A program made the translations under genes and the position numbers. The notes beneath the pieces were generated by a model. It did not search any database and was not told where the DNA came from. It saw only the letters and a list, made by a program, of their open reading frames with translations. This document shows positions 1-64,000 of a DNA stretch of 64,000 bases, piece by piece; positions within the stretch are counted from its first letter, which is position 1; each line of letters starts with the position of its first letter. The stretch comes from a bacterium (GTDB taxonomy: Bacteria; Bacillota; Clostridia; Christensenellales; Aristaeellaceae). The stretch spans positions 34-64,033 of the forward strand of contig CAVINP010000001.1 of assembly GCA_963643985.1 (NCBI GenBank), read 5' to 3'.

Positions 1-17
1 ATTTAATCAGTGTATCC
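1..17. repeat. Truncated right terminus of a MITE-like repeat ending in TTAATCAGTGTATCC, cut by the window edge
   Basis: ATTTAATCAGTGTATCC is identical to 27369-27385 and 45987-46003. Confidence 0.6.
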
Positions 18-62
18 TTAACAACCGATTATTCGAATTTTCGGTTCCGGAGGCATTGTCAG

Positions 63-1313
63 ATGAATAAACTCTACAGACGAATTTCCGTATTGCTGTG
101 CGCGATTATCGCTTGCAGCTGCTTTGGCGCGAGCGCCGAGGAGGGCAAGGTGCGCCTGCGCATCATGCATTATTACGGAGAAACCGAAACGGACTATGCC
201 TCCACCTACCTGCGCAAGATCATCGAGGAGGAACTGCCGGAAGTATTTCCCAATGTGGAGCTTGTGGAGGAGGTCTACGACAATGAGACCTACAAGGTCA
301 AGCTGCGCGTGCAGATGGCCTGCGACGAGCTGCCCGACATCATGTTTTCCTACGGCGGCGGCTTTTCCAAGCCTTTTTTCGAGACCGGCCACGTGCTGGC
401 GCTGGATGACTATCTGGATGACTTCTACAAGGATCGCCTGATAGACGAATATCAGAAGAATTTCACCTATGACGGCAAGCTCTACGGGATCTGCTATACG
501 CGCTGGACGGGCGTGCTGTACTGCAACACCGAGCTGTTTGCCCGGGCCGGGGCGAAAATTCCCGAAACCTATGATGAACTGCTGGAGGCCTGCGCCACGC
601 TGCGTGCGGCGGGCATTCAGCCCATTGCGTGCGGTATGGTCAACTACTGGATGGGCCAGCAGTGGATCAACAATTTCACGCTTCAGCTGGGCGGGGCGGA
701 GATGTACCGGCAGATGCTGGACGGCGAGGTCAGCCTCAACAATGACACACTGAAGAATGCGGCGCAGTATGTTCTGGACCTTCTCAATGCAAAAGCCTTC
801 TGTGACGACGTGAACCTTATGGAATCCAGCGATGCGGAAGAGATGTTCATGAACGGAGAAGCGGCGATGATATACATCGGCGACTGGTTCACGCAGACTG
901 CCGAGAACAGAATGGGCGATAAGGTCACGGCCGTGAAGATGCCGCTGCTGCCGGATGCCGCCTACCCGGAAGACTATCACGGCGGCGCAGTCAACGGCTG
1001 GATCGTGTCCGCGGATACCGAATATCCGGAACTTGCGACACAGGTGGCCGCATATCTGGCCTACCGCGTGTGCTGCTATCTGCCGGCCTATTCGACCTTT
1101 AATCTCAGTGAGGATGAATATCTGAGCCGGCCCGACGCACTGGAGGAGAAAATCATGGCATTTTATCCCGACGATGCCGTGGGCGGCGCGGCCTGGGATA
1201 CGCTCATGCTGCCGGAGGAAGCGAGTGCATGGCTCAAGCTCTGCGGCAGGCTGTTTACGCGCAGGTGCGACGGTGCCGGCTTTGCCCTGCAGGTGGGAGT
1301 GATACGGGAATGA
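63..1313 (+). CDS. Extracellular solute-binding protein, family 1 (sugar type); probable ligand-sensing partner of the adjacent two-component system
   Basis: 416-aa ORF. N-terminal signal peptide with a Cys-containing lipobox-like LLCAIIAC. Size and composition fit SBP_bac_1. Its stop overlaps the kinase start (ATGA at 1310-1313). Confidence 0.8.
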   Translation: MNKLYRRISVLLCAIIACSCFGASAEEGKVRLRIMHYYGETETDYASTYLRKIIEEELPEVFPNVELVEEVYDNETYKVKLRVQMACDELPDIMFSYGGGFSKPFFETGHVLALDDYLDDFYKDRLIDEYQKNFTYDGKLYGICYTRWTGVLYCNTELFARAGAKIPETYDELLEACATLRAAGIQPIACGMVNYWMGQQWINNFTLQLGGAEMYRQMLDGEVSLNNDTLKNAAQYVLDLLNAKAFCDDVNLMESSDAEEMFMNGEAAMIYIGDWFTQTAENRMGDKVTAVKMPLLPDAAYPEDYHGGAVNGWIVSADTEYPELATQVAAYLAYRVCCYLPAYSTFNLSEDEYLSRPDALEEKIMAFYPDDAVGGAAWDTLMLPEEASAWLKLCGRLFTRRCDGAGFALQVGVIRE

Positions 1314-3073
1314 AACGATTTACGACATACAGTCTGGGCAAACAGCTGCGCGTATTCTTTGTGGCTGTATTCCTGCTGGTCTTTCTGCTCTGCGTGGCGC
1401 TGTATTCCGTGCTGGCGAACAACCTTATGAACCAGTCCGAGGATATGACGCTGAGCAACCGTCTGGAGCTGATATCCGTTAATCTGGACGCACTGCTCTC
1501 CAACGTGAACAGCAACTCCAAGAACATTGCCTACAACGCGGATGTACAGAGCTGCCTCACTCTGGATACCCGAATCACCACGACCGCGCAGACGCAGTTG
1601 CAGGAGACGGTCACCCGCCTGGTCAGCTGCAGTGACGACATATCCTCCATATATCTGTTCAACCTGAACGGCGATGCGTATGTCGCGGGCACCGTCAGGG
1701 AAGTGGATGCCGTCCGCCAGCGCCTCCTGAGTGCGGACAGTTTTTCGTCCGTCTTTGATATGACGGAGAAGGTGAACAGCGGGCGGCCGATGCTGCTGCG
1801 ACGGTCGGATGCCGGCGAGAACAATTCGGTTATTTCCTATGCACGCGTGGTCAGGAGCCTGCAGACGCTCGAGCCGGTCGGCGTGCTGATTGTCAATATT
1901 CCGATTCAGAATTTCCGCGAATGCTATCAGACCGTTGCCGAGATGGAAGATCTGGAGGTCGCGATTCTGGACGAGGAGGGCAATACCATTACCGCGACCG
2001 ATCCGGGCTGGATGACGGATTACGCGACGGAGAATATGCTTTCCGCCGAGGAGTCCGGCTATCACACCACCCAATACGACGGCCGGACGTACAAGCTGGG
2101 AATGCTGGCCTCGGCAGACGGCATGTATCACATCGTCGTGGCACTGCCCAGAACGGGTCTGCTGCTGGGCTTGAACCGCTATGTGCTCTACACAGCCCTG
2201 GTGCTCCTCTTCGGCATTGCGCTCAGCGCCGTCGGTTCCTATATCATCACCTGCAAGATACGCTCTCCCCTGCAGAACATACTTGCTTCCATGAAGAAGG
2301 TTCAAACGCAGGAACTGGAACCCGTGCAGATCTGCGAGGCCAACCGTGAAATCAACGACCTGCAGACCGGCTACAACCAGATGATATCGGACATGGAGGA
2401 GCTGATCAACCATCGCATTGAAAATCAGCGTCTGCGCCGCAAGTATGAACTGGATCTTCTGCAGGCACAGATCAAGCCGCATTTTCTGTACAATACGCTC
2501 GACTCCGTCTGCGCACTTGCGCTGATGGGCGATGTGGACGATATCTACAAGATGGTGCAGGCACTCGGCAAGTACTACCGCAACAGCCTGCACAAGGGCA
2601 AGGACATCATTACCATCGGCGAGGAACTGGAAATCGTCGCGAACTACCTGATCATTCAGAACTACCGCTACGACGATGTCTTCCAACCGGTATACGACAT
2701 CGATGAGAGCGTGAAGGAGTATTCCGTCATCAAGCTTACGCTGCAACCGCTGGTGGAGAATGCGATCTACCACGGCTTCCGCGATCACGAGCTGACGGGA
2801 ACAATCACGATCCGCGCCAAGGACGAGGGTGACCGCGTGCTCCTGGCCGTGGAGGATGACGGTGCGGGCATGCCGCCGGAGCGCCTGCGCGAAGTGCTGA
2901 CCAGCTCGGACGAAAACCGCGTCAAGCGCTTCGGCCTCTTCGGCACCATGCAGCGCCTGCGCCTGTATTACGGCGCGGACAATCCGGACGTGATCAGCAT
3001 TCGCAGCGAATACGGCAAGGGAACGATCATTGAGATCCGTGTGCCCAAGCAACATGCGCCGAAAGAAGAATGA
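1310..3073 (+). CDS. Sensor histidine kinase, YesM/LytS type (two TM helices, HAMP, His_kinase, HATPase_c)
   Basis: Internal ATG at 1310 (MKRFTTYS...) is coupled to the upstream stop. H-box-like QIKPHFLYNTLDS, N-box LQPLVENAIYHG and G-box VEDDGAGMPPE. Confidence 0.9.
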   Translation: MKRFTTYSLGKQLRVFFVAVFLLVFLLCVALYSVLANNLMNQSEDMTLSNRLELISVNLDALLSNVNSNSKNIAYNADVQSCLTLDTRITTTAQTQLQETVTRLVSCSDDISSIYLFNLNGDAYVAGTVREVDAVRQRLLSADSFSSVFDMTEKVNSGRPMLLRRSDAGENNSVISYARVVRSLQTLEPVGVLIVNIPIQNFRECYQTVAEMEDLEVAILDEEGNTITATDPGWMTDYATENMLSAEESGYHTTQYDGRTYKLGMLASADGMYHIVVALPRTGLLLGLNRYVLYTALVLLFGIALSAVGSYIITCKIRSPLQNILASMKKVQTQELEPVQICEANREINDLQTGYNQMISDMEELINHRIENQRLRRKYELDLLQAQIKPHFLYNTLDSVCALALMGDVDDIYKMVQALGKYYRNSLHKGKDIITIGEELEIVANYLIIQNYRYDDVFQPVYDIDESVKEYSVIKLTLQPLVENAIYHGFRDHELTGTITIRAKDEGDRVLLAVEDDGAGMPPERLREVLTSSDENRVKRFGLFGTMQRLRLYYGADNPDVISIRSEYGKGTIIEIRVPKQHAPKEE

Positions 3074-3087
3074 AGGAGTGGCAGGCT

Positions 3088-4677
3088 ATGCTCAAGGTAC
3101 TGATTGTAGACGATGAAAAGCTGGTTCGGCAGATGCTCATGCGCTGCATTGACTGGAAAGGAATCGGCCTGAACATCATCGGAGAGGCGAGCTCCGCCCG
3201 AATGGGGCTGGAAATGATCGAGACGCACCGCCCGGAGCTCGTATTCATGGATGTGCGCATGCCGGGGATGGACGGCCTGACCTGCAGCCGACAGATTGCA
3301 GAAAAATATCCGAATATCAAAATTGTCATCGTCTCCGGCCACGGCGAATTCGAATATGCCAGCGAAGGGCTGCGCATCGGCGTGTTTGACTATCTGCTCA
3401 AGCCGATCGATGCGGAGGAACTGCGCAAGACGGCCATCAAGGCGCGGGATGCCATACTGGCGGAGCAGAAAACCTCCGAGCAGATGCTTCGCCTCCGCGA
3501 AGAACTGGAGCGGCATTCCGGCTATATTCGCGACCGTCAGCTGGGCGCACTGGTGCGCGGCCGCAATTCCAAGGAGCTGATGGACACTCTGGAATACTTC
3601 GGTGTCGTCTTTGAGGCGCAGCCTTTCCAGGTGGCCATTGTGGGCATCGATGTGCATGATATGCAGCCTACGGACGAGGCACAGCTGCTGGCCCGCATTC
3701 AGACCAAGCAGCTGGTGGGGGATTTCTTTGCCGACCGGATGGGTGTCTACGTGTTTGACAGCGGCACGGAGGGCATCGTCGTGATCAACAATGCGGACGA
3801 TGAACTCTTCTATCGCGACGCGGAGAAGCTGCGGAAATACCTGATTGCCAACGTCGAGGGCAACGTCGGCATCGGCGTGGGCAACTGTTACGAAGATCTG
3901 AAGATGATCTCCGAATCCTACCGCGAAGCGAAGGATGCCCTGAAGTACCGCTTCGTGGCCGGCACGGACGCGCCGCTGTTCTTCCGCGAAATCTATCCTT
4001 TTTACGATATTCCGTCGGGTCTGCCCGAGAAGGCGGAAATCCTTCATGAGATCGGCAACGCGCTGCGCGTGGGCAACGGCAAGCGGGCCGTGGAACTGAA
4101 CTGCGCCCTGGCGGATATTTATCGGGGTCCGGACGGGAGCCGCGAGCAGACGCTGGTGGCCTGCCTTCAGGTTTTCGCGGAGATCATGCGCTGCCTGGCA
4201 GAGCTTCGTCTGGAGCAGGACGAGAGCGGTTTTATGGTTCAGGAGGAGATGAGCTGCATCTTTGCCATGGAAACACTGGAACAGATAAAGACGCACGTGA
4301 ACGATACGCTGCTGCGCGTCTGCAGGGTGATCTCCGATCGCCTCAGCGGCAAGGAAAAGGATCTGGTGTATCAGGTCCGGGAATATCTGCAGGAACACTA
4401 TTCAGACGAAACGATATCGCTCACCGGCATTGCGGAGAAGCTCTACGTCAATCCCAGCTATTTAAGCCGCATCTTCAAGGAAAAAATGGGCAAGAACTTC
4501 AGCGCGTCGCTCTTTGAGATCCGCATGGAGGAGGCGATACGCCTGGTGTTGGGCAGCGAGCAGAAGGTCTACGAAATCGGCGAACGCGTCGGCATCTCCG
4601 ACCCGCACTATTTCAGCTCCTGTTTCAAGAAATACACGGGCATGTCCGTGGGCGAATACCGCAAGAGCCATATGTAA
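3088..4677 (+). CDS. Response regulator with CheY receiver and AraC/XylS HTH (YesN-like)
   Basis: MLKVLIVDDE...FMDVRMPGMDG receiver. C-terminal AraC signature SYLSRIFKEKMG...HYFSSCFKKYTGMSVGEYR. AAGGAG RBS lies 8-9 nt upstream of the ATG at 3088 (alternative ATG at 3070). Confidence 0.9.
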   Translation: MLKVLIVDDEKLVRQMLMRCIDWKGIGLNIIGEASSARMGLEMIETHRPELVFMDVRMPGMDGLTCSRQIAEKYPNIKIVIVSGHGEFEYASEGLRIGVFDYLLKPIDAEELRKTAIKARDAILAEQKTSEQMLRLREELERHSGYIRDRQLGALVRGRNSKELMDTLEYFGVVFEAQPFQVAIVGIDVHDMQPTDEAQLLARIQTKQLVGDFFADRMGVYVFDSGTEGIVVINNADDELFYRDAEKLRKYLIANVEGNVGIGVGNCYEDLKMISESYREAKDALKYRFVAGTDAPLFFREIYPFYDIPSGLPEKAEILHEIGNALRVGNGKRAVELNCALADIYRGPDGSREQTLVACLQVFAEIMRCLAELRLEQDESGFMVQEEMSCIFAMETLEQIKTHVNDTLLRVCRVISDRLSGKEKDLVYQVREYLQEHYSDETISLTGIAEKLYVNPSYLSRIFKEKMGKNFSASLFEIRMEEAIRLVLGSEQKVYEIGERVGISDPHYFSSCFKKYTGMSVGEYRKSHM

Positions 4678-4782
4678 GGGAGCAGAAATCCGGAACCCGG
4701 CCATTGCCTCCCTCATAAATGCAAGAAGAGGGAGTGCCGGTAATTCATAATACCCCGGAGAACCGTGAAGAATTTGAATAAT

Positions 4783-4830
4783 GCACCGGAGTCACCGCCA
4801 ACGGCGAACTGCTTCGGTGCGTTTTTGTTT
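4783..4830 (+). terminator. Candidate rho-independent terminator after the sensor operon
   Basis: GCACCG (4783-4788) pairs with CGGTGC (4815-4820). The loop has internal CGCC/GGCG pairing and is followed by GTTTTTGTTT. Confidence 0.5.
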
Positions 4831-5070
4831 GAATACGGCATAAAGCGGTGAACTTGACTGACTTATCCCCGTTCACCATTCCTTTGACAACCGATCACTG
4901 CCCCGTAAATGTCAAAATAATCAACAAAACAAAAAAATAAATACCTTGCCCGAGATTTGAAAACGATTTGCATCGTCCTTTTTGTGTGAAAAATGCCCGA
5001 AACGGACGATTGAAAGTAGTCAGAATACAAATTTCCGTAAGATTGGTACATGGTGAAAACGGTTTCCGCC

Positions 5071-5079
5071 TGCTACAAT
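5071..5079 (+). promoter_or_regulatory. Extended -10 promoter element (TGcTACAAT) for the ABC/catabolic operon
   Basis: TGCTACAAT lies 45 nt upstream of the start at 5125. The -35 is weak (TGGTGA), as expected for an activator-dependent (AraC-type) promoter. Confidence 0.4.
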
Positions 5080-5124
5080 AGTATCATCAAGCAAAGCTTG
5101 AAAGCAAAAAGGAGGAAACCCCAA

Positions 5125-6183
5125 ATGAAGAAAGTCTCTAAGGTACTGGTACTGGTACTGGCTTTGACGCTGGTCGTCGGCATGTTCACGAATGCCTTTG
5201 CGTGGGAAAAGCGCAAGGACAGCAAGGATCAGCTCGTGGTTGGTGTCTCCTGGAAGACCTTCCAGGAAGAGCGCTGGGTTCGTGAGCTGAACGTCATGAA
5301 GGACATCTGCGAAGAGCAGGGCATCGAGTTCATCTATCAGGTATCCGAAAACGACGCCATGAAGCAGGTTTCCCAGGTTGAGAACATGGTTGCTCAGGGC
5401 ATCGATATTCTGATTGCTCAGACCAACGAGAAGGAAGCACTGGCCAACGCTTTCCGCTCCGCTTCCGAAGCAGGCGTGCTGGTGGCCTACTATGAGTCCA
5501 CTCAGGGCGAAACCTACGCAGACTTCGCCGGCGGCAACGACGAGTATTCCATCGGCATGCAGATCACCCAGGCGATCGGCGACATGGGCCTCGAAGGCAA
5601 GGTTGCTTACATGTACGGCGATCCCGCAGGCGGATCCGGCGTCTACAAGTTCCATGACGGCATGCATGACGGCATGGCCGGCAGCCCCAACGTTGAGGTT
5701 ATCGGCGAGCAGTGGGCAACCAACTGGGATCCCCAGATTGCACTGTCCAACAGCGAAAACTGGCTGGCTCAGTACGGCGATGAAATCGTTGCCATCCTGT
5801 GCATGAACGATGGTCTGGCCGGCGGCGCCATCCAGGCTCTGGAGAACGCGGACCTTGCGGGCAAGGTTCTGGTTTGCGGTCAGGACTGCGACCTCGTTGC
5901 CGTGCAGCGCATCGTGGCAGGCACCCAGTACTCCACCGTTCTCAAGAGCGGCAACGAGTATCCGACCCTCTTCATCAACGCCGTGCTGGACTACTACATG
6001 GGCGTGACTACCGCTGCAGACTACGAGAACAGCGAAGAAAACTGCGACGGCGCGACCATCCCCTTCCTGAAGTATGACGGCATCGTCATCACCAAGGACA
6101 ACGTGGACGCTGTCATCGAAGCCGGTGTCTACACCTACGAAGAAGTTTACGGCGAGGCCGAAGCGACTGAAGAGGCTGAATAA
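5125..6183 (+). CDS. Sugar ABC transporter substrate-binding protein, XylF/RbsB-like (periplasmic binding protein family)
   Basis: AGGAGG RBS at 5110-5115. The pattern ...GQDCDLVAVQRIVAGTQYSTVLK... recalls XylF GQDADL..I..GTQ..TV.K. The hydrophobic N-terminus has no lipobox Cys. Confidence 0.85.
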   Translation: MKKVSKVLVLVLALTLVVGMFTNAFAWEKRKDSKDQLVVGVSWKTFQEERWVRELNVMKDICEEQGIEFIYQVSENDAMKQVSQVENMVAQGIDILIAQTNEKEALANAFRSASEAGVLVAYYESTQGETYADFAGGNDEYSIGMQITQAIGDMGLEGKVAYMYGDPAGGSGVYKFHDGMHDGMAGSPNVEVIGEQWATNWDPQIALSNSENWLAQYGDEIVAILCMNDGLAGGAIQALENADLAGKVLVCGQDCDLVAVQRIVAGTQYSTVLKSGNEYPTLFINAVLDYYMGVTTAADYENSEENCDGATIPFLKYDGIVITKDNVDAVIEAGVYTYEEVYGEAEATEEAE

Positions 6184-6215
6184 TCAAAACACTCCGAACA
6201 ATCGGAAAACATTCG

Positions 6216-6246
6216 ATCCTCCGGGCGGTTGCCCGGAGGATTTCCT
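6216..6246 (+). terminator. Strong intercistronic stem-loop after the binding-protein gene (partial terminator or mRNA stabiliser)
   Basis: ATCCTCCGGGC-GGTT-GCCCGGAGGAT is a perfect 11-bp stem, followed by TTCCT. Confidence 0.6.
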
Positions 6247-6282
6247 AAGAGAGGCAAAACAAAGCGACGGGGGTATGAAGAC

Positions 6283-7140
6283 ATGTTTCAGAATTTGAAG
6301 AAAGAACAGTTCATCCATTCCAATTTTCCCTTCGCCAGGTATTCTCTGGACTATACGCTGGATTCCCTCGAGCGCATGGGCGCAGGCCCGATCGAGTTCT
6401 ACGGTGCGAATCCTCACTTCTGCATGGAAGATGTCACGTACAGAGATATGAAGGCGCTGAAGAAGAAGCTGGACAATCACGGCCTGAGCGTGGTCGAAAT
6501 CAATCCTGAAAACTGCGCCTATCCTGTCAATCTTGCTTCTCTGAATCCGGCAACACGGATGAGAACCTTCCGCTATTATGAGAACGCGATTCGCACGGCA
6601 GGCGTTCTGGAAACGCCTTACGTGCTGGTATTCCCGGGCTACGCCGATCTCAACGGCGATGAGGACCTGGCATGGAAACTGTCGGTAGACTCCATGACCA
6701 GACTGGCCGATATCGCAGCCGCCGAGGGCGTGACCATTACCTTTGAATCTACGACCCGTGATCTGACGGTGATCACCGATCACAAAAAGGTCATGCAGCT
6801 GATTCGGGACTGCGGCAGGAGCAACATGGCAGTGACCATTGACCTGATGTGCCTGTCCCAGACCCATGAAACGGTTCAGGACGTATACGATACCTGCGGT
6901 TTCGGCAGGATCGTGAATGTTCACTATACGGACGGCGCATTGCTTCCCTCCGGTTCCTGGGAGCACAGAATACCCGGCGAGGGCGAGATCGATCTGGATC
7001 CGCTGCTGGCGATGTTCGATGACAATCAGTACCAGGGCTACTTCGGCAACGAAGTCAAGGGCAGCATTGATCCCGCACTCGATACACCCGAAAAGGTGAG
7101 CGCAAAGTTGCAAAAATGGTGGGATGACCACTTTGAATAA
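6283..7140 (+). CDS. Sugar phosphate isomerase/epimerase, xylose-isomerase-like TIM barrel family
   Basis: 286-aa ORF from MFQNLKKEQ. Length and pattern fit the AP_endonuc_2 / TIM-barrel isomerase family. It sits inside the ABC operon. Confidence 0.7.
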   Translation: MFQNLKKEQFIHSNFPFARYSLDYTLDSLERMGAGPIEFYGANPHFCMEDVTYRDMKALKKKLDNHGLSVVEINPENCAYPVNLASLNPATRMRTFRYYENAIRTAGVLETPYVLVFPGYADLNGDEDLAWKLSVDSMTRLADIAAAEGVTITFESTTRDLTVITDHKKVMQLIRDCGRSNMAVTIDLMCLSQTHETVQDVYDTCGFGRIVNVHYTDGALLPSGSWEHRIPGEGEIDLDPLLAMFDDNQYQGYFGNEVKGSIDPALDTPEKVSAKLQKWWDDHFE

Positions 7141-7181
7141 AATAAATAAAGGAATTGACGGGGAAAGGGGGAGTCACACAA

Positions 7182-8705
7182 ATGGAAAATTATATTCTTG
7201 AGATGAAGAACATCACCAAGGAATTTCCGGGCGTCAAGGCGTTGGACAACGTCACCTTCGGCGTTCGCCCCGGCGAGATCCACGCACTCTGCGGTGAAAA
7301 CGGCGCCGGCAAGTCCACGCTGATGAAAGTGCTCAGCGGCGAGCATACCGACTACAAGGGCGAGATGATTCTCGAAGGCAAGAAGGTCTTCTTCAAGGGC
7401 ATCAAGGAGAGCGAGGCCGCCGGCATCGCCATCATCCATCAGGAACTGGGCCTGATTCAGTCGTTGAACGTCTGCGAAAACATATTCCTGGGTGATGAAA
7501 TCTGCCAGAACGGTGTCATCAACTGGGATTTGGAATATCAGAGGTCCCGCGAGCTCCTTGCAGACCTGAAGCTGAACATCAGCCCGACCACCCGCCTGGG
7601 CAACCTGGGCATCGGCCAGCAGCAGCTGGTTGAGATCGCCAAGGCGCTCAAGAAGAACTGCAAGATACTGATCCTGGACGAGCCGACGGCGGCTCTGCCC
7701 GAGGATGACTCGGCCAACCTGCTCAAGCTGATGCGCGAACTGCGCGACAAGGGCATGAGTATCGTGTTCATCTCGCATAAGCTCAACGAGGTGCTGAGCA
7801 TTGCGGACACAATCACGATTCTGCGCGATGGCCAGACGGTGGATTCCAGGCCTGCGGCAGACTACACGGAGGATACGCTCATTTCCGGCATGGTCGGCCG
7901 TGAGCTGACCACCCGTTTTGCACCCCGCAACTGCGAGATCGGCGATGTGATGCTTCGCGTATCGGATTGGTCGCTCTTTGACGGCGTCAACAACAAGTGG
8001 GTTGTTCAGGATGTGAACCTTGAGGTTCGTGCGGGCGAGGTCGTCGGCATTGCCGGCATGATCGGCGCAGGACGCACGGAGCTGGCCATGAGCATCTTCG
8101 GTGCAATGGAGGGTGCCATCAGCGGCAAATTCGAGTATCTGGGCAAGGAGCGCAAGCGCTTCAGGAACACCGCCGAATCGATCGAGAACGGCCTGTTCTA
8201 CTCCACGGAAGACCGCAAGCGCTACGGCCTGATCCTCTCTTCCGACATTGCATACAATTCGTCCCTGTCCAGCCTGCACAGATTCCTCCAGCACGGTTTC
8301 TTCGTCAACCGTGACCGTGAGTACGAGCAGGTCAAAGAGATGGTCAAGACGCTGCGCGTCAAGACCCCGTCCATACTGCAGCGCGTCGGCAACCTCTCCG
8401 GCGGCAACCAGCAGAAAGTCTGCCTGGCCAAGGCACTGATGACGCAGCCCAAGGTACTCATACTCGATGAGGCCACCCGCGGCATCGATATCGGTGCAAA
8501 GACCGAAATCTATCAGCTGGTCAATCAGATCACCGAACAGGGCGTGGCGGTCATACTGATCTCTTCGGAAATGCCGGAGGTGCTGGGTCTGAGCGACCGC
8601 ATCTACGTCATGCGCGAGGGCAGGATTGCAGCCGAGTTTGACAACCGCAACAGAAGCATTACACAGGAACAGATCGCTCTCGCAGCGACAGGAGGTGTCG
8701 AATAA
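7182..8705 (+). CDS. Sugar ABC transporter ATP-binding protein with tandem ATPase domains (XylG/RbsA-like)
   Basis: Walker A GENGAGKST and GMIGAGRTE. Signature LSGGNQQKV. Walker B ILILDEPT and VLILDEAT. Confidence 0.95.
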   Translation: MENYILEMKNITKEFPGVKALDNVTFGVRPGEIHALCGENGAGKSTLMKVLSGEHTDYKGEMILEGKKVFFKGIKESEAAGIAIIHQELGLIQSLNVCENIFLGDEICQNGVINWDLEYQRSRELLADLKLNISPTTRLGNLGIGQQQLVEIAKALKKNCKILILDEPTAALPEDDSANLLKLMRELRDKGMSIVFISHKLNEVLSIADTITILRDGQTVDSRPAADYTEDTLISGMVGRELTTRFAPRNCEIGDVMLRVSDWSLFDGVNNKWVVQDVNLEVRAGEVVGIAGMIGAGRTELAMSIFGAMEGAISGKFEYLGKERKRFRNTAESIENGLFYSTEDRKRYGLILSSDIAYNSSLSSLHRFLQHGFFVNRDREYEQVKEMVKTLRVKTPSILQRVGNLSGGNQQKVCLAKALMTQPKVLILDEATRGIDIGAKTEIYQLVNQITEQGVAVILISSEMPEVLGLSDRIYVMREGRIAAEFDNRNRSITQEQIALAATGGVE

Positions 8706-9880
8706 TGAAGAAGGAAAAGCTGGATTTGTTCAGCGTATTTTATAAGAACAGCCTGCTGGTGGAAGGCGTCATCATTCTCGCGATTTTTGCAATCCTGACC
8801 GGCGGCAATTTCCTCACCGCAGCCAACCTCTCCAACCTGCTGATGCAGGGCGTTACCTATTCCGTTATCTCCATCACGATGGCATGGGTCATCATCACCG
8901 GTAACTCGGATCTGTCCGCAGGCCGTTTCCTGGGCATGTTGGGCATGATTGCCGCCATCATGATCGTCAACAACAAGAATCTGCCGACCGTGGTTGCCCT
9001 GCTTGTGGTCTACGGCATCGCGATCATCTCCGGTCTCTGGCACGGCTTCTGGGTCGGCTATCGCAAGCTGCCTGCCTTCATCATCACGCTGGCTACGCAG
9101 CTGGTCTTCCTGGGCGTCAACCAGTTGCTCTCCGGCGGCCGCATCTACGGTCCTGCACGCGGCATCATTGCCGAAATGGGCAACGGCTATATTCCGTCCA
9201 TCGCCTTCAAGAATGACACCACGATCTACCTCAGCATCCTGCTGGTCATTGCCTACATTTGCCTCACCGTTGCCAAGGAGCGCAAGACCATCAGCCAGGG
9301 CCTGGGCGAGGCCCGCTGGGGCAAGCTGATCCCGAAGATGGTGTTCATCTGCGTGCTGGTCGGCATCGTAACCTTCATCCTTTATTCCCACAAGGGCTAT
9401 TCCTGGGCAATGCTGATCCTGCTGGTTCTGGTCACCTTCTTCAATCACGTCAGCAGCAACACGCGCTTCGGACGCTACATCTACGCCATCGGCGGCAACA
9501 AGGAAGCAGCTGCCCTGTCCGGTATCAACGTCTCCAAGGAACTGCTGAAGATGTACGTGCTGCACTCCGTCATCATTGCAACTGCGGCTATGATCTGCCT
9601 GGGCCGTCTGAATTCCGCAACGACTTCCACCGGTAACGGCTACGAGTTCACGGCCATCACGGGCTGCGTCGTCGGCGGCGTTGCCATCACCGGCGGCCGC
9701 GGCACCGTGGTCGGCGCAGTTGTCGGCACCATGATCATGGCGGCTCTGGACAACGGCATGAGCATCCTCAACCTCGACCCCGCACTTCAGTACATTGTGC
9801 GCGGCGCCGTGCTGCTCTTCGCAATCGCTCTGGATTCCTACGCATTCAACCGCAAGGCCAAGACCGTGCAGAAGGCGTAA
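8705..9880 (+). CDS. Sugar ABC transporter permease (XylH/RbsC-like, BPD_transp_2)
   Basis: 391-aa polytopic hydrophobic ORF. Its start overlaps the ATPase stop (TAATG). Confidence 0.85.
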   Translation: MKKEKLDLFSVFYKNSLLVEGVIILAIFAILTGGNFLTAANLSNLLMQGVTYSVISITMAWVIITGNSDLSAGRFLGMLGMIAAIMIVNNKNLPTVVALLVVYGIAIISGLWHGFWVGYRKLPAFIITLATQLVFLGVNQLLSGGRIYGPARGIIAEMGNGYIPSIAFKNDTTIYLSILLVIAYICLTVAKERKTISQGLGEARWGKLIPKMVFICVLVGIVTFILYSHKGYSWAMLILLVLVTFFNHVSSNTRFGRYIYAIGGNKEAAALSGINVSKELLKMYVLHSVIIATAAMICLGRLNSATTSTGNGYEFTAITGCVVGGVAITGGRGTVVGAVVGTMIMAALDNGMSILNLDPALQYIVRGAVLLFAIALDSYAFNRKAKTVQKA

Positions 9881-9970
9881 GGCTGATTACACACACCCCT
9901 GCCTCTGCCCTCGCTGCCTGTGCAGCGGGGCGGAGAGGTTATCAATCACAATAATACGGAGGAAAGCTAA

Positions 9971-11095
9971 ATGGATATGGTAATGAAGAAGCATGTCATC
10001 AAGGACGTCAAGGTTCATCTGGTATCCTACAGGGTCAAGGGCGGCTTTTCGGACGCAACCCGTCAGGGCGAAGTCGTCGGCTACTGCATCGTGCGCGTTA
10101 TTCTGGATGACGGCATGGAAGGCTTCGGCATCACCTATCATGAGGTTGGCGGCGAAGCGACCAAGATGATGATCGAGCACGACATCGCTCCCAAGATCAT
10201 CGGCCGCGATCCTTTCGAGACGGAAGTGCTCTGGAACGAAATCATGGGCTATCTGCGTGGCGTCGGCCGCAAGGGTCTGATGCTCTGCGCACTTTCCGCA
10301 GTGGATATCGCTCTGTGGGACCTTAAGGGCAAGATCATCGGCCTGCCCCTGTATCGCATGTTCGGCGGCACCCGGACCAGGATCCCGGTTTACGGTTCCG
10401 GCGGATGGACTTCCTACGATGACGATGAGCTCGTGGCGGAGATGCTCAAGCTCAAGGAGCAGGGTTACTCCATGATCAAGTTCAAGGTCGGCGTGGAAGG
10501 CGGCCATAACACCCGCCGTGACCTGCTGCGCGTACGCAAGGTCAGAGACGCAGTCGGCCCGGAAATGCGCCTGATGCTCGATGCCAACGGCTGCTGGGAT
10601 GCCGCGACCGGCGCACAGTTTGCCAATCAGGTCAAGGAATATGACATCATGTTCCTCGAAGAGCCGGTATTTGCCGATGACCTGCCGGGTCTGATCAAGT
10701 ACAAGCAGTCCACCGATCTGCCGCTGGCCACCGGCGAGCAGGAGTACACCCGCTACGGCGCACGCGATCTGCTCATCAACGGCGCAGCGGACATCGTCCA
10801 GCTCGAAGGCACCCGCGCGGGCGGCTTCACCGAGATGCTCAAGATCGGTCATCTGACGCAGGCTTTCAATGTCAAGTTCGCTCCCCACGCGATGGAGAAT
10901 CTGCACATCCATCTGGTCAGCGCTTTCAACAACGCGCTCTTCCTTGAGCGTCTGCTGATCTTCGAGGAGATCGCGGCGAATGTCTACATCGATGCGCCCA
11001 AGCCCATCAACGGCTATATGTACATTCCCGAAGACAAGCCGGGCCTGGGTCTGGATCTGAATATGGACTTCATCCGTGAGCACGACGAGAAGTAA
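9971..11095 (+). CDS. Enolase-superfamily enzyme, mandelate racemase subgroup; probable acid-sugar dehydratase
   Basis: KxK motif IKFKVG. Metal ligands in MLDANG, FLEEP and ATGEQE. His in FAPHAM. GGAGG RBS 8 nt upstream. Confidence 0.85.
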   Translation: MDMVMKKHVIKDVKVHLVSYRVKGGFSDATRQGEVVGYCIVRVILDDGMEGFGITYHEVGGEATKMMIEHDIAPKIIGRDPFETEVLWNEIMGYLRGVGRKGLMLCALSAVDIALWDLKGKIIGLPLYRMFGGTRTRIPVYGSGGWTSYDDDELVAEMLKLKEQGYSMIKFKVGVEGGHNTRRDLLRVRKVRDAVGPEMRLMLDANGCWDAATGAQFANQVKEYDIMFLEEPVFADDLPGLIKYKQSTDLPLATGEQEYTRYGARDLLINGAADIVQLEGTRAGGFTEMLKIGHLTQAFNVKFAPHAMENLHIHLVSAFNNALFLERLLIFEEIAANVYIDAPKPINGYMYIPEDKPGLGLDLNMDFIREHDEK

Positions 11096-11126
11096 TCATT
11101 GACATTCCGCGGAAAGGAAGCCTGAT

Positions 11127-11951
11127 GTGAGCAAATTTCAATTAGGTGTATGCGAGTGGTCCATGAGGGCGAGAGGAAAAGCCCTCATGGACGTCACCCG
11201 AAAGTGTGCTCTGGACTGTGTACAGCTCGGAGTCGGCACAGAGACCATGGCGGGTCGCGGTTTGGCGGACGAGGCGATGGTACAGGAATACCGGCAGGCG
11301 GCCGGGGAGACGGGCGTTGAGATCGTATCGCTCTCTGCGCAGTTTGTCGACAATTACAGCTTCACCCTTCCGCAGAATGCCCAGGATGAAGCTGTTGCCA
11401 TGGAATTGTGTACCCGTACGATCGGATTGCTGCCGATCTTCGGCTGCAAAAATTTCCTGTTGCCGGTGCTGTGCAAAAACACCATCTGCGACGGCACGAG
11501 CTTCCACCGCGCGGTGGAGCGCATTCGCATGCTGGCCGACATGGCTGCGGACAAGGGCGCCGTGACCTGTCTTGAGGTCAACCTGAGCCTTGAAAAGGTC
11601 TACGATCTGCTGGACGCGGTGGACCGTGATGATGTGAAGATATTCTTTGATTCCCAGAATCTCTTCGCGCTGGACGGCACGTGCATGGCGCGCTACTATA
11701 CCGAACTGGCGAACAGGCATCTGATCGGCGGTATCCACCTCAAGGACGGCATCGGCAACATGCTCTCCGGCTCGCTGCTCGGAGACGGCAATTCGGGCTT
11801 TGACCGGACGGCGAAGGCCATCGCGCAGAGTGATTACAGCGGCTGCATACTGACCGAGAGCGTCTATGCGAACCCGACCGTGGCGCAGCAGGGGACAGAG
11901 GAAGAACTCCTTGCCCGCGATGCCGCGACCATGAAGCGTTATTTCAATTAA
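11127..11951 (+). CDS. Second xylose-isomerase-like TIM-barrel protein (isomerase, epimerase or dehydratase family)
   Basis: 274-aa ORF with a GTG start at 11127 after GGAAAGGAAG. TIM-barrel isomerase-like pattern (IGGIHLKDG...). Confidence 0.65.
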   Translation: MSKFQLGVCEWSMRARGKALMDVTRKCALDCVQLGVGTETMAGRGLADEAMVQEYRQAAGETGVEIVSLSAQFVDNYSFTLPQNAQDEAVAMELCTRTIGLLPIFGCKNFLLPVLCKNTICDGTSFHRAVERIRMLADMAADKGAVTCLEVNLSLEKVYDLLDAVDRDDVKIFFDSQNLFALDGTCMARYYTELANRHLIGGIHLKDGIGNMLSGSLLGDGNSGFDRTAKAIAQSDYSGCILTESVYANPTVAQQGTEEELLARDAATMKRYFN

Positions 11952-11970
11952 ACGAAACAGAGGATATAGT

Positions 11971-13017
11971 ATGAAAGTTTTGTATTATGCAAAGCCCATG
12001 CGCGAAAACGCGAGCATCCGTCAGTGGCCCGATCCCGTTTGCGGCGCCAACGACGTTATTATCAAGGTCATGAGCGTGAGCATCTGTCACGGCGTCGAGG
12101 GTGACCATGACAAGCCCAACGGCAGCGGCTGCTCCGCCTATCCGCTGATTCCCGGCCACGAGTTTGCCGGAGTTGTCACCGAAGTCGGCGCGAATGTGAC
12201 CACCGTAAAGGTCGGCGAGCGCGTGACGGCGGACAACGTGGTCACCTGCGGCACGTGCTTCTACTGCAAGAAGGGCGACTTCATTCACTGCCCCAACAAG
12301 CGCAACCTGGGCAATGTGGCGGACGGCGGCTTTGCCGAGTTTGTGAAGGTTCAGGAGAGCAAGGTCGTGAAGATCCCCGATCACGTCTCCTACAACGAAG
12401 CCTGCATGACCGAGCCCGTGGCCTGCTGCATGCATGCCATCGATCAGATGAACATCCGCTACGATGACGACGTGCTGGTGCTGGGCGCCGGCCCGATGGG
12501 CATCATCCTGGCACAGTTGGCGGCACACAGCAATGCCCGCAGCGTGACCGTGGTCGCATCCTCCAGGGAAAAGCTGGAAGTTGTCAAGTCTCTGGGCATC
12601 GACACCATTCAGATGGACAGAAACGATTACAGCAAGCACGAGGCCGAGATCTTCAAGCGCTATCCGCTCGGCGTGGACTGCCTCTTTGATGCCACCGGCG
12701 CAGAGGAGCTGGTATACACCACGCCCAAGCTCATGAAGATGGGCGGCAAGATCCTCGAGTACGGCTACTATCGCGGCGAAAAGCCCACCCTGCGCTTTCC
12801 CTTCAATGCGTTCTGGGACAAGGAACTGACCTATCTGACCTGCCTGAGCCAGGTCGGCGAGTTCCAGCGCGCCATGGACGCGATCGCTTCCGGCAAGGTC
12901 AACACGAAGGTGCTGCTGACGGCCGAATACGATCTGGATCACTATTTCGATGCGATTGACCGCTACAAGACCGACCGCAACATCCTCAAGCTGGTCATCC
13001 ACCCCAACCAGGAATAA
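11971..13017 (+). CDS. Zn-dependent alcohol/polyol dehydrogenase (MDR family)
   Basis: GHEFAGVV catalytic-zinc motif. Structural-zinc Cys cluster CGTCFYCKKGDFIHC. GAGPMG Rossmann motif. Confidence 0.9.
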   Translation: MKVLYYAKPMRENASIRQWPDPVCGANDVIIKVMSVSICHGVEGDHDKPNGSGCSAYPLIPGHEFAGVVTEVGANVTTVKVGERVTADNVVTCGTCFYCKKGDFIHCPNKRNLGNVADGGFAEFVKVQESKVVKIPDHVSYNEACMTEPVACCMHAIDQMNIRYDDDVLVLGAGPMGIILAQLAAHSNARSVTVVASSREKLEVVKSLGIDTIQMDRNDYSKHEAEIFKRYPLGVDCLFDATGAEELVYTTPKLMKMGGKILEYGYYRGEKPTLRFPFNAFWDKELTYLTCLSQVGEFQRAMDAIASGKVNTKVLLTAEYDLDHYFDAIDRYKTDRNILKLVIHPNQE

Positions 13018-13030
13018 GGAGGCAGGTAAT

Positions 13031-14122
13031 ATGAAAGCATTGGCCAAGATGGCATACGGCCCCGATCACCTTCAGTACATCGATATGCCCGTTCCGGAGT
13101 GCGGAGACGATGACATCGTGCTCAAGGTCAAGGCCGCGGGCATCTGCGGTTCGGACATGCCGCTGCTCTACGGACCGGACGAAGACAAGTACAAGAACTA
13201 CAGCTACCCCATGATCATCGGCCATGAGTTTGCCGGTGAAGTGTGGAAGGTCGGCAAGAACGTGACCCGCTGGAAGAAGGGTGACCGCGTGGTTTCGGAC
13301 AACACCGGTTACGTCTGCGGCCACTGCCCCGCCTGCGAGAGCGGCAACTATCTGCTCTGCCGCGAGCGTAAGGGTATCGGCGGCGACATGAACGGCGGCA
13401 TGGCCGAGTACGTGCGCATCCCCGGTGTGGTGCTCCGGCGCGATGCCAACAGCATCTGGAAGTTGCCGGACAACATGCCCTATGAGCATGCGGCGGTGAT
13501 GGACCCGATCTGCAACGGCTACAAGGCCGTGGTGCAGGAAGCCAAGGTCATGCCGGGCAACAATGTCGTGGTTTTCGGCAACGGCCCCATCGGCCTGTTC
13601 TGCGTGCAGATGGCCCGCATCATCAACTGCGCCCGCATCATCGTGATCACCACGAAGCGCAGCGCACCCAAGCGCAATCCCATCTGTGAGAAGCTCGGCG
13701 CAACGGATTATCTGCTGGCAGACGATCCCGACCTGATCGAGAAGGTCAAGGCCATCGGCGGCGAGGACGGCATTGCAGCGGTGTTCAACTGCGCATCCCG
13801 TTCCGCCAACGTGCTGCCCCAGGCCGTGCAGATGCTCCGCCCCGGCGGCACCTTCGTGATGCTGGGCTATACCCGCACGGCAGTCACCTACGAAGAGGAT
13901 CCGGCAGACATGATGGGCCATCGCGGCATACAGTTCATCGGCCACATGGGCTATGATCACACCTCCTGGAGAAACGTGCTGGCGCTCTACCGCGAAGGCC
14001 GTATCGACATGGAACCCGTGGTCACGCACAAGATTCCGCTCTCCAAGTGGCGCGATGGCTTTGAGATGTTTACCGCACGCGAGGCAGCCAAGGTTGTGCT
14101 GCTGCCCGAGGCAGACGAATAA
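13031..14122 (+). CDS. Zn-dependent alcohol/polyol dehydrogenase (MDR family), paralogue
   Basis: AGGAGG RBS. GHEFAGEV motif, CGHCPACESGNYLLC cluster and GNGPIG. Confidence 0.9.
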   Translation: MKALAKMAYGPDHLQYIDMPVPECGDDDIVLKVKAAGICGSDMPLLYGPDEDKYKNYSYPMIIGHEFAGEVWKVGKNVTRWKKGDRVVSDNTGYVCGHCPACESGNYLLCRERKGIGGDMNGGMAEYVRIPGVVLRRDANSIWKLPDNMPYEHAAVMDPICNGYKAVVQEAKVMPGNNVVVFGNGPIGLFCVQMARIINCARIIVITTKRSAPKRNPICEKLGATDYLLADDPDLIEKVKAIGGEDGIAAVFNCASRSANVLPQAVQMLRPGGTFVMLGYTRTAVTYEEDPADMMGHRGIQFIGHMGYDHTSWRNVLALYREGRIDMEPVVTHKIPLSKWRDGFEMFTAREAAKVVLLPEADE

Positions 14123-14137
14123 GGAGGAAACACGAAA

Positions 14138-15595
14138 ATGAAAATGCTGATTAACGGCGAATGGGTATCTTCCGCAGACGGCGCGACCATCGATGTCGTG
14201 AACCCCTACACCGGTGAAGTGATGGACAACGTGCCCGCAGCCACGAAGCAGGATGTGGACTTTGCCATTTCCGAGGCCGTCAAGGGCCAGAAAATCTGGA
14301 ACCGCAAGATCATCCGTGAACGCGCCGAAATCCTCAGAAGGTATATGGAACTGCTGCGCCGTGACCGCGATGAGCTGGCAAAGCTGCTGACGATGGAAAC
14401 CGGCAAGCCGGTCTTTGATTCCTACGGCGAGATCGATTCCGTCATCATGACCTTCGACAGCTCCGTCGAGGTGGTCAAGCATCAGTACGGCAAGACCATG
14501 CCGATGGGCATCGAGGGCGGCTACGATGACGACCTGCAGGTGACGATCCATGAGCCTCTGGGCGTGATCGCCTGCATCGTGCCCTTCAACTTCCCCGCAG
14601 CCCTGTGGGCGTTCAAGGCAGGCCCGGCACTGATGGCCGGCAATGCCATCGTGGTCAAGCCCGCCACGTCCAACCCGCTGACCGTGCTCAAGCTGATGGG
14701 CCTGCTGGTTGAGGCAGGCGTGACGCCCCAGGCCGTGCAGTGCATCACCGGCCGCGGCGCGACCGTAGGCAACTGGATCAGTGACAACCCCGCCGTGGCG
14801 CAAGTCAACCTGACCGGCGGCGTCGAAGCCGGCAAGGAAATCGCCCGCCATGCGGCCGAGAACCTGACCTCCTATAAGTTCGAACTGGGCGGCAATGATC
14901 CGCTGATCATCTGCGCAGACTGCGACATGGAACTGGCCGTCAACGAAGCCGGCGACAAGACCCGCAACGCAGGTCAGTGCTGCTCGGGTGCCAAGCGCTT
15001 CATCGTGCATGAGTCCATCAAGGACGAGTTCGTACGTCGCCTGATCGAAGAACGCCTCAAGACCGTCAAGGAAGGCGATCTGATGGACATCGAGACCAAT
15101 TTCGGCGTACTCATCAGCGAGAAGGCTGCCATCGAAGTGGAAAAGCAGGTGCAGCACACCATCGACCAGGGTGCAAAGCTGGTCTACGGCGGCGTGCGCA
15201 GGGGCGCATATTACATGCCCACCGTGCTGGACAACTGCACGATTGACATGGATGTCTGCAAAAACATGGAAATCTTCGGGCCCGTGTTCCCGATCTTCAC
15301 TTTCAAGACCCTGGAAGAGGCAATCGAGATCGCCGATGCGACGGACTACGGCCTCAGCTCCGGCGTGATCACCGAAAACCTGAAGGATGCCATGATGGTG
15401 GCAGGTTCCCTGAAGGCCGGCATGGTCGCGGTCAACGGCTCCGGCGGATTCCGCGCTCAGGAGCTGCCCTTCGGCGGCGGCAAGAAGATGAGCGGCAACA
15501 GCCGTGAGTGCCTCTCCTCCGTGCTGGAAGAAGTGACGCAGGAGAAGTCCATCATTTTCCGCTATGCAATGAAGAAGTACAACGCTTTCAAATAA
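14138..15595 (+). CDS. NAD(P)-dependent aldehyde dehydrogenase
   Basis: FELGGNDP glutamate motif and catalytic Cys region NAGQCCSGAKRF. 485 aa. Confidence 0.92.
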   Translation: MKMLINGEWVSSADGATIDVVNPYTGEVMDNVPAATKQDVDFAISEAVKGQKIWNRKIIRERAEILRRYMELLRRDRDELAKLLTMETGKPVFDSYGEIDSVIMTFDSSVEVVKHQYGKTMPMGIEGGYDDDLQVTIHEPLGVIACIVPFNFPAALWAFKAGPALMAGNAIVVKPATSNPLTVLKLMGLLVEAGVTPQAVQCITGRGATVGNWISDNPAVAQVNLTGGVEAGKEIARHAAENLTSYKFELGGNDPLIICADCDMELAVNEAGDKTRNAGQCCSGAKRFIVHESIKDEFVRRLIEERLKTVKEGDLMDIETNFGVLISEKAAIEVEKQVQHTIDQGAKLVYGGVRRGAYYMPTVLDNCTIDMDVCKNMEIFGPVFPIFTFKTLEEAIEIADATDYGLSSGVITENLKDAMMVAGSLKAGMVAVNGSGGFRAQELPFGGGKKMSGNSRECLSSVLEEVTQEKSIIFRYAMKKYNAFK

Positions 15596-15608
15596 GGAGG
15601 ACAATGCC

Positions 15609-17072
15609 ATGAAGATGCTGGTTGGAAAGACTTTTGTCGATGCGAGCGACGGCGCAGTCCGGAACGTGGTCAATCCGGCGACCGGAGAGATCATCGATAC
15701 CGTGCCCGCTGCAACCAAGGAAGATATCAAAAAGGCAATCGATACCGCTTATGAAGGACAGAAGGCATGGGCGGCCATGACCGTGCGCGATCGCAGCAAG
15801 CTGCTCAAGAAGTTCGCCGAGGTCGTGATGGAGCGCCGTCTGGAGCTGGGCGAAATCCTGGCCAAGGAAGCCGGCAAGCCCTTCATGAAGGAAGCCGTCT
15901 GGGAAATGGACTCCGTCGCATACGTTTACGAAGGCGCATGCGAGGTGGCCAAGCATTACTACGGCCGCACGATGCCCCTGGGCACCGAGCCCGGTTACGA
16001 CAAGGACATTCAGTTCACGATCCACGAGCCTCTGGGCGTGATCGCCTGCATTGTGCCCTTCAACTTTCCGCCCGCCATCTGGGCATTCAAGACGGCTGCG
16101 GCACTGGCTGCGGGCAACGCGCTGGTTGTCAAGGCACCGTCCTGGGACCCGATGACGCTGATCAAGCTGCATGAAATCCTGGTTGAGGTCGGCGTACCGG
16201 CAGAGGTCGTTCAGATCGTGACCGGCAGCGGTGCCAAGATCGGCAAGTGGCTGGTCGAGGATCCGCGCGTGGCCTCCGTCAACTTCACCGGCAGCACGGC
16301 AGTCGGCGTGGACATCGCCAAGAACGCCGCTCCGAATCTGACCCGCTACTACTTCGAACTGGGCGGCAACGATCCTTTCATCGTCTGCAAGGACGCGGAT
16401 CTCAAGCTGGCCGTCAAGGAAGCGGGGGATCAGTGCCGCAACAACCGCCAGTGCTGCACCGGTTCCAAGCGCTTCATCATTCACAATTCCCTGAAGGATG
16501 AATTCGTCAAGGAACTGATCGAGGACTACCTGAGCAAGGAAGTTCAGGGCGATCCCATGGATCCCAACACCACGCTCGGCCCGGTCATCAGTGAAAAGGC
16601 TGCCATCAACATCGAAAAGCAGATCAACCTGACCGTGGAGCAGGGCGCAAAGATCGTCTACGGCGGCAAGCGCAACGGCGCATTCGTGCAGCCCACGATC
16701 CTGACGGACGTCACGCCGGATATGGACATTGCCGGAAACATGGAAGTCTTCGGCCCCGTCTGGCCGATCATCGGCTTTGACACCGTGGACGAGGCGATTG
16801 ACATTGCCAACGGTTCGGATTACGGTCTGGGCGGCGGCGTCTTCTCCGCAGACATCAAGACCTGTATGAAGGTGGCAACGAAGCTCAAGACCGGCCATGT
16901 GGCGATCAACGGCTCCGGCAACTTCCGTGCTGCGGAACTGCCGTTCGGCGGCGGACGCAAGATGAGCGGCAACAGCCGTGAGAGCCTGTCGGCGGTGATG
17001 GACGAAGTGACGCAGACCAAGTCCATCGTGATGAGATACGTACTGGACGAGAATCCCGGCTACGTCCGCTAA
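15609..17072 (+). CDS. NAD(P)-dependent aldehyde dehydrogenase, tandem paralogue
   Basis: FELGGNDP and NNRQCCTGSKRF. Collinear with the preceding ALDH along its whole length. Confidence 0.92.
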   Translation: MKMLVGKTFVDASDGAVRNVVNPATGEIIDTVPAATKEDIKKAIDTAYEGQKAWAAMTVRDRSKLLKKFAEVVMERRLELGEILAKEAGKPFMKEAVWEMDSVAYVYEGACEVAKHYYGRTMPLGTEPGYDKDIQFTIHEPLGVIACIVPFNFPPAIWAFKTAAALAAGNALVVKAPSWDPMTLIKLHEILVEVGVPAEVVQIVTGSGAKIGKWLVEDPRVASVNFTGSTAVGVDIAKNAAPNLTRYYFELGGNDPFIVCKDADLKLAVKEAGDQCRNNRQCCTGSKRFIIHNSLKDEFVKELIEDYLSKEVQGDPMDPNTTLGPVISEKAAINIEKQINLTVEQGAKIVYGGKRNGAFVQPTILTDVTPDMDIAGNMEVFGPVWPIIGFDTVDEAIDIANGSDYGLGGGVFSADIKTCMKVATKLKTGHVAINGSGNFRAAELPFGGGRKMSGNSRESLSAVMDEVTQTKSIVMRYVLDENPGYVR

Positions 17073-17096
17073 TATATCCGGGGGGAAGAAGAGCAT

Positions 17097-17978
17097 ATGA
17101 AAAAGATTGAAGGCCTGTTTCCGGCGCTGGTTACGCCGTATGACGGTGAAGGGCGCGTCAATACCGATGCAATCGGAAAGTTGGTTGAAAAACTGCAGAA
17201 AAGCGGCATCAGCGGTTTCTACGTGGGCGGCAGCACGGGTGAATCCTACCTGCTGAGCATGCAGGAGCGCAAGTGCGTGCTGGAAGCGGTGAAGGAAGCC
17301 GCGGATCCGTCGATGAAGGTGATTGCCAACATCGGCATGCTGGCGACCGAGCAGAGCATCACGTTGGCAAAGCATGCCGAAAAGGTTGGCGTGACGGCCA
17401 TCTCTTCCGTTCCTCCCTTCTATTTCTCCTTCACGGCAGAGGAGCTCTACCACTACTACGAGGATCTGGCCGGCGCAGTGGATGTGCCCGTGCTGATCTA
17501 CAACATTCCCGCAATGTCGGGCGTGAAGTTCAGCACGGCAGATCTCTGCCGCCTGCTTGAGGACAAGCGCATCTGCGGCCTCAAGCACACGAGCTTTGAC
17601 CTGTTCCAGATGCAGCGCCTGATTCAGCTCTATCCCGAGAAGAGCATATTCATCGGCCACGATGAACTGTTCCTGAGCGCATGGGCCGTGGGTGCACGCG
17701 CCGGCATCGGCAGCACATACAACATCATGCCGGAGAAATTCATCGGCATTGCACAGGCATTTGCCCGGGACGATCAGGCGGAAGCACTGCGCCTGCAGGG
17801 AGAAGTCAACGAGATGGTTGAGGTACTCTGCGAGGTCGGCGTGTTCAAGGGTATCAAGGAAATACTGAAGATGCAGGGCATGGACTGCGGCGACTGCAGA
17901 AAGCCCTTCACGATGCCCGACGAGGCACAGCGTGCAAAACTGGCCGGGACGGCGCAGCGTCTGGGCTTGCTCAAGTAA
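17097..17978 (+). CDS. DapA/DHDPS-family enzyme (2-keto-3-deoxy-acid aldolase or dehydratase type)
   Basis: GFYVGGSTGE motif and IYNIPAMSG. 293 aa, typical of the DHDPS / N-acetylneuraminate lyase / KdgD family. Confidence 0.85.
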   Translation: MKKIEGLFPALVTPYDGEGRVNTDAIGKLVEKLQKSGISGFYVGGSTGESYLLSMQERKCVLEAVKEAADPSMKVIANIGMLATEQSITLAKHAEKVGVTAISSVPPFYFSFTAEELYHYYEDLAGAVDVPVLIYNIPAMSGVKFSTADLCRLLEDKRICGLKHTSFDLFQMQRLIQLYPEKSIFIGHDELFLSAWAVGARAGIGSTYNIMPEKFIGIAQAFARDDQAEALRLQGEVNEMVEVLCEVGVFKGIKEILKMQGMDCGDCRKPFTMPDEAQRAKLAGTAQRLGLLK

Positions 17979-17999
17979 GCATAAAGGGGTGTAATCAAC

Positions 18000-18977
18000 A
18001 TGATTTACAATATGAAGGAACTTCTGTCTGTGGCAGACAGGTATCATTTTGCGATTCCGGCATTCAACATCAGCAGCTATGCGATGTTCAACGGCATCAT
18101 TGACATCTCCGAGCAGCTGGATGCGCCCGTGATCATACAGATTCATCCGCTTGAGCTGCGTCACATCGGTTCGGACGTGGTCGCCGCCATGCGCAGCCGC
18201 GCAACCTTTGCCAAGGTTCCGGTGGCCATCCATCTCGATCACGGCGCCTGCTTTGAGGACGTAATGACCGCAATCGCTGCGGGCTTTACCTCCGTCATGA
18301 TCGATGCCTCCTCCCGCCCGTTTGCCGAAAACGTGGCTGCCTGCCAAAAGACGGTCGAGGCCGCACACGGCGCAATCCACTGCACGATGGCCGAGCACTA
18401 CGGCGGCACGGTTCTGGAGGGCGTTGAGGTGACCACGGGTCGCGAGTATGTGCCTTCCTGCTATGCGCACAACGTCTCCGTCGAGGGCGAGCTGGGCAAC
18501 ATCGGCTCCATAGATGAAGAACACGGTACGGTGACGCGCGGTCTGCACTACACCGAGCCGGAAGAGGCAGTGCGTTTCGTCAAGGAAACCGGCATCGATG
18601 CGCTGGCGATTGCCATCGGCACGAGCCACGGCGTTTATCCCGAGGGCTTTGTGCCGCACATCGAGATCGACCGCCTCAAGGCCATCTACAAGGCACTGCG
18701 CGATGCGGGTCTGGACACCGCACTGGTGCTGCACGGCGGTTCCTCCAACTCTCCCGAGGAACTGCAGGAAGCTGCCCGCAGCGGCCTTGCCAAGATCAAC
18801 ATCGCAAGCGACATCAAGAATGCCTATTACGGCAAGATGCGTGAGATCCTGCAGGATCCCAAGGTCCGCGAGCCCAACATCATTGAGCCGCCCTGTCTGG
18901 ATGCCATGAAGGCCACGGCGGCGGATCGCATCCGCTGGTTCGGTGCGGACGGAAAGGCGAGCCTGTACAACAAATAA
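18000..18977 (+). CDS. Class II (metal-dependent) ketose-bisphosphate aldolase family protein
   Basis: IPAFNI, AIHLDHG and LVLHGGS zinc-binding His motifs of the FbaA/GatY/YdjI family. Confidence 0.85.
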   Translation: MIYNMKELLSVADRYHFAIPAFNISSYAMFNGIIDISEQLDAPVIIQIHPLELRHIGSDVVAAMRSRATFAKVPVAIHLDHGACFEDVMTAIAAGFTSVMIDASSRPFAENVAACQKTVEAAHGAIHCTMAEHYGGTVLEGVEVTTGREYVPSCYAHNVSVEGELGNIGSIDEEHGTVTRGLHYTEPEEAVRFVKETGIDALAIAIGTSHGVYPEGFVPHIEIDRLKAIYKALRDAGLDTALVLHGGSSNSPEELQEAARSGLAKINIASDIKNAYYGKMREILQDPKVREPNIIEPPCLDAMKATAADRIRWFGADGKASLYNK

Positions 18978-18980
18978 TAT

Positions 18981-20168
18981 ATGAATGTACGTTATTGTGC
19001 GCTGATGATCAGCTATTGGTCAGCCTGCTCGATCATCCATGGCTTTGCTACGAAAATTTTGCTGGAACGCGGCTTCGCAAGCGGTTCAATCGGCATACTC
19101 CTGGCCTGCTGTTACCTGTGCGCGGCGCTGCTCCAGCCCGTCATTGCATCCCGAATGGACAAGAGCAAGCGCTTTTCACTGACTCAACTGGTGATGATAT
19201 TGGGCGCATTGAACGCGGTATCGCTCGTGGGGCTGGTGTTCGGGGAATCAAGCCGGGTTCTGACGGCGGCCATGCTGTTTTTGAACTTTGCCATGATCTA
19301 TATGCTCCAGCCCGTCACAAATGCCATCGCAATGGTCTATCGGCAATCCGGTCAGCGCCTGAACTTTGGCGTGGCACGCGGCCTCGGCTCCCTGGCTTAC
19401 GCAACAACCTCGGCCCTCGCGGGCAAGATACTGGATCTTTGGCCGGGCAATCCCGTGCTTTACTTTACGCTGGCGCCGGTTGTGGCAATGCTCATCTTTG
19501 CGCGGATATTGGACAGGCGCTTCATGAGCATTGCACAGCAGGACAGCATCGTTCAGCCCCGGGAAAGTGCGGCAGAGTCGAAGAGTGTCTTTGGCTTTAT
19601 AGCGGAGAATCGCAGGTTCGGCATCGTATTGATCGGCATCGCCCTGCTGTGCACCTTCCACAACATGGTGGAAACCTATCTGGTGATGATCATGGAGGAA
19701 CTGGGCGGTACCACGTCCGATACGGGCGTTGCCCTGGGCATTGCGGCATTGCTGGAACTGCCGCCGCTGCTGATGATCAACCGACTGCGCAGACGCTTTT
19801 CCAGCTCGCGGCTGATGCAGATGGCGGCTGTGGGTTTCACGCTGAAGGCAATCTGCATCTGCATATCGACCTGCGTGCTTCAAATCGAGCTGTCGATGCT
19901 GCTGCAGGCCATCGGTTATGCCCTCTACATTGCCTCATCGGTATATTATGTCAGCGAGATTATCCCTGCGGCAGACCAACTGAAGGGACAGGCACTTGTC
20001 ACCGCATCCTTTACCATCGGCGGAGTTACAGGCAGCCTGCTGGGCGGTGTACTGATTGAAAAAATGGGCGTCGGCAGCATGCTGATCGTGGGCTTGGCGA
20101 TTTCAGCCATCGGTACGCTCGTGGTGCTGACCAACATACAACGAACGGAAGTACAGCAGGAGGCTTAA
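18981..20168 (+). CDS. MFS transporter
   Basis: 395-aa ORF with about 12 hydrophobic segments, 3 nt after the aldolase stop. Confidence 0.75.
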   Translation: MNVRYCALMISYWSACSIIHGFATKILLERGFASGSIGILLACCYLCAALLQPVIASRMDKSKRFSLTQLVMILGALNAVSLVGLVFGESSRVLTAAMLFLNFAMIYMLQPVTNAIAMVYRQSGQRLNFGVARGLGSLAYATTSALAGKILDLWPGNPVLYFTLAPVVAMLIFARILDRRFMSIAQQDSIVQPRESAAESKSVFGFIAENRRFGIVLIGIALLCTFHNMVETYLVMIMEELGGTTSDTGVALGIAALLELPPLLMINRLRRRFSSSRLMQMAAVGFTLKAICICISTCVLQIELSMLLQAIGYALYIASSVYYVSEIIPAADQLKGQALVTASFTIGGVTGSLLGGVLIEKMGVGSMLIVGLAISAIGTLVVLTNIQRTEVQQEA

Positions 20169-20170
20169 TC

Positions 20171-21214
20171 ATGAACGGAGAAATGAAAACTGCGATTATG
20201 ATGGGCGTGGGGAAGATGGGCATCGAAATGCGGAAGATTCCCGTTCCCCGCGACAACGAAGTACTTGTAAAGATAGAAAATGTGGGCATCTGCGGCTCCG
20301 ATCTGCATTATTACGAGATCGGACGCGGCAGCTGCGGCGAAATCAGGTATCCATTTGTGTTGGGCCACGAATCCGCCGGAACGGTCGTTGAAGTCGGCAA
20401 GGATGTCACTTCGCTGAAGATCGGCGACCGGGTCGCACTGGAGCCCGGCACCACCTGCGGCGAGTGCGAGTTTTGCAAGAGCGGCCGCTACAACCTTTGC
20501 GAAAAGGTGCGCTTCTTTGCTACTCCGCCGATCGACGGCGTGTTCCAAGAGTATGTAGCGCATGAAGCAAACATGTGTTTCAAGCTCCCGGATAGCGTAT
20601 CCACCGAGGAGGGCGCACTGATAGAGCCGCTTGCGGTCGGCTTCCATGCCGCACGTCAGGGTGGCGCCGAGTTCGGCAAGACGGCCGCCGTCATGGGCGC
20701 GGGCTGCATCGGTCTGGTGACCATGATGTCTCTGAAGGCACTGGGCGTATCCGAGGTCTATATCGTCGACGTGATGCAGAAGCGCCTGGATACCGCCGTG
20801 AACCTGGGCGCAACGCTTGCCGTCAACAGCAAGGAAGTCGACCCGGTTGAGAAGATCAGACAGCTGACGAACGGCCGCGGCGTGGACATCGTCGTTGAGT
20901 GCTCCGGCGTTGAAATTTGCGCCAATCAGGGCATCGGGATGCTGGTGCGTGGCGGAACGCTGGTGCAGGTCGCCTACAGCCGTTCGGGCATGATGAACCT
21001 GAACACGGGCCTCATCTGCGACAAGGAGCTGACGATCAAGAGCGTCTTCCGCTATCGTCACATCTATCCGCTGGCCATCAAGGCCGTGGCCGAGGGCAGA
21101 ATCAACCTCAAGGGCATCGTCACCAATCGCTTTGAACTGGATGACATTCAGAATGCCATGGACAGCTGCGCTCACGACAAGGTCAACATCGTGAAAGCCG
21201 TCATCAGAATGTGA
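20171..21214 (+). CDS. Zn-dependent polyol dehydrogenase (sorbitol / L-iditol dehydrogenase-like)
   Basis: GHESAGTVVEVG, CGECEFCKSGRYNLC and GAGCIG motifs. Confidence 0.9.
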   Translation: MNGEMKTAIMMGVGKMGIEMRKIPVPRDNEVLVKIENVGICGSDLHYYEIGRGSCGEIRYPFVLGHESAGTVVEVGKDVTSLKIGDRVALEPGTTCGECEFCKSGRYNLCEKVRFFATPPIDGVFQEYVAHEANMCFKLPDSVSTEEGALIEPLAVGFHAARQGGAEFGKTAAVMGAGCIGLVTMMSLKALGVSEVYIVDVMQKRLDTAVNLGATLAVNSKEVDPVEKIRQLTNGRGVDIVVECSGVEICANQGIGMLVRGGTLVQVAYSRSGMMNLNTGLICDKELTIKSVFRYRHIYPLAIKAVAEGRINLKGIVTNRFELDDIQNAMDSCAHDKVNIVKAVIRM

Positions 21215-21225
21215 TTATATTATTC

Positions 21226-21260
21226 GAGGCTGCTGCAAAACTTGCAGCAGCCTCTGCTTT
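21226..21260. terminator. Bidirectional terminator between convergent genes
   Basis: GAGGCTGCTGCA-AAACT-TGCAGCAGCCTC is a perfect 12-bp stem, followed by TGCTTT. Confidence 0.75.
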
Positions 21261-21273
21261 GCCGGTCGCACCT

Positions 21274-21909
21274 CTATCTGATCGTCTTTTGCACAAACAT
21301 ATTTCCTTCGACCAGTATGTCCGAGAAGTTGCCGATGCCGCCGTAGCTGTACACCAGTGCGCTGCCGTCATCCTTTGCCACGATCACGCGTATGCCCGCC
21401 ATGGTGTGGCCGTTGGGGGAGGTCAGCAGGCCTTTGGCGCAGAGACCGTCGATTTGGGCAGTGGCCGACCAGACGGTAATTGTCTTCCCTGCCAGATCGG
21501 TTTCGTACTGTGCCTTCGCTTCGGCATAGCTCTGCATGCTTATTTGCAGAAAGCGGTTTGCGCTCTCCGCGGCAAAGCAGCTGCCGTTGTCCTGCACAAT
21601 GTGGTTCTTGCCGAGTAGATCCTCCCGATCGATGCTGTAGACGCGACCCAGGGCGGCCTTTACGCGGCTGATTCCGTATTCGCCGCCGCGGCCGTCCAGC
21701 AGGGCGCTGTCGTCCAGCGCATCATCTATGACGGTCAGATTCGTGCCGTCCCAGTACAGGCTTTTGCGGTCGTTTGGCACGTCCGCTTCCATCATTTCGA
21801 TATATTTTGCACTATCCATGCTCTGTGTTCCTCCGTTTTCCTCGGCTATACCCGTTATCGGGAGCAGTGCCGCGATTATTGCGGCGATCAGCCTGCACTT
21901 CATATTCAT
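21274..21909 (-). CDS. Secreted hypothetical protein; candidate partner or immunity protein of the upstream toxin
   Basis: The ATG at 21909 overlaps the toxin stop (ATGA). Signal-peptide-like MNMKCRLIAAIIAALLPITGIAEE. I recognise no family. Confidence 0.6.
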   Translation of the reverse strand: MNMKCRLIAAIIAALLPITGIAEENGGTQSMDSAKYIEMMEADVPNDRKSLYWDGTNLTVIDDALDDSALLDGRGGEYGISRVKAALGRVYSIDREDLLGKNHIVQDNGSCFAAESANRFLQISMQSYAEAKAQYETDLAGKTITVWSATAQIDGLCAKGLLTSPNGHTMAGIRVIVAKDDGSALVYSYGGIGNFSDILVEGNMFVQKTIR

Positions 21910-22946
21910 ATCGGCCACCAGCTTCTGTTTGCCTTGCGGACGATATTCTTGAATTCCTTGTAGGCGTTGGGGAAGACCTCCCTGAGGTAGCTGAGCTTTG
22001 TAGCATCTGTTGACATGCTCGCCTCAAAGAAGTGCGCAAAGGCCTCGTTGTTTATCTTGTCGGGTATGCCGTGCTCCGTTGCCCCCTGCCAGTAGGATGT
22101 ATTGTGCAGCCAGTAGCCGACGCATTCGTTTTGTGTCAGGCCGCCGACAAGGTCGGAGACTCCGTTTTTGTTGTTGCCGTCGGTACAGAGCCAGTCCTCG
22201 ATAATGTCATAGGCTTCGTCTCGGCTGCAGCTGTTTTGCTTCATGACGTTGTTCACATAGTTTTCAAAGTCGTTTTTGAGGGCCGTGGAAAAGGACTTGG
22301 AAGAGGACGAATCGCCGGGCCAATGGGTGTAGTCGTCGACCATGTGTCCGACCTCGTGAAAATAGGTGGAGCATTCGCCGCGTTTATTTTTCAGATCGTC
22401 CTGCCAATTGTAGTAGATGCGGTTTAGCAGCGGATTATAATAGGCACCACCCGCCTGGGTATCGCTGCCGATGTGAATCTTCTTTTTGAATCTGTCGTAA
22501 AGCCTGGCCACTTCCCGGTCGATCGCATTGTTGCGGCGGTTCTGCACGCGAAGATCGTAGTCCGCCTTCGTCAGGCCGAAGGTAAAGCTTGACGAGATAA
22601 CGGTCGAATTTTCGACGCTCAGGTTCGCCGCAGACATTGCGATATCCGTATTTTCGCCCGTACTTTCTGCCGAGAAGCGCCCGATCATAGCCGTCTCCGC
22701 CGCTTCAAAGGTCGCCTTCGCCTTTCCGATGGCAGCAGACATGTCCCGGGCTTTCTGCGCAACGGCATTTGCATTCTTTTTCCCGGCAAGTATCTTATCC
22801 GCAGCACCGGTCTTGGTCCACCACGCTTCACTCGTATCCACGCGGGCGAGCAGGGCTGCGACATCCTCAAGTACACCTTCGAGCTTTTCACACTGCGCCG
22901 CGGCAGCGGTCAGCGCCTCAGAGCTGTATCTGATATGATCGTTCAT
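21906..22946 (-). CDS. Putative polymorphic toxin: LXG-like helical N-terminus plus HExxH zincin (anthrax-LF/M34-like) C-terminal domain
   Basis: L22-E23-G24 lies in the first helix. HEVGH is encoded at 22344-22358, within YFHEVGHMVDDY. A downstream NNEAFAHFFE supplies a candidate third ligand Glu. GGGGGTG RBS. Confidence 0.65.
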   Translation of the reverse strand: MNDHIRYSSEALTAAAAQCEKLEGVLEDVAALLARVDTSEAWWTKTGAADKILAGKKNANAVAQKARDMSAAIGKAKATFEAAETAMIGRFSAESTGENTDIAMSAANLSVENSTVISSSFTFGLTKADYDLRVQNRRNNAIDREVARLYDRFKKKIHIGSDTQAGGAYYNPLLNRIYYNWQDDLKNKRGECSTYFHEVGHMVDDYTHWPGDSSSSKSFSTALKNDFENYVNNVMKQNSCSRDEAYDIIEDWLCTDGNNKNGVSDLVGGLTQNECVGYWLHNTSYWQGATEHGIPDKINNEAFAHFFEASMSTDATKLSYLREVFPNAYKEFKNIVRKANRSWWPI

Positions 22947-22958
22947 GATGCACCCCCG

Positions 22959-23264
22959 CTATCCGCCGAAGCTGCGGGCCAGCTCGGCATCCCGCTTTTC
23001 AAGTTCTTCCGCAGAGCGTATCAGCGCGTTGCAGGTCTTTGTCAATTGACTGTGAAGCTTCCTGACATCGCCCCTCAGCGACAGAAGCGAGGCATCCAGC
23101 GCGTCTGCGGCAGCGCCTGCAAATTCGCCGTCCAGCACCTCACGCGCCTTGTCCGCGCCCGGCAGCGCCGCCCGGGCCAGCAGGTCGCAGCACTGTCTGA
23201 TCTTCTCAGCCTCCCTGCGGATCTGCGCCGAATCGTATTCGTATGCTTCGCCCACGTGCCTCAC
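22959..23264 (-). CDS. Small helical protein of WXG100/Lap-helper size, first gene of the toxin cassette
   Basis: About 98-101 aa, Ala/Glu/Arg-rich and predicted helical. GTG starts at 23264 or 23255; GAGGTG RBS. No clear WxG motif. Confidence 0.55.
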   Translation of the reverse strand: MRHVGEAYEYDSAQIRREAEKIRQCCDLLARAALPGADKAREVLDGEFAGAAADALDASLLSLRGDVRKLHSQLTKTCNALIRSAEELEKRDAELARSFGG

Positions 23265-23295
23265 CTCTTGTGTTATGTTTGTGATTCTTATTTAT

Positions 23296-23324
23296 ATTAT
23301 ATGGCATAATGCGGGCTGCGTCAA
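23296..23324 (-). promoter_or_regulatory. Sigma-70/SigA-type promoter of the toxin cassette
   Basis: Minus strand reads TTGACG (23324-23319), a 17-nt spacer, then TATAAT (23301-23296). Confidence 0.7.
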
Positions 23325-23425
23325 TGGTAATTTGCGGGGAAAATACGGCCGCTCACGAGCAGAAACAGGACCTCTTGCGCAGGTTCTTTTGTTTGACAGA
23401 GAATTTTGCCATCTCTTTATTTCTT

Positions 23426-24124
23426 TTATTCCGAATTGTCCGAATCGTAGAGATCTTCCTGCGTTTCGCAGGGGGTGGGGCCGATGCCGTTGATTTCGCG
23501 GTAGATGCTCTGCATTTCACGATCCAGCGCCGCGGAGATCTCCGCGCACTTTTGCAGCCGTCGCCTGAGCAGCACGGTCGTCTCCTGCTCGGACTTGTAC
23601 CTGAGCTGATGCTCCAGCGAGGCCCAGAAGTCCATGGCCAGCGTGCGTATCTGTACCTCCACCGGCACGAGCTCGGTATGGCTGGAGAGGAAGACCGGTA
23701 TGCGTACCACCAGATGCAGACTGCGGTAGCCGGATTCCTTCGGGTTTTCGATATAGTCGTCGCGCGAAACCAGCTCCACGTCGCGCTGATGTACCAGCAG
23801 TTCCGCGATGCGGTAGATGTCGTCCAGATAATTGCAGACGATGCGCACGCCCGCAATGTCCGTCAGGTTCGCCTCGGCGCTCTCCAGCGTCTGCGGATAG
23901 CCCTTGCGCCTGAGTTTTTCGTGAATGCTGGCAGGGGATTTCAGGCGCGAGTCGATGTGATGGATGGGGTTGCGCGCATAGCGGACGCTGAACTCCGCAT
24001 CCAGTACTTCAAGTTTGGTGCGCACCTCGCGAATGGCGCCGTCATAGAGCTGCATCAGTTCGCGGTAGCGCTGCTGATAATCCTGCGTGCTCAAGCGCTC
24101 CACAGGGGTCAATGCATTTTCCAT
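23426..24124 (-). CDS. Small alarmone synthetase (RelA/SpoT-domain GTP pyrophosphokinase, RelP/RelQ type)
   Basis: ...DIAGVRIVCNYLDD...ESGYRSLHLVV...VEVQIRTLAMDFWASLEHQLRYK matches the RelP/RelQ (YwaC/YjbM) synthetase core. 232 aa. Confidence 0.9.
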   Translation of the reverse strand: MENALTPVERLSTQDYQQRYRELMQLYDGAIREVRTKLEVLDAEFSVRYARNPIHHIDSRLKSPASIHEKLRRKGYPQTLESAEANLTDIAGVRIVCNYLDDIYRIAELLVHQRDVELVSRDDYIENPKESGYRSLHLVVRIPVFLSSHTELVPVEVQIRTLAMDFWASLEHQLRYKSEQETTVLLRRRLQKCAEISAALDREMQSIYREINGIGPTPCETQEDLYDSDNSE

Positions 24125-24182
24125 TTCAAAACCTCCGACTGCAAGTATAAAGGTTCAATATAAACTTTTCATAAACAGGCAC

Positions 24183-24211
24183 TTTTCACGCTTGGACGGA
24201 TGGGCTATAAT
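24183..24211 (+). promoter_or_regulatory. Candidate promoter of the OmpR/kinase operon
   Basis: TTTTCA, a 17-nt spacer, then TATAAT (24206-24211), about 58 nt upstream of the ATG at 24269. Confidence 0.4.
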
Positions 24212-24268
24212 TGTTCATATACGGTTTAAATCCGGAGCGCAAAATAGATAATGCGAGGTGACGCATTC

Positions 24269-24943
24269 ATGTTTCATATACTGGTGGTCGAGGATAACCC
24301 CAACACGCAAAAGCTGATGCAGAAAGTGCTCAGCCAGAACGGCTACGAGCCCCTGAGTGCTTCGGACGGCATAGAGGCGCTGGAAGTGCTGGACAAAAAG
24401 CACGTGGACCTGATCGTGCTGGACATCATGATGCCGCGCATGGACGGCTATGAGTTTACACAGGAGCTGCGCGAGTCCGGCTGCGAGATTCCGATACTGA
24501 TGGTCACCGCCAAGGAAAAGCCCGCGGACAAGCATCGCGGTTTTCAGATCGGCACGGATGACTACATGGTCAAGCCCGTCGATGAAGAGGAAATGCTGCT
24601 GAGAATCGCCGCACTGCTGCGCAGAAGCCGCATCGTCAACGAGCATCGTCTGGAGATCGGCAACACCACTTTGGACTACGATGCGCTCAGCGTCATATCG
24701 CCCGCGGGTAAGATGGAGCTGCCGCGCAAGGAATTCATGCTGCTGTTCAAGCTTCTCTCCTATCCGAACAAGATCTTCACGCGCCGCCAGCTGATGGACG
24801 AAATCTGGGACATGGACAGTGAGTCCGACGAGCGAACGGTGGACGTGCACATCAACCGCCTGCGCGACCGTTTCCGCGGCAGTGACGATTTTGAGATCAT
24901 CACCGTGCGCGGGCTGGGCTACAAGGCGGTGAAGCGCGAATGA
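24269..24943 (+). CDS. OmpR-family response regulator
   Basis: MFHILVVEDN...LIVLDIMMPRMDG receiver. Winged-helix C-terminus ...VDVHINRLRDRF...GLGYK. Confidence 0.9.
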   Translation: MFHILVVEDNPNTQKLMQKVLSQNGYEPLSASDGIEALEVLDKKHVDLIVLDIMMPRMDGYEFTQELRESGCEIPILMVTAKEKPADKHRGFQIGTDDYMVKPVDEEEMLLRIAALLRRSRIVNEHRLEIGNTTLDYDALSVISPAGKMELPRKEFMLLFKLLSYPNKIFTRRQLMDEIWDMDSESDERTVDVHINRLRDRFRGSDDFEIITVRGLGYKAVKRE

Positions 24944-26010
24944 AAAAGAAGGACCGGCTGCGCCGCAAGCTGGACGAGCTCAACCGCAAGGTGACGCTGA
25001 GCCGGCTGATGCTCGTGGTGATACTGGCCATACTGATCAATGCCTTCCTGATGACCAGCACGTCCTACATGCTGATGCTGCGCACGGGCTTTATGAAGTC
25101 GCTGATGACCGGCACGTTCTGGCCGCTGCTGCTGGTGCTGCTGTGCGTCTGCTTTGCCATACTGCTCACGGCCTTCTTTGTGGGGCAGAAGCTCACGCCG
25201 CTCAACAAGGTCAACGAGGCCATGAAGCAGGTCGCCCGCGGCGATTTCAGCGTGCGCGTGGACGAGAGCAACTGCGTTGGCGAGATGCACGATCTGGTGG
25301 CCAGCTACAACCACATGGCGCAGGAACTGGGCGGAATCGAGATGTTCCGCACGGACTTTATCAACAACTTCAGCCACGAATTCAAGACGCCCATCGTGTC
25401 CATACGCGGCTTTGCCCGCCAGCTCGAGCGCGATGATCTCTCCGAGGACGAGCGGCGGGAATACGCACGCATCATCGCCACGGAGTCCGAACGCCTGGCG
25501 CGGATGTCGGCCAATGTGCTGCTGCTCACCAAACTGGAAAACCAGCAGATCATCACCGACAAGGAAAGCTACCGCCTGGACGAGCAGCTGCGAAACTGCA
25601 TACTGCTGCTGGAAAAGCAGTGGGAAGACAAAAACATAGAGATGCAGCCGGATCTGGACGAGATAAGCTATGAGGGCAACGAGGAGATGATGTCCCACAT
25701 ATGGGTCAACCTCCTGAACAATGCCATCAAGTTTTCAGACGAGGGCGGCGTGATCGAAGTGGGCTGCATGCGCGTGCAGTCCTTCATCGTGGTGCACGTG
25801 ACCGACCACGGCAAGGGCATGGACGAGGTGACGCGCACGCGCATATTTGAAAAGTTCTATCAGGGCGATACGGCCCACGCCACCGAGGGCAACGGCCTGG
25901 GGCTGGCACTGGTCAAGCGCATCGTCGATCTCTGCGGCGGCAAGATCACCGTCACGAGTGCGCCCGGCGAAGGCTCCTGCTTCTCGGTATACCTGCCGGT
26001 GGAGGAGTAG
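24940..26010 (+). CDS. Sensor histidine kinase (HisKA + HATPase_c)
   Basis: ATGA overlap with the regulator. Two N-terminal TM helices. H-box [10 protein letters not shown]-box [11 protein letters not shown]-boxes DHGKGM and GNGLGLALV. Confidence 0.9.
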
Positions 26011-26025
26011 AGGAGATACATACAT

Positions 26026-26069
26026 AAGGCTGCGGGAAGCGAATCTGTGCTTCCTGCAGCCTTTCTTTG
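26026..26069. terminator. Terminator between convergent genes
   Basis: AAGGCTGCGGGAAGC...GCTTCCTGCAGCCTT forms a 15-bp stem with one mismatch, followed by TCTTT. Confidence 0.7.
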
Positions 26070-26145
26070 GTTCATCACGGAAAGCCCGTGGGATCATTAA
26101 CTTGACAACTGTGCGTAAGTCCGTACAGTTCCACTGACCGCTCCG

Positions 26146-27063
26146 TTACTCGATTTCCTCGTCATCCAGACCGCGGCGCATGGGAATGTCCAGCGGCGCG
26201 TCCATATTGCCGCGGCGGCGGTGCGCACGCTGCACCTGCACGGCGTGCTCCATGGAGACCGCGCTGGCGGAGAGTATGCGCCGCATCAGCATGGTGACCA
26301 CGCGCTCCAGTTCGCTGCCGGAGCGGTAGTCCGTCTCCACGGAGAAGTCCGCGCGGTTCTGCAGGAGCATATCGTCCGCGACATCGGTCTGTCCCGGCGG
26401 ATGCACGGCGATGGAAAAGCCGCCCTTCTGGCGTGTCATCTTCATGCAGGGCACGTCCGTCAGGCCGTCGGCGATGTAGATCATGTTCGAAAACGGCACG
26501 CGGCGCATGTACTCGGGCGTGAAGGCGTTGAGGTCCTTGTCGTTGGTCACGTCCAATATGCCCTTGTTGATGCGGAAGAGGTACTGCGTCTTGGTGGTGT
26601 AGTTCACCGCCGAGGACGGCCAGACGGGGCGGCCGTCGTCATCGTAGCAGAAGGATGCGGCGAAGATCGCCTTGAACTCGTGGCCGATGCGCGAACCCTC
26701 GATGATCTCCTTGAGACCCGAGGATATGATGTAGTGCTCCACGTCCACACCGATGTCCGCACCGATGGCGCGTATGCGGGAGAACCAGCCCTCCACGCCG
26801 GGGAAGAAGGCCACGCCCTGCCCCAGCTCGCGCAGCGTGTCGCGCGTCAGGTTCATCGTGCCCTGCGCCATGTGCTGCATCAGGTACATGTAGGTCAGTA
26901 TGCCGTCCATCTCGTGGCGGCGCGAAAACTCGGCGCACTTGCCCCAGAATTCGTCCGGTTCGACACCGATGCCGGGCATGAAGGTGTATTCCTCCATGTC
27001 GCGGGGCGAGAGCGTCTTGTCAAAATCGTAGATCAGTGCAACGATCGGTCTGGCCATGGGCAT
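26146..27063 (-). CDS. HAD-superfamily hydrolase-like protein
   Basis: N-terminal DxDxT motif in LIYDFDKTLSP. 305 aa. Confidence 0.7.
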   Translation of the reverse strand: MPMARPIVALIYDFDKTLSPRDMEEYTFMPGIGVEPDEFWGKCAEFSRRHEMDGILTYMYLMQHMAQGTMNLTRDTLRELGQGVAFFPGVEGWFSRIRAIGADIGVDVEHYIISSGLKEIIEGSRIGHEFKAIFAASFCYDDDGRPVWPSSAVNYTTKTQYLFRINKGILDVTNDKDLNAFTPEYMRRVPFSNMIYIADGLTDVPCMKMTRQKGGFSIAVHPPGQTDVADDMLLQNRADFSVETDYRSGSELERVVTMLMRRILSASAVSMEHAVQVQRAHRRRGNMDAPLDIPMRRGLDDEEIE

Positions 27064-27079
27064 GCTTCCTTTCTTTTTT

Positions 27080-27244
27080 TAGAGCGTGTTTCTAAATTCG
27101 CCACGATGCATTTTCGGCGTCTTTGCCTGCATTTCTGCGTTGATTTCCCTTGATTTACCTCCAGTAAACCTGCGGAAAATCGCCTTGAACTGCAAGCAAA
27201 TCCACTCGAAACTGCACATGTCTCATTTTAGAAACACACTCTAG
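27080..27244 (+). mobile_element. MITE-like element, M-type, copy 1 (165 bp, 17-bp terminal inverted repeats)
   Basis: 100% identical to 56046-56210. Left end TAGAGCGTGTTTCTAAA matches the reverse complement of the right end TAGAGTGTGTTTCTAAA at 16 of 17 positions. Bounded by TA dinucleotides. No ORF. Confidence 0.8.
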
Positions 27245-27340
27245 GTTCATCACGAAAAATTGGGGGATCTATGCTGTGTCGTACTTCCGGCGCACTCCTT
27301 CCGGCACTCGCGGCACCGCAGCGACTGAGGGAGTGTCGGT

Positions 27341-27386
27341 AATTCATCACTGCTCAGCTTACCGCCTCATTTAATCAGTGTATCCC
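27341..27386 (+). repeat. Solo right-end fragment of the C-type repeat
   Basis: AATTCATCACTGCTCAGCTTACCGCCTCATTTAATCAGTGTATCCC is about 90% identical to the right end of 45843-46004. Confidence 0.65.
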
Positions 27387-27433
27387 TGGTCACTGGTCGC
27401 TGGTATCTATACACTATTGCCCCACACAACACA

Positions 27434-27461
27434 GGGGGCAGCCCCTGTGCAGACTGCCCCC
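27434..27461 (-). terminator. Candidate terminator of the zinc-ribbon/PG-binding gene
   Basis: GGGGGCAG (27434-27441) pairs with CTGCCCCC (27454-27461), 17 nt downstream of the stop. Only a weak U-rich tail follows on the minus strand. Confidence 0.45.
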
Positions 27462-27477
27462 TTGATAATCGTATTTG

Positions 27478-29121
27478 TCAGACCTGGCTGTCGGCGGCGA
27501 GCGGATCGGTGTTGCTCGTGTCCGCAACCTCGGCCGGCTGTATGGCCTGCTCGGTCGGCGCAGGCGTGTCCGTCGGTGCTGCGGAGGGCGTCGGCGTGGT
27601 CGCGCCGGGCGCGTAGGGCGCATCGTCGGAGTAGAGCAGCGTCTGCGTGTCGTTGTCGGCAATACCGGTCGCGCTGATGCCCGCCGTCTCCTGGAAGAGC
27701 TTGACTGCCGTGGACGTCTTGCTGCCGAAAGAGCCGTCGGCCGCATCGCTGAGATAGCCCAGATCCTTGAGACGCTGCTGCAGCTTCATGACGTCGTTGC
27801 TCTCGTCGCCCTTCTGCAGAGAGCGGTATACCACCGGTTCCGCAGTGGCCGCGGGCGCAGCCGTCTCGCTGGCCACGGTGATGACCTGACCGTTGATGAT
27901 GCCGGTCAGCTCCGCCGCAGAGGTGATGCCTTCCAGCTGCGTGATGGCATTGGTGACGATCTGCCACCTGGCCCGGGAATCGGCCTGCTTGGTGTCGCTC
28001 GTGCTGTCCACGGCCATGGCATCCATCAGTATGGCGTTGCCGATGTTGTCCTGTATGGCCTGCAGCGCGGAGACGAAGGTTTCGTCGTTGGTCGCAGGCT
28101 CATCGGGCAGCAGTGCCGCGATCGCCTGGGAGTCGGCCGTGAGCGCATTGGAGAGCGCCAGCATGCCGTCCGAGGTGTACAGGGCGGTGTAGCTGTCGAT
28201 ATAGTCCTGCTGCGTGTGCGCCTTGATCATCTCAATACCCTGCGTGTACAGGCTCTCGCTCACGCCCTCGATGGGCGAGCTGCTGCTCCTGCTGCCCACA
28301 AACTTGAGACCCAATACGATGCCCACGATGAGCACCGCGGCAACGGCCACGATGATGGCGGGCTTGATGAAACGGCGCAGATCGATGCGGCCGCGGCGCG
28401 ATGCACGCGCATCGGAGTAATCATCGTCGCCGTAATCGTCGGGATAGTCATCGGCGTAATCATCCCGGTAGTCGTCGTCGGCATAGTCCTCTTCGGTGTA
28501 TTCCGGCTCGGCATAGGGCGCACGCTCTTCTTCCTCGGCCTCATAGGCGGCACGCCTGCGCGAGGCGCGGCGGCTCGAGCCGTCCTCCAGCTTGCGGATG
28601 TATTCGCTGACGTCGCGGGAGATGCCTGCGCGGCCCGAAGATTTGATCTCGCGCGGCCTGAACTCGCTCATATCGACCTTCTCATCGGGACGCAGATCCT
28701 CGTCCAGCTCGTCGAGCGCCTCGCGCGCCGTATCCGAGAGCGGCATGCCGTTCAGATCCGCCGGCTCCTCTTCCTGCTGCTCCTCCTCTTCTTCCTGCGT
28801 CTCGGGGGCCATGGCGGCCCGCATGTCGCGGCGCACATTCTCGGGCGCGGAGGCCCCTTCGTACACGGGGCGGTAGGTGGTGCGGCTGCCCACGTCGCTG
28901 TCTTCCTCGGCAATATCTCCGTTGCCGGTGTAGGTGGTGCGCGTATAATTTTTGACCGGGCCGTTGCTCAGTTTGCCGGCCTCGGCCTGACCGGGGTCAA
29001 CGCTGAACTGCACGGATGTATAGGGGAGTCCGCCAAAGCGGCTGTCACCGATGGCCGCACCGCAGCCCGGACAGACCTGATCCGTCTCCCGGATGGTTTT
29101 TCCGCATTTCGAGCAAAACAT
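27478..29121 (-). CDS. Membrane protein with N-terminal zinc ribbon, acidic linker, TM helix and C-terminal peptidoglycan-binding (PG_binding_1-like) domain
   Basis: MFCSKCGKTI...CPGCG zinc ribbon. Asp/Glu/Tyr-rich region. TM helix PAIIVAVAAVLIVGIVLGL. C-terminal ...VMKLQQRLKDLGYLSDAADGSFGSKTSTAVKLFQ... Confidence 0.75.
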   Translation of the reverse strand: MFCSKCGKTIRETDQVCPGCGAAIGDSRFGGLPYTSVQFSVDPGQAEAGKLSNGPVKNYTRTTYTGNGDIAEEDSDVGSRTTYRPVYEGASAPENVRRDMRAAMAPETQEEEEEQQEEEPADLNGMPLSDTAREALDELDEDLRPDEKVDMSEFRPREIKSSGRAGISRDVSEYIRKLEDGSSRRASRRRAAYEAEEEERAPYAEPEYTEEDYADDDYRDDYADDYPDDYGDDDYSDARASRRGRIDLRRFIKPAIIVAVAAVLIVGIVLGLKFVGSRSSSSPIEGVSESLYTQGIEMIKAHTQQDYIDSYTALYTSDGMLALSNALTADSQAIAALLPDEPATNDETFVSALQAIQDNIGNAILMDAMAVDSTSDTKQADSRARWQIVTNAITQLEGITSAAELTGIINGQVITVASETAAPAATAEPVVYRSLQKGDESNDVMKLQQRLKDLGYLSDAADGSFGSKTSTAVKLFQETAGISATGIADNDTQTLLYSDDAPYAPGATTPTPSAAPTDTPAPTEQAIQPAEVADTSNTDPLAADSQV

Positions 29122-29175
29122 GGTATGCCCTCCTCTTTCGTATCACATGTCCGATCCCATATGGGCATACGAACA

Positions 29176-29215
29176 CATAGAACCATTCTATTGTATATGA
29201 TAGAATGGTTCTATG
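29176..29215. promoter_or_regulatory. Perfect 16-bp inverted repeat (candidate operator) overlapping the promoter of the 27478-29121 gene
   Basis: CATAGAACCATTCTAT-N8-ATAGAATGGTTCTATG. On the minus strand TTGACC (29225-29220), a 17-nt spacer and TATCAT (29202-29197) overlap the repeat. Confidence 0.6.
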
Positions 29216-29257
29216 CGAAGGTCAATATTTTTTATGTGACTTTAATTGGACAAAAAA

Positions 29258-29854
29258 TCAGTTGCCCGAGCCTGTGTAGACCGGGGGATCACAGTTGGGA
29301 CAGGGCGCCATGCCCTCGTTCATCGCCTCGCGAATGGTCAGTGTGCGGCGGTTGCTCTGCGTGCCGCAAACCTCCAGGGAATGGTAATACTTGGCGGAGT
29401 TGCCGTAGACCGAGTAGACCGTGGTGTTGAGTATGGCCTCCTGTTTGGCAGCCTCGACCTCGGGATCGGTCGTCGGCTCGGCCGTGGCCACACCGGCGGC
29501 TTCGGCCTGCGCAGCCTGCTGCTCGGCCAGCACCGTGTCGATATTCTCCAGCGCCGTCACCACGCCGTCATCGGGCGCGAGCGTCGCCGCAACGGGCGTT
29601 ACTGGGGTGGGCACGTCCGAGACAAGCTGCTTGCCGGGCATAACAAGGAAGAGTATCAGTGCCGTCTCCAGCGTGGCAATGCCGGTCATTATCATGCGTC
29701 CGCGCGTACGGAACACGCCCATGCGCCACAGGTACATCAGCCCGATCGGCGGCAGGAGCAGCGTCAGCAGCAGCGCAAAGATGCCGCGGTTGCCGCGGCC
29801 TTTGCTCGGCGTGTCCATATTGGGCGTGTACGCGTTTGTCTTGCGTGTCTTCAT
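29258..29854 (-). CDS. Hypothetical membrane protein with a C-terminal Cys-rich (CxxC) motif
   Basis: Two TM helices (IFALLLTLLLPPIGLMYLW, IMTGIATLETALILFLV). C-terminus YYHSLEVCGT...MAPCPNCDPP. The start is uncertain because no clear RBS is present. Confidence 0.55.
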   Translation of the reverse strand: MKTRKTNAYTPNMDTPSKGRGNRGIFALLLTLLLPPIGLMYLWRMGVFRTRGRMIMTGIATLETALILFLVMPGKQLVSDVPTPVTPVAATLAPDDGVVTALENIDTVLAEQQAAQAEAAGVATAEPTTDPEVEAAKQEAILNTTVYSVYGNSAKYYHSLEVCGTQSNRRTLTIREAMNEGMAPCPNCDPPVYTGSGN

Positions 29855-29864
29855 AGCGTATCCG

Positions 29865-30125
29865 TCAGACCGTCTCGGCCTGTTTTTGCTTCATTTCCTC
29901 CAGCGCCGTGGCCAGCTGGTCCGGGCAGGACGTACCTGCGCGGCACTGTATGCCCTTGAGGCGGGCGATGACCTCGTCTATCTTCATGCCCTCGATCAGG
30001 CGGGATACGCCCTGCGTGTTGCCGGTGCAGCCGCCGATAAATTCGACGTGTTCGATCGTGTCACCCTCGGCCTGAATCAGTATCATCTGCGAGCAGGTGC
30101 CGCGTGTCTTGTACTTGTAAACCAT
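29865..30125 (-). CDS. TIGR03905-type 4-Cys (TSCPD-like) small protein
   Basis: MVYKYKTRGTCS...FIGGCTGNTQG...GIQCRAGTSCPDQLA matches my recollection of the TIGR03905 family. Confidence 0.75.
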   Translation of the reverse strand: MVYKYKTRGTCSQMILIQAEGDTIEHVEFIGGCTGNTQGVSRLIEGMKIDEVIARLKGIQCRAGTSCPDQLATALEEMKQKQAETV

Positions 30126-30307
30126 ATGCAAACCATACCTTTCCGGTGAAATCATTCCCATTATACTAAGTTACGGCATTAAAGTCAAGTTTCCGCGCCG
30201 CGGAGATCGTGTCAAGCGGTTTCGGAAATTCAAACCGCATCCCGATTTGTGCCGTCCCTCTTCGCTTCTCAAACTGTGGAATATTTGATAATCGTTGTCG
30301 ACAGGGC

Positions 30308-30336
30308 TTGAAATCGTGGGCAAATGGTTGTATTAT
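30308..30336 (+). promoter_or_regulatory. Candidate promoter of galM-gltX
   Basis: TTGAAA (30308-30313), a 17-nt spacer, then TATTAT (30331-30336). Confidence 0.55.
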
Positions 30337-30384
30337 GATATACAGGAAACTGTCGAATCATCAATATATACAGGAGGAAAATCC

Positions 30385-31467
30385 ATGAGCATCACCACGA
30401 AGAGTTTCGGACATCTGCCCGACGGTCGCGAAGCACAGCTGTACACCATGACCAACGTCGCAGGTGCATCCGTAGAGGTCACCAACTACGGCGGCATACT
30501 CTGCGCCATCAACGTCCCCGACAAGGACGGCCAACTCGGCAATGTCCTCTTGGGTTACGACGATGTCTCCGGCTACGTGCCGACCTGCGGCTACATCGGC
30601 GCACTGATCGGCCGTGTGGGCAACCGCATCGCACGCGGCGAGTGCACCGTGGAGGGCACGCAGTTGCATCTGGCCAAGAACGAGGGCGGCAAGAACCACC
30701 TGCACGGCGGCGTCGAGGGCTTCAACACCAAGTTCTGGGACGTGACGCCCGTGGAAGGCATCTGCGAGGACAGCCTGATTCTCAAGTACTTCAGCCCCGA
30801 TGGCGAGGAAGGCTATCCCGGCAACCTGCGCGTGATGGTGACCTACACCTTCACCGATGAGAACGAACTGGTCATCCGCTACGAGGCCGTTTCCGACAAG
30901 GACACGCTCTGCAACCTGACCAACCATGCCTACTTCAACCTCGAGGGCGAGGGCAGCGGCAAGATTCTGGACCACGTGTTTGAGGTCAATGCCGACACCT
31001 TCACCGTGGGCGATACGGAGCTGATCCCCACCGGCGAACAGCGCGACGTGACGGGTACGCTCTTTGACCTGCGCAAGCCCACGCGCATCGGCGACGTGCT
31101 GGAAAAGACCGAGCAGGACGAGCAGCTGCGTGCGGGTCACGGCATAGACCACAACTTCAACATCAACGACTTCGATGCCGGCCTGCGCTTTGCCGCCTGC
31201 GTGACGGCGCCCGTGAGCGGCCGCATCATGAACGTGTTCACCGACATGCCCGCCATGCAGATCTACGCCGGCTGCTGTCTGGACAGCATCAACCCCGGCC
31301 GCTGCGGCAGGAAGTACAGCCAATACGAGGCCTTCTGCATGGAGACGCAGTATGCGCCCGATTCCGTCAACCATCCGAACTTCCCCGACAGCGTGCTCTA
31401 CGCCGGCGAGAAGTATGACTATACGACCGTGTTCACCTTTGACACGACCGAAGACGAAGAAGAGTAA
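30385..31467 (+). CDS. galM: Aldose 1-epimerase (galactose mutarotase)
   Basis: AGGAGG RBS. KNHLHGG, LTNHAYFNL and ETQYAPDS motifs typical of mutarotase. Confidence 0.9.
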   Translation: MSITTKSFGHLPDGREAQLYTMTNVAGASVEVTNYGGILCAINVPDKDGQLGNVLLGYDDVSGYVPTCGYIGALIGRVGNRIARGECTVEGTQLHLAKNEGGKNHLHGGVEGFNTKFWDVTPVEGICEDSLILKYFSPDGEEGYPGNLRVMVTYTFTDENELVIRYEAVSDKDTLCNLTNHAYFNLEGEGSGKILDHVFEVNADTFTVGDTELIPTGEQRDVTGTLFDLRKPTRIGDVLEKTEQDEQLRAGHGIDHNFNINDFDAGLRFAACVTAPVSGRIMNVFTDMPAMQIYAGCCLDSINPGRCGRKYSQYEAFCMETQYAPDSVNHPNFPDSVLYAGEKYDYTTVFTFDTTEDEEE

Positions 31468-31481
31468 AGGAGTTTTTGACC

Positions 31482-33023
31482 ATGGAGGTTCGCACCCGCT
31501 TTGCGCCCAGTCCGACCGGCTATATGCATCTGGGCAACCTGCGCACGGCACTTTATACCTATCTTTTTGCCCGCCGCATGGGCGGCAAGTTCATACTGCG
31601 CATCGAGGACACGGATCAGGAGCGTGAAGTCGAGGGCGCGGTGGACGTGATCTACAATTCCCTCAGAACCGCGGGCCTGACCCACGACGAAGGCCCGGAC
31701 GTGGGCGGCCCCTGCGGCCCCTATGTCCAGTCCGAGCGCAAGGACATGTACCTGCCCTACGCCCGGGAACTGGTCAGGACCGGTCACGCCTACTACTGCT
31801 TCTGCACCAAGGAGCGCCTGGATGCGGCGCGTGCCGAGGCGGAGGCCAAGGGCGAGACCTTCAAGTATGACAAGCACTGCCTGAACCTGTCTCAGGAGGA
31901 GATCGACCGCCGCCTGGCCGCGGGCGAGAGCTACGTCATCCGCCAGAACGTGCCCACCACGGGCAAGGCCGGCTTTGACGATGTGATCTACGGCCATGTC
32001 GAGGTGGACTGCGACACGCTGGACGACAACGTGCTGATCAAGGCCGACGGCCTGCCCACCTACAACTTTGCCAACGTGATCGATGACCACACCATGGGCA
32101 TCACCCACGTGATGCGAGGCAACGAGTACCTCTCCTCCGCGCCGAAGTACAACCTGCTCTACGAGGCCTTCGGCTGGACACCGCCCAAGTATGTGCACCT
32201 GACGCCCGTAATGGTGGAGGGCACGTACCGCAACAAGAAGACCGGCGTGTACCAGATGGAGACGGACGAAAACGGCAACGTGGTGCTGGACGAGAACGGC
32301 CAGCCGAAGAAGGCCATCGTCAAGCGCAAGATGAGCAAGAGCCAGGGTGATCCGTCCTTTGAGGATCTGCTCAGCCAGGGCTATCTGGTGGATGCCGTAA
32401 TCAACTACATGGTGCTGCTGGGCTGGAGCCCGCGCGGCGAGCGCGAGTTCTTCACGCTCAAGGAGCTGGAAGAGGTCTTCGATCTGGAGGGCCTGTCCAA
32501 GAGCCCCTCCGTGTTTGACATGGCCAAGCTCAACTGGTTCAATGCCGAGTACATCCGCCGCCTGACGCCGGAGAAGTATCTGGAATACGCCACGCCGTGG
32601 CTCAAAAAGATGCTGAACCCCGCCCGCTTTGATTTCAAACGTCTGGGCGAGCTGCTGCAGACGCGCACCGAGGTGTTCAACCAGCTTCCGGGCATGGTGA
32701 AGTTCCTGGCGGAAATGCCCGAATATGACACGGCGCTCTTTGTCAACAAAAAGCAGAAGAGCTCGGCGGAGACCGCGAAGGTCGCGCTCGAAAAGCTCCT
32801 GCCCGTGCTGGAAGGTGTCGAAGACTGGACGGAGACTGCGATCCACGATGCCGTGATGGCCTTCATTCCCGAGACCGGCATGAAGACGGGTCAGCTGCTC
32901 TGGCCGATGCGCATCGCCATCTCCGGACAAATGTCCACCCCCGGCGGCGCGTTCGAGATTGCCTATCTCCTGGGCAAGGACGAAACCCTGCGCCGCATGA
33001 GTGAGAGCCTGAAGAAACTTTGA
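31482..33023 (+). CDS. gltX: Glutamate--tRNA ligase
   Basis: RTRFAPSPTGYMHLGNLRTAL (HIGH region) and KMSKS. AAGGAG RBS 9 nt upstream of the ATG at 31482. Confidence 0.97.
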   Translation: MEVRTRFAPSPTGYMHLGNLRTALYTYLFARRMGGKFILRIEDTDQEREVEGAVDVIYNSLRTAGLTHDEGPDVGGPCGPYVQSERKDMYLPYARELVRTGHAYYCFCTKERLDAARAEAEAKGETFKYDKHCLNLSQEEIDRRLAAGESYVIRQNVPTTGKAGFDDVIYGHVEVDCDTLDDNVLIKADGLPTYNFANVIDDHTMGITHVMRGNEYLSSAPKYNLLYEAFGWTPPKYVHLTPVMVEGTYRNKKTGVYQMETDENGNVVLDENGQPKKAIVKRKMSKSQGDPSFEDLLSQGYLVDAVINYMVLLGWSPRGEREFFTLKELEEVFDLEGLSKSPSVFDMAKLNWFNAEYIRRLTPEKYLEYATPWLKKMLNPARFDFKRLGELLQTRTEVFNQLPGMVKFLAEMPEYDTALFVNKKQKSSAETAKVALEKLLPVLEGVEDWTETAIHDAVMAFIPETGMKTGQLLWPMRIAISGQMSTPGGAFEIAYLLGKDETLRRMSESLKKL

Positions 33024-33030
33024 CGAAACA

Positions 33031-33159
33031 GGTTCTTCACGGTTTCTTGGAGAATGGGGCTGCCAACCCCCTCATTCGGCTTCTGCCTCCCCTGAAAGGG
33101 GAGGGGGACCACGAAGTGGTGGAGGGGTTAGTCAGTCCCCCGACTTTCCGTGAAGAACC
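33031..33159. repeat. Structured 129-bp intergenic repeat with perfect 12-bp terminal inverted repeats (GGTTCTTCACGG family)
   Basis: GGTTCTTCACGG (33031-33042) is the reverse complement of CCGTGAAGAACC (33148-33159). Internal hairpin CCTCCCCTGAAAGGGGAGG. One end is homologous to 59849-59892. Confidence 0.7.
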
Positions 33160-33212
33160 GCAACACAGGATACCTCCCAAACCGCGGAGGTATCCTGTAT
33201 TTGGTGATTTGT

Positions 33213-34556
33213 ATGGAGAATACGACTTTAAGCAACAAACAGATCCGCAATCTGGTCATACCGCTGGTCATCGAGCAGTTGCTCTCCTCGCTGATGGGTA
33301 CGGCGGATACCATGATGGTCAGCAAGGCCGGCTCCGCGGCGATATCCGCGGTCTCGCTCGTGGACTCGATCAACGTGCTCATCATCAACGTCTTTGCGGC
33401 GCTGGCGGCGGGCGGATCGATCATCTGCGCACAGTATCTGGGGCGCGGCGAGCGCAAGGAGGCCAACGAGACCGGCCGTCAGCTGGTGCTCTGCGTCACC
33501 TTCCTGTCGTGTCTGGTCATGCTTGTCTTCATCGCGCTGAGAACGCCCATGCTGAGGCTGATATTCGGAAGCGTCGAGGCGGATGTCATGAGCAATGCCC
33601 GTACCTACTTTCTCATCACCGTGCTGTCCTATCCCTTCATCGCGCTCTACAACGCGAGCGCGGCGCTGTTTCGGGTGGACGGCAATTCGAGACTGCCGAT
33701 GGTGGTTTCCACGGTGTGCAACCTGATCAACATCGCCGGCAATGCCCTGCTGATATTCGGCTTTCACATGGGTGTGGCCGGTGCGGCGCTTTCTACGCTG
33801 ATATCGCGCATACTCAACGCCGTGATCATGCTCTGCTTCCAGCATCAGGACAGGCAGTCCATCGTGGTGCGCGACTACCTGAGCATCCGTCCGCAGCCCA
33901 AGCGCATCTGGAATATCATGGCCGTGGGCGTGCCGACGGGCATCGAAAACGGCATGTTCCAGTTCGGCAAGCTGATGATACAGTCGACCGTGTCGACCCT
34001 GGGGACGACCGCGATCGCCGCGCAGGCCATGACGGCCACGCTCGAGATGCTGGCCAGCACCAGCGGACTGGGCGTTGGCATGGCGCTGATGACGGTGGTC
34101 GGCCGCCTGCTGGGCGCGGGTATGATCACCGAGGCGCGTGCCGCCACCAAAAAACTGTGCATCTGGTCGGAGGGAACGGTCATTGTGCTTTGCTCCCTGA
34201 TTGCTCTGGGCGTGACACCGATAACGCGTATCTGCGGCATGGAGGCCGAGAGCGCGGCCCTGACGGTGCAATTGACGCTGATCATCTGTGCCGTGAAGCC
34301 ATTTATCTGGATGCCGGCATTCACGCTGCCCTACGCGCTGCGGGCCGCGGGCGACGTGCGCTTTACCATGCTGGTCTCCTCGATTGTCATGTGGGTCTGC
34401 CGCGTGGTGGTCTCCATCGTGCTGATGCGCGTGTTCCACACAGGCCCGCTGGGTGTCTGGCTGGGCATGTTTCTGGACTGGCTCGTGCGCGGCAGCTGCT
34501 ATGTCATACGCTTTCGCGGCGACAGATGGACGAAGAAACAGGTTATACGGGAGTGA
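33213..34556 (+). CDS. MATE-family efflux transporter
   Basis: 447 aa with 12 predicted TM helices. N-terminus NKQIRNLVIPLVIEQLLSSLMGTADTMMV is typical of MatE. Confidence 0.85.
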   Translation: MENTTLSNKQIRNLVIPLVIEQLLSSLMGTADTMMVSKAGSAAISAVSLVDSINVLIINVFAALAAGGSIICAQYLGRGERKEANETGRQLVLCVTFLSCLVMLVFIALRTPMLRLIFGSVEADVMSNARTYFLITVLSYPFIALYNASAALFRVDGNSRLPMVVSTVCNLINIAGNALLIFGFHMGVAGAALSTLISRILNAVIMLCFQHQDRQSIVVRDYLSIRPQPKRIWNIMAVGVPTGIENGMFQFGKLMIQSTVSTLGTTAIAAQAMTATLEMLASTSGLGVGMALMTVVGRLLGAGMITEARAATKKLCIWSEGTVIVLCSLIALGVTPITRICGMEAESAALTVQLTLIICAVKPFIWMPAFTLPYALRAAGDVRFTMLVSSIVMWVCRVVVSIVLMRVFHTGPLGVWLGMFLDWLVRGSCYVIRFRGDRWTKKQVIRE

Positions 34557-34607
34557 ATAAGGGAATAGGGATCGGCTGAATGGCGAGGGTTTACAGGTTC
34601 AGCTCCG

Positions 34608-36017
34608 CTAATCACTATTCACTTCATCCACATACCACCTGTTCATATCAACCTTGCCGCTGATGCCGTCGACGCTGCCGGACGCGCTGTACTGCCAGAT
34701 CTCGTAGTCGCCGACGTAGTAGGTCGCGGCGTTCCACTGCGCCAGCCAGATGCGCATGCCGCGTGCGCTGAGCAACTCACCCAATCCGCCGCTGAGCATG
34801 CTGTAGTTGGCGTAGACCATGCTTTCGCAGCCCGCCGCCTCCACGCGTTCGCAGAAGGCCTGACAGATGTCGGCCAGCTCACTTGCGCTCAGGTTTGCAT
34901 CGTACAGACGGCCGATGTGCCCGTTGTCCTGCTCGGCATATTCCAGGTCAAAGCAGACGGGCAGGTCGGGCGTCTTGCCCTGCAGCCGCTCCAGCACAAA
35001 ATCGGCCTCGGCCACGGCTTCCTGCGTGGTGGTCGCCTGTGAATAGAAGTATACGCCCACATCGATGCCCGCGGCCTTGGCAGCTGCGGCATTTTTTTCA
35101 AAATACGTATCGGCGTTCAGCGTGCCTTCCGCGCCCCAGCCCCTGAAGCCCACGCGCAGCAGCGCAAAGTCAATGCCGGCGGCCTTGACGCTGCTCCAGT
35201 CGATCTCTTCCTGATAGGACGATACATCCACACCCGACAGCACGCGATCGGCCTGCTTTTCCCACATGGCGTAGAGCATCGTATCTTCCATGAGTGCGGC
35301 GGATGTGTCAAAGGCCTCCTCGTAGCGGTTGCTCAGATACCAGCCCAGGAAGCTGAAGCCCTCGCGCACGGGAGTGGGCAGGCTCATGCCGCTCGTGCCC
35401 CAGCAGAACTCGTCCGTGGCCGGATCCCCGCCGCCGTAGCTCGTGTACCGCAGGCGCACGGGGGCACGCATCACCAGCCGCGTCGCCGTCCAGAGGTCCG
35501 TGATCGCGGCATCGTTCCCGTCCAGATTGACGTAGAGTGCATCCTGAGAGAATGCGCCGCCGCAGCGCATGGCCGACGTGCTGCCCTCAAGATCGAGCGT
35601 CACGTGTCCCGTTATGTTCAGGTCGCCGCCCGTGCGCAGCGCGAACTCGCCGCCCGAGACCGTGGCGCTGCCCTCGCCGGACAGGGTCAGATTCCCGCTT
35701 GCGTACAGCGCATTCTTATCGCCGGAAATGCTGCTCTCGCCCTCGAACTCGATGTTCAGATCGCCGCTTGCACGCACGCCACCGTTGATCTGCGCGTCGA
35801 TCAGACGCAGCGTACGGCTCTCTTTGTCGTAGACCGCCGATCCGCCGCCGAGCGTGAGCACATTGCCGCTCACGCGCGAGATGTCCTCGCCGCCGACGTA
35901 CACGCCGCCGCGCGGCAGCAGCAGTATGACGGCCGCCGCGATGAGCAGCAGCGCAACGGCAATCGGTATCAGGCTCTTTTTTGTCAGTTTAAAGCCGCGT
36001 TTCTTTTTCTTTTTCAT
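34608..36017 (-). CDS. GH25 muramidase (lysozyme) with N-terminal TM anchor, repeat region and Listeria-Bacteroides-type repeat
   Basis: GVDVSSYQEEIDWSSVKAAGIDFALLRVG...GVYFYSQA GH25 core. FSFLGWY repeat. TM helix LIPIAVALLLIAAAVILL. Confidence 0.85.
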   Translation of the reverse strand: MKKKKKRGFKLTKKSLIPIAVALLLIAAAVILLLPRGGVYVGGEDISRVSGNVLTLGGGSAVYDKESRTLRLIDAQINGGVRASGDLNIEFEGESSISGDKNALYASGNLTLSGEGSATVSGGEFALRTGGDLNITGHVTLDLEGSTSAMRCGGAFSQDALYVNLDGNDAAITDLWTATRLVMRAPVRLRYTSYGGGDPATDEFCWGTSGMSLPTPVREGFSFLGWYLSNRYEEAFDTSAALMEDTMLYAMWEKQADRVLSGVDVSSYQEEIDWSSVKAAGIDFALLRVGFRGWGAEGTLNADTYFEKNAAAAKAAGIDVGVYFYSQATTTQEAVAEADFVLERLQGKTPDLPVCFDLEYAEQDNGHIGRLYDANLSASELADICQAFCERVEAAGCESMVYANYSMLSGGLGELLSARGMRIWLAQWNAATYYVGDYEIWQYSASGSVDGISGKVDMNRWYVDEVNSD

Positions 36018-36670
36018 GCTTTCACGTCCAAACGGTGCAGTTTGCGCTTGCGCTCCGATTCAAGTTCCTTTATTTGCTTCATCAGGCGTGCATACTCCCC
36101 GAAGAGCGGCAGCACGTCCGCCTCACCCTCGAAACTCGGCCGGTTGGTCAGCGTGTCGGAGAGTGCGTATTTTTTGATCAGATTTTCGCCGAAGTCCACC
36201 GTGATCGTGTTGGCCTGCTGATTGGTGACGATGCCCCGACCGTACATGGCGTGGCTCACCTCCACACCGAGCAGCGAGATTTCATCCATATCCGGCAGAT
36301 CCCGGCGAAGACTCAGGTCTTCGATTTCCCGATCCGGCGCTTCGATCTCCTCCTGCAGCTTCTGCCTGTCCTGAGGCTGCACTTTGCTGACCGCTTTGGC
36401 CTTGGCCCTGACGGTTACCGGCGTATAGCTCAGTCCCTCGTAGTAGTTGCAGCAGAGGCAGCAATACATCAGATCATAGACCATCATGTGCAGGCTCTCG
36501 TCGTAGAACTATTTGTCATTGGGCATCTCTTCGGCCTCCCCGGAAAACCATACGTCCCGGAAGCAGCGTATGGCCGCCCACTTGAACTTCCCGTTGTGCT
36601 CGGGGCCGTTGATGTGTTCGTAATCGGCCTCGTAGCGATCTATCAAAGCATGCAGGTTGTCCGTGTTCAT
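36014..36670 (-). pseudogene. Small gene interrupted by one in-frame TAG (36506-36508); N- and C-terminal parts resemble the termini of UvrD/PcrA-like helicases
   Basis: The 54-aa ORF (AGGAGGA RBS, ATG at 36670) and the 157-aa ORF are in the same frame, separated only by TAG. The C-terminal GRGIVTNQQANTITVDFGENLIKKYAL recalls the Tudor-like tail of PcrA/UvrD. The stop overlaps the GH25 start (ATGA). Confidence 0.5.
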
Positions 36671-36778
36671 GCGCAATCCTCCTTCGCTTTTATCATACCA
36701 CATAAACGCGCGAACTGCAACGAGGTTTACAAAGAAACAAGGACGAGGGATCAGGCGCTTGTTCCCGATCCCTCGTCC

Positions 36779-38119
36779 TTATATTTTGCTGCCGTTGCTT
36801 GCAATCACGTCTGCATACCACTTTGCGCTGTCCTTCGGGATGCGCCTGAGGGTCGGATAGTCGATGTAGATCAGGCCGAAGCGCTCGGTGTAGCCGCTGT
36901 GCCATTCGAAGTTGTCCGTCAGCGACCAGTGGAAGAAGCCGCGCACGTCGGCAATATCTGCGGCACGTCCGAGGCTTTTCAGATAGCGGTGCAGGAAGTC
37001 GATGCGGTCCGGATCGTGCACACAGCCATCCAGAAAGATGCGGTCATTGCAGCTCTGTCCGCACTCGGTGATGTAGATCGGCAAGCCGTAGCGTTCGTGC
37101 AGGGCCGTCATGCCCTCTTCCATGATCTCGGGCGTGATCGGCCACTTCAGTGCCGTGCGGGCGCAACCTCTCTCGCGCGGCAGGTAGACGGCACGGCCCT
37201 CTGCGTCTGAGGCGACCTCGTTGCCGTTGTAGGCATTGATGCCGATCATGTCCGGCAGCGCATGCATGCAGTCCCACTCCTCGGGCGTGACCGTCTGCAT
37301 CAGATCGGCCAGTGCACCCGGTTCGGGAGAGACGTGTCCAAAGCAGATTGCATCCAGCACGGCGCTGTGCGTAAACATCCATTCTTCGTCCGTCAGGCGA
37401 AAGGTCTCGCGCTTCGCCGCATCCCTGTCGCAGGGCGCATGTCCGTAGCAGAGGCGGCCGGTCGAGGCCAGTCCGACGGCGGCAGACGGATCCGCACCGC
37501 GTATGGCACGCGCGGCAAGCCCGTGGGATATCATCAGATGCTTCCAGCACAAAAAGAGCCTGGGCAGCGGATACCGGCGGCCCGGCGCATGAACGCCGTT
37601 CGCATAGCCGAGCTGCAGCACGATCTGCGGCTCATTGAGCGTGAAATAGCGGGAAACGCGCCCCCGGAAGTGTTCGGCCATATGTCCGGCAAAGCGGGCG
37701 AAAGCCTCGGCCGTGCCGCCCTCGAGCCAGCCGCCGCGCTCCTCGAGCGCCTGCGGCAGTTCCCAGTGATAGAGCGTTATCCAGGGCGTGATGCCGTGCT
37801 TCAGGCAGCAGTCCACCACGCGGTCATAGTAGGCCAGCCCCTCCCCGTTCCAATTGCCGTCGCCCATGGGGTCCACGCGTGCCCAACTCGTTGAAAAGCG
37901 GTAGTGGCGTATGCCGAGCTTCGCCATTTCGGCAATGTCCTCTTCGTAGCGGTGGTAGGCATCGCAGGCCACGGCGATGTTTTCGCCGCCCGCAATTGCG
38001 CCGTCCCTGCGGCAGAACGCGTCCCAGATGCTCTCGCCGCCGTCGTCCTCTGTCGAATAACCTTCGATCTGGCAGGCCGAGGAGGCCGCACCCCAGACAA
38101 AATCCTTTGCAAATGCCAT
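36779..38119 (-). CDS. GH1 beta-glucosidase
   Basis: FVWGAASSACQIEGY, acid/base TLNEP and nucleophile YITECG. 446 aa. Confidence 0.9.
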   Translation of the reverse strand: MAFAKDFVWGAASSACQIEGYSTEDDGGESIWDAFCRRDGAIAGGENIAVACDAYHRYEEDIAEMAKLGIRHYRFSTSWARVDPMGDGNWNGEGLAYYDRVVDCCLKHGITPWITLYHWELPQALEERGGWLEGGTAEAFARFAGHMAEHFRGRVSRYFTLNEPQIVLQLGYANGVHAPGRRYPLPRLFLCWKHLMISHGLAARAIRGADPSAAVGLASTGRLCYGHAPCDRDAAKRETFRLTDEEWMFTHSAVLDAICFGHVSPEPGALADLMQTVTPEEWDCMHALPDMIGINAYNGNEVASDAEGRAVYLPRERGCARTALKWPITPEIMEEGMTALHERYGLPIYITECGQSCNDRIFLDGCVHDPDRIDFLHRYLKSLGRAADIADVRGFFHWSLTDNFEWHSGYTERFGLIYIDYPTLRRIPKDSAKWYADVIASNGSKI

Positions 38120-38120
38120 A

Positions 38121-40559
38121 TTAAACCCCCATCACGACGCGCACGGCCACACTCTTCCCTGCCTCGACCGGTTTGAGCAGGTTGCCGCTCTGCATCTTTT
38201 CGTCCACCCGGACTTCCTTCACGCCGCACTGTGCGCCGTCCGGGTTCTCAATCTCAATATGATACGTCGCGCCGCGGAAGCGTCGGGTGAGCGATATGTG
38301 CTTCCATTCGGCGGGGATGCAGGGCGATATGCGCAGGCCGTCCAACTCGGGACGGATGCCCAGTATGGCCTGCGATACCGATACGAACGTCCATGCGGCC
38401 GTACCGGTCAGCCAGCTGTTCTTGGCCTCACCGAAACTCGGGGCATCCTTGCCCGCGACCATCTGGCTGTAGACGTAGGGCTCGGTGCGGTGGATCTCGC
38501 TGATGTCCTCCAGATAGGCCGGGCATATTTTGCGGTAGGTCTCAAAGGCGCGGTTGCCGTGCCCCAGTACCGTCTCGGCACAGGTGATCCACGGATTGTT
38601 GTGGCAGAATATGCCCGCATTCTCCTTGTATCCGGGCGGATAGGAACTGATTTCGCCCAGGTTCAGGTGGTACTGCGTGTAGGCGGGCTGCAACAGCACG
38701 ATGCCGTAGCGGCTGTCGAGATGTTTTTCAACGCTTGCAAGCGCACGCGCCGCCTCGCCGCTTTCCACGCCGATGCCGGCCATGACGCACATGCCCTGCG
38801 GCTCGATGAATATCCGGCCCTCTTTGCATTCCCTGCTGCCGACGCTCTTTCCGAAGGCATCGTAGGCGCGGCGGAACCACTCGCCGTCCCAGCCCGCGTC
38901 CAGCACGCTCTGCTCCATGCGCTCAACCTGCTCCTGTGCTTCCCCGGCCTCGGCAGTCAGCCCCAGATGCGCACAGATGTCGGCGTAAGCCCTGCCGTAC
39001 TTGACAAACATGCCCGCAATGAACACGGATTCCGCCACGGGGCCCTCGCTGGGGCCGGTGATCTGGAAGCTCTCTCCGGGATGTGATGAGAAGCAGTTGA
39101 GGTTGAGGCAGTCGTTCCAGTCTGCACGGCCGATCAGCGGCAGTCTGTGCGGCCCCAGATGTGTGACGGTAAAATTGAAGCTTCTGCGCAGATGTTCCAT
39201 GAGGGAAGCCGCATCGTCTTTATTGCAGTCAAAGGTCACCGTCTCGTCCAGTATCGACCAGTCCCCCGTCTCGCGCAGATAGGCATCCACGCCCGCGATG
39301 AGCCAGAGCGGATCGTCGTTGAAGCCGCTGCCCACGGCCATATTGCCCTTTTTCGTCAGCGGCTGATACTGGTGATAGGCACTGCCGTCCGCAAACTGGG
39401 TGGCGGCGATGTCCAGTATGCGCTCGCGTGCACGCTCGGGAATGATGTGCACAAAGCCCAGCAGATCCTGGCAGGAATCGCGAAAGCCCATGCCGCGCCC
39501 CATGCCGCTTTCAAAGTAGCTGGCCGAGCGGCTCATGTTGAAGGTGACCATGCACTGGTACTGGTTCCAGATATTGACCATGCGGTCGAGCTTTTCATCA
39601 CCGCTGTGCACACGGTAGCTGCCCAGAAGTTCGTCCCAGTGGTGCTTCAGCGACTCCATGGCGGCATCAAAGTCGGCATTGCTGCCGTAGCGGGCAATCA
39701 TGGCGTGCGCACGTTCCTTGTTGATCACGCCCGGGGATGCGAATTTTTCGTCCTCGGGGTTTTCGATGTAGCCCAGACCCAGCAGCAGCGTCTGCGTCTC
39801 ATGCGGCGCGAGCGCTATGTGAAACTGCATCGCGCCCACGGGGGCCCAGCCGTGACAGACAGAACCCGTGCAACTGCCGCGTACCACCGCTTCGGGCAGG
39901 GCGGGCGAACCGTATACGCCGATGAAGGCATCGCGGGCCGTGTCAAAGCCGTCAAAGGGACGGCTGCTCCACATCACGGCGTAGTGGTTGCGGCGCTCGC
40001 GGTACTCGGACTTGTGGTAGATGGCGTTGTCCTCGATCTCGACCTCGCCGATGGAGAAGTTGCGCTGGAAGTTCGAGCCGTCGTCCATGGCATCCCAGAG
40101 GCAGAACTCCACATAGGGAAACACATCGAGCGTCCTTGGCGCGTCATTTCCGTTTGTAATGCGCAGCTGCACGAGCATACAGTTCTCGCCCTGCGGCACG
40201 AGCAGCGTCTGCCCGGCCGTAATGCCGTCCTTTTCGCCTTCGATCACGCTGTAGCCCAGACCATGGCGGCAGGAGTAGCCGTCAAGGTCACACTTGCAGG
40301 GTTGCCAGCCGGGGTTCCAGAGGGTATTTCCGTCCTTTATATAGATATGAAAGCCTTCCTGATCGGTCGGGGAGTTGTTGTAGCGGTAGCGGGTCAGACG
40401 GCGCAGCCTCGCATCGCGATAGAAGCAGTAGCCGCCCGCCGTGTTGGACAGAAGCGCGAAAAAATCCTCGTTTCCGAGATAATTGATCCACGGCAGCGGC
40501 GTGCGCGGATTCGTGATGACGTACTCGCGACGATCGTCGTCAAAGTGGCCGAATTGCAT
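38121..40559 (-). CDS. GH94 cellobiose / cellodextrin (or chitobiose) phosphorylase
   Basis: 812 aa. N-terminus [29 protein letters not shown] is characteristic of cellobiose phosphorylases. Confidence 0.9.
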
Positions 40560-40595
40560 GCGGATAACCTCCTTCGTCCGATTCGTGCAGGATTT

Positions 40596-40609
40596 CGAAA
40601 ACGTTTAAG
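40596..40609. promoter_or_regulatory. LacI-type operator O1 upstream of the GH94 gene
   Basis: CGAAAACGTTTAAG with a palindromic AAACGTTT core, 37-50 nt upstream of the start at 40559. Confidence 0.6.
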
Positions 40610-40846
40610 TTTAGCAGTTTGCTCAAGTCTCACTGACAGTATAGTGTATTTCAACGAAAAAATCAAGACATATCTTTCATTTTATCCCTTATTTTGTCCT
40701 TTGTGGGGTGATGAAAAAGAACTGCGAAATGTTCGCCCGTCAGTCAGCATAATTTTGGATCGCTATTTTGCGGCATATCGACGAATATTCGGGAACAGTG
40801 CAAAAAACACTTGCTTTTTTGGCAATAATGCGCTATCTTATAAGTG

Positions 40847-40860
40847 CGAAAACGATTAAG
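40847..40860. promoter_or_regulatory. LacI-type operator O2 upstream of the lacI-family gene
   Basis: CGAAAACGATTAAG matches O1 at 13 of 14 positions, 55 nt upstream of the ATG at 40915. Confidence 0.55.
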
Positions 40861-40914
40861 ATTGTTTCGCTAAGGGAACTGATTAAACGAGGAGGCGTTG
40901 CGTGCGTGGTATCC

Positions 40915-41928
40915 ATGAAGGACATTGCCAAGGCCTGCGGCGTCTCCGTTGCGACGGTCAGCAAGGCGCTCTCGGGGCAGCCGGACATCGGTGCCCGGAC
41001 GCGCGAGCTGGTGCAGAAGACCGCCGATGATCTGGGCTACATGGCCAACTCCGCCGCGCGGGCGCTCAAGACGAGGCGCACCTACAACATCGGCGTGCTC
41101 TTCGTGGATGAGCAGCGCAGCGGTCTGGCACACGAATATTTCTCGCCCGTGCTCGAGAGCCTCAAGGCCGAGGCCGAGCAGAGCGGCTACGACATCACCT
41201 TCATCAACCGCAACGTCGGCAAAAAGAGTGCGACCTACCTGCAGCACTGCCTCTACCGCAGTGTGGACGGCGTGGTGATCGCCAGCGTGAATTTCAACGA
41301 CCCACAGGTCATCGAGCTGGTCGAATCCGATCTGCCGCTGGTGACCATCGACCACGTGTTCAACAACCGCGCCGCCGTCATCTCCGACAACGTGCGCGGC
41401 ATGGAAGAACTGGTGCGCTACATCTACGCACAGGGGCATCGCCGCATCGCGCTGATTCACGGCGAACGCACCGCCGTCACGGAAAACCGTCTGACCGGCT
41501 TCTACCGTGCTTGCGAGCAACTGGGGCTTCAGATACCGGAGGCCTACATCCGCGAGGGCGTGTACCACGACCCGGACGGCTGTGCAAAGCTGACGGAGCA
41601 GCTGCTGCGCCTGAGCGATCGGCCCGACTGCATACTGATGCCCGATGACTTTTCGGCGCTGGGCGGCCTGAACGCCATACGGCGCATGGGGCTGCGCGTA
41701 CCGGAGGACATCAGCATCACCGGCTACGACGGCATACAGCTCTCCCGCGTGATGAGTCCCGCACTGACCACCTACGCCCAGGACACCGCAGCCATCGGCA
41801 GGGCCGCCGCAGCCAAGCTCATCGATCTGATCGAGAAGCCGCGCACGACGCTGACGGACCGGATACTGATACCGGGACACCTGCTGCAGGGGCAGTCGGT
41901 GAAGCTGTTGTCAGGGAATAGGGGTTAG
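40915..41928 (+). CDS. LacI-family transcriptional regulator
   Basis: MKDIAKACGVSVATVSKALSG HTH followed by a periplasmic-binding-protein-like fold. GGAGG RBS region. Confidence 0.92.
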   Translation: MKDIAKACGVSVATVSKALSGQPDIGARTRELVQKTADDLGYMANSAARALKTRRTYNIGVLFVDEQRSGLAHEYFSPVLESLKAEAEQSGYDITFINRNVGKKSATYLQHCLYRSVDGVVIASVNFNDPQVIELVESDLPLVTIDHVFNNRAAVISDNVRGMEELVRYIYAQGHRRIALIHGERTAVTENRLTGFYRACEQLGLQIPEAYIREGVYHDPDGCAKLTEQLLRLSDRPDCILMPDDFSALGGLNAIRRMGLRVPEDISITGYDGIQLSRVMSPALTTYAQDTAAIGRAAAAKLIDLIEKPRTTLTDRILIPGHLLQGQSVKLLSGNRG

Positions 41929-42103
41929 GGATCAGGAAACAGTGCCAGGCAAAAACCTGCCGCCCCTGAAAGGGGAGGCATGAGCAGTTGCTGCGCAGCG
42001 GCTGAAGGACTCACCACCAGACCGGTCACCGGCCACTCACACGGGTGATATCTGCGTCATGCAGAACACATACAGTACGTATCAATTTGGAGGAGGAAAA
42101 ATC

Positions 42104-43396
42104 ATGAAAAAGTCTCTGGCTCTGTTGCTTGCAGTCCTGATGCTCACGGCGACGTTTGCGGGCTGCACGTCCCTGGCCGAAGCCGAAGAGGGCAAGGTCT
42201 TCAACATCTACGCATGGAACGAAGAATTCAAGGGCTTCTTTGAAAAGTACTACACGGTGCCCGAAGGCGTCACCGTCAACTGGATCATCACCCCCAGCAA
42301 CGACGGCGCATACCAGGACAAACTGGACGAAGCACTGCTGAACCAGGAGAACGCCTCCGCCGACGAGAAGGTTGACCTTTTCCTGGCCGAGGCCGACTAC
42401 ATCCAGAAGTACACCGAGTCCTCCGCAACGCAGGACGTCACCGCTCTGGGCGTGACCGATTTCTCCAACACCTATGAGTACACCGTGCAGACCGCTTCCG
42501 ATGCCAACGGCGTCGTGAAGGGTGTTTCCTTCCAGTGCTGCCCCGCCGCGCTGATCTACCGCCGCTCCATCGCCAAGGATGTGCTGGGCACGGACGATCC
42601 CGCTGAGGTGCAGGAACTGCTGGGCGATTGGGACAAGTTCAACGCCGTTGCCGCTCAGGCCGCGGAAAAGGGCTATCTCATGACCGCATCCGAAGTCGCA
42701 ACCTATCGCGTGTTCTCCAACAACGTCTCTTCCCCGTGGGTAGACGCGGACAACAACCTGCAGATCGACCCCGCCATCCGGACCTGGATGCAGCAGGCGA
42801 AGGATTTCTCCGACAAGGGCTACACGCTCGACTGCGACATCTGGTCTGACGAGTGCACCGCTCAGATGTTCGCCGACGGCAAGGCCATGTGCTACTTTGG
42901 GCCTGCCTGGTACTTCAACTTCTCCATGGGCAATGCTCAGGATGCCGAGAAGGGCTGCTACGGCGATTGGGCCATCTGCGAAGGCCCGCAGGCGCACTTC
43001 TGGGGCGGCACCTGGCTGCTCGCGCCCACCGGCACGGACAACCCCACCATGGTGGCTGACATCATGAACACCTTCATCAACGACGAGGAAGTCTGCACCG
43101 CGCTGGTCAAGAACGAGGCGCAGTTCTCCAACAACAAGAAGGTCAACGAGGCCGTGGCACAGGATCCCGAGTACGGCAACGCCTTCCTGGGCGGCCAGAA
43201 CGACATCGCCATGTTCTGCGAGATGGCCGGCAACATCGTCTTCGAGAACCACACCATCTATGACCAGCTGCTCAACGAGGGCCTGCAGGCCAACTGGAGA
43301 GAGTACTGCAAGGGCACCGTCACCGAGGAAGAGGCCATGAGCAACTTCTACAAGTACATCAACGAGAAGTATCCCTCCATCGTCACCCCGTCGTAA
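42104..43396 (+). CDS. Carbohydrate ABC transporter substrate-binding lipoprotein
   Basis: GGAGGAGG RBS. Lipobox LTATFAGC. 430 aa, SBP_bac_1-like. Confidence 0.85.
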   Translation: MKKSLALLLAVLMLTATFAGCTSLAEAEEGKVFNIYAWNEEFKGFFEKYYTVPEGVTVNWIITPSNDGAYQDKLDEALLNQENASADEKVDLFLAEADYIQKYTESSATQDVTALGVTDFSNTYEYTVQTASDANGVVKGVSFQCCPAALIYRRSIAKDVLGTDDPAEVQELLGDWDKFNAVAAQAAEKGYLMTASEVATYRVFSNNVSSPWVDADNNLQIDPAIRTWMQQAKDFSDKGYTLDCDIWSDECTAQMFADGKAMCYFGPAWYFNFSMGNAQDAEKGCYGDWAICEGPQAHFWGGTWLLAPTGTDNPTMVADIMNTFINDEEVCTALVKNEAQFSNNKKVNEAVAQDPEYGNAFLGGQNDIAMFCEMAGNIVFENHTIYDQLLNEGLQANWREYCKGTVTEEEAMSNFYKYINEKYPSIVTPS

Positions 43397-43417
43397 TCAC
43401 ACACAATCAGGCCATTG

Positions 43418-43441
43418 GGGGCAGGGCACTTGCCCTGCCCC
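43418..43441 (+). terminator. Intercistronic GC-rich stem-loop after the binding-protein gene
   Basis: GGGGCAGGGCA-CT-TGCCCTGCCCC, a 10-11 bp stem lying between the binding-protein and permease genes. Confidence 0.55.
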
Positions 43442-43472
43442 ATATATAATGAAGAAAACGGAGGAAATCATC

Positions 43473-44423
43473 ATGAGCAGGCAGCCGAAAGCGCTGAAGG
43501 TGCACGGGCATTCGAAGATCAGCTACGCCAAGTGGGGCTATCTGTTCGTCCTGCCTTTCCTTCTGGTCTACGCCGTCTTTCATCTGGCCCCGCAGCTGCT
43601 GACCATCTACAACAGCTTCTTTGAGAACTATCGCGAGGGCCTCAACCAGGTCGGCCCGAATTTCGTGGGCCTGCAGAACTACGTCAAGCTCTTCACGCCC
43701 GACAAGAACGGCACCATCGACATACTCAAGTACACCTGGAACACGATCGTGCTCTGGGTGGGCGGCGCGATACCGCAGATCATCATCGCGCTGCTGCTGG
43801 CGATATTCTTCACCAGCTATCGTCTGAAGATCCGCGGCCAGCGCTTCTTCAAGACCGTCATCTACATGCCCAACCTCATCATGGCCTCGGCCTTCTCGAT
43901 GCTGTTCTACATGCTCTTCTCCAACGTCGGCCCGATCAATACGCTGCTGCAACAGGCAGGCTGGATCGACACGCCGATCGACTTTTTCAGCATCAAGATC
44001 ACCGTGCGCTCACTGATCTGCTTTATGAACTTTTTGATGTGGTTCGGCAACACCACCATACTGTTCATGGCCGGCATCATGGGCATCGATCAGAGTCTTT
44101 TCGAGGCGGCGAACATCGACGGCGCGAACTCCGTACAGACCTTCTTCAAAGTCACGCTGCCGCTGCTCAAGCCGATACTGATCTACACCATCATCACCGC
44201 GCTCATCGGCGGCCTGCAGATGTTTGATGTGCCGCAGGTGCTCACCAACGGCAGCGGCACGCCGAATCGCACATCGACCACGCTGGTCATGTACCTGAAC
44301 AGCTATCTCAAAACCAGCAAAAACTACGGCATGGCAGGTGCTATCTCCGTATTCATATTCATCATCACCGGCCTGCTGAGCATCATCGTGTTCAAGTCGC
44401 TGACGAAAAAGGAAGAAAGGTAA
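43473..44423 (+). CDS. Carbohydrate ABC transporter permease (MalF/UgpA-like)
   Basis: GGAGG RBS 8 nt upstream. EAA loop EAANIDGANSVQTFFKVTLPLL. Confidence 0.9.
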   Translation: MSRQPKALKVHGHSKISYAKWGYLFVLPFLLVYAVFHLAPQLLTIYNSFFENYREGLNQVGPNFVGLQNYVKLFTPDKNGTIDILKYTWNTIVLWVGGAIPQIIIALLLAIFFTSYRLKIRGQRFFKTVIYMPNLIMASAFSMLFYMLFSNVGPINTLLQQAGWIDTPIDFFSIKITVRSLICFMNFLMWFGNTTILFMAGIMGIDQSLFEAANIDGANSVQTFFKVTLPLLKPILIYTIITALIGGLQMFDVPQVLTNGSGTPNRTSTTLVMYLNSYLKTSKNYGMAGAISVFIFIITGLLSIIVFKSLTKKEER

Positions 44424-44435
44424 GGAGGGTCTGAC

Positions 44436-45299
44436 ATGAACAACAACGACAGCCGAAAGGCCAAAAACATGCTGACCGTCAGCCGCATACTGGTCTATGT
44501 GCTGCTGATTTTCCTGACGGTGCTCTGCCTGTTCTCCTTCTACATGCTCATCGTCAACGCCTCGCGCACGAACGCGGACCTGCAGGGCGGCTTCAAGGCA
44601 CTGCCGCAGGGGCATTTCCTGGAGAACCTGAAAAACGCCTGGAACGATGCGTCCATCAACATTCCCCGCGGCATGCTCAACAGCTTCATCGTGGCCGCGC
44701 TGACGGCGCTCGTGTCCACCTATTTCTCCGCGCTGACCGCCTACGGCATCTACGCCTATGAATTCAGGTTCAAAAGGGCGCTGCTCACATTCATACTGGC
44801 CGTCATGGTCATCCCCAAGCAGGTCTCGGCGGCGGGCTTTGTGCAGCTGTGCTACAAGTATCACCTGACCAACAGCTACATACCGCTGATCGTGCCTGCC
44901 GTGGCAGCACCGGTCGTGTTCTTCTACATGATACAGTACATGAAGAGTGTACTGCCCATGGAGATCGTCGAGGCGGCGCGCGTGGACGGCTCAAACGAAT
45001 TCCACACATTCAACCGCATCATACTGCCCATGCTCAAGCCGGCCTGCGCCGTGCAGCTGATATTCACCTTCGTCGAATCCTGGAACAACTACTTCCTGCC
45101 CGCGCTGATACTGGACAAGGCCGAGATGAAGACCGTGCCGATCATGATCGCGCAGCTGCGTGCCGCGGACTATTCCAAGTTTGACCTGGGCAAGGTCTAC
45201 ATGTTCATACTGCTGGCCATACTGCCGGTGCTGATCGTGTACATCTTCCTGTCGCGCTTCATCATCAAGGGTGTCACCGCAGGATCGGTCAAGGGATGA
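44436..45299 (+). CDS. Carbohydrate ABC transporter permease (MalG/UgpE-like)
   Basis: AGGAGG RBS. EAA loop EAARVDGSNEFHTFNRIILPML. Confidence 0.9.
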   Translation: MNNNDSRKAKNMLTVSRILVYVLLIFLTVLCLFSFYMLIVNASRTNADLQGGFKALPQGHFLENLKNAWNDASINIPRGMLNSFIVAALTALVSTYFSALTAYGIYAYEFRFKRALLTFILAVMVIPKQVSAAGFVQLCYKYHLTNSYIPLIVPAVAAPVVFFYMIQYMKSVLPMEIVEAARVDGSNEFHTFNRIILPMLKPACAVQLIFTFVESWNNYFLPALILDKAEMKTVPIMIAQLRAADYSKFDLGKVYMFILLAILPVLIVYIFLSRFIIKGVTAGSVKG

Positions 45300-45345
45300 G
45301 CGCAGCAGGGCCTGTGAAAAGCCGCGAAAGAATCGAATAAAACGC

Positions 45346-45374
45346 TTGCCATAGTGCCCGTTTTGGTGCATAAT
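45346..45374 (+). promoter_or_regulatory. Promoter with extended -10
   Basis: TTGCCA (45346-45351), a 17-nt spacer ending in TG, then CATAAT (45369-45374). Confidence 0.55.
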
Positions 45375-45410
45375 AGAAGTATCAATCGAGCTTGGAGGTA
45401 TTTTATTCTC

Positions 45411-45842
45411 ATGGATGAAAATAAACAAAACGAGTTTGAAGAGCGCGACGCGACGCTTGATCCCGATCCCGATCCGAAAGCCATGACGGAGGATGAACTG
45501 CAGGAGAGTATACTCGAAGATTCCGGCATGAACGGCTTTCAGCTCTTCATTGCCCGCCTGGACGAGCAGAAGTGGAAGCTGTATCAGAGCATCGCGGGCG
45601 CGGTGCTGGGCATACTGGCAGCCGTGGCACTGTTCTGGGACAGCGGCACGGAGCAGAGCAGTTTTTCCTATGGCCTGATCGTTGCGGTGATCCTCGCCAT
45701 ACTCGTGCCCAACCTGCTGGAGCGCAAGGGGCTGCGCAAGATGAGCCGCCTGCGCGTCGTGATGGCGATCACCTTGGGCGTGATCATCGTGGCCTATTTC
45801 ATCTATATGGGCGTCACGACCGGGTTCAAATTCACGGCGTAA
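45411..45842 (+). CDS. Hypothetical membrane protein (acidic N-terminus, three TM helices)
   Basis: GGAGG RBS at 45394-45398. MDENKQNEFEERD..., then hydrophobic segments AGAVLGILAAVALFW, LIVAVILAILVP and VVMAITLGVIIVAYFIYMG. Confidence 0.5.
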   Translation: MDENKQNEFEERDATLDPDPDPKAMTEDELQESILEDSGMNGFQLFIARLDEQKWKLYQSIAGAVLGILAAVALFWDSGTEQSSFSYGLIVAVILAILVPNLLERKGLRKMSRLRVVMAITLGVIIVAYFIYMGVTTGFKFTA

Positions 45843-46004
45843 GGGATCCCCTGATTAATTCGGCGGCGAATCTGAGCGTGCCTTTCACGGCATCTGCATC
45901 TTGCAGAAATCTCGATTTACATCCAGTAAACCTTCGATTTCTGCAATCGTATCTGCCGCAAAATTCACTGCTCAGCTTGCCACCTCATTTAATCAGTGTA
46001 TCCC
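45843..46004 (+). mobile_element. MITE-like element, C-type (162 bp, imperfect terminal inverted repeats)
   Basis: Left end GGGATCCCCTGATTAA against right end TTAATCAGTGTATCCC. The interior is collinear with and similar to the M-type element (shared GATTTAC[CA]TCCAGTAAACC core). Internal 11-bp hairpin TTGCAGAAATC/GATTTCTGCAA. Confidence 0.65.
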
Positions 46005-46036
46005 AAGTTTTTGACGAGATCTTAAAATAAACCGAT

Positions 46037-46065
46037 TTGCAATTTCAATCTGCTTTTGTTATAAT
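46037..46065 (+). promoter_or_regulatory. Promoter of the MATE transporter gene
   Basis: TTGCAA (46037-46042), a 17-nt spacer, then TATAAT (46060-46065). A 150-nt leader follows. Confidence 0.65.
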
Positions 46066-46216
46066 CCGTTCACAACGTGTGGCTTCCCTGCGTAAATCCG
46101 GTTGCAGAGAAGCTATGCGTTTTTTGTTTCGCAGACCAGAATCGTGCAGCATTGAATGCGTAAGTCCGGATTTCACGGGCTGTGCATTTTTTGACTCGAA
46201 AGGGAGTACGATTTTG

Positions 46217-47611
46217 ATGGAACAGGGTAATCAGTTTCTCGGAACGGAACGAATCGGAAAGCTCATGCGGCGCTACGCCATCCCCTGCATTATTTCGCTG
46301 CTCGTGGGTGCGCTCTACAACATCGTTGACCAGATCTTCATCGCCAATGCGAGCTATCTGGGCTCCTACGGCAACGCGGCCAACACGGTCGTGTTTCCGC
46401 TGACGGTGATCGCGCTGGCCTTTGCGGTCTTCATCGGTGACGGCTGCTGCGCCTTTGTCAGCATTGCGCTGGGCAGGGGAAACAGCGAGGATGCGCACAG
46501 ATCCGTCGGCAACGCCATAGCACTGTGCATCGTCTGCAGTGTAATTTTAACCGCCGTCTATCTGATCTTCAGTGAGCCGATCCTGGCACTCTTCGGCGGA
46601 AACGTCAATGCCGAAACGCACGCCTTTGCAAAGGAATACTTCTTCTACATCGCCCTGGGCATACCGTTTTACATGTTCGGTCAGGCCATGAACCCGATCA
46701 TCCGCAGCGACGGCAGCCCGAGATACGCGATGGTGGCAACCGTGCTCGGCGCCGTGGCCAACATCATACTGGATCCGCTGTTCATATACGGCTTTCATTG
46801 GGGCATGATGGGCGCTGCGGTGGCCACGGTGATCGGTCAGGTGCTCACGGCTCTGCTCTCGCTGATCTACCTGCTGCACATGAAGGTTGTCAAACTCAAT
46901 CGCACAAGTTTTCGCCCGGACGGACGGCTGATGCGCAGCTTCCTCGTGCTGGGCCTGACCAGCTTTCTGGCGCAGGTCTCCCTGGTCATCTCCATGGCGG
47001 CCGTGCAGAACATGTGCATCAAGTATGGCGCACGGGATGAAATCTTCGGGCAGGCCGAGTATGCGCAGATTCCGCTGGCAGTGCTCGGCATTGTGATGAA
47101 GTTCTTCCAGATCGCCATATCCATTGCCATCGGTATGGCGGCAGGGTGCATCCCCGTTGCCGGCTACAACATCGGTGCGGGCAGGACGGATCGCGCCAAG
47201 GGGCTGTTTACGCGCCTGCTGGCAAGCGAATTTGCCGTGGGACTGGTTGCGCTGGCGATCGTCGAGATCTTCCCGCTGCAGATTTCCATGCTCTTCGGCG
47301 CGGCCAACGAGAGCGCGTACTATGCCGATTTCACGGTCAGGTGCTTCAGAACCTATCTGTGCCTGATGCCGCTGGCCACGCTGAACAAGGGAACTTTCAT
47401 CTATCTTCAGGCGTTGGGCAAGGCACTGGCCTCCACCATAGTCTCCCTGACGCGCGAGATCATATTCGGTGTGTTTCTGCCGATAATCCTGCCGATTTTC
47501 TTTGGTCTTGACGGCATACTGTGGTCCTTCCCCGCCGCCGACCTGCTGACATGCGTGATCGCCGCGGTGTTCATACGACAGACCTATCGGGAGCTGTCTG
47601 TGACGCGGTAA
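46217..47611 (+). CDS. MATE-family efflux transporter
   Basis: 464 aa from MEQGNQFLGTERIGKLMRRYAIPCIISLLVGALYNIVDQIFI, typical of the MatE N-terminus. 12 TM helices. Confidence 0.85.
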   Translation: MEQGNQFLGTERIGKLMRRYAIPCIISLLVGALYNIVDQIFIANASYLGSYGNAANTVVFPLTVIALAFAVFIGDGCCAFVSIALGRGNSEDAHRSVGNAIALCIVCSVILTAVYLIFSEPILALFGGNVNAETHAFAKEYFFYIALGIPFYMFGQAMNPIIRSDGSPRYAMVATVLGAVANIILDPLFIYGFHWGMMGAAVATVIGQVLTALLSLIYLLHMKVVKLNRTSFRPDGRLMRSFLVLGLTSFLAQVSLVISMAAVQNMCIKYGARDEIFGQAEYAQIPLAVLGIVMKFFQIAISIAIGMAAGCIPVAGYNIGAGRTDRAKGLFTRLLASEFAVGLVALAIVEIFPLQISMLFGAANESAYYADFTVRCFRTYLCLMPLATLNKGTFIYLQALGKALASTIVSLTREIIFGVFLPIILPIFFGLDGILWSFPAADLLTCVIAAVFIRQTYRELSVTR

Positions 47612-47619
47612 GCATCAAA

Positions 47620-47652
47620 AAAGATCCATCGAGGGTGATTCGGTGGATCTTT
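47620..47652. terminator. Bidirectional terminator between convergent genes
   Basis: AAAGATCCATCG (47620-47631) pairs with CGGTGGATCTTT (47641-47652). The 12-bp stem includes one G-U pair, and A/T runs form part of the stem. Confidence 0.6.
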
Positions 47653-47661
47653 CCTATTATA

Positions 47662-48633
47662 CTATACACGTACATCTGCTCTGAGGCCCAGCGCAGCGGG
47701 GACTTCGTCGGGCATGATGCGCACGCTGTAGCCGTCATCATCGGCCACGGCGGAAATCTCTGTGATCGTGCCGCCCACGACCTGTTCATCCGCATCCGAG
47801 GCGTAGACGATCTCCACGCGGTCACCCGCCTGCAGCGTCGCCGCAACGCTCTCTTCCACGCTGATCTGCACGCATATGCCGTCCGTCGGTGCGACGGTCA
47901 TGAGCACGTCACCCGCCCGCACCTGCTGTCCGCTCTCGACGTTCACGCTCAGCACGATGCCGTCCGCGTCAGACGTGATCTCGGCGCCACCCTCGGGAGC
48001 AACTTCGCAGAGCAGTTCGCCGCGCTGCACATATTCGCCGTCCGTCACGCACATCCTGACAACGTTGCCGCTGATATCGTAGGTCTCCGGATCGGTCGAT
48101 ACCACCGTACCGATGCCCACGCAGCCGTCATAGTCAAAGTCCGCACTGCGGTAGAGATACACGGTCTCGCCGATGTAGAGCTCGCCACCCGTGGTCTCCA
48201 CGCGGTACTCCTCGCCGTCGATCAGCGTCACGCGGCCCTCGGCCCAGTGCGTGCCGTTGGCGGTGCATTTCATGTATACCGTTTCGCCGGAGTGCACCAG
48301 CATGGTCTCCGGCACGGCCCGCGCCTCACTGACGGTGCAGTACACGTAGTACTTTGACAGTGGCGCAAGGGTGATCGATGATTCATCATCGCTGATCTCG
48401 GCGATCGTGCCCTCCTGCGTGGCAAAGACTTTCTGTGTTCTGAGCGTCACGGCCGTCCCGCCATCGGTGATGATCCCGCCCGCCGATACGCAGACCTCGT
48501 CTATGGTGCTCTCGGATCTTGCCGTGACCGCGATCGTCTCGCTTGCCACGGTCACGCCCGAGTAGACCTCCGCCAGAGCCGGCAGCGCCGCAAGCAGCAG
48601 CGTCAGGCTCAGCAGCAATATCCTCTTTCGCAT
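47662..48633 (-). CDS. Secreted HlyD/MFP-like barrel-sandwich protein (paralogue of 49884-50975)
   Basis: Signal peptide LLLAALPALA|E. Lipoyl-like segments (ADGIVLSVNVESGQQVRAGDVLMTV). Shared block VHSGETVYMKC...THW..G.VTLIDGEEY.V...GETVYLYR. Confidence 0.6.
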   Translation of the reverse strand: MRKRILLLSLTLLLAALPALAEVYSGVTVASETIAVTARSESTIDEVCVSAGGIITDGGTAVTLRTQKVFATQEGTIAEISDDESSITLAPLSKYYVYCTVSEARAVPETMLVHSGETVYMKCTANGTHWAEGRVTLIDGEEYRVETTGGELYIGETVYLYRSADFDYDGCVGIGTVVSTDPETYDISGNVVRMCVTDGEYVQRGELLCEVAPEGGAEITSDADGIVLSVNVESGQQVRAGDVLMTVAPTDGICVQISVEESVAATLQAGDRVEIVYASDADEQVVGGTITEISAVADDDGYSVRIMPDEVPAALGLRADVRV

Positions 48634-48645
48634 AATACTTTTCCT

Positions 48646-49830
48646 TTATGATGCGGCACCCAGCGTGCCGTCCGCATTGAGCAGATATGCAGTCCCGTCA
48701 ATTTCGACCATGATGCCCTCGGCCGTGACCGTCAGAACGCAGTCCTTGCCGACATAGCCGGCCGAGCGCAGCTGTCCCCAGACCGTACCGAAGAGTTCAA
48801 GTGCGGTATCGATTGTCGTGCTGCTGCCGTCCGCAAAGTTCAGGCAGAGCGTGTCGATGCCGCTGCGCTCCAGGCCTTCCAGCATCAGCAGACTCAGCTG
48901 CCATGCCTCGCCCGATGTCTCGGGCTGCAGGGTAAGCGTCGTGTCCTCGGTCTGAACGGTGAAAGTCGCGCCGTCATCGAGGGTGAGCGTTTCGCCGCTG
49001 TCGTATTGCGTGATGGCGCTGACGGCCTCGCCGGTGCCGGCAATGTCTGCCGCTGCGAAGGCCGTGAGCGTCTTGTTGCCGCCGGCGTGGGTGTCGGTGA
49101 GTGCCGCGCCGGGCGTCACGTGAAAGCCCTGCTCCTGCTCAGCCATGTCTCCCATTCCCCCGCCGCCGCTCGGGAAACCCCCGCCCGAGAAGCCGCCCGG
49201 GAAACCGCCGCCGCCTGCGACTATTTGGAAATTCAGGCTGCCCCAGACGGCCGTGCCGTCCTGCCCGACCGCGCCCACGTACAGCACATGCCGGTCCGTG
49301 CAGTTGGCGGCGGCCAGAGAGAGGGAAGATGCCTGAATGATGTTGTCGGATACGAGTGTCGAATCCACATAGACCACAAAGCCCGTATTTTCAACGTTCG
49401 CCGTCCAGGAGAAGTTCAGGGACGCATCGGGTGCGTTCAGCATCACCGTCCAAACACCGTTCATCTCCTGCGCACCCTCCAGGCGGATGTCGATGGCCCC
49501 TGCGGTGACGCTGTCCGGCGTGGGCAGGTCGGCAGCCGGAGTCGGCTCGGGTGTGGCACTCGCCTCGGGCGTGGCACTTGCCTCGGGCGTGGCCTCTGGG
49601 CTTGCACTCGCCTCGGGTTCGGATGAAGCCTCTGCGCCCGGCTCGGGCGTGGCACTCGCTTCGGGTGTGGCCGTTGCCGTCGGTTCGGGCGTGGCGGTCG
49701 GCTCGGGCGTGGCCTTGGCCTCCTGCGTCGCTTCGGCCGTCGGCGTTTCCTCCGACTCCGCCCAGGCCATGACGGCCGTCAGGCAAAGTATCAGCGCCAA
49801 TATCAGTGCCAAATATTTTTTCATGTACAA
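48646..49830 (-). CDS. Secreted Pro/Thr/Glu/Ala-rich protein with an internal Gly-rich segment
   Basis: Signal peptide ...LTAVMAWA|E. (A/E)(S/T)ATPEP repeats. GGGGFPGGFSGGGFPSGGGGMGDM. I recognise no family. Confidence 0.6.
   Translation of the reverse strand: MYMKKYLALILALILCLTAVMAWAESEETPTAEATQEAKATPEPTATPEPTATATPEASATPEPGAEASSEPEASASPEATPEASATPEASATPEPTPAADLPTPDSVTAGAIDIRLEGAQEMNGVWTVMLNAPDASLNFSWTANVENTGFVVYVDSTLVSDNIIQASSLSLAAANCTDRHVLYVGAVGQDGTAVWGSLNFQIVAGGGGFPGGFSGGGFPSGGGGMGDMAEQEQGFHVTPGAALTDTHAGGNKTLTAFAAADIAGTGEAVSAITQYDSGETLTLDDGATFTVQTEDTTLTLQPETSGEAWQLSLLMLEGLERSGIDTLCLNFADGSSTTIDTALELFGTVWGQLRSAGYVGKDCVLTVTAEGIMVEIDGTAYLLNADGTLGAAS
49541..49720. repeat. Imperfect tandem repeats inside the coding sequence (encode the ATPEP/EASATPE low-complexity region)
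   Basis: Reiterated CTCGGGCGTGGCAC[TC]..GCCTCGGG units on the plus strand. Confidence 0.7.
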
Positions 49831-49883
49831 GCCTCCTTTGGCGGCCGGAGATGCCGGTTACCGGTTACAGGTCTAATCACTAA

Positions 49884-50975
49884 TCAGTCGTCTCCCGTCG
49901 ATACGACCGCGCTCATGCCGTAGCGCGTGTTCTCATCGGGCGTGAAGTCAACGTAGACGGTGTAGGTGGTATCGCTCTCGGAATCGGCCTCGGCCGTCTG
50001 CTGCGCCTCATCGGCGACGGCAGAGATCATCGAGATCGTGCCCTCGTAGCTGACGCCGCTGTCCTGATTCCAGAGCAGTTCAACCGTCACCGTGTCGCCC
50101 ACGTGCACGCTCTCCAGATCGTATTCGGAGACGCTTGCCTCGACGCGCATTTCGCTGTCGGGATAGATCACGGCGGCCACGCTGCCCTTTTCGACGGCAG
50201 CGCCCTGCTCCAAGTTGATCTTGGCGATCGTGCCGCTCACATCGGAAATGATGCTCGTGCCGGACATGTACAGGCCGTCAAAGTCTCCGCTGAGGGTGGT
50301 CAGCAGCAGGTCGCCCTTCCTGACGGTGTCGCCGTCCTGCACGGCAATGGAGACGATGCTGCCCTGCGCGGTCACGGCCGTCGGGCTCTTGCGGTTGAGC
50401 GTGCCGCGGCCGATGCGGTTGGCGGTCACGGCGCTGTCGCCGCGGTAGACGGTGACCGTCTCGCCGACCAGGAAACTGCCGCTCGTCACGTCCACATTGT
50501 AGTCCGTGCCCTCGATGCTCGTAATGATGCCCGTACCGGTGTGCGTGGAATCGGAATAGCAGGAGAGGTAGACCGTCTCGCCCACGTGCACGAACTTGGT
50601 CTCGGTGGTGTTGTAGGCGTTGTCCGTCGAGGCGGAGATGGAATACACACTCTCGCCCTCGATGTACATCAGTGCGCCGTACTTGTCGGATACGGTCTCG
50701 GCGTTGTCACCGGGCCGGGCAAAGATGCCGGTTATCGTGCCGTCCTCCTCGGCGTACACGCTCTCAACCTTCAGTTGGGCGATGTCGTCGCCGACGGAAA
50801 CATGATCGCCGACATTGACGGTGATCTGCTCGACCTGCCCACCGATGGGCGCGTAGACCTGTACGCTGCGGCTTGCGGTCACGGTGCCGGAAAAAGATGC
50901 GGCGCAGGCGATGCTCAGCGGCAGGGCAGCACCGATAGCCACGAGCGAGGCCAGTATGCGGCTTGCGTTTTTCAT
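49884..50975 (-). CDS. Secreted or lipid-anchored HlyD/MFP-like barrel-sandwich protein (paralogue of 47662-48633)
   Basis: Signal peptide ...ALPLSIAC. Lipoyl-like VYAPIGGQVEQITVNVGDHVSVGDDIAQL and GSIVSIAVQDGDTVRKGDLLL. Block VHVGETVYLSC...THT..G.ITSIEGTDY.V...GETVTVYR. Confidence 0.6.
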   Translation of the reverse strand: MKNASRILASLVAIGAALPLSIACAASFSGTVTASRSVQVYAPIGGQVEQITVNVGDHVSVGDDIAQLKVESVYAEEDGTITGIFARPGDNAETVSDKYGALMYIEGESVYSISASTDNAYNTTETKFVHVGETVYLSCYSDSTHTGTGIITSIEGTDYNVDVTSGSFLVGETVTVYRGDSAVTANRIGRGTLNRKSPTAVTAQGSIVSIAVQDGDTVRKGDLLLTTLSGDFDGLYMSGTSIISDVSGTIAKINLEQGAAVEKGSVAAVIYPDSEMRVEASVSEYDLESVHVGDTVTVELLWNQDSGVSYEGTISMISAVADEAQQTAEADSESDTTYTVYVDFTPDENTRYGMSAVVSTGDD

Positions 50976-50998
50976 GGGATGTCCTCCTTTTTTATTCC

Positions 50999-52210
50999 TT
51001 ACAGTGATCTCAGCGCGTCGATCGGGTTGAGCTTGCTGGCGCGGCGGGCCGGTGCCCAGCCGAAGATCACGCCGACGGCGGCGGAGAAGCCCGCACCCAG
51101 TATGATCGCGCCCACGGAGATGGTGAATGTCGTACTCATGGCCTGGCAGAGCGCAAAGGAGAGTATGATGCCCAGCACCACGCCCGCCACGCCGCCGATC
51201 ATCGACAGCAGGAACGACTCGATCAGAAACTGCAACTGTATGTGCCAGGGCAGTGCGCCCAGCGCCTTCTTCAGGCCGATCTCGCTCGTGCGCTCGGTCA
51301 CGGAGGTCAGCATCATATTCATGATGCCGATGCCGCCCACAACCAGTGCGATCGATGCAATGCCCGCCAGCAGTGCCGTCATCATCGAGAGCATCTCTTC
51401 CATGGTATCCTCGATGCCGGACATGGTCGTCACCTCAAAGCAGTCATCCTCATAGGAGAACATGGCATCCATCGTGTTTTCGATGGCCGTGGCCGCGCTG
51501 TCGGAATCCACGCCGTCCGCCAGATAGACCGTGAAGTTGGTGACCACGTTTTCGTTGTTCATCTTCATGGCGGTGGTGTAGGGGATGAGTATGTCTGCGC
51601 TGCCGGAGATCATGCTGGCGATGGACTCGGTCGCGTCGTCGTCCAGTATGCCGGCCACAAGGAAGGGAATGCCCTCTATGTAGAGGTTCTCACCGACGGG
51701 GTCGATGCCGTAGAAGAAGGTATCGACCATGTCTTGGGAAATCCAGCAGACGAAGGTCATGTTGTCTTCATCGAGGGTGTTCATCAATCGTCCGCGCTTG
51801 AGCAGATCCTCGGTGCTCCTGAAATAGTAGGCATTCTTGCCGGAGACGGAAACGCCCGTCTCGTAGCTGCCGCCGCGGGAGACGCGGGCCGAGAGCGATA
51901 CGCCCGGGGACACGCCGTCCACCTCGTCCATGGCGGTAATTTCCGCCAGATCATCCGTGGTCAGGCCCGATTTGAGGTCGCTGCCCGTGACCATGACCGT
52001 CAGCGTGCCCGCACCCAGCGACGAAAACGAGGAGGAGAGCGAGCCGGACACGGCCGACACAGTGGTGATCAGCGCGATCACGGCGCAGACGCCGATGAGT
52101 ATGCCCAGCGCCGTCAGGAAGGAGCGCATGCGGTTGGATACGATGTTGTTCAGCGACATCGCGAAGCATTCCTTGAGCATGATGAGGTTGCTCCTGAACT
52201 TCTTAAGCAT
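50999..52210 (-). CDS. ABC transporter permease, MacB/FtsX type (4 TM helices plus a large extracytoplasmic domain)
   Basis: N-terminal TM helix, an extracytoplasmic domain of about 220 aa, and a C-terminal FtsX-like 3-TM bundle ending ...AARRASKLNPIDALRSL. Confidence 0.85.
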   Translation of the reverse strand: MLKKFRSNLIMLKECFAMSLNNIVSNRMRSFLTALGILIGVCAVIALITTVSAVSGSLSSSFSSLGAGTLTVMVTGSDLKSGLTTDDLAEITAMDEVDGVSPGVSLSARVSRGGSYETGVSVSGKNAYYFRSTEDLLKRGRLMNTLDEDNMTFVCWISQDMVDTFFYGIDPVGENLYIEGIPFLVAGILDDDATESIASMISGSADILIPYTTAMKMNNENVVTNFTVYLADGVDSDSAATAIENTMDAMFSYEDDCFEVTTMSGIEDTMEEMLSMMTALLAGIASIALVVGGIGIMNMMLTSVTERTSEIGLKKALGALPWHIQLQFLIESFLLSMIGGVAGVVLGIILSFALCQAMSTTFTISVGAIILGAGFSAAVGVIFGWAPARRASKLNPIDALRSL

Positions 52211-52901
52211 CGTTCGTCACGCCTCCCTCCGTCAGCTCGCCGTCGATGATGTGTACCACGCGGTGCGCGTACTTTGCAATGTTCGCGTCATGGGTGATCA
52301 TGATGATGGTGCGGCCCTCGGCACTCAGTTCGCCGAAGAGCGCCATCACCTGCCGGCCCGTCTTCTGATCCAGTGCGCCGGTCGGCTCGTCCGCCAGCAG
52401 CAGGCTGGGGTTGTTGATCATGGCGCGGGCAATGGCCACGCGCTGCTGCTGGCCGCCGGAGAGCTGGCTGGGCAGGTGGTGCAGCCGTTCCGACAGCCCC
52501 ACGCGCCCGAGCATTTCCTCGGCACGTCTGCGCCGCTCGCGCGGACCGACGCCCGCATAGATCAGCGGCAGTTCGACATTCTTCAGTGCCGTCAGGCGCG
52601 GCAGAAGCTGGCTGTTTTGAAATATGAAGCCGATTTCATGGCTGCGGATGCGTGCCAGCTCCGCCTCGCTCAGATCGTCGATCTCGCGCCCGTGCAGCAT
52701 ATATTCGCCGCTCGTAGCAATGTCCAGACAGCCGATGATGTTCATCAGCGTGGATTTGCCGCTGCCGGAGGGGCCGAGCACGGAGAGATATTCGCCCTTG
52801 TCCAGTTCCAGGCAGATGTTCTTGAGCACCGGCATTTCCTCATCGCCCAGATGATAGGACTTGCAGATATCGCGCATCCGGAAAAATCCGTTCTCGCTCA
52901 C
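52203..52901 (-). CDS. ABC transporter ATP-binding protein (MacB/LolD type)
   Basis: Walker [10 protein letters not shown], signature [14 protein letters not shown] and Walker [13 protein letters not shown]. Confidence 0.95.
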
Positions 52902-53929
52902 TGCCGGCCACCGCCCATTCCGCCGGGTGCGCCACCGCCGCCACCGCCACCGAAGTCAGGCATGCTGCCGCTGTCAAAATTGCTGAAGTCGGGCATATCG
53001 CCGCCACCGCCGCCGGGTGCGTTGAACTCCTGAGAGCCGAACATGCCCGATACCAGTCCGCTCAGGCCGGTCGCCTGCGCCTCGGTTTCGCTCACGACAT
53101 AGACGGTATCGCCGTCGGAAAGGCCGCTCCTGATCTCGACGTAGTTGCCGTTGCTCACGCCGACCTCTACGCTGACCTGCTCCAGCTCGCCCGCATCGTT
53201 GTACATCAGCACGTAGGCCGAATTGTTATTGTCAAAGCTCAGTGCGTCCATCTTCAGTATGACCACATCGTTGGCCTCTTCCTGCACGATGGTGACGCTC
53301 GTCTGCATGCCCGGATACACGCCGTCGTCCACATCCACATAGACCGTGGCGGTGTAGTAGGCGACATTGCCGCCGGAGGCCGAAATATAGTCGATGGCCG
53401 AAATTTGCGAATCGTAGGACTTTTCAAGTGCCGTAACCGTCACCGTGCAGGCCTGACCGACCGCAACTTCGGAGATGTCATACTCGTCCACGCGGAAGCG
53501 CACGGACATGTGCGTGAAGTCCGCCACCTGCACCAGCATGTCGCCCGCATTGACCTCGTCACCCTCGGCGACCTCGAGCGCATTGACGCGGCCGTCAAAC
53601 TCGGCCTCGATCGTCTCGCCGTTGCTCATGCGCAGCAGCTTGTCGCCGTCCTTGACATCGTCGCCCACGGCCACGTAGACCTTGCGCACCGTGCCGGAGC
53701 CCGACGCGGAATAGCTCGCGCTGTCGATCAGGCTCAGGTTGCCGCTGAAGCTCAGCGAATTGGAAATGGAGCCGATGGATGCGGTGTAGGAATCGTACAC
53801 AGTGGTGTATTCCTGCTTGAGCATGCCGTAGCCGTACCAGAGTGCAGCCGCCAGCAGCAGCAGTACGATCAGCCAGATAATCAGTTTTTTGAAGCGCCGC
53901 TTGCGCGTCTTCTTGGGTGCCTTGTTCAT
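52898..53929 (-). CDS. HlyD-family membrane-fusion (periplasmic adaptor) protein with a Gly-rich C-terminal tail
   Basis: N-terminal TM anchor. Lipoyl halves GTVRKVYVAVGDDVKDGDKLL and GRVNALEVAEGDEVNAGDMLV with no long alpha-hairpin between them. Tail ...[39 protein letters not shown]. Confidence 0.8.
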   Translation of the reverse strand: MNKAPKKTRKRRFKKLIIWLIVLLLLAAALWYGYGMLKQEYTTVYDSYTASIGSISNSLSFSGNLSLIDSASYSASGSGTVRKVYVAVGDDVKDGDKLLRMSNGETIEAEFDGRVNALEVAEGDEVNAGDMLVQVADFTHMSVRFRVDEYDISEVAVGQACTVTVTALEKSYDSQISAIDYISASGGNVAYYTATVYVDVDDGVYPGMQTSVTIVQEEANDVVILKMDALSFDNNNSAYVLMYNDAGELEQVSVEVGVSNGNYVEIRSGLSDGDTVYVVSETEAQATGLSGLVSGMFGSQEFNAPGGGGGDMPDFSNFDSGSMPDFGGGGGGGAPGGMGGGRQ

Positions 53930-53963
53930 ATCAGATATTTGTCCTTTCCGGTGGATTGAGGAT

Positions 53964-53995
53964 ATTGTAGAGTGCCAACCTTAGTTCTTCCTTAG
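53964..53995 (-). promoter_or_regulatory. Promoter of the exporter genes with a direct-repeat response-regulator box
   Basis: Minus strand reads CTAAGG-aagaa-CTAAGG-ttggcactc-TACAAT. The half-sites sit 11 bp apart, and the second is in -35 position. Confidence 0.6.
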
Positions 53996-54116
53996 AAAAC
54001 GGTATCGGAAATTGAAACAAAGTGTGAATAGTGACCGGTGAAATTGTACGGGTTGGTGTGTTGGCGTCAAACCAAACCGTATCCCTCACCATTCATCTGA
54101 TCACTATCCGCTGTTC

Positions 54117-55322
54117 TCAGCGCGGGAGTTCGGCAGTGAAGCACACACCGTCCTGCAGATAGTTCGCCGTGACCGTGCCGCCGTACATTTCGGCCACCGC
54201 ACGCGCCGCCGACAGGCCGATGCCGTAGCCGCCGGCCTGCGTGTGGGCGGCATCGCCGCGGTAGAAGCGGTCAAAGAGGGCCTCGGGCGGACAGTCCGGC
54301 AGCGCGGCCACGCTGTTTTCGATCGACAGCAGCGCACGCCTGCGCTTTGTTTCAAGGCGGATATCGATCCGTCCGCCCTCGGGCGTGTACTGCACGGCGT
54401 TATCCAGAAGCGCGTGCAGCAGCTGCGCCAGATATTCGCGGTTGGCGCGCACGCGCACACCCGCCGTCAGGCTCTGCGTAAGCGTGATCTTTTTTTCATC
54501 CACCATTTCGCGGTAGGTCTCCGCCTCGGATGTGAGCATCGATGTCAGATCCAGCAGCTCCGCGGGCTGTCTCAGGCTGCCCTCGTCCGCGCGGGCAATG
54601 AAGAGCAGCCGCTGCAGCAGTGCGCTTAAGCGATCCACCTGGCCGCGTATGTTCCTGCTCCACTTGTTCTCGCCGCGTATGAGCTCCATCGCGTCCAGAT
54701 TGGAGAGTATGACGGCCACGGGCGTCTTGATCTCATGTCCCGCATTGGTGATGAACTGTTTCTGCTTTTCGATGTTCGCCGCATAGGACTTGACCATGCG
54801 CGAGGACACCGGCAGCAGTATCAGGAACATGCCGCCCAGGCAGATCAGCCCCAGCAGCACCGCCGAGCGGAAGCTGTCCAGGAGCATGAACATCTGTCCG
54901 CCCACGTCCATGAGCACCAGGCGATCCCCCTGCAGTTCAAAGCGGTACTGATCGATGTGGCCGCTCGTTTTGCCCGTTGCCAGCACGCGCCCCGCCAGCG
55001 TCTGTGCCGTATCCTCGTCTGCATCCCAGATGCCCTTTTCGTCGAGCACCCGTGCCGTGCCGTCGTCGTCTGTTTCCACGAGGTAATAGCCCAGACGCAT
55101 GTCGAACCCTGTCCCCCAGATCAGGCCGAAGAGTGAGGACTCCGGCTGTTTGCCGGTCTGCGCTTCGTCGCCGCCCTCAAATATCGCTTCGATACGTTCG
55201 TTTACGCCCCGCCGAAACTGTATCAGGCTGGCCGCCGTGCTGCCGCAGATGATCAGCGCGATCAGTATAACCAGCGCCAGCATTGCGCCGCGTATGAAGC
55301 GCCGCCTCAGTGCGCGTATCAC
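54117..55322 (-). CDS. Sensor histidine kinase with an extracytoplasmic loop (HisKA + HATPase_c)
   Basis: Two TM helices flank a loop of about 130 aa. H-box NAGHEIKTPV, N-box ALLDNAVQYT and G-box GGYGIGLS. Confidence 0.9.
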   Translation of the reverse strand: MIRALRRRFIRGAMLALVILIALIICGSTAASLIQFRRGVNERIEAIFEGGDEAQTGKQPESSLFGLIWGTGFDMRLGYYLVETDDDGTARVLDEKGIWDADEDTAQTLAGRVLATGKTSGHIDQYRFELQGDRLVLMDVGGQMFMLLDSFRSAVLLGLICLGGMFLILLPVSSRMVKSYAANIEKQKQFITNAGHEIKTPVAVILSNLDAMELIRGENKWSRNIRGQVDRLSALLQRLLFIARADEGSLRQPAELLDLTSMLTSEAETYREMVDEKKITLTQSLTAGVRVRANREYLAQLLHALLDNAVQYTPEGGRIDIRLETKRRRALLSIENSVAALPDCPPEALFDRFYRGDAAHTQAGGYGIGLSAARAVAEMYGGTVTANYLQDGVCFTAELPR

Positions 55323-55993
55323 TTGCCCACCTCCAGAGAATAGCCCACGCCGCGGCGGGAGCGTATCGTGACCGTCGAGCCGATCTTCGTCAGCTTCTTT
55401 CTCAAATAGGAAATGTAAACCCAGACCGAGCCTTCCTCGGCATCGGAATCCATGCCCCAGATGCGCTCCAGCAGTGAACCGGCCGAGAAGCAGATGCCGG
55501 GGTTGAGGGCAAAGAGCTCCATCATGCGGTATTCCAGACTGCTGAGCGGCTCGCTCTGCCCGCCGCAGCGCAGTTCGCTGCGGCTCTGATCCAGTTCGAT
55601 GTCGCCCACGCGCACGACGTCCGGCGTGTAGTTTTCGCGCCGCCTGAGCATCGCCCGCACCCGCGCCAGCAGTTCGCCCATTGCAAAGGGCTTGGGCAGG
55701 TAATCGTCCGCACCCGCGTCCAGACCGCGTATGCGATCCTCCACCTCGGACTTGGCCGTGAGCAGCAGCACCGGTACGCCGCAGCCCGCTGCGCGGATTT
55801 TCCGCAGCGCCTCGATGCCGTCCATTTTCGGCATCATGATGTCCATGATCACGCCGTCATACTGCCCCGTCAGGGCATAGGAGAGCGCATCCGCACCGTT
55901 GTACACCGCATCCACGCTGTATTTGTGATAAGTGAGTATGTCCACAACCGCCTCGGACATGGCGATTTCATCTTCCGCAAGCAACAGCTTCAT
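55319..55993 (-). CDS. OmpR-family response regulator
   Basis: MKLLLAEDE...VIMDIMMPKMDG receiver. Winged-helix ...VWVYISYLRKKL...GVGYSL. ATGA overlap with the kinase. Confidence 0.9.
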   Translation of the reverse strand: MKLLLAEDEIAMSEAVVDILTYHKYSVDAVYNGADALSYALTGQYDGVIMDIMMPKMDGIEALRKIRAAGCGVPVLLLTAKSEVEDRIRGLDAGADDYLPKPFAMGELLARVRAMLRRRENYTPDVVRVGDIELDQSRSELRCGGQSEPLSSLEYRMMELFALNPGICFSAGSLLERIWGMDSDAEEGSVWVYISYLRKKLTKIGSTVTIRSRRGVGYSLEVGK

Positions 55994-56016
55994 ACAATCA
56001 ATCCTCCACAGGGTAT

Positions 56017-56048
56017 ATCATAAGCCGAAAACCTTAGAAATAGCTTAG
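56017..56048 (-). promoter_or_regulatory. Autoregulatory promoter of the regulator/kinase pair with the same box architecture
   Basis: Minus strand reads CTAAGC-tattt-CTAAGG-ttttcggct-TATGAT. The upstream half-site (56043-56048) overlaps the first 3 nt of MITE copy 2. Confidence 0.55.
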
Positions 56049-56210
56049 AGCGTGTTTCTAAATTCGCCACGATGCATTTTCGGCGTCTTTGCCTGCATTT
56101 CTGCGTTGATTTCCCTTGATTTACCTCCAGTAAACCTGCGGAAAATCGCCTTGAACTGCAAGCAAATCCACTCGAAACTGCACATGTCTCATTTTAGAAA
56201 CACACTCTAG
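56046..56210 (+). mobile_element. MITE-like element, M-type, copy 2
   Basis: Identical base for base to 27080-27244 and in the same orientation. Confidence 0.8.
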
Positions 56211-56267
56211 GGATCGAAAGCATTATAGCATATCGCCGTCCGATTGCAAGTTCGTCCGGGCGAATGC

Positions 56268-56297
56268 TTGACGGATAAGGCCTGTCAATGCTAAAAT
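56268..56297 (+). promoter_or_regulatory. Promoter of the LRR surface-protein gene
   Basis: TTGACG (56268-56273), an 18-nt spacer, then TAAAAT (56292-56297). Confidence 0.55.
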
Positions 56298-56350
56298 AAA
56301 AACAGAAGTATCAATATGCATATGTGATTTCAGGCGGAAGGGCTGCGAAC

Positions 56351-59179
56351 ATGAAAAAATATATGAGCTTTATTATGGTGCTGGCGCTGTTGCTCGGCAG
56401 CGCACCCGCATCCTTGGCCGAGGAGACCGCCGAACCCGAACCGATTGAAGCGGCCGTCATCGAGGAAACGGCAGAGTCTGAGCCAAGCGGGGAGACCGTC
56501 ATCGAAGAGACGGCCGAACCCGAACCGACCGAAGAGACCACCTCCGAGGAAACAGTCGGGTCTGCAACCGAAGAGGATGAAATCGCAATATTGGATGAAA
56601 TGCCGGAAACAGCCGACACCGGCGATGACGATATGGGCCTGGATCACCCGGAAGGCGGCGACCCGCAGGAGGATGGCGACGGCCTCAACTTCAATGCTTC
56701 CACCGGCACCATCACCGGGCACGCGGATGACTGCAGCGGCGCACTCGACATTCCGGATACGATCGACGGCGTGGCCGTCATCAAAATCGGCAGCAGCGCC
56801 TTCGCGGACTGCACATCCCTGACTTCCGTGACGATTCCCGAGGGCGTGACGGAGATCGGCGGCTCTGCATTTAAGGGCTGCACCGCGCTCACGCGCGTGT
56901 CTCTTCCTTCAAGTGTCACCAAAATCGGCAGTTCCGCCTTTGAGGGTTGCACATCCCTGACAAGCATCAGCCTGCCCGCAGGGCTGACGGAGATTGCGGA
57001 GGGCCTGTTCTCGGACTGCTCCGCGCTGGGCAGCATCGGCATTCCGGAAAGCGTCACCCGGATCGGCGCCTATGCCTTCAACGGCTGCGCAAAGCTCTCG
57101 TCGATCGACCTGCCCGAGGGACTCACGTCCGTCGGCAAGTTTGCCTTCTTCAAGTGCGGCAAGCTGACGAACGTCTCCGTCCCACAGGGTGTAAGCACGA
57201 TCACGGACAGCGTCTTTTCCGATTGCACCGCCCTTGCGAAGATCACTTTGCCGGACGGCCTGACCAAAATCGAATGGAACGCCTTTAACGGTTGCAGTAG
57301 CCTTACGAGCATCACCGTTCCGGACGGCGTGAAGGAAATTCTCCAGGGCACTTTCAGGGACTGCACGAGCCTTTCAAGCATCTCTCTGCCGGAGGGGCTG
57401 ACCCAAATCTGCACCCGGGCCTTTATCGGCTGCAGCGCACTGACGCGGCTGGACATTCCGTCCACATTGCAATCTCTGAGCAGCTACAGTTTTTCATCCG
57501 GCACCGCACTGCATTGCACATTGGGCACGACGGGCGCAAAGACGCTGGGCAAGCGCGGCTACGGCTTTTGGGACGGCGGCAACGAATACAGATATGTCTT
57601 TGAAAACGGGAAGGAAAGCGGACTGATACTGCTCTCCTGCGACAAGGATGCGCAAAGCATAACCGTCCCGAGCGAGGTAACGGATATCGATGGGGCGGCC
57701 TTTGACGGCTGCACGAAACTTTGCGAGATCAGCATTTCGGGCAATGATACCCGGTTTGAATCTCTGCCCGAGGGCGCGACAATCCTGTGCGCATACGGTT
57801 CGGATGTTGCCGAACACTGCCTTGAAATCGGCCGGGCGATCGGGTATTTCGACTACGCACCGGTAACGGGCATCTCTTTGAACTTTGCAAGGCTCGATCT
57901 GGGAAAGGGGCAGACCGTCGGCACGCTCAGGGCCACGGTCGAGCCCGAGAACGCCACCGACCGGACGGTTATCTGGACGAGCAGCAACGAGAGTGTGGCC
58001 ATGGTCAACGCCGAGGGCGAAATCACCTGTGTGGCCACGAAGGGCACTGCCGTCATCACTGCCACGGCGGGCGGGTATGCGGCAAGCTGCACCGTCACCG
58101 CACGCAGAAAAGGCGTGACGGGCATTGCCCTGCCTGCCGAAAAGACGGTGGTGCGCGGCAAGACGGCAACGCTCAAGGCCACGCTTTCCGGCAGACCCAC
58201 GATATCGACCGTCACCTGGACAAGCAGCGACCCCGAAGTGGCGACGGTTTCAAAGAAGGGCGTCGTGACGGGCGTATCCGTCGGCGCGGCCGTCATCACC
58301 GCCACGGCCTCAAGCGGCCATCAGACCCGGTGCACGGTGACGGTTGAAAATCAGAAGGTCACAAGGCTCAGACTCAGCTCAACGAGATTGACGATGTATC
58401 ACCACGGCGTATCGCGCCTGAAGGTGAGCATCAGCCCCAAAGATGCCTTCGACAAGGCCGTTCTCTGGGCAAGCAGCAATACGGACGTGGCACGGATCGA
58501 TTCCAACGGGCTGATCGCCGGCATCACGCCGGGCACGGCCACGATCACCTGTACGGCGCTGGACGGCAGCGGCCTCGTCGCCAAGTGCACGGTGACGGTC
58601 AAAAAAGTTGCCGTCAAAAAGATCGGCATAGTGAACGTTTCCGACGGCAAGACGGCCAAAAGCAGGAGCTATAACTATGAAGACAATGCGGGCAAGACCT
58701 TTGAAGTATTCAGGTCTGTCGTCACGCCCTCGAACGCCACCTACCCGGACGTGAGGTGGACAAGCAGCAGGGAAAGCGTTGTTTCCGTAGACGAAGCAAG
58801 CGGCCGGATCACGATAAACGGCATCGGAACGGCCACCGTCAGCTGCATATCCGTCGACAACAGGCATGTGAAGGCGACTTGCAGGATTACGGTGACCAAG
58901 ACGGCGGTCAAGGGGATCAGCGTCACCCGCGGCGGGGCGACGCTCAACTCCAAGACCGTGCTCAATATGAAGAAGAGCGACAGCGACGACACAATCAAGG
59001 TCTCCTTCGAGCCGTCCAACGCCAGCTATCAGGATCTGGTATGGAAGACAAGCAACAAAAGAATTGCAAAAATCGAAAACGGCGTGCTGAAAGCCGTCGG
59101 CAAGGGCACGGCGACCATCACGGTCTATGCCAAGGACAACAGCCGTGCCAAGGTCAGCTTCAAGGTAAAGGTCAGCTGA
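56351..59179 (+). CDS. Large surface protein: signal peptide, acidic repeats, BspA-type leucine-rich repeats, Big_2 Ig-like domains
   Basis: Repeats of the form IP.GVT.IG..AF..C..LTS. in about 23-aa units. At least five Big_2-like modules (...VTWTSSDPEVATVSKKGVVTGVSVGAAVITAT...). No obvious LPXTG motif or C-terminal TM helix. Confidence 0.85.
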   Translation: MKKYMSFIMVLALLLGSAPASLAEETAEPEPIEAAVIEETAESEPSGETVIEETAEPEPTEETTSEETVGSATEEDEIAILDEMPETADTGDDDMGLDHPEGGDPQEDGDGLNFNASTGTITGHADDCSGALDIPDTIDGVAVIKIGSSAFADCTSLTSVTIPEGVTEIGGSAFKGCTALTRVSLPSSVTKIGSSAFEGCTSLTSISLPAGLTEIAEGLFSDCSALGSIGIPESVTRIGAYAFNGCAKLSSIDLPEGLTSVGKFAFFKCGKLTNVSVPQGVSTITDSVFSDCTALAKITLPDGLTKIEWNAFNGCSSLTSITVPDGVKEILQGTFRDCTSLSSISLPEGLTQICTRAFIGCSALTRLDIPSTLQSLSSYSFSSGTALHCTLGTTGAKTLGKRGYGFWDGGNEYRYVFENGKESGLILLSCDKDAQSITVPSEVTDIDGAAFDGCTKLCEISISGNDTRFESLPEGATILCAYGSDVAEHCLEIGRAIGYFDYAPVTGISLNFARLDLGKGQTVGTLRATVEPENATDRTVIWTSSNESVAMVNAEGEITCVATKGTAVITATAGGYAASCTVTARRKGVTGIALPAEKTVVRGKTATLKATLSGRPTISTVTWTSSDPEVATVSKKGVVTGVSVGAAVITATASSGHQTRCTVTVENQKVTRLRLSSTRLTMYHHGVSRLKVSISPKDAFDKAVLWASSNTDVARIDSNGLIAGITPGTATITCTALDGSGLVAKCTVTVKKVAVKKIGIVNVSDGKTAKSRSYNYEDNAGKTFEVFRSVVTPSNATYPDVRWTSSRESVVSVDEASGRITINGIGTATVSCISVDNRHVKATCRITVTKTAVKGISVTRGGATLNSKTVLNMKKSDSDDTIKVSFEPSNASYQDLVWKTSNKRIAKIENGVLKAVGKGTATITVYAKDNSRAKVSFKVKVS

Positions 59180-59209
59180 GCGACGGATCGGTAGGCAGTG
59201 AAACCTTTC

Positions 59210-59238
59210 AACCGGTAACCGATAAACGGTTACCGGTT
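59210..59238. terminator. Perfect 12-bp hairpin between convergent genes
   Basis: AACCGGTAACCG-ATAAA-CGGTTACCGGTT. The 3' arm overlaps the NADAR stop codon. No strong U-tract. Confidence 0.5.
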
Positions 59239-59730
59239 ATTCATTTCCCCGTTTCTCAGCTTCTCCCGCACGATCATCAGCGTATAGCCCAGCAGGTTCC
59301 GGCCGCGCCACTTGGATGTGTCATAGCGGTCGGGGTTGAAGGTGTTCAGGCCGATACCCCAGACGGGATCGGTGCCGGCAAACTCGGCCAGCAGTGCCGT
59401 GCCCGTGCCCAGCAGCTTTTCGCGAAGATCGGCGTTTTGCGCAAACTTCGCCATCAGCCCCTCATAGACCACGATCTGTCGTATGCCGTTCCAGAGGTGG
59501 TCGTTATAGCCGGTCACGCGCCGCCCGGCCGCCTTGATCTTTGCCGGATCGTCGCTCTCCATGATTGTCTTTGCGTTTTCCGTGTCGCCGAAGATGACTG
59601 CCTTTTTGTACATCATGTACTGTTCCATGGATGAAAATTCCACGCCGTCCAGCGTGAAGTGCGACGGGTACCAATTGCTCAGATAGCCGTTCTCATCCCG
59701 CTCAACGTGAAAACCGATAATTTCCCTCAT
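59230..59730 (-). CDS. NADAR (YbiA/DUF1768) family protein
   Basis: ...YLSNWYPSHFTLDGVEFSSMEQYMMYKKA...DPVWGIGL... matches the NADAR family pattern. 166 aa. Confidence 0.8.
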   Translation of the reverse strand: MREIIGFHVERDENGYLSNWYPSHFTLDGVEFSSMEQYMMYKKAVIFGDTENAKTIMESDDPAKIKAAGRRVTGYNDHLWNGIRQIVVYEGLMAKFAQNADLREKLLGTGTALLAEFAGTDPVWGIGLNTFNPDRYDTSKWRGRNLLGYTLMIVREKLRNGEMNNR

Positions 59731-59768
59731 GTCGGTATTCCCCTTTCAATGCAAATCTCATTACATAA

Positions 59769-59797
59769 ATTATAGCATAATTAATCTTATCTGTCAT
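59769..59797 (-). promoter_or_regulatory. Candidate promoter of the NADAR gene
   Basis: Minus strand reads ATGACA, a 17-nt spacer, then TATAAT (59774-59769). Confidence 0.5.
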
Positions 59798-59848
59798 CAC
59801 AAAATATGGGGATTTAGCTCCTGAATTTGGGTTAATCACGAAAATTTG

Positions 59849-59892
59849 GGTTCTTCACGGAAAGTTGGGGGGATTGACCAACCCCACCATCG
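59849..59892. repeat. Partial copy of the GGTTCTTCACGG-family repeat
   Basis: GGTTCTTCACGGAAAGTTGGGGGGATTGACCAACCCCACCA aligns with the reverse complement of the right end of 33031-33159. A related GGTTAATCACGAAAA lies 18 nt upstream. Confidence 0.55.
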
Positions 59893-59932
59893 CCCTTACG
59901 CACCCGCCGCACTGCCGCGAATGAAAATCAAA

Positions 59933-59973
59933 GATGCCGCCGCAGAGCATGATCCTGCGGCAGCATCTTTTTT
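59933..59973. terminator. Terminator downstream of the epimerase gene (bidirectional type)
   Basis: GATGCCGCCGCAG...CTGCGGCAGCATC forms a 13-bp stem with one mismatch. TTTTTT follows on the plus strand and an A-rich run precedes it. Confidence 0.65.
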
Positions 59974-59984
59974 CCTGTTCCGTT

Positions 59985-60860
59985 TTACATTTTCCCGTCA
60001 AACATGTACCGCTCGAAGCGCAGGGCATCTGCCGCATCCTTGTCGAGCTTTTCCTCGGAAAGGTCGTCGTACATATTGTGCCAGATGCGAATGTCGCGTC
60101 CGACTTCGCCGCCCATCTTCACGAACGGCTCCATGCAGACCGTGCCCTCATAGCCGATCTCACGCAGGGCAGCGCCGATTTCCCGCCAGGGCATGCGACC
60201 CTTGCCGGGTACGCGACGGTTGCATTCGCCGGTGTGGAAGTGGCCCAATCTTTTGCCGGCCAGGCGTATTGCGTCCGCCATGTCATCCTCTTCGATGTTC
60301 ATATGGAAGGTATCCAGCATCACGTGCACGTTGTCCTCACCCACTTCGTCCACAAAACGCACGGCCTCCGCACAGGTGTTGAGCAGGTAGCCCTCAAAGC
60401 GGTTGAGCACCTCCAGACAGAAGTGCACGCCGTATTCCTTTGCACGGCGACCCACCTCGCGCACGTTTGCCACGGAACGCGCCCAGTCACCTGCCTTGTC
60501 GATGGGCTTGGTGTAGTCTGCCGGCCAGTAGGAGTACAGACCGCCGCCGATGGTATTGATGCCCAGAATTTCAAAGCGCTTGAACAACTCATAGTAGAAA
60601 CTCTTGGCATTCTGCGCAACCTGCGGATCCGCCGAAGCCATGTTGCGGTCCGCGCTCGGGCCGTAGCCGCCGGTCAGGAAAACGCCGTTGTCGTCCGCAC
60701 ACTTTTTCATGTCGCGCAGCGTCTGAATGGGGAAATCGTTCACCGGCGCACAGCCGATCTCCAGAAAGTCAAAGCCGAGCTTGGCGATTTTTTCGATGTA
60801 GGGAATGTAATCGGCTCCCCACATATCCTCCCAGTAGGCGTAGTAGATGCCGTACTTCAT
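59985..60860 (-). CDS. Ketose 3-epimerase (D-psicose/D-tagatose 3-epimerase family, TIM barrel)
   Basis: MKYGIYYAYWEDMWGADYIPYIEKIAKLGFDFLEI closely recalls the N-terminus of characterised clostridial D-psicose 3-epimerases. GGAGGAG RBS. Confidence 0.85.
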   Translation of the reverse strand: MKYGIYYAYWEDMWGADYIPYIEKIAKLGFDFLEIGCAPVNDFPIQTLRDMKKCADDNGVFLTGGYGPSADRNMASADPQVAQNAKSFYYELFKRFEILGINTIGGGLYSYWPADYTKPIDKAGDWARSVANVREVGRRAKEYGVHFCLEVLNRFEGYLLNTCAEAVRFVDEVGEDNVHVMLDTFHMNIEEDDMADAIRLAGKRLGHFHTGECNRRVPGKGRMPWREIGAALREIGYEGTVCMEPFVKMGGEVGRDIRIWHNMYDDLSEEKLDKDAADALRFERYMFDGKM

Positions 60861-61066
60861 GACAACTCCTCCTTTTTTTGAATTTCTTTGTTGTAATTTC
60901 GGACAACAGTCAAGCACGCAAGGGTTATTGGGGAAATTCGGGAATTTTTCCGCGACAGCTCTGCCCTTGCGGCCTCGCTCATTTTCGCCGCCGTTTCCCG
61001 TTCCGATCTGCCCGGGCCGTTCTCGAAATTGCCCGTATTATAGCTGTTTTTGAAATATCCGGTTTA

Positions 61067-61095
61067 ATTATATCATAAGGGCAGGCGTTTGACAA
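61067..61095 (-). promoter_or_regulatory. Near-consensus promoter about 200 nt upstream of the epimerase start
   Basis: Minus strand reads TTGTCA (61095-61090), a 17-nt spacer, then TATAAT (61072-61067). Confidence 0.6.
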
Positions 61096-61127
61096 GGGAT
61101 CCGCTTATTTCAATTTGGCAAACGGCA

Positions 61128-62441
61128 TCAGAGCTTGTCGCCATCATCAAACGGGTCACCGCATTCGGGACAGAACTTCGGCGGATGGGCGGGATCTTCG
61201 GGACGCCAGCCACACTTGTCGCAGCGGTAAACCGGGGCGCCTGCCGGACGCTTTGCACCGCACTCCGAACAGAACTTGCCCATATTGACTGCACCGCAGA
61301 CACAGGTCCAGCCCTGCGTCTCGGGCTTCTTCGCGCCGCATTCGGGACAGAATTTTCCCGTTGCCGTTGCACCGCAGCTGCACTTCCACGCATTCGCATT
61401 CGCTTGGGGCTGTGACTGCTGAGGCTGCTGCGCACCCATTTGGAAGAGCTGTGCCGCATTCACGCCGCCGCTCTGCTGCGCCATGTTCATGCCCATAAAG
61501 CCCGTAAACGCGCCGGCACTGTTCTTCGCCGCGTCCTGCATGGCCTGCGCCTGTGCGCCCACCAGCTGCGCCGCCGCCATGTTGGCATTGCGGAATACGG
61601 CGTTCTTCTGCAGTTCCTTGATCATCGCCTCGTCTTCCTCGGAGGCCTTGACGGAGTTGATGCCGAAAGACACGATCTCCACGCCGCGCAGATTCGCCCA
61701 CTTCCGGGAGAGCACGTCGTTGAGTGCCTCGGCGATCTCGCTCGTGTGTCCCGGGAGCGCACTGTAGCGAATCCCCATTTCGGAAATCCTGGCAAATGCG
61801 GGCTGCAATGCGGTCAGCAGTTCGCTCTTGAGCTGACTGTCGATCTGTTCGCGGGTATAATCACCTTCAACGTTGCCGCAGACGTTGGTGTAGAAGAGCA
61901 TGGGGTTGGTGATGCGATAGCTGTACTCGCCGAAGCAGCGGATGGAAATATCGACGTCCAGGCCGATGTTGTTGTCCACCACGCGGAAGGGCACGGGGCT
62001 TGGCGTGCCATACTTGTTGCCGATAATCTCCCTGGTGTTGAAGAAGTAGACGCGCCGGTCACGACCGGCCTGACCGCCGAAGGAGAGGCGATCGAAGGTC
62101 GCCTTGAGTATCGCCTTCATTTTTTCGCCGCTGAACGCGCCGTAGAACAGACTCGGCTCACCGCCCAATTGATAGACATATTCGCCCGGCTCGGCGCAGA
62201 AATCCACAATCTTGCCCTGATCCACGATGATCACGCACTGCCCCTCGTTCACGGCAATGACCGAGCCGTCGCTGATGACGTTATCGTCCTCATGGCGACT
62301 GCCGCCGAAGCGTCCCTTCGTTTTTTTCTCGGCCTTGGTCGCCAGAACGTTGTCCGGCAGGGCATCCACATAGAAATATTCTCTCCACTGAGCGGCCAGC
62401 GTGCCGGCCGCGGCATTCAATGCAGCTGAAATCAAACCCAT
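61128..62441 (-). CDS. SPFH-domain (YdjI/COG4260-like) protein with three C-terminal zinc ribbons
   Basis: N-terminal and central region typical of YdjI-like 'virion core protein-like' SPFH proteins. Gln/Ala-rich linker. Three CxxC...CxxC units (WKCSCG..FCPECG, WTCVCG..FCSECG, YRCDKCG..FCPECG). Confidence 0.8.
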   Translation of the reverse strand: MGLISAALNAAAGTLAAQWREYFYVDALPDNVLATKAEKKTKGRFGGSRHEDDNVISDGSVIAVNEGQCVIIVDQGKIVDFCAEPGEYVYQLGGEPSLFYGAFSGEKMKAILKATFDRLSFGGQAGRDRRVYFFNTREIIGNKYGTPSPVPFRVVDNNIGLDVDISIRCFGEYSYRITNPMLFYTNVCGNVEGDYTREQIDSQLKSELLTALQPAFARISEMGIRYSALPGHTSEIAEALNDVLSRKWANLRGVEIVSFGINSVKASEEDEAMIKELQKNAVFRNANMAAAQLVGAQAQAMQDAAKNSAGAFTGFMGMNMAQQSGGVNAAQLFQMGAQQPQQSQPQANANAWKCSCGATATGKFCPECGAKKPETQGWTCVCGAVNMGKFCSECGAKRPAGAPVYRCDKCGWRPEDPAHPPKFCPECGDPFDDGDKL

Positions 62442-62456
62442 ATTGCCATCCTCCCG

Positions 62457-63746
62457 CTATTTCTTTTGCACATTATTCTCAATCTTGCGCTTTGTCTTGC
62501 TCTCATAGAGAAAATGATCGTAATTCATATCCAGATGGAATGAATCCTCGCGGATATAGTTTCCCGCCGAGCTCTGCAGCACGGCCTGCTTGAGCTGACC
62601 CTTGAGCACGCCGACCGTGACCAGGGCTGCAATAAGTGCAATGATAGCGCCCAGCAAAAGCGTACCGCTCCCAAGCGTATCCGTCAAGGCCATGATCAAT
62701 GCGGCGATGGCCATCACACCCGCAAATACGCCGCCGCCCCAGAGTGCGGATTTCTTTTTGTCTGCCGGCACGTCACAGGTGAGCTTGCCCGTCTGACCGT
62801 TGATGGCAAAGGTGTAGGTCTTGCCCTCCTTCACGGTGGTGATCAGCCACACGGGCATCAGCACAGGCGTGACCTTCCCATTCTCGGTAAAGATATGCTT
62901 GTCGCGCAGCGTGACCTGATCGTAGCCGTTCACTGTATTGCGCATGGCGGAAATGACGCTGCTTTCCACGCGCTGTGCGGCGCGCTCTTCGCACGCATCG
63001 CTGTCCACATCCGCATGATCGGCCAAGGCGCCGGCCAGCACGGCCGGTGCAAAAGCCACGGCGGCACCCAAATCGTAGGGCTCAAGCGATTCGGTGATCC
63101 TGTTGTCCAGCTTCACGCTGCCGTCCACGGGAATGTTCTCGAAGCCCATGCCGCCGCGACGCCTTGCCACATAGTGCTCCGTGCGCGTAATCTCCCACTC
63201 GCCCTCGCGTTCGGTGTGCGTCTTTTCGGCATCGTAGATCATATCGGCGCGTGCGTCGCAGTTAAAGAGCCAGTAAGGCACATAAAGCTTGCGCATCTCG
63301 GCAATGCGATTGCGGCTGTTCAGGAAGAGATTGGGCAGCAGGCGTTTGCCCTTGAAATAGTCCCCGAACTGCTGCTGAGCCTGTTCCTTCGTGACTTTAA
63401 ACGGTATCACATATTCGGGTTTCACGCCGCCTTGAATGCGGTCGGGCAGTATTGTCGGGCTGCCGCAGTAGGGACATTCGGTGGCCGTGGTGGTCTCCTC
63501 GGTCATCAACTCCGCGCCGCAGTTCTTGCAAATGTAGGCATGAACGCTCGTCTCGCCGTCCTGAAAGCTGTCCTTCGGCGCTTCAAAGGAAATCGCATCT
63601 CCTGTTTCCGGCATATTCATCATTTCCAGAGACTGCGTGTCATAGCTGTTGCTGCAGGATGCACACTCCAGCTTGCCGGAATCCGCGCCGTAGCTCAGTG
63701 CGCCGCCGCAGCAGGGACAGGTGTATGTGACTGTACTCATGATCAA
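62457..63746 (-). CDS. Zinc-ribbon membrane protein (YdjG-like), two N-terminal zinc ribbons and two C-terminal TM helices
   Basis: YTCPCCGG...CASC and CKNCGA...CPYCG. C-terminal hydrophobic ALWGGGVFAGVMAIAALIMAL and LLLGAIIALIAALVTVGVL. Confidence 0.65.
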   Translation of the reverse strand: MIMSTVTYTCPCCGGALSYGADSGKLECASCSNSYDTQSLEMMNMPETGDAISFEAPKDSFQDGETSVHAYICKNCGAELMTEETTTATECPYCGSPTILPDRIQGGVKPEYVIPFKVTKEQAQQQFGDYFKGKRLLPNLFLNSRNRIAEMRKLYVPYWLFNCDARADMIYDAEKTHTEREGEWEITRTEHYVARRRGGMGFENIPVDGSVKLDNRITESLEPYDLGAAVAFAPAVLAGALADHADVDSDACEERAAQRVESSVISAMRNTVNGYDQVTLRDKHIFTENGKVTPVLMPVWLITTVKEGKTYTFAINGQTGKLTCDVPADKKKSALWGGGVFAGVMAIAALIMALTDTLGSGTLLLGAIIALIAALVTVGVLKGQLKQAVLQSSAGNYIREDSFHLDMNYDHFLYESKTKRKIENNVQKK

Positions 63747-63759
63747 TTCCTCCTAATCT

Positions 63760-63999
63760 TTATTCCGGAATGAAGCGGATCAGCACCGTTCCCAAGCCTG
63801 CTTCCGTGATCGTTATATCCGTCCGGCTGACCGTAGCAGTCAATGCGTATGTCGCTGCCGTTTTCAACGCGTAGATGTGATAGCTTCGCGCCCCGTCAGT
63901 GGGTGAACCGAACCTGCCGTAGTCAAACTCTTGCACGTAGACCTGCGCAAGACATAAATCGTTGTAGAACGTCAACATCATCAGCGCCAAACACAGCAA
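63760..63999 (-). CDS. 3' part of an ORF that runs off the window (unknown function)
   Basis: Open frame to the window edge, co-oriented and 13 nt upstream of the zinc-ribbon gene. The track's 'M' start is a TTG at the edge. Confidence 0.3.
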   Translation of the reverse strand: MLCLALMMLTFYNDLCLAQVYVQEFDYGRFGSPTDGARSYHIYALKTAATYALTATVSRTDITITEAGLGTVLIRFIPE

Positions 64000-64000
64000 C

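Follow-up and report, generated by a model that had tools for sequence, protein, structure and literature searches.

Organization and surroundings of the cassette

Three co-oriented genes, ORF1, ORF2 and ORF3 in that order, lie on the minus strand of the 64,000-nucleotide stretch of DNA analyzed here (the window), according to gene calls and translations. ORF1 (22959..23264) is separated from ORF2 (21906-22946) by 12 nucleotides, and ORF2 overlaps ORF3 (21274..21909) through the ATGA at 21906-21909, an arrangement that the initial annotation had described correctly. Upstream of ORF1 on the same strand is the sigma-70-type promoter-like site that it had also noted, TTGACG-17-TATAAT (23296..23324), which agrees with the consensus at 11 of 12 positions and is a plausible ORF1 promoter, found under a loose scan threshold at which about 1.3 sites are expected by chance in this stretch. 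At the other end, a GC-rich 13-bp hairpin (21226..21254, unstranded), read directly from the sequence, lies where ORF3 and the alcohol dehydrogenase gene converge. It is a possible terminator, which the terminator scan did not flag for want of a T run.

The cassette is bordered on one side by genes for a zinc alcohol dehydrogenase and an MFS transporter and on the other by a gene for a RelA_SpoT small alarmone synthetase (E=1.8e-34). There are no phage genes at the locus. [quoted passage not shown] The same locus, with an exact copy of ORF3, was also recovered from other assemblies and sequencing runs (L001, L090 and L091), and L001 also contains an exact copy of ORF2. The cassette had been thought more AT-rich than its flanks, and this impression is largely lost on computation. 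Its GC content is 0.564, compared with 0.583 (sd 0.024) on average over the window, with 21% of 2-kb windows equal or lower, and only the ORF2 C-terminal domain, at 0.527, is clearly below the mean. We rejected an AT-rich island or horizontal-transfer signature, since the cassette deviates from the window GC by less than 1 sd.

ORF1, a WXG100-like helper

Searching the three proteins against Pfam HMMs, a check proposed in the initial annotation, gave a weak WXG100 match for ORF1, no LXG match, an ATLF match below the cut-off, and nothing for ORF3. Read from the GTG at 23264, ORF1 has 101 amino acids; the public gene call (in L001) begins at the GTG at 23255 and yields 98, and this is the more likely start. 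ORF1 aligns with nearly the whole of the WXG100 model PF06013 (E=6.3e-5, 23.6 bits against a cut-off of 27.3) and also reaches TIGR03930 (E=2.1e-5, 24.6 bits against 44.85), missing both thresholds. The protein had first been described as a helper of WXG100 size without a WxG motif, and what it has in place of WxG is FxG: in alignment, the hairpin motif F48-A49-G50 falls on the WxG of four L088 paralogues, and G50 is invariant. ORF1 shares 50% identity (E=2e-27) with the WXG100-like gene that immediately precedes P0036 in L088 and 31% with its counterpart in L093, a related metagenomic contig, and both homologues sit in EssC/YukD/WXG100 clusters. From these alignments we read ORF1 as a degenerate WXG100 protein. 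Beside clade-A toxins, an ORF1-like helper was found only at the window, L088 and L093, and is absent from most orphan loci.

The head and linker of ORF2

The first 95 of the 346 residues of ORF2 (22662..22946, minus strand) appear to form a WXG100-like helical hairpin, judging from the AF2 secondary structure, a homologue alignment (A4) and weak profile matches. AF2 places one helix at residues 9-35 and a second at 48-95 (pLDDT about 70), joined by a turn that reads W42-W43-T-K-T-G47. An [FY]xxxE motif (F80...E84) is conserved, with E84 found in at least 90% of the sequences in A4. The N-terminus of one homologue matches PF06013 at 8.2e-11, while that of ORF2 itself reaches WXG100 models below curated thresholds only. 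A profile of the N-terminal region aligns end-to-end, at weak E-values of 0.004-0.01, with the solved WXG100 proteins 3o9o, 3gvm and 4iyh; its matches to WXG100 structures as a whole (E 0.004-0.05) stand amid matches to many unrelated coiled coils. Taken from sequence comparison and modeling, residues 1-95 are a predicted type VII export domain.

The initial annotation had labeled the cassette LXG/WXG-like; we find no LXG domain in this region. PF04740 gives no match at E<=1, and the helical domain measures about 95 amino acids rather than about 200. The tripeptide L22-E23-G24 that it had pointed out is present, but it lies inside helix 1, away from the hairpin turn, and is not conserved among the homologues in A4. 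Long-headed members of the family (P0053 / L013) do show a weak LXG match (E=4e-4). Behind the head, residues 96-125 (22572..22661, minus strand) make up a Ser/Thr-rich linker that is predicted to be disordered (pLDDT <50 for 103-123) and varies in length and sequence among homologues.

A protease domain related to anthrax lethal factor

The remainder of ORF2, residues 126-346 plus the stop codon (21906..22571, minus strand), is assigned by fold and profile to the zincin metallopeptidases (gluzincin type) as a toxin domain resembling anthrax lethal factor (LF). AF2 models these roughly 220 residues with confidence (pLDDT >95). The zinc-binding and catalytic motif HEVGH (H197, E198, H201; 22344..22358) and, 100 residues downstream, NEAFAHFFE (N300-E308; 22023..22049), both on the minus strand, are located where the initial annotation had put them. 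HEVGH is invariant in the C-domain alignment (A3) and nearly so in A1, where the sole exception is P0036, a protein with a different C-terminus; across homologues both motifs show little or no variation, and the same is true of D204, H281 and E301. By analogy with gluzincins, we propose the invariant E301 as a candidate for the third ligand of the zinc. HMMER and hhalign both leave E301 unaligned to E735 of LF because of an insert of about 60 residues, which the ORF2 domain carries between HExxH and the Glu helix.

All of the top 12 Foldseek matches of the C-domain in the PDB are anthrax LF (prob 0.84-1.00 over about 240 columns, with weak E-values of 0.16-0.8). LF is likewise first when a profile of the domain is searched against PDB sequences (hmmsearch, E=0.003), and hhalign gives a probability of 94.9% over 68 columns. 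The resemblance to LF (M34, PF07737) takes in HExxHxxDD, the preceding strands, the following helix (SKxF...) and the downstream NEA...F..E helix; apart from the insert, the two differ in that identity is 12-14%. The Pfam ATLF model PF07737 scores 12.1 bits against a gathering score of 27.4 (E=0.16), and the best of 36 homologues reaches E=0.037. The C-domain is homologous to the catalytic core of LF but does not attain membership of Pfam ATLF, so the LF-like warhead first proposed is retained as homology rather than as family assignment. Direct annotation of ORF2 failed in Pfam, NCBIfam and PHROGs, where the one match above threshold, PHROG 4728 'head morphogenesis', arises because the same protease domain occurs in MuF fusions. 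A single-sequence search of the PDB returned spurious low-complexity matches only. We also tried Cys and disulfide patterns as a marker of extracellular action and discarded them, as Cys counts in the toxin domain do not split the classes with signal-peptide and cytoplasmic partners.

One protease behind many heads

An exhaustive profile search found the protease domain in 2,881 cluster representatives (50% identity clusters), at the C-terminus in all of them; a word-indexed search under-reported the family, with 36 matches. The heads in front of it include MuF, minor-capsid (Phage_min_cap2), RTX, LXG and WXG-like domains, and phage minor-capsid fusions match the ORF2 protease domain in BFVD at E=3e-7. 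Conversely, P0036 joins the ORF2 head (58% identity over the first 45 residues) to a different, glycine-rich hydrophobic C-terminus, and some loci hold tandem toxin arrays with one common N-terminal head. The same head is found with different warheads and the same warhead behind different heads, the pattern by which polymorphic toxins are recognized. Partners vary as well: distant toxin clades are paired with other partner families, class-B partners all lack signal peptides, and the phage versions of the protease pair with cytoplasmic partners of another family, 67-90 amino acids long.

LF targets host proteins, and the carriers of this protease family are gut and rumen commensals. Both facts would suit a host- or environment-directed ORF2 that is no interbacterial weapon, accompanied by ORF3 as a 'statin'-type inhibitor or a chaperone. 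Such a pair would not be expected to swap heads and warheads in the manner of polymorphic toxins, to ride on phage head proteins, to have a partner that co-varies with the toxin clade or to occur as tandem arrays sharing one head, and we regard it as improbable.

Relatives in type VII secretion clusters

In L093, genes like ORF1, ORF2 and ORF3 occur in the same order as in the window, the ORF2-like protein being 60% identical in the toxin domain and the ORF3-like protein 38% identical, with a signal peptide. This cassette adjoins six WXG100 genes and YukD-like, LytTR and EssC-like genes. L088 contains FHA genes, a 1585-aa EssC-like gene, YukD and WXG100 genes, and the ORF1 homologue followed by P0036. 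A clade-A toxin in L017 has an EssC-like gene with two FtsK domains about 4 kb away, and more distant toxins directly follow FtsK_SpoIIIE proteins of about 1470 amino acids. Based on the L093 cassette inside a T7SS cluster, the head that ORF2 shares with P0036, and a C-terminal warhead found behind varied heads, we therefore interpret the cassette as an orphan type VIIb-style polymorphic toxin-immunity module of a gut-type Clostridia bacterium, with a probability of roughly 0.75. This agrees with the type VII toxin module originally suggested.

Close relatives in L004, L008 and L002 are isolated pairs, often without an ORF1-like gene. Together with the housekeeping surroundings of the window cassette and the lack of any T7SS gene within 64 kb, they lend something to the idea of a stranded or horizontally acquired remnant, cut off from its secretion system and either kept as a TA-like selfish pair or being lost. 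Decay is hard to reconcile with three intact ORFs that show translational coupling, a promoter close to consensus and a preserved catalytic motif, or with the recurrence of the locus, exact in ORF3 in three further datasets and in ORF2 in one; orphan effector modules far from the core cluster are, moreover, common in T7SS and T6SS. We consider this explanation very unlikely.

For a functional orphan type VII module, the following scheme can be drawn. ORF1 would pair with the WXG100-like hairpin of ORF2 to form a helical bundle, which an EssC-type ATPase from another part of the genome might recognize for export. Once exported, the C-terminal 220 residues of ORF2, acting as a zinc endopeptidase, could intoxicate competing bacteria by cleaving a protein or peptide target.

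ORF3, a predicted immunity protein with two possible starts

ORF3 (minus strand) encodes a 211-residue protein of alpha/beta fold. It has no match in Pfam, NCBIfam or PHROG, and its sequence has none in the PDB. The AF2 model has a pLDDT of 81, with residues 1-29 disordered. A fold assignment was abandoned, the matches to PsbP (the best, prob 0.9, E 0.04) and to Bet v 1- and Tsi3-like folds being weak, all with E >= 0.04. At every locus examined, ORF3 homologues were found only directly downstream of clade-A toxins, and the trees of toxins and partners are congruent. Its position after the toxin and these associations point to ORF3 as the cognate immunity protein, of an unannotated family, and it may block the protease by direct binding.

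Residues 1-22 of ORF3 (21844..21909, minus strand) show the n/h/c layout of a Sec-type signal peptide, MNMKCR / LIAAIIAALLPITGIA / EE, by eye and by a hydrophobicity heuristic, so the signal peptide reported initially is retained. Equivalent signal peptides or lipoboxes are present in L004, L008, L089, L092, L093, L013/14, L016 and L023. An exported partner had been called atypical for an immunity protein. Exported immunity proteins have precedents in TipC (PMC6193138) and the Tpi family (PMC6899460). Within the ORF3 family the signal peptide is the minority state, most members having none. The signal peptide would put at least part of the ORF3 product outside the membrane, as in the case of TipC for TelC.

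Inside ORF3, a GGAGG (21830-21834) stands 10 nucleotides before the ATG of M31 (21817-21819), forming a candidate internal start (21817..21834, minus strand) in which M31 aligns with the initiator Met of homologues that have no signal peptide. This Shine-Dalgarno (SD) sequence is made up of GGA-GGA Gly codons, which are rare in this genome (GGA 8%), and synonymous recoding of the window peptide yields an SD 8% of the time. The arrangement of internal SD and ATG occurs in 8 of 10 signal-bearing homologues, and it is kept among partners only 30-40% identical, in which different peptides are encoded over it. The SD could be due in part to the Glu/Gly-rich linker. Its retention, with the ATG, at the ancestral start suggests two isoforms of ORF3. 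We tentatively propose, as a possibility that we hold with reserve, a two-isoform immunity gene in which the M1 product is a Sec-exported inhibitor in the wall zone and the M31 product a cytoplasmic inhibitor. The M1 isoform, lipid-anchored in relatives, would intercept incoming toxin in the wall zone, and the M31 isoform would guard the producing cell, either before the toxin is exported or once it has entered.

The compartment of action is ambiguous, because most ORF3 relatives and all class-B partners are without signal peptides. A toxin confined to the wall zone is conceivable: its protease would act outside the membrane on peptidoglycan peptides, lipoproteins or exposed loops of membrane proteins, ORF3 would be a purely exported inhibitor, and the internal SD-ATG would be an unused relic. 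All six readable partners of the closest toxin clade (window, L004, L008, L089, L092 and L093) have a signal peptide or lipobox, lipoproteins make up a second partner family of clade-A toxins, and both TelC-TipC (PMC6193138) and VgrG2b-PA0261 (PMC6899460) set a precedent. That picture fits poorly with an ORF3 family that is mostly cytoplasmic, with the presence of the protease on phage MuF and minor-capsid proteins, which are believed to enter the cytoplasm by injection and on which it is paired with small cytoplasmic partners, and with an SD-ATG retained among such divergent partners; on balance we think it rather unlikely.

Comparison with known toxin systems

The cassette resembles T7SSb LXG modules (TelA/B/C with Lap proteins) in having a small helical helper upstream, a helical export head, a C-terminal warhead and an immunity gene downstream, and it resembles TelC-TipC in a partner predicted to face the wall zone (PMC6193138). 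Unlike LXG toxins, ORF2 has a WXG100-like hairpin of about 95 amino acids for a head instead of an LXG domain of about 200; there is one helper in place of two or three Lap proteins; and, unlike the modules compared, the window cassette is remote from core genes and its warhead is a zincin. ORF1 recalls EsxA/EsxB WXG100 heterodimers, being about 100 amino acids long and helical, and in that its gene is followed directly by that of a partner with a similar hairpin. It departs from them in having FxG for WxG, in scoring below thresholds, and in a partner whose hairpin is fused to a toxin.

Proteases of this kind have been noted in other settings. 'Tox-ALFMPTase' toxins are listed only with PVC and T2SS as delivery routes and with Imm-SuFu immunity (Zhang et al. 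2012, PMC3482391); the toxin described here differs in its T7SS-type head and its immunity family. MuF (PF04233) and minor-capsid Phage_min_cap2 (PF06152) phage toxins carry the same protease domain at the C-terminus, whereas ORF2 is without a phage head domain. A metallopeptidase domain has been reported in 20% of MuF toxins (Jamet et al. 2017, PMC5576092), and MPTase domains also occur in polyvalent proteins (PMC5512222). A parallel of another kind is offered by the T6SS effector VgrG2b (C-terminus)/Tpe1 and its partner PA0261/Tpi1 (PMC6899460), which likewise combine an antibacterial HExxH zinc protease warhead with a neutralizing partner, encoded directly downstream and placed in the envelope by a signal peptide, as a lipoprotein or through a TM anchor. 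The secretion system is a different one, however, the zincin family is another (DUF4157-type) with no detectable sequence relationship, and those hosts are diderm, with a periplasm.

Implications

The activities known from characterized T7SSb toxins are those of nucleases, NADases, lipid II phosphatases and lipases, along with pore formation. In the literature searched we found no report of a zincin protease as a T7SS toxin warhead, and an LF-related zinc endopeptidase would add a new activity to the type VII toxins. The protease family is large (2,881 clusters) and has no curated annotation, and it is common to the secretion systems of gut and rumen Clostridia and to prophage head-borne toxins. 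Its bacterial substrate could reveal a new weak point in Gram-positive bacteria. If the two ORF3 isoforms are real, a T7SS-delivered LF-like protease must be neutralized on both sides of the membrane, and an immunity family can switch compartment by gaining an N-terminal extension. A partner family with and without export signals, in which the signal-bearing genes have apparent internal starts, makes it possible to examine at which sites T7SS toxins act and need to be neutralized.

Gene organization of the cassette

As the initial annotation described, three co-oriented minus-strand ORFs are present in the window, at 22959-23264 (ORF1, a small WXG100-like helper, 101 aa from GTG), 21906-22946 (ORF2, the predicted toxin, 346 aa) and 21274-21909 (ORF3, the predicted immunity partner, 211 aa). 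The 12-nt spacing between ORF1 and ORF2 and the ATGA overlap between ORF2 and ORF3 (21906-21909) are both seen in the sequence, and the promoter-like TTGACG-17-TATAAT at 23324-23296 fits the consensus at 11 of 12 positions. Two candidate GTG starts for ORF1 lie within 23255-23264, and the public gene call on the identical contig begins three codons later (98 aa). The 98-aa form from GTG 23255 is more likely, because the first GTG overlaps the ribosome-binding site AAGAGGTGA, which the later start fits better.

One flank of the cassette carries a zinc alcohol dehydrogenase and an MFS transporter, the other a RelA_SpoT small alarmone synthetase. The impression that the cassette is AT-rich did not hold: its GC content is 0.564, the window averages 0.583 ± 0.024, and values this low occur in 21% of 2-kb windows. 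ORF3 and the alcohol dehydrogenase gene converge, and the space separating them holds a perfect 13-bp GC-rich inverted repeat with a loop of 3 (GAGGCTGCTGCAA / TTGCAGCAGCCTC, 21226-21254), a possible shared terminator, with no T run after the repeat. Elsewhere, the window encodes a zinc ribbon and a PG_binding_1 domain in one protein (27478-29121, minus strand) and a 951-aa BspA-type LRR / Big_2 surface protein (56324-59179, plus strand); LRR_5 proteins resembling the latter lie near the toxin in three of the loci fetched for comparison (L004, L015 and L092).

The ORF2 protease domain is homologous to anthrax lethal factor

HEVGH is encoded at 22344-22358, with NEAFAHFFE 100 residues downstream, as first read. 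In an alignment of 36 homologues, conservation is sharp across the C-terminal domain: H197, E198 and H201 are kept in every domain-bearing member, and D204, D226, H281 and E301-A-F-A-H-F-F-E show little or no variation. ORF2 is unannotated in curated libraries (Pfam ATLF, E=0.16; NCBIfam, none); it matches PHROG 4728 only because that family includes MuF fusions of the same domain.

The AlphaFold2 model of the protease domain has pLDDT above 95, and the best 12 Foldseek matches of ORF2 in the PDB are all lethal factor (LF; probability 0.84-1.00, ~240 aligned columns), with E-values of at least 0.16 that are weak because the query was the whole 346-aa model. For a profile of the domain alone, LF is the top solved sequence (E=0.003), and hhalign against the LF segment matched by that profile gives 94.9% probability, with an aligned stretch that takes in the strands, the HExxHxxDD helix and the helix after it. 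Since these three independent comparisons agree, the proposed parallel with LF is borne out as homology, although it falls short of the Pfam ATLF threshold. ORF2's domain family has an insert of ~60 residues ahead of the Glu helix, and we do not assign it to peptidase family M34.

One warhead on many heads

An exhaustive profile search with the protease domain against 1.84 billion cluster representatives retrieved 2,881 proteins with E≤1e-3, of which 312 reach E≤1e-30. Without exception the domain forms the C-terminus of its carrier proteins, which span 150 to 2,005 aa, and the N-terminal heads preceding it include phage MuF and Phage_min_cap2, RTX repeats, short WXG100-like hairpins and one weak match to LXG. 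Siphoviridae 'minor capsid proteins' in the BFVD viral fold library match at E=3e-7. The ORF2-related protein P0036 (L088:10001-11491) has its head in common with ORF2 and ends instead in a Gly-rich hydrophobic region (GIGAVADIAVGAATVVGAVMGTGITAGLG...) resembling that of TelE and other glycine-zipper membrane toxins; a DUF4176 gene lies downstream of it. Polymorphic toxins are defined by the swapping of heads and warheads (PMC3482391), and the initial proposal of such a module is upheld by one warhead on many heads and by the same head with another C-terminus in P0036.

Association with type VII secretion

ORF1 matches WXG100 models just under threshold and indeed lacks a WxG motif, having FxG at the position where its paralogues carry WxG. 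The ORF2 head is modeled by AlphaFold2 as a helix-turn-helix of ~95 aa; close to where helix 2 ends it has a conserved [FY]xxxE, which resembles the YxxxD/E motif that marks type VII substrates for export. L22-E23-G24, earlier singled out as a motif, is present in ORF2 but unconserved among homologues. The head of one ORF2 homologue matches PF06013 at 8.2e-11.

What is decisive for the link between this type of cassette and type VII secretion (T7SS) is the genomic context of its relatives. The cluster around P0036 in L088 contains FHA proteins, a 1585-aa EssC-like ATPase, YukD, five WXG100 genes and DUF4176, and the gene directly upstream of P0036 has 50% identity to ORF1. At a second locus, L093, an ORF1-like gene is followed by P0008, a full-length ORF2 homologue with a 60% identical protease domain, and then by an ORF3-like gene whose product carries a signal peptide; the cluster there includes six WXG100 genes, a LytTR gene, and YukD-like and EssC-like genes (59% and 48% identity, respectively, to those of L088). 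In L017, ~4 kb separates the gene for a toxin of clade A, the clade in which ORF3-like partners occur, from an EssC-like gene that encodes two FtsK domains. More distant toxins directly follow a ~1470-aa ORF in nine of the fetched loci, and the ORF that was checked against Pfam, in L048, encodes an FtsK_SpoIIIE protein. EsaA, EssA and EssB were not recorded among the Pfam matches in the L088 and L093 clusters. In both of these Clostridia-type clusters, a LytTR-domain gene sits between the EssC-like and YukD-like genes, and L088 additionally has VWA-FHA, PP2C phosphatase and Ser/Thr kinase genes beside FHA. T7SS core genes are absent from the 64-kb window, as initially stated, and the window copy is thus an orphan module.

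ORF3 and other partner families

ORF3 has no match in Pfam, NCBIfam or PHROG. Its relatives (24-52% identity) occur only immediately downstream of clade-A toxins at every locus examined, and the toxin and partner trees are congruent, as would be expected for a cognate immunity gene, the role predicted here. Conservation across the family is strong: 19 positions do not vary among 20 sequences, and the motifs EGRxGE and YAGxGNxxDIxxE contribute to these. The ORF3 model is an alpha/beta sandwich (pLDDT 81) with only weak, PsbP-like fold matches.

A signal peptide or lipobox is found in the window ORF3 and its nearest clade (P0037, L004, L008, L089, L092, L093), and further in the L013/14, L016 and L023 partners; most remaining members begin straight at the mature domain. 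Some clade-A toxins (L009, L022, L026, L019, L002) are directly followed not by an ORF3-like gene but by one for a lipoprotein of 125-157 aa (lipobox LTGC, LCGC or VGCG), from a second family unrelated to that of ORF3. L003 has the same toxin as L002, without the lipoprotein gene. Partners of MuF-type and 'YQQLGxxWxDKKY'-headed toxins are cytoplasmic proteins of 67-90 aa. An exported immunity partner had been considered atypical, but there are precedents: TelC has one in TipC (PMC6193138), and T6SS metallopeptidases have theirs in PA0261/Tpi1 (PMC6899460). The unusual feature is the mixture of signal-bearing and signal-less states within one family.

A candidate internal start in ORF3

Eight of 10 signal-bearing ORF3-like genes have a Met at the start position of signal-less homologues, with a strong Shine-Dalgarno (SD) 5-12 nt before it. 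In the window this is GGAGG, 10 nt and the in-frame ATG for M31 (21817-21834, minus strand), and a GGAGG-type SD likewise precedes the corresponding ATG in L004, L008, L013, L014, L089, L092 and L093. For the remaining in-frame ATGs inside long ORFs at these loci, the frequency of such an SD is 0-3%. The peptides encoded across the SD vary by gene (GG, QEE, QEG, GEE, KE), the window SD uses GGA-GGA where GGA makes up 8% of Gly codons, and the upstream starts have their own SD or translational coupling. The pattern is suggestive of two ORF3 isoforms, exported and cytoplasmic, a reading tempered by the tendency of Glu/Gly-rich linkers to yield SD-like strings; recoding the window peptide alone gave an SD in 8% of trials.

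Spread of related toxins

One 329-aa toxin with the protease domain recurs unchanged across L066-L076 (about 7683-8672 in complete copies of the locus). The assemblies concerned bear the names of 11 different taxa, among them Clostridium, Coprococcus, Eisenbergiella, Negativibacillus, Butyricicoccus and 'Bacteroides' MAGs. The toxin is preceded by a protein of 311 aa that shares its N-terminal head, which suggests a widely transferred mobile element bearing a tandem toxin array. A distance of 4.5 kb separates a TonB-dependent receptor gene (Plug and beta-barrel, L092:5850-7276) from a pair of close ORF2 and ORF3 homologues, and several loci carry Bacteroides MAG labels; these observations, spanning L092, L019, L069 and L072, may reflect either binning or assembly contamination or module transfer into diderm bacteria.

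A probable type VII toxin-immunity module

Zhang et al. (2012) listed PVC and T2SS as the sole delivery routes of toxins with LF-like domains, and Imm-SuFu as their immunity (PMC3482391), and no description of a T7SS zincin toxin was found in the literature searched. We put at roughly three in four the probability that the cassette is a type VII polymorphic toxin-immunity module with an LF-like zinc endopeptidase warhead and ORF3 as inhibitor; the LF comparisons, the head swapping and the L088 and L093 clusters all favor this reading, which the initial annotation had anticipated. The helper ORF1 and the ORF2 head together would make the export signal, the endopeptidase would be aimed at competing bacteria, and ORF3 would inhibit it. 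An ancestrally cytoplasmic target is favored by the relatives that are phage-borne or have cytoplasmic partners, and neutralization in the wall zone by the signal-bearing partners of ORF2's clade; the internal start in ORF3 could reconcile the two.
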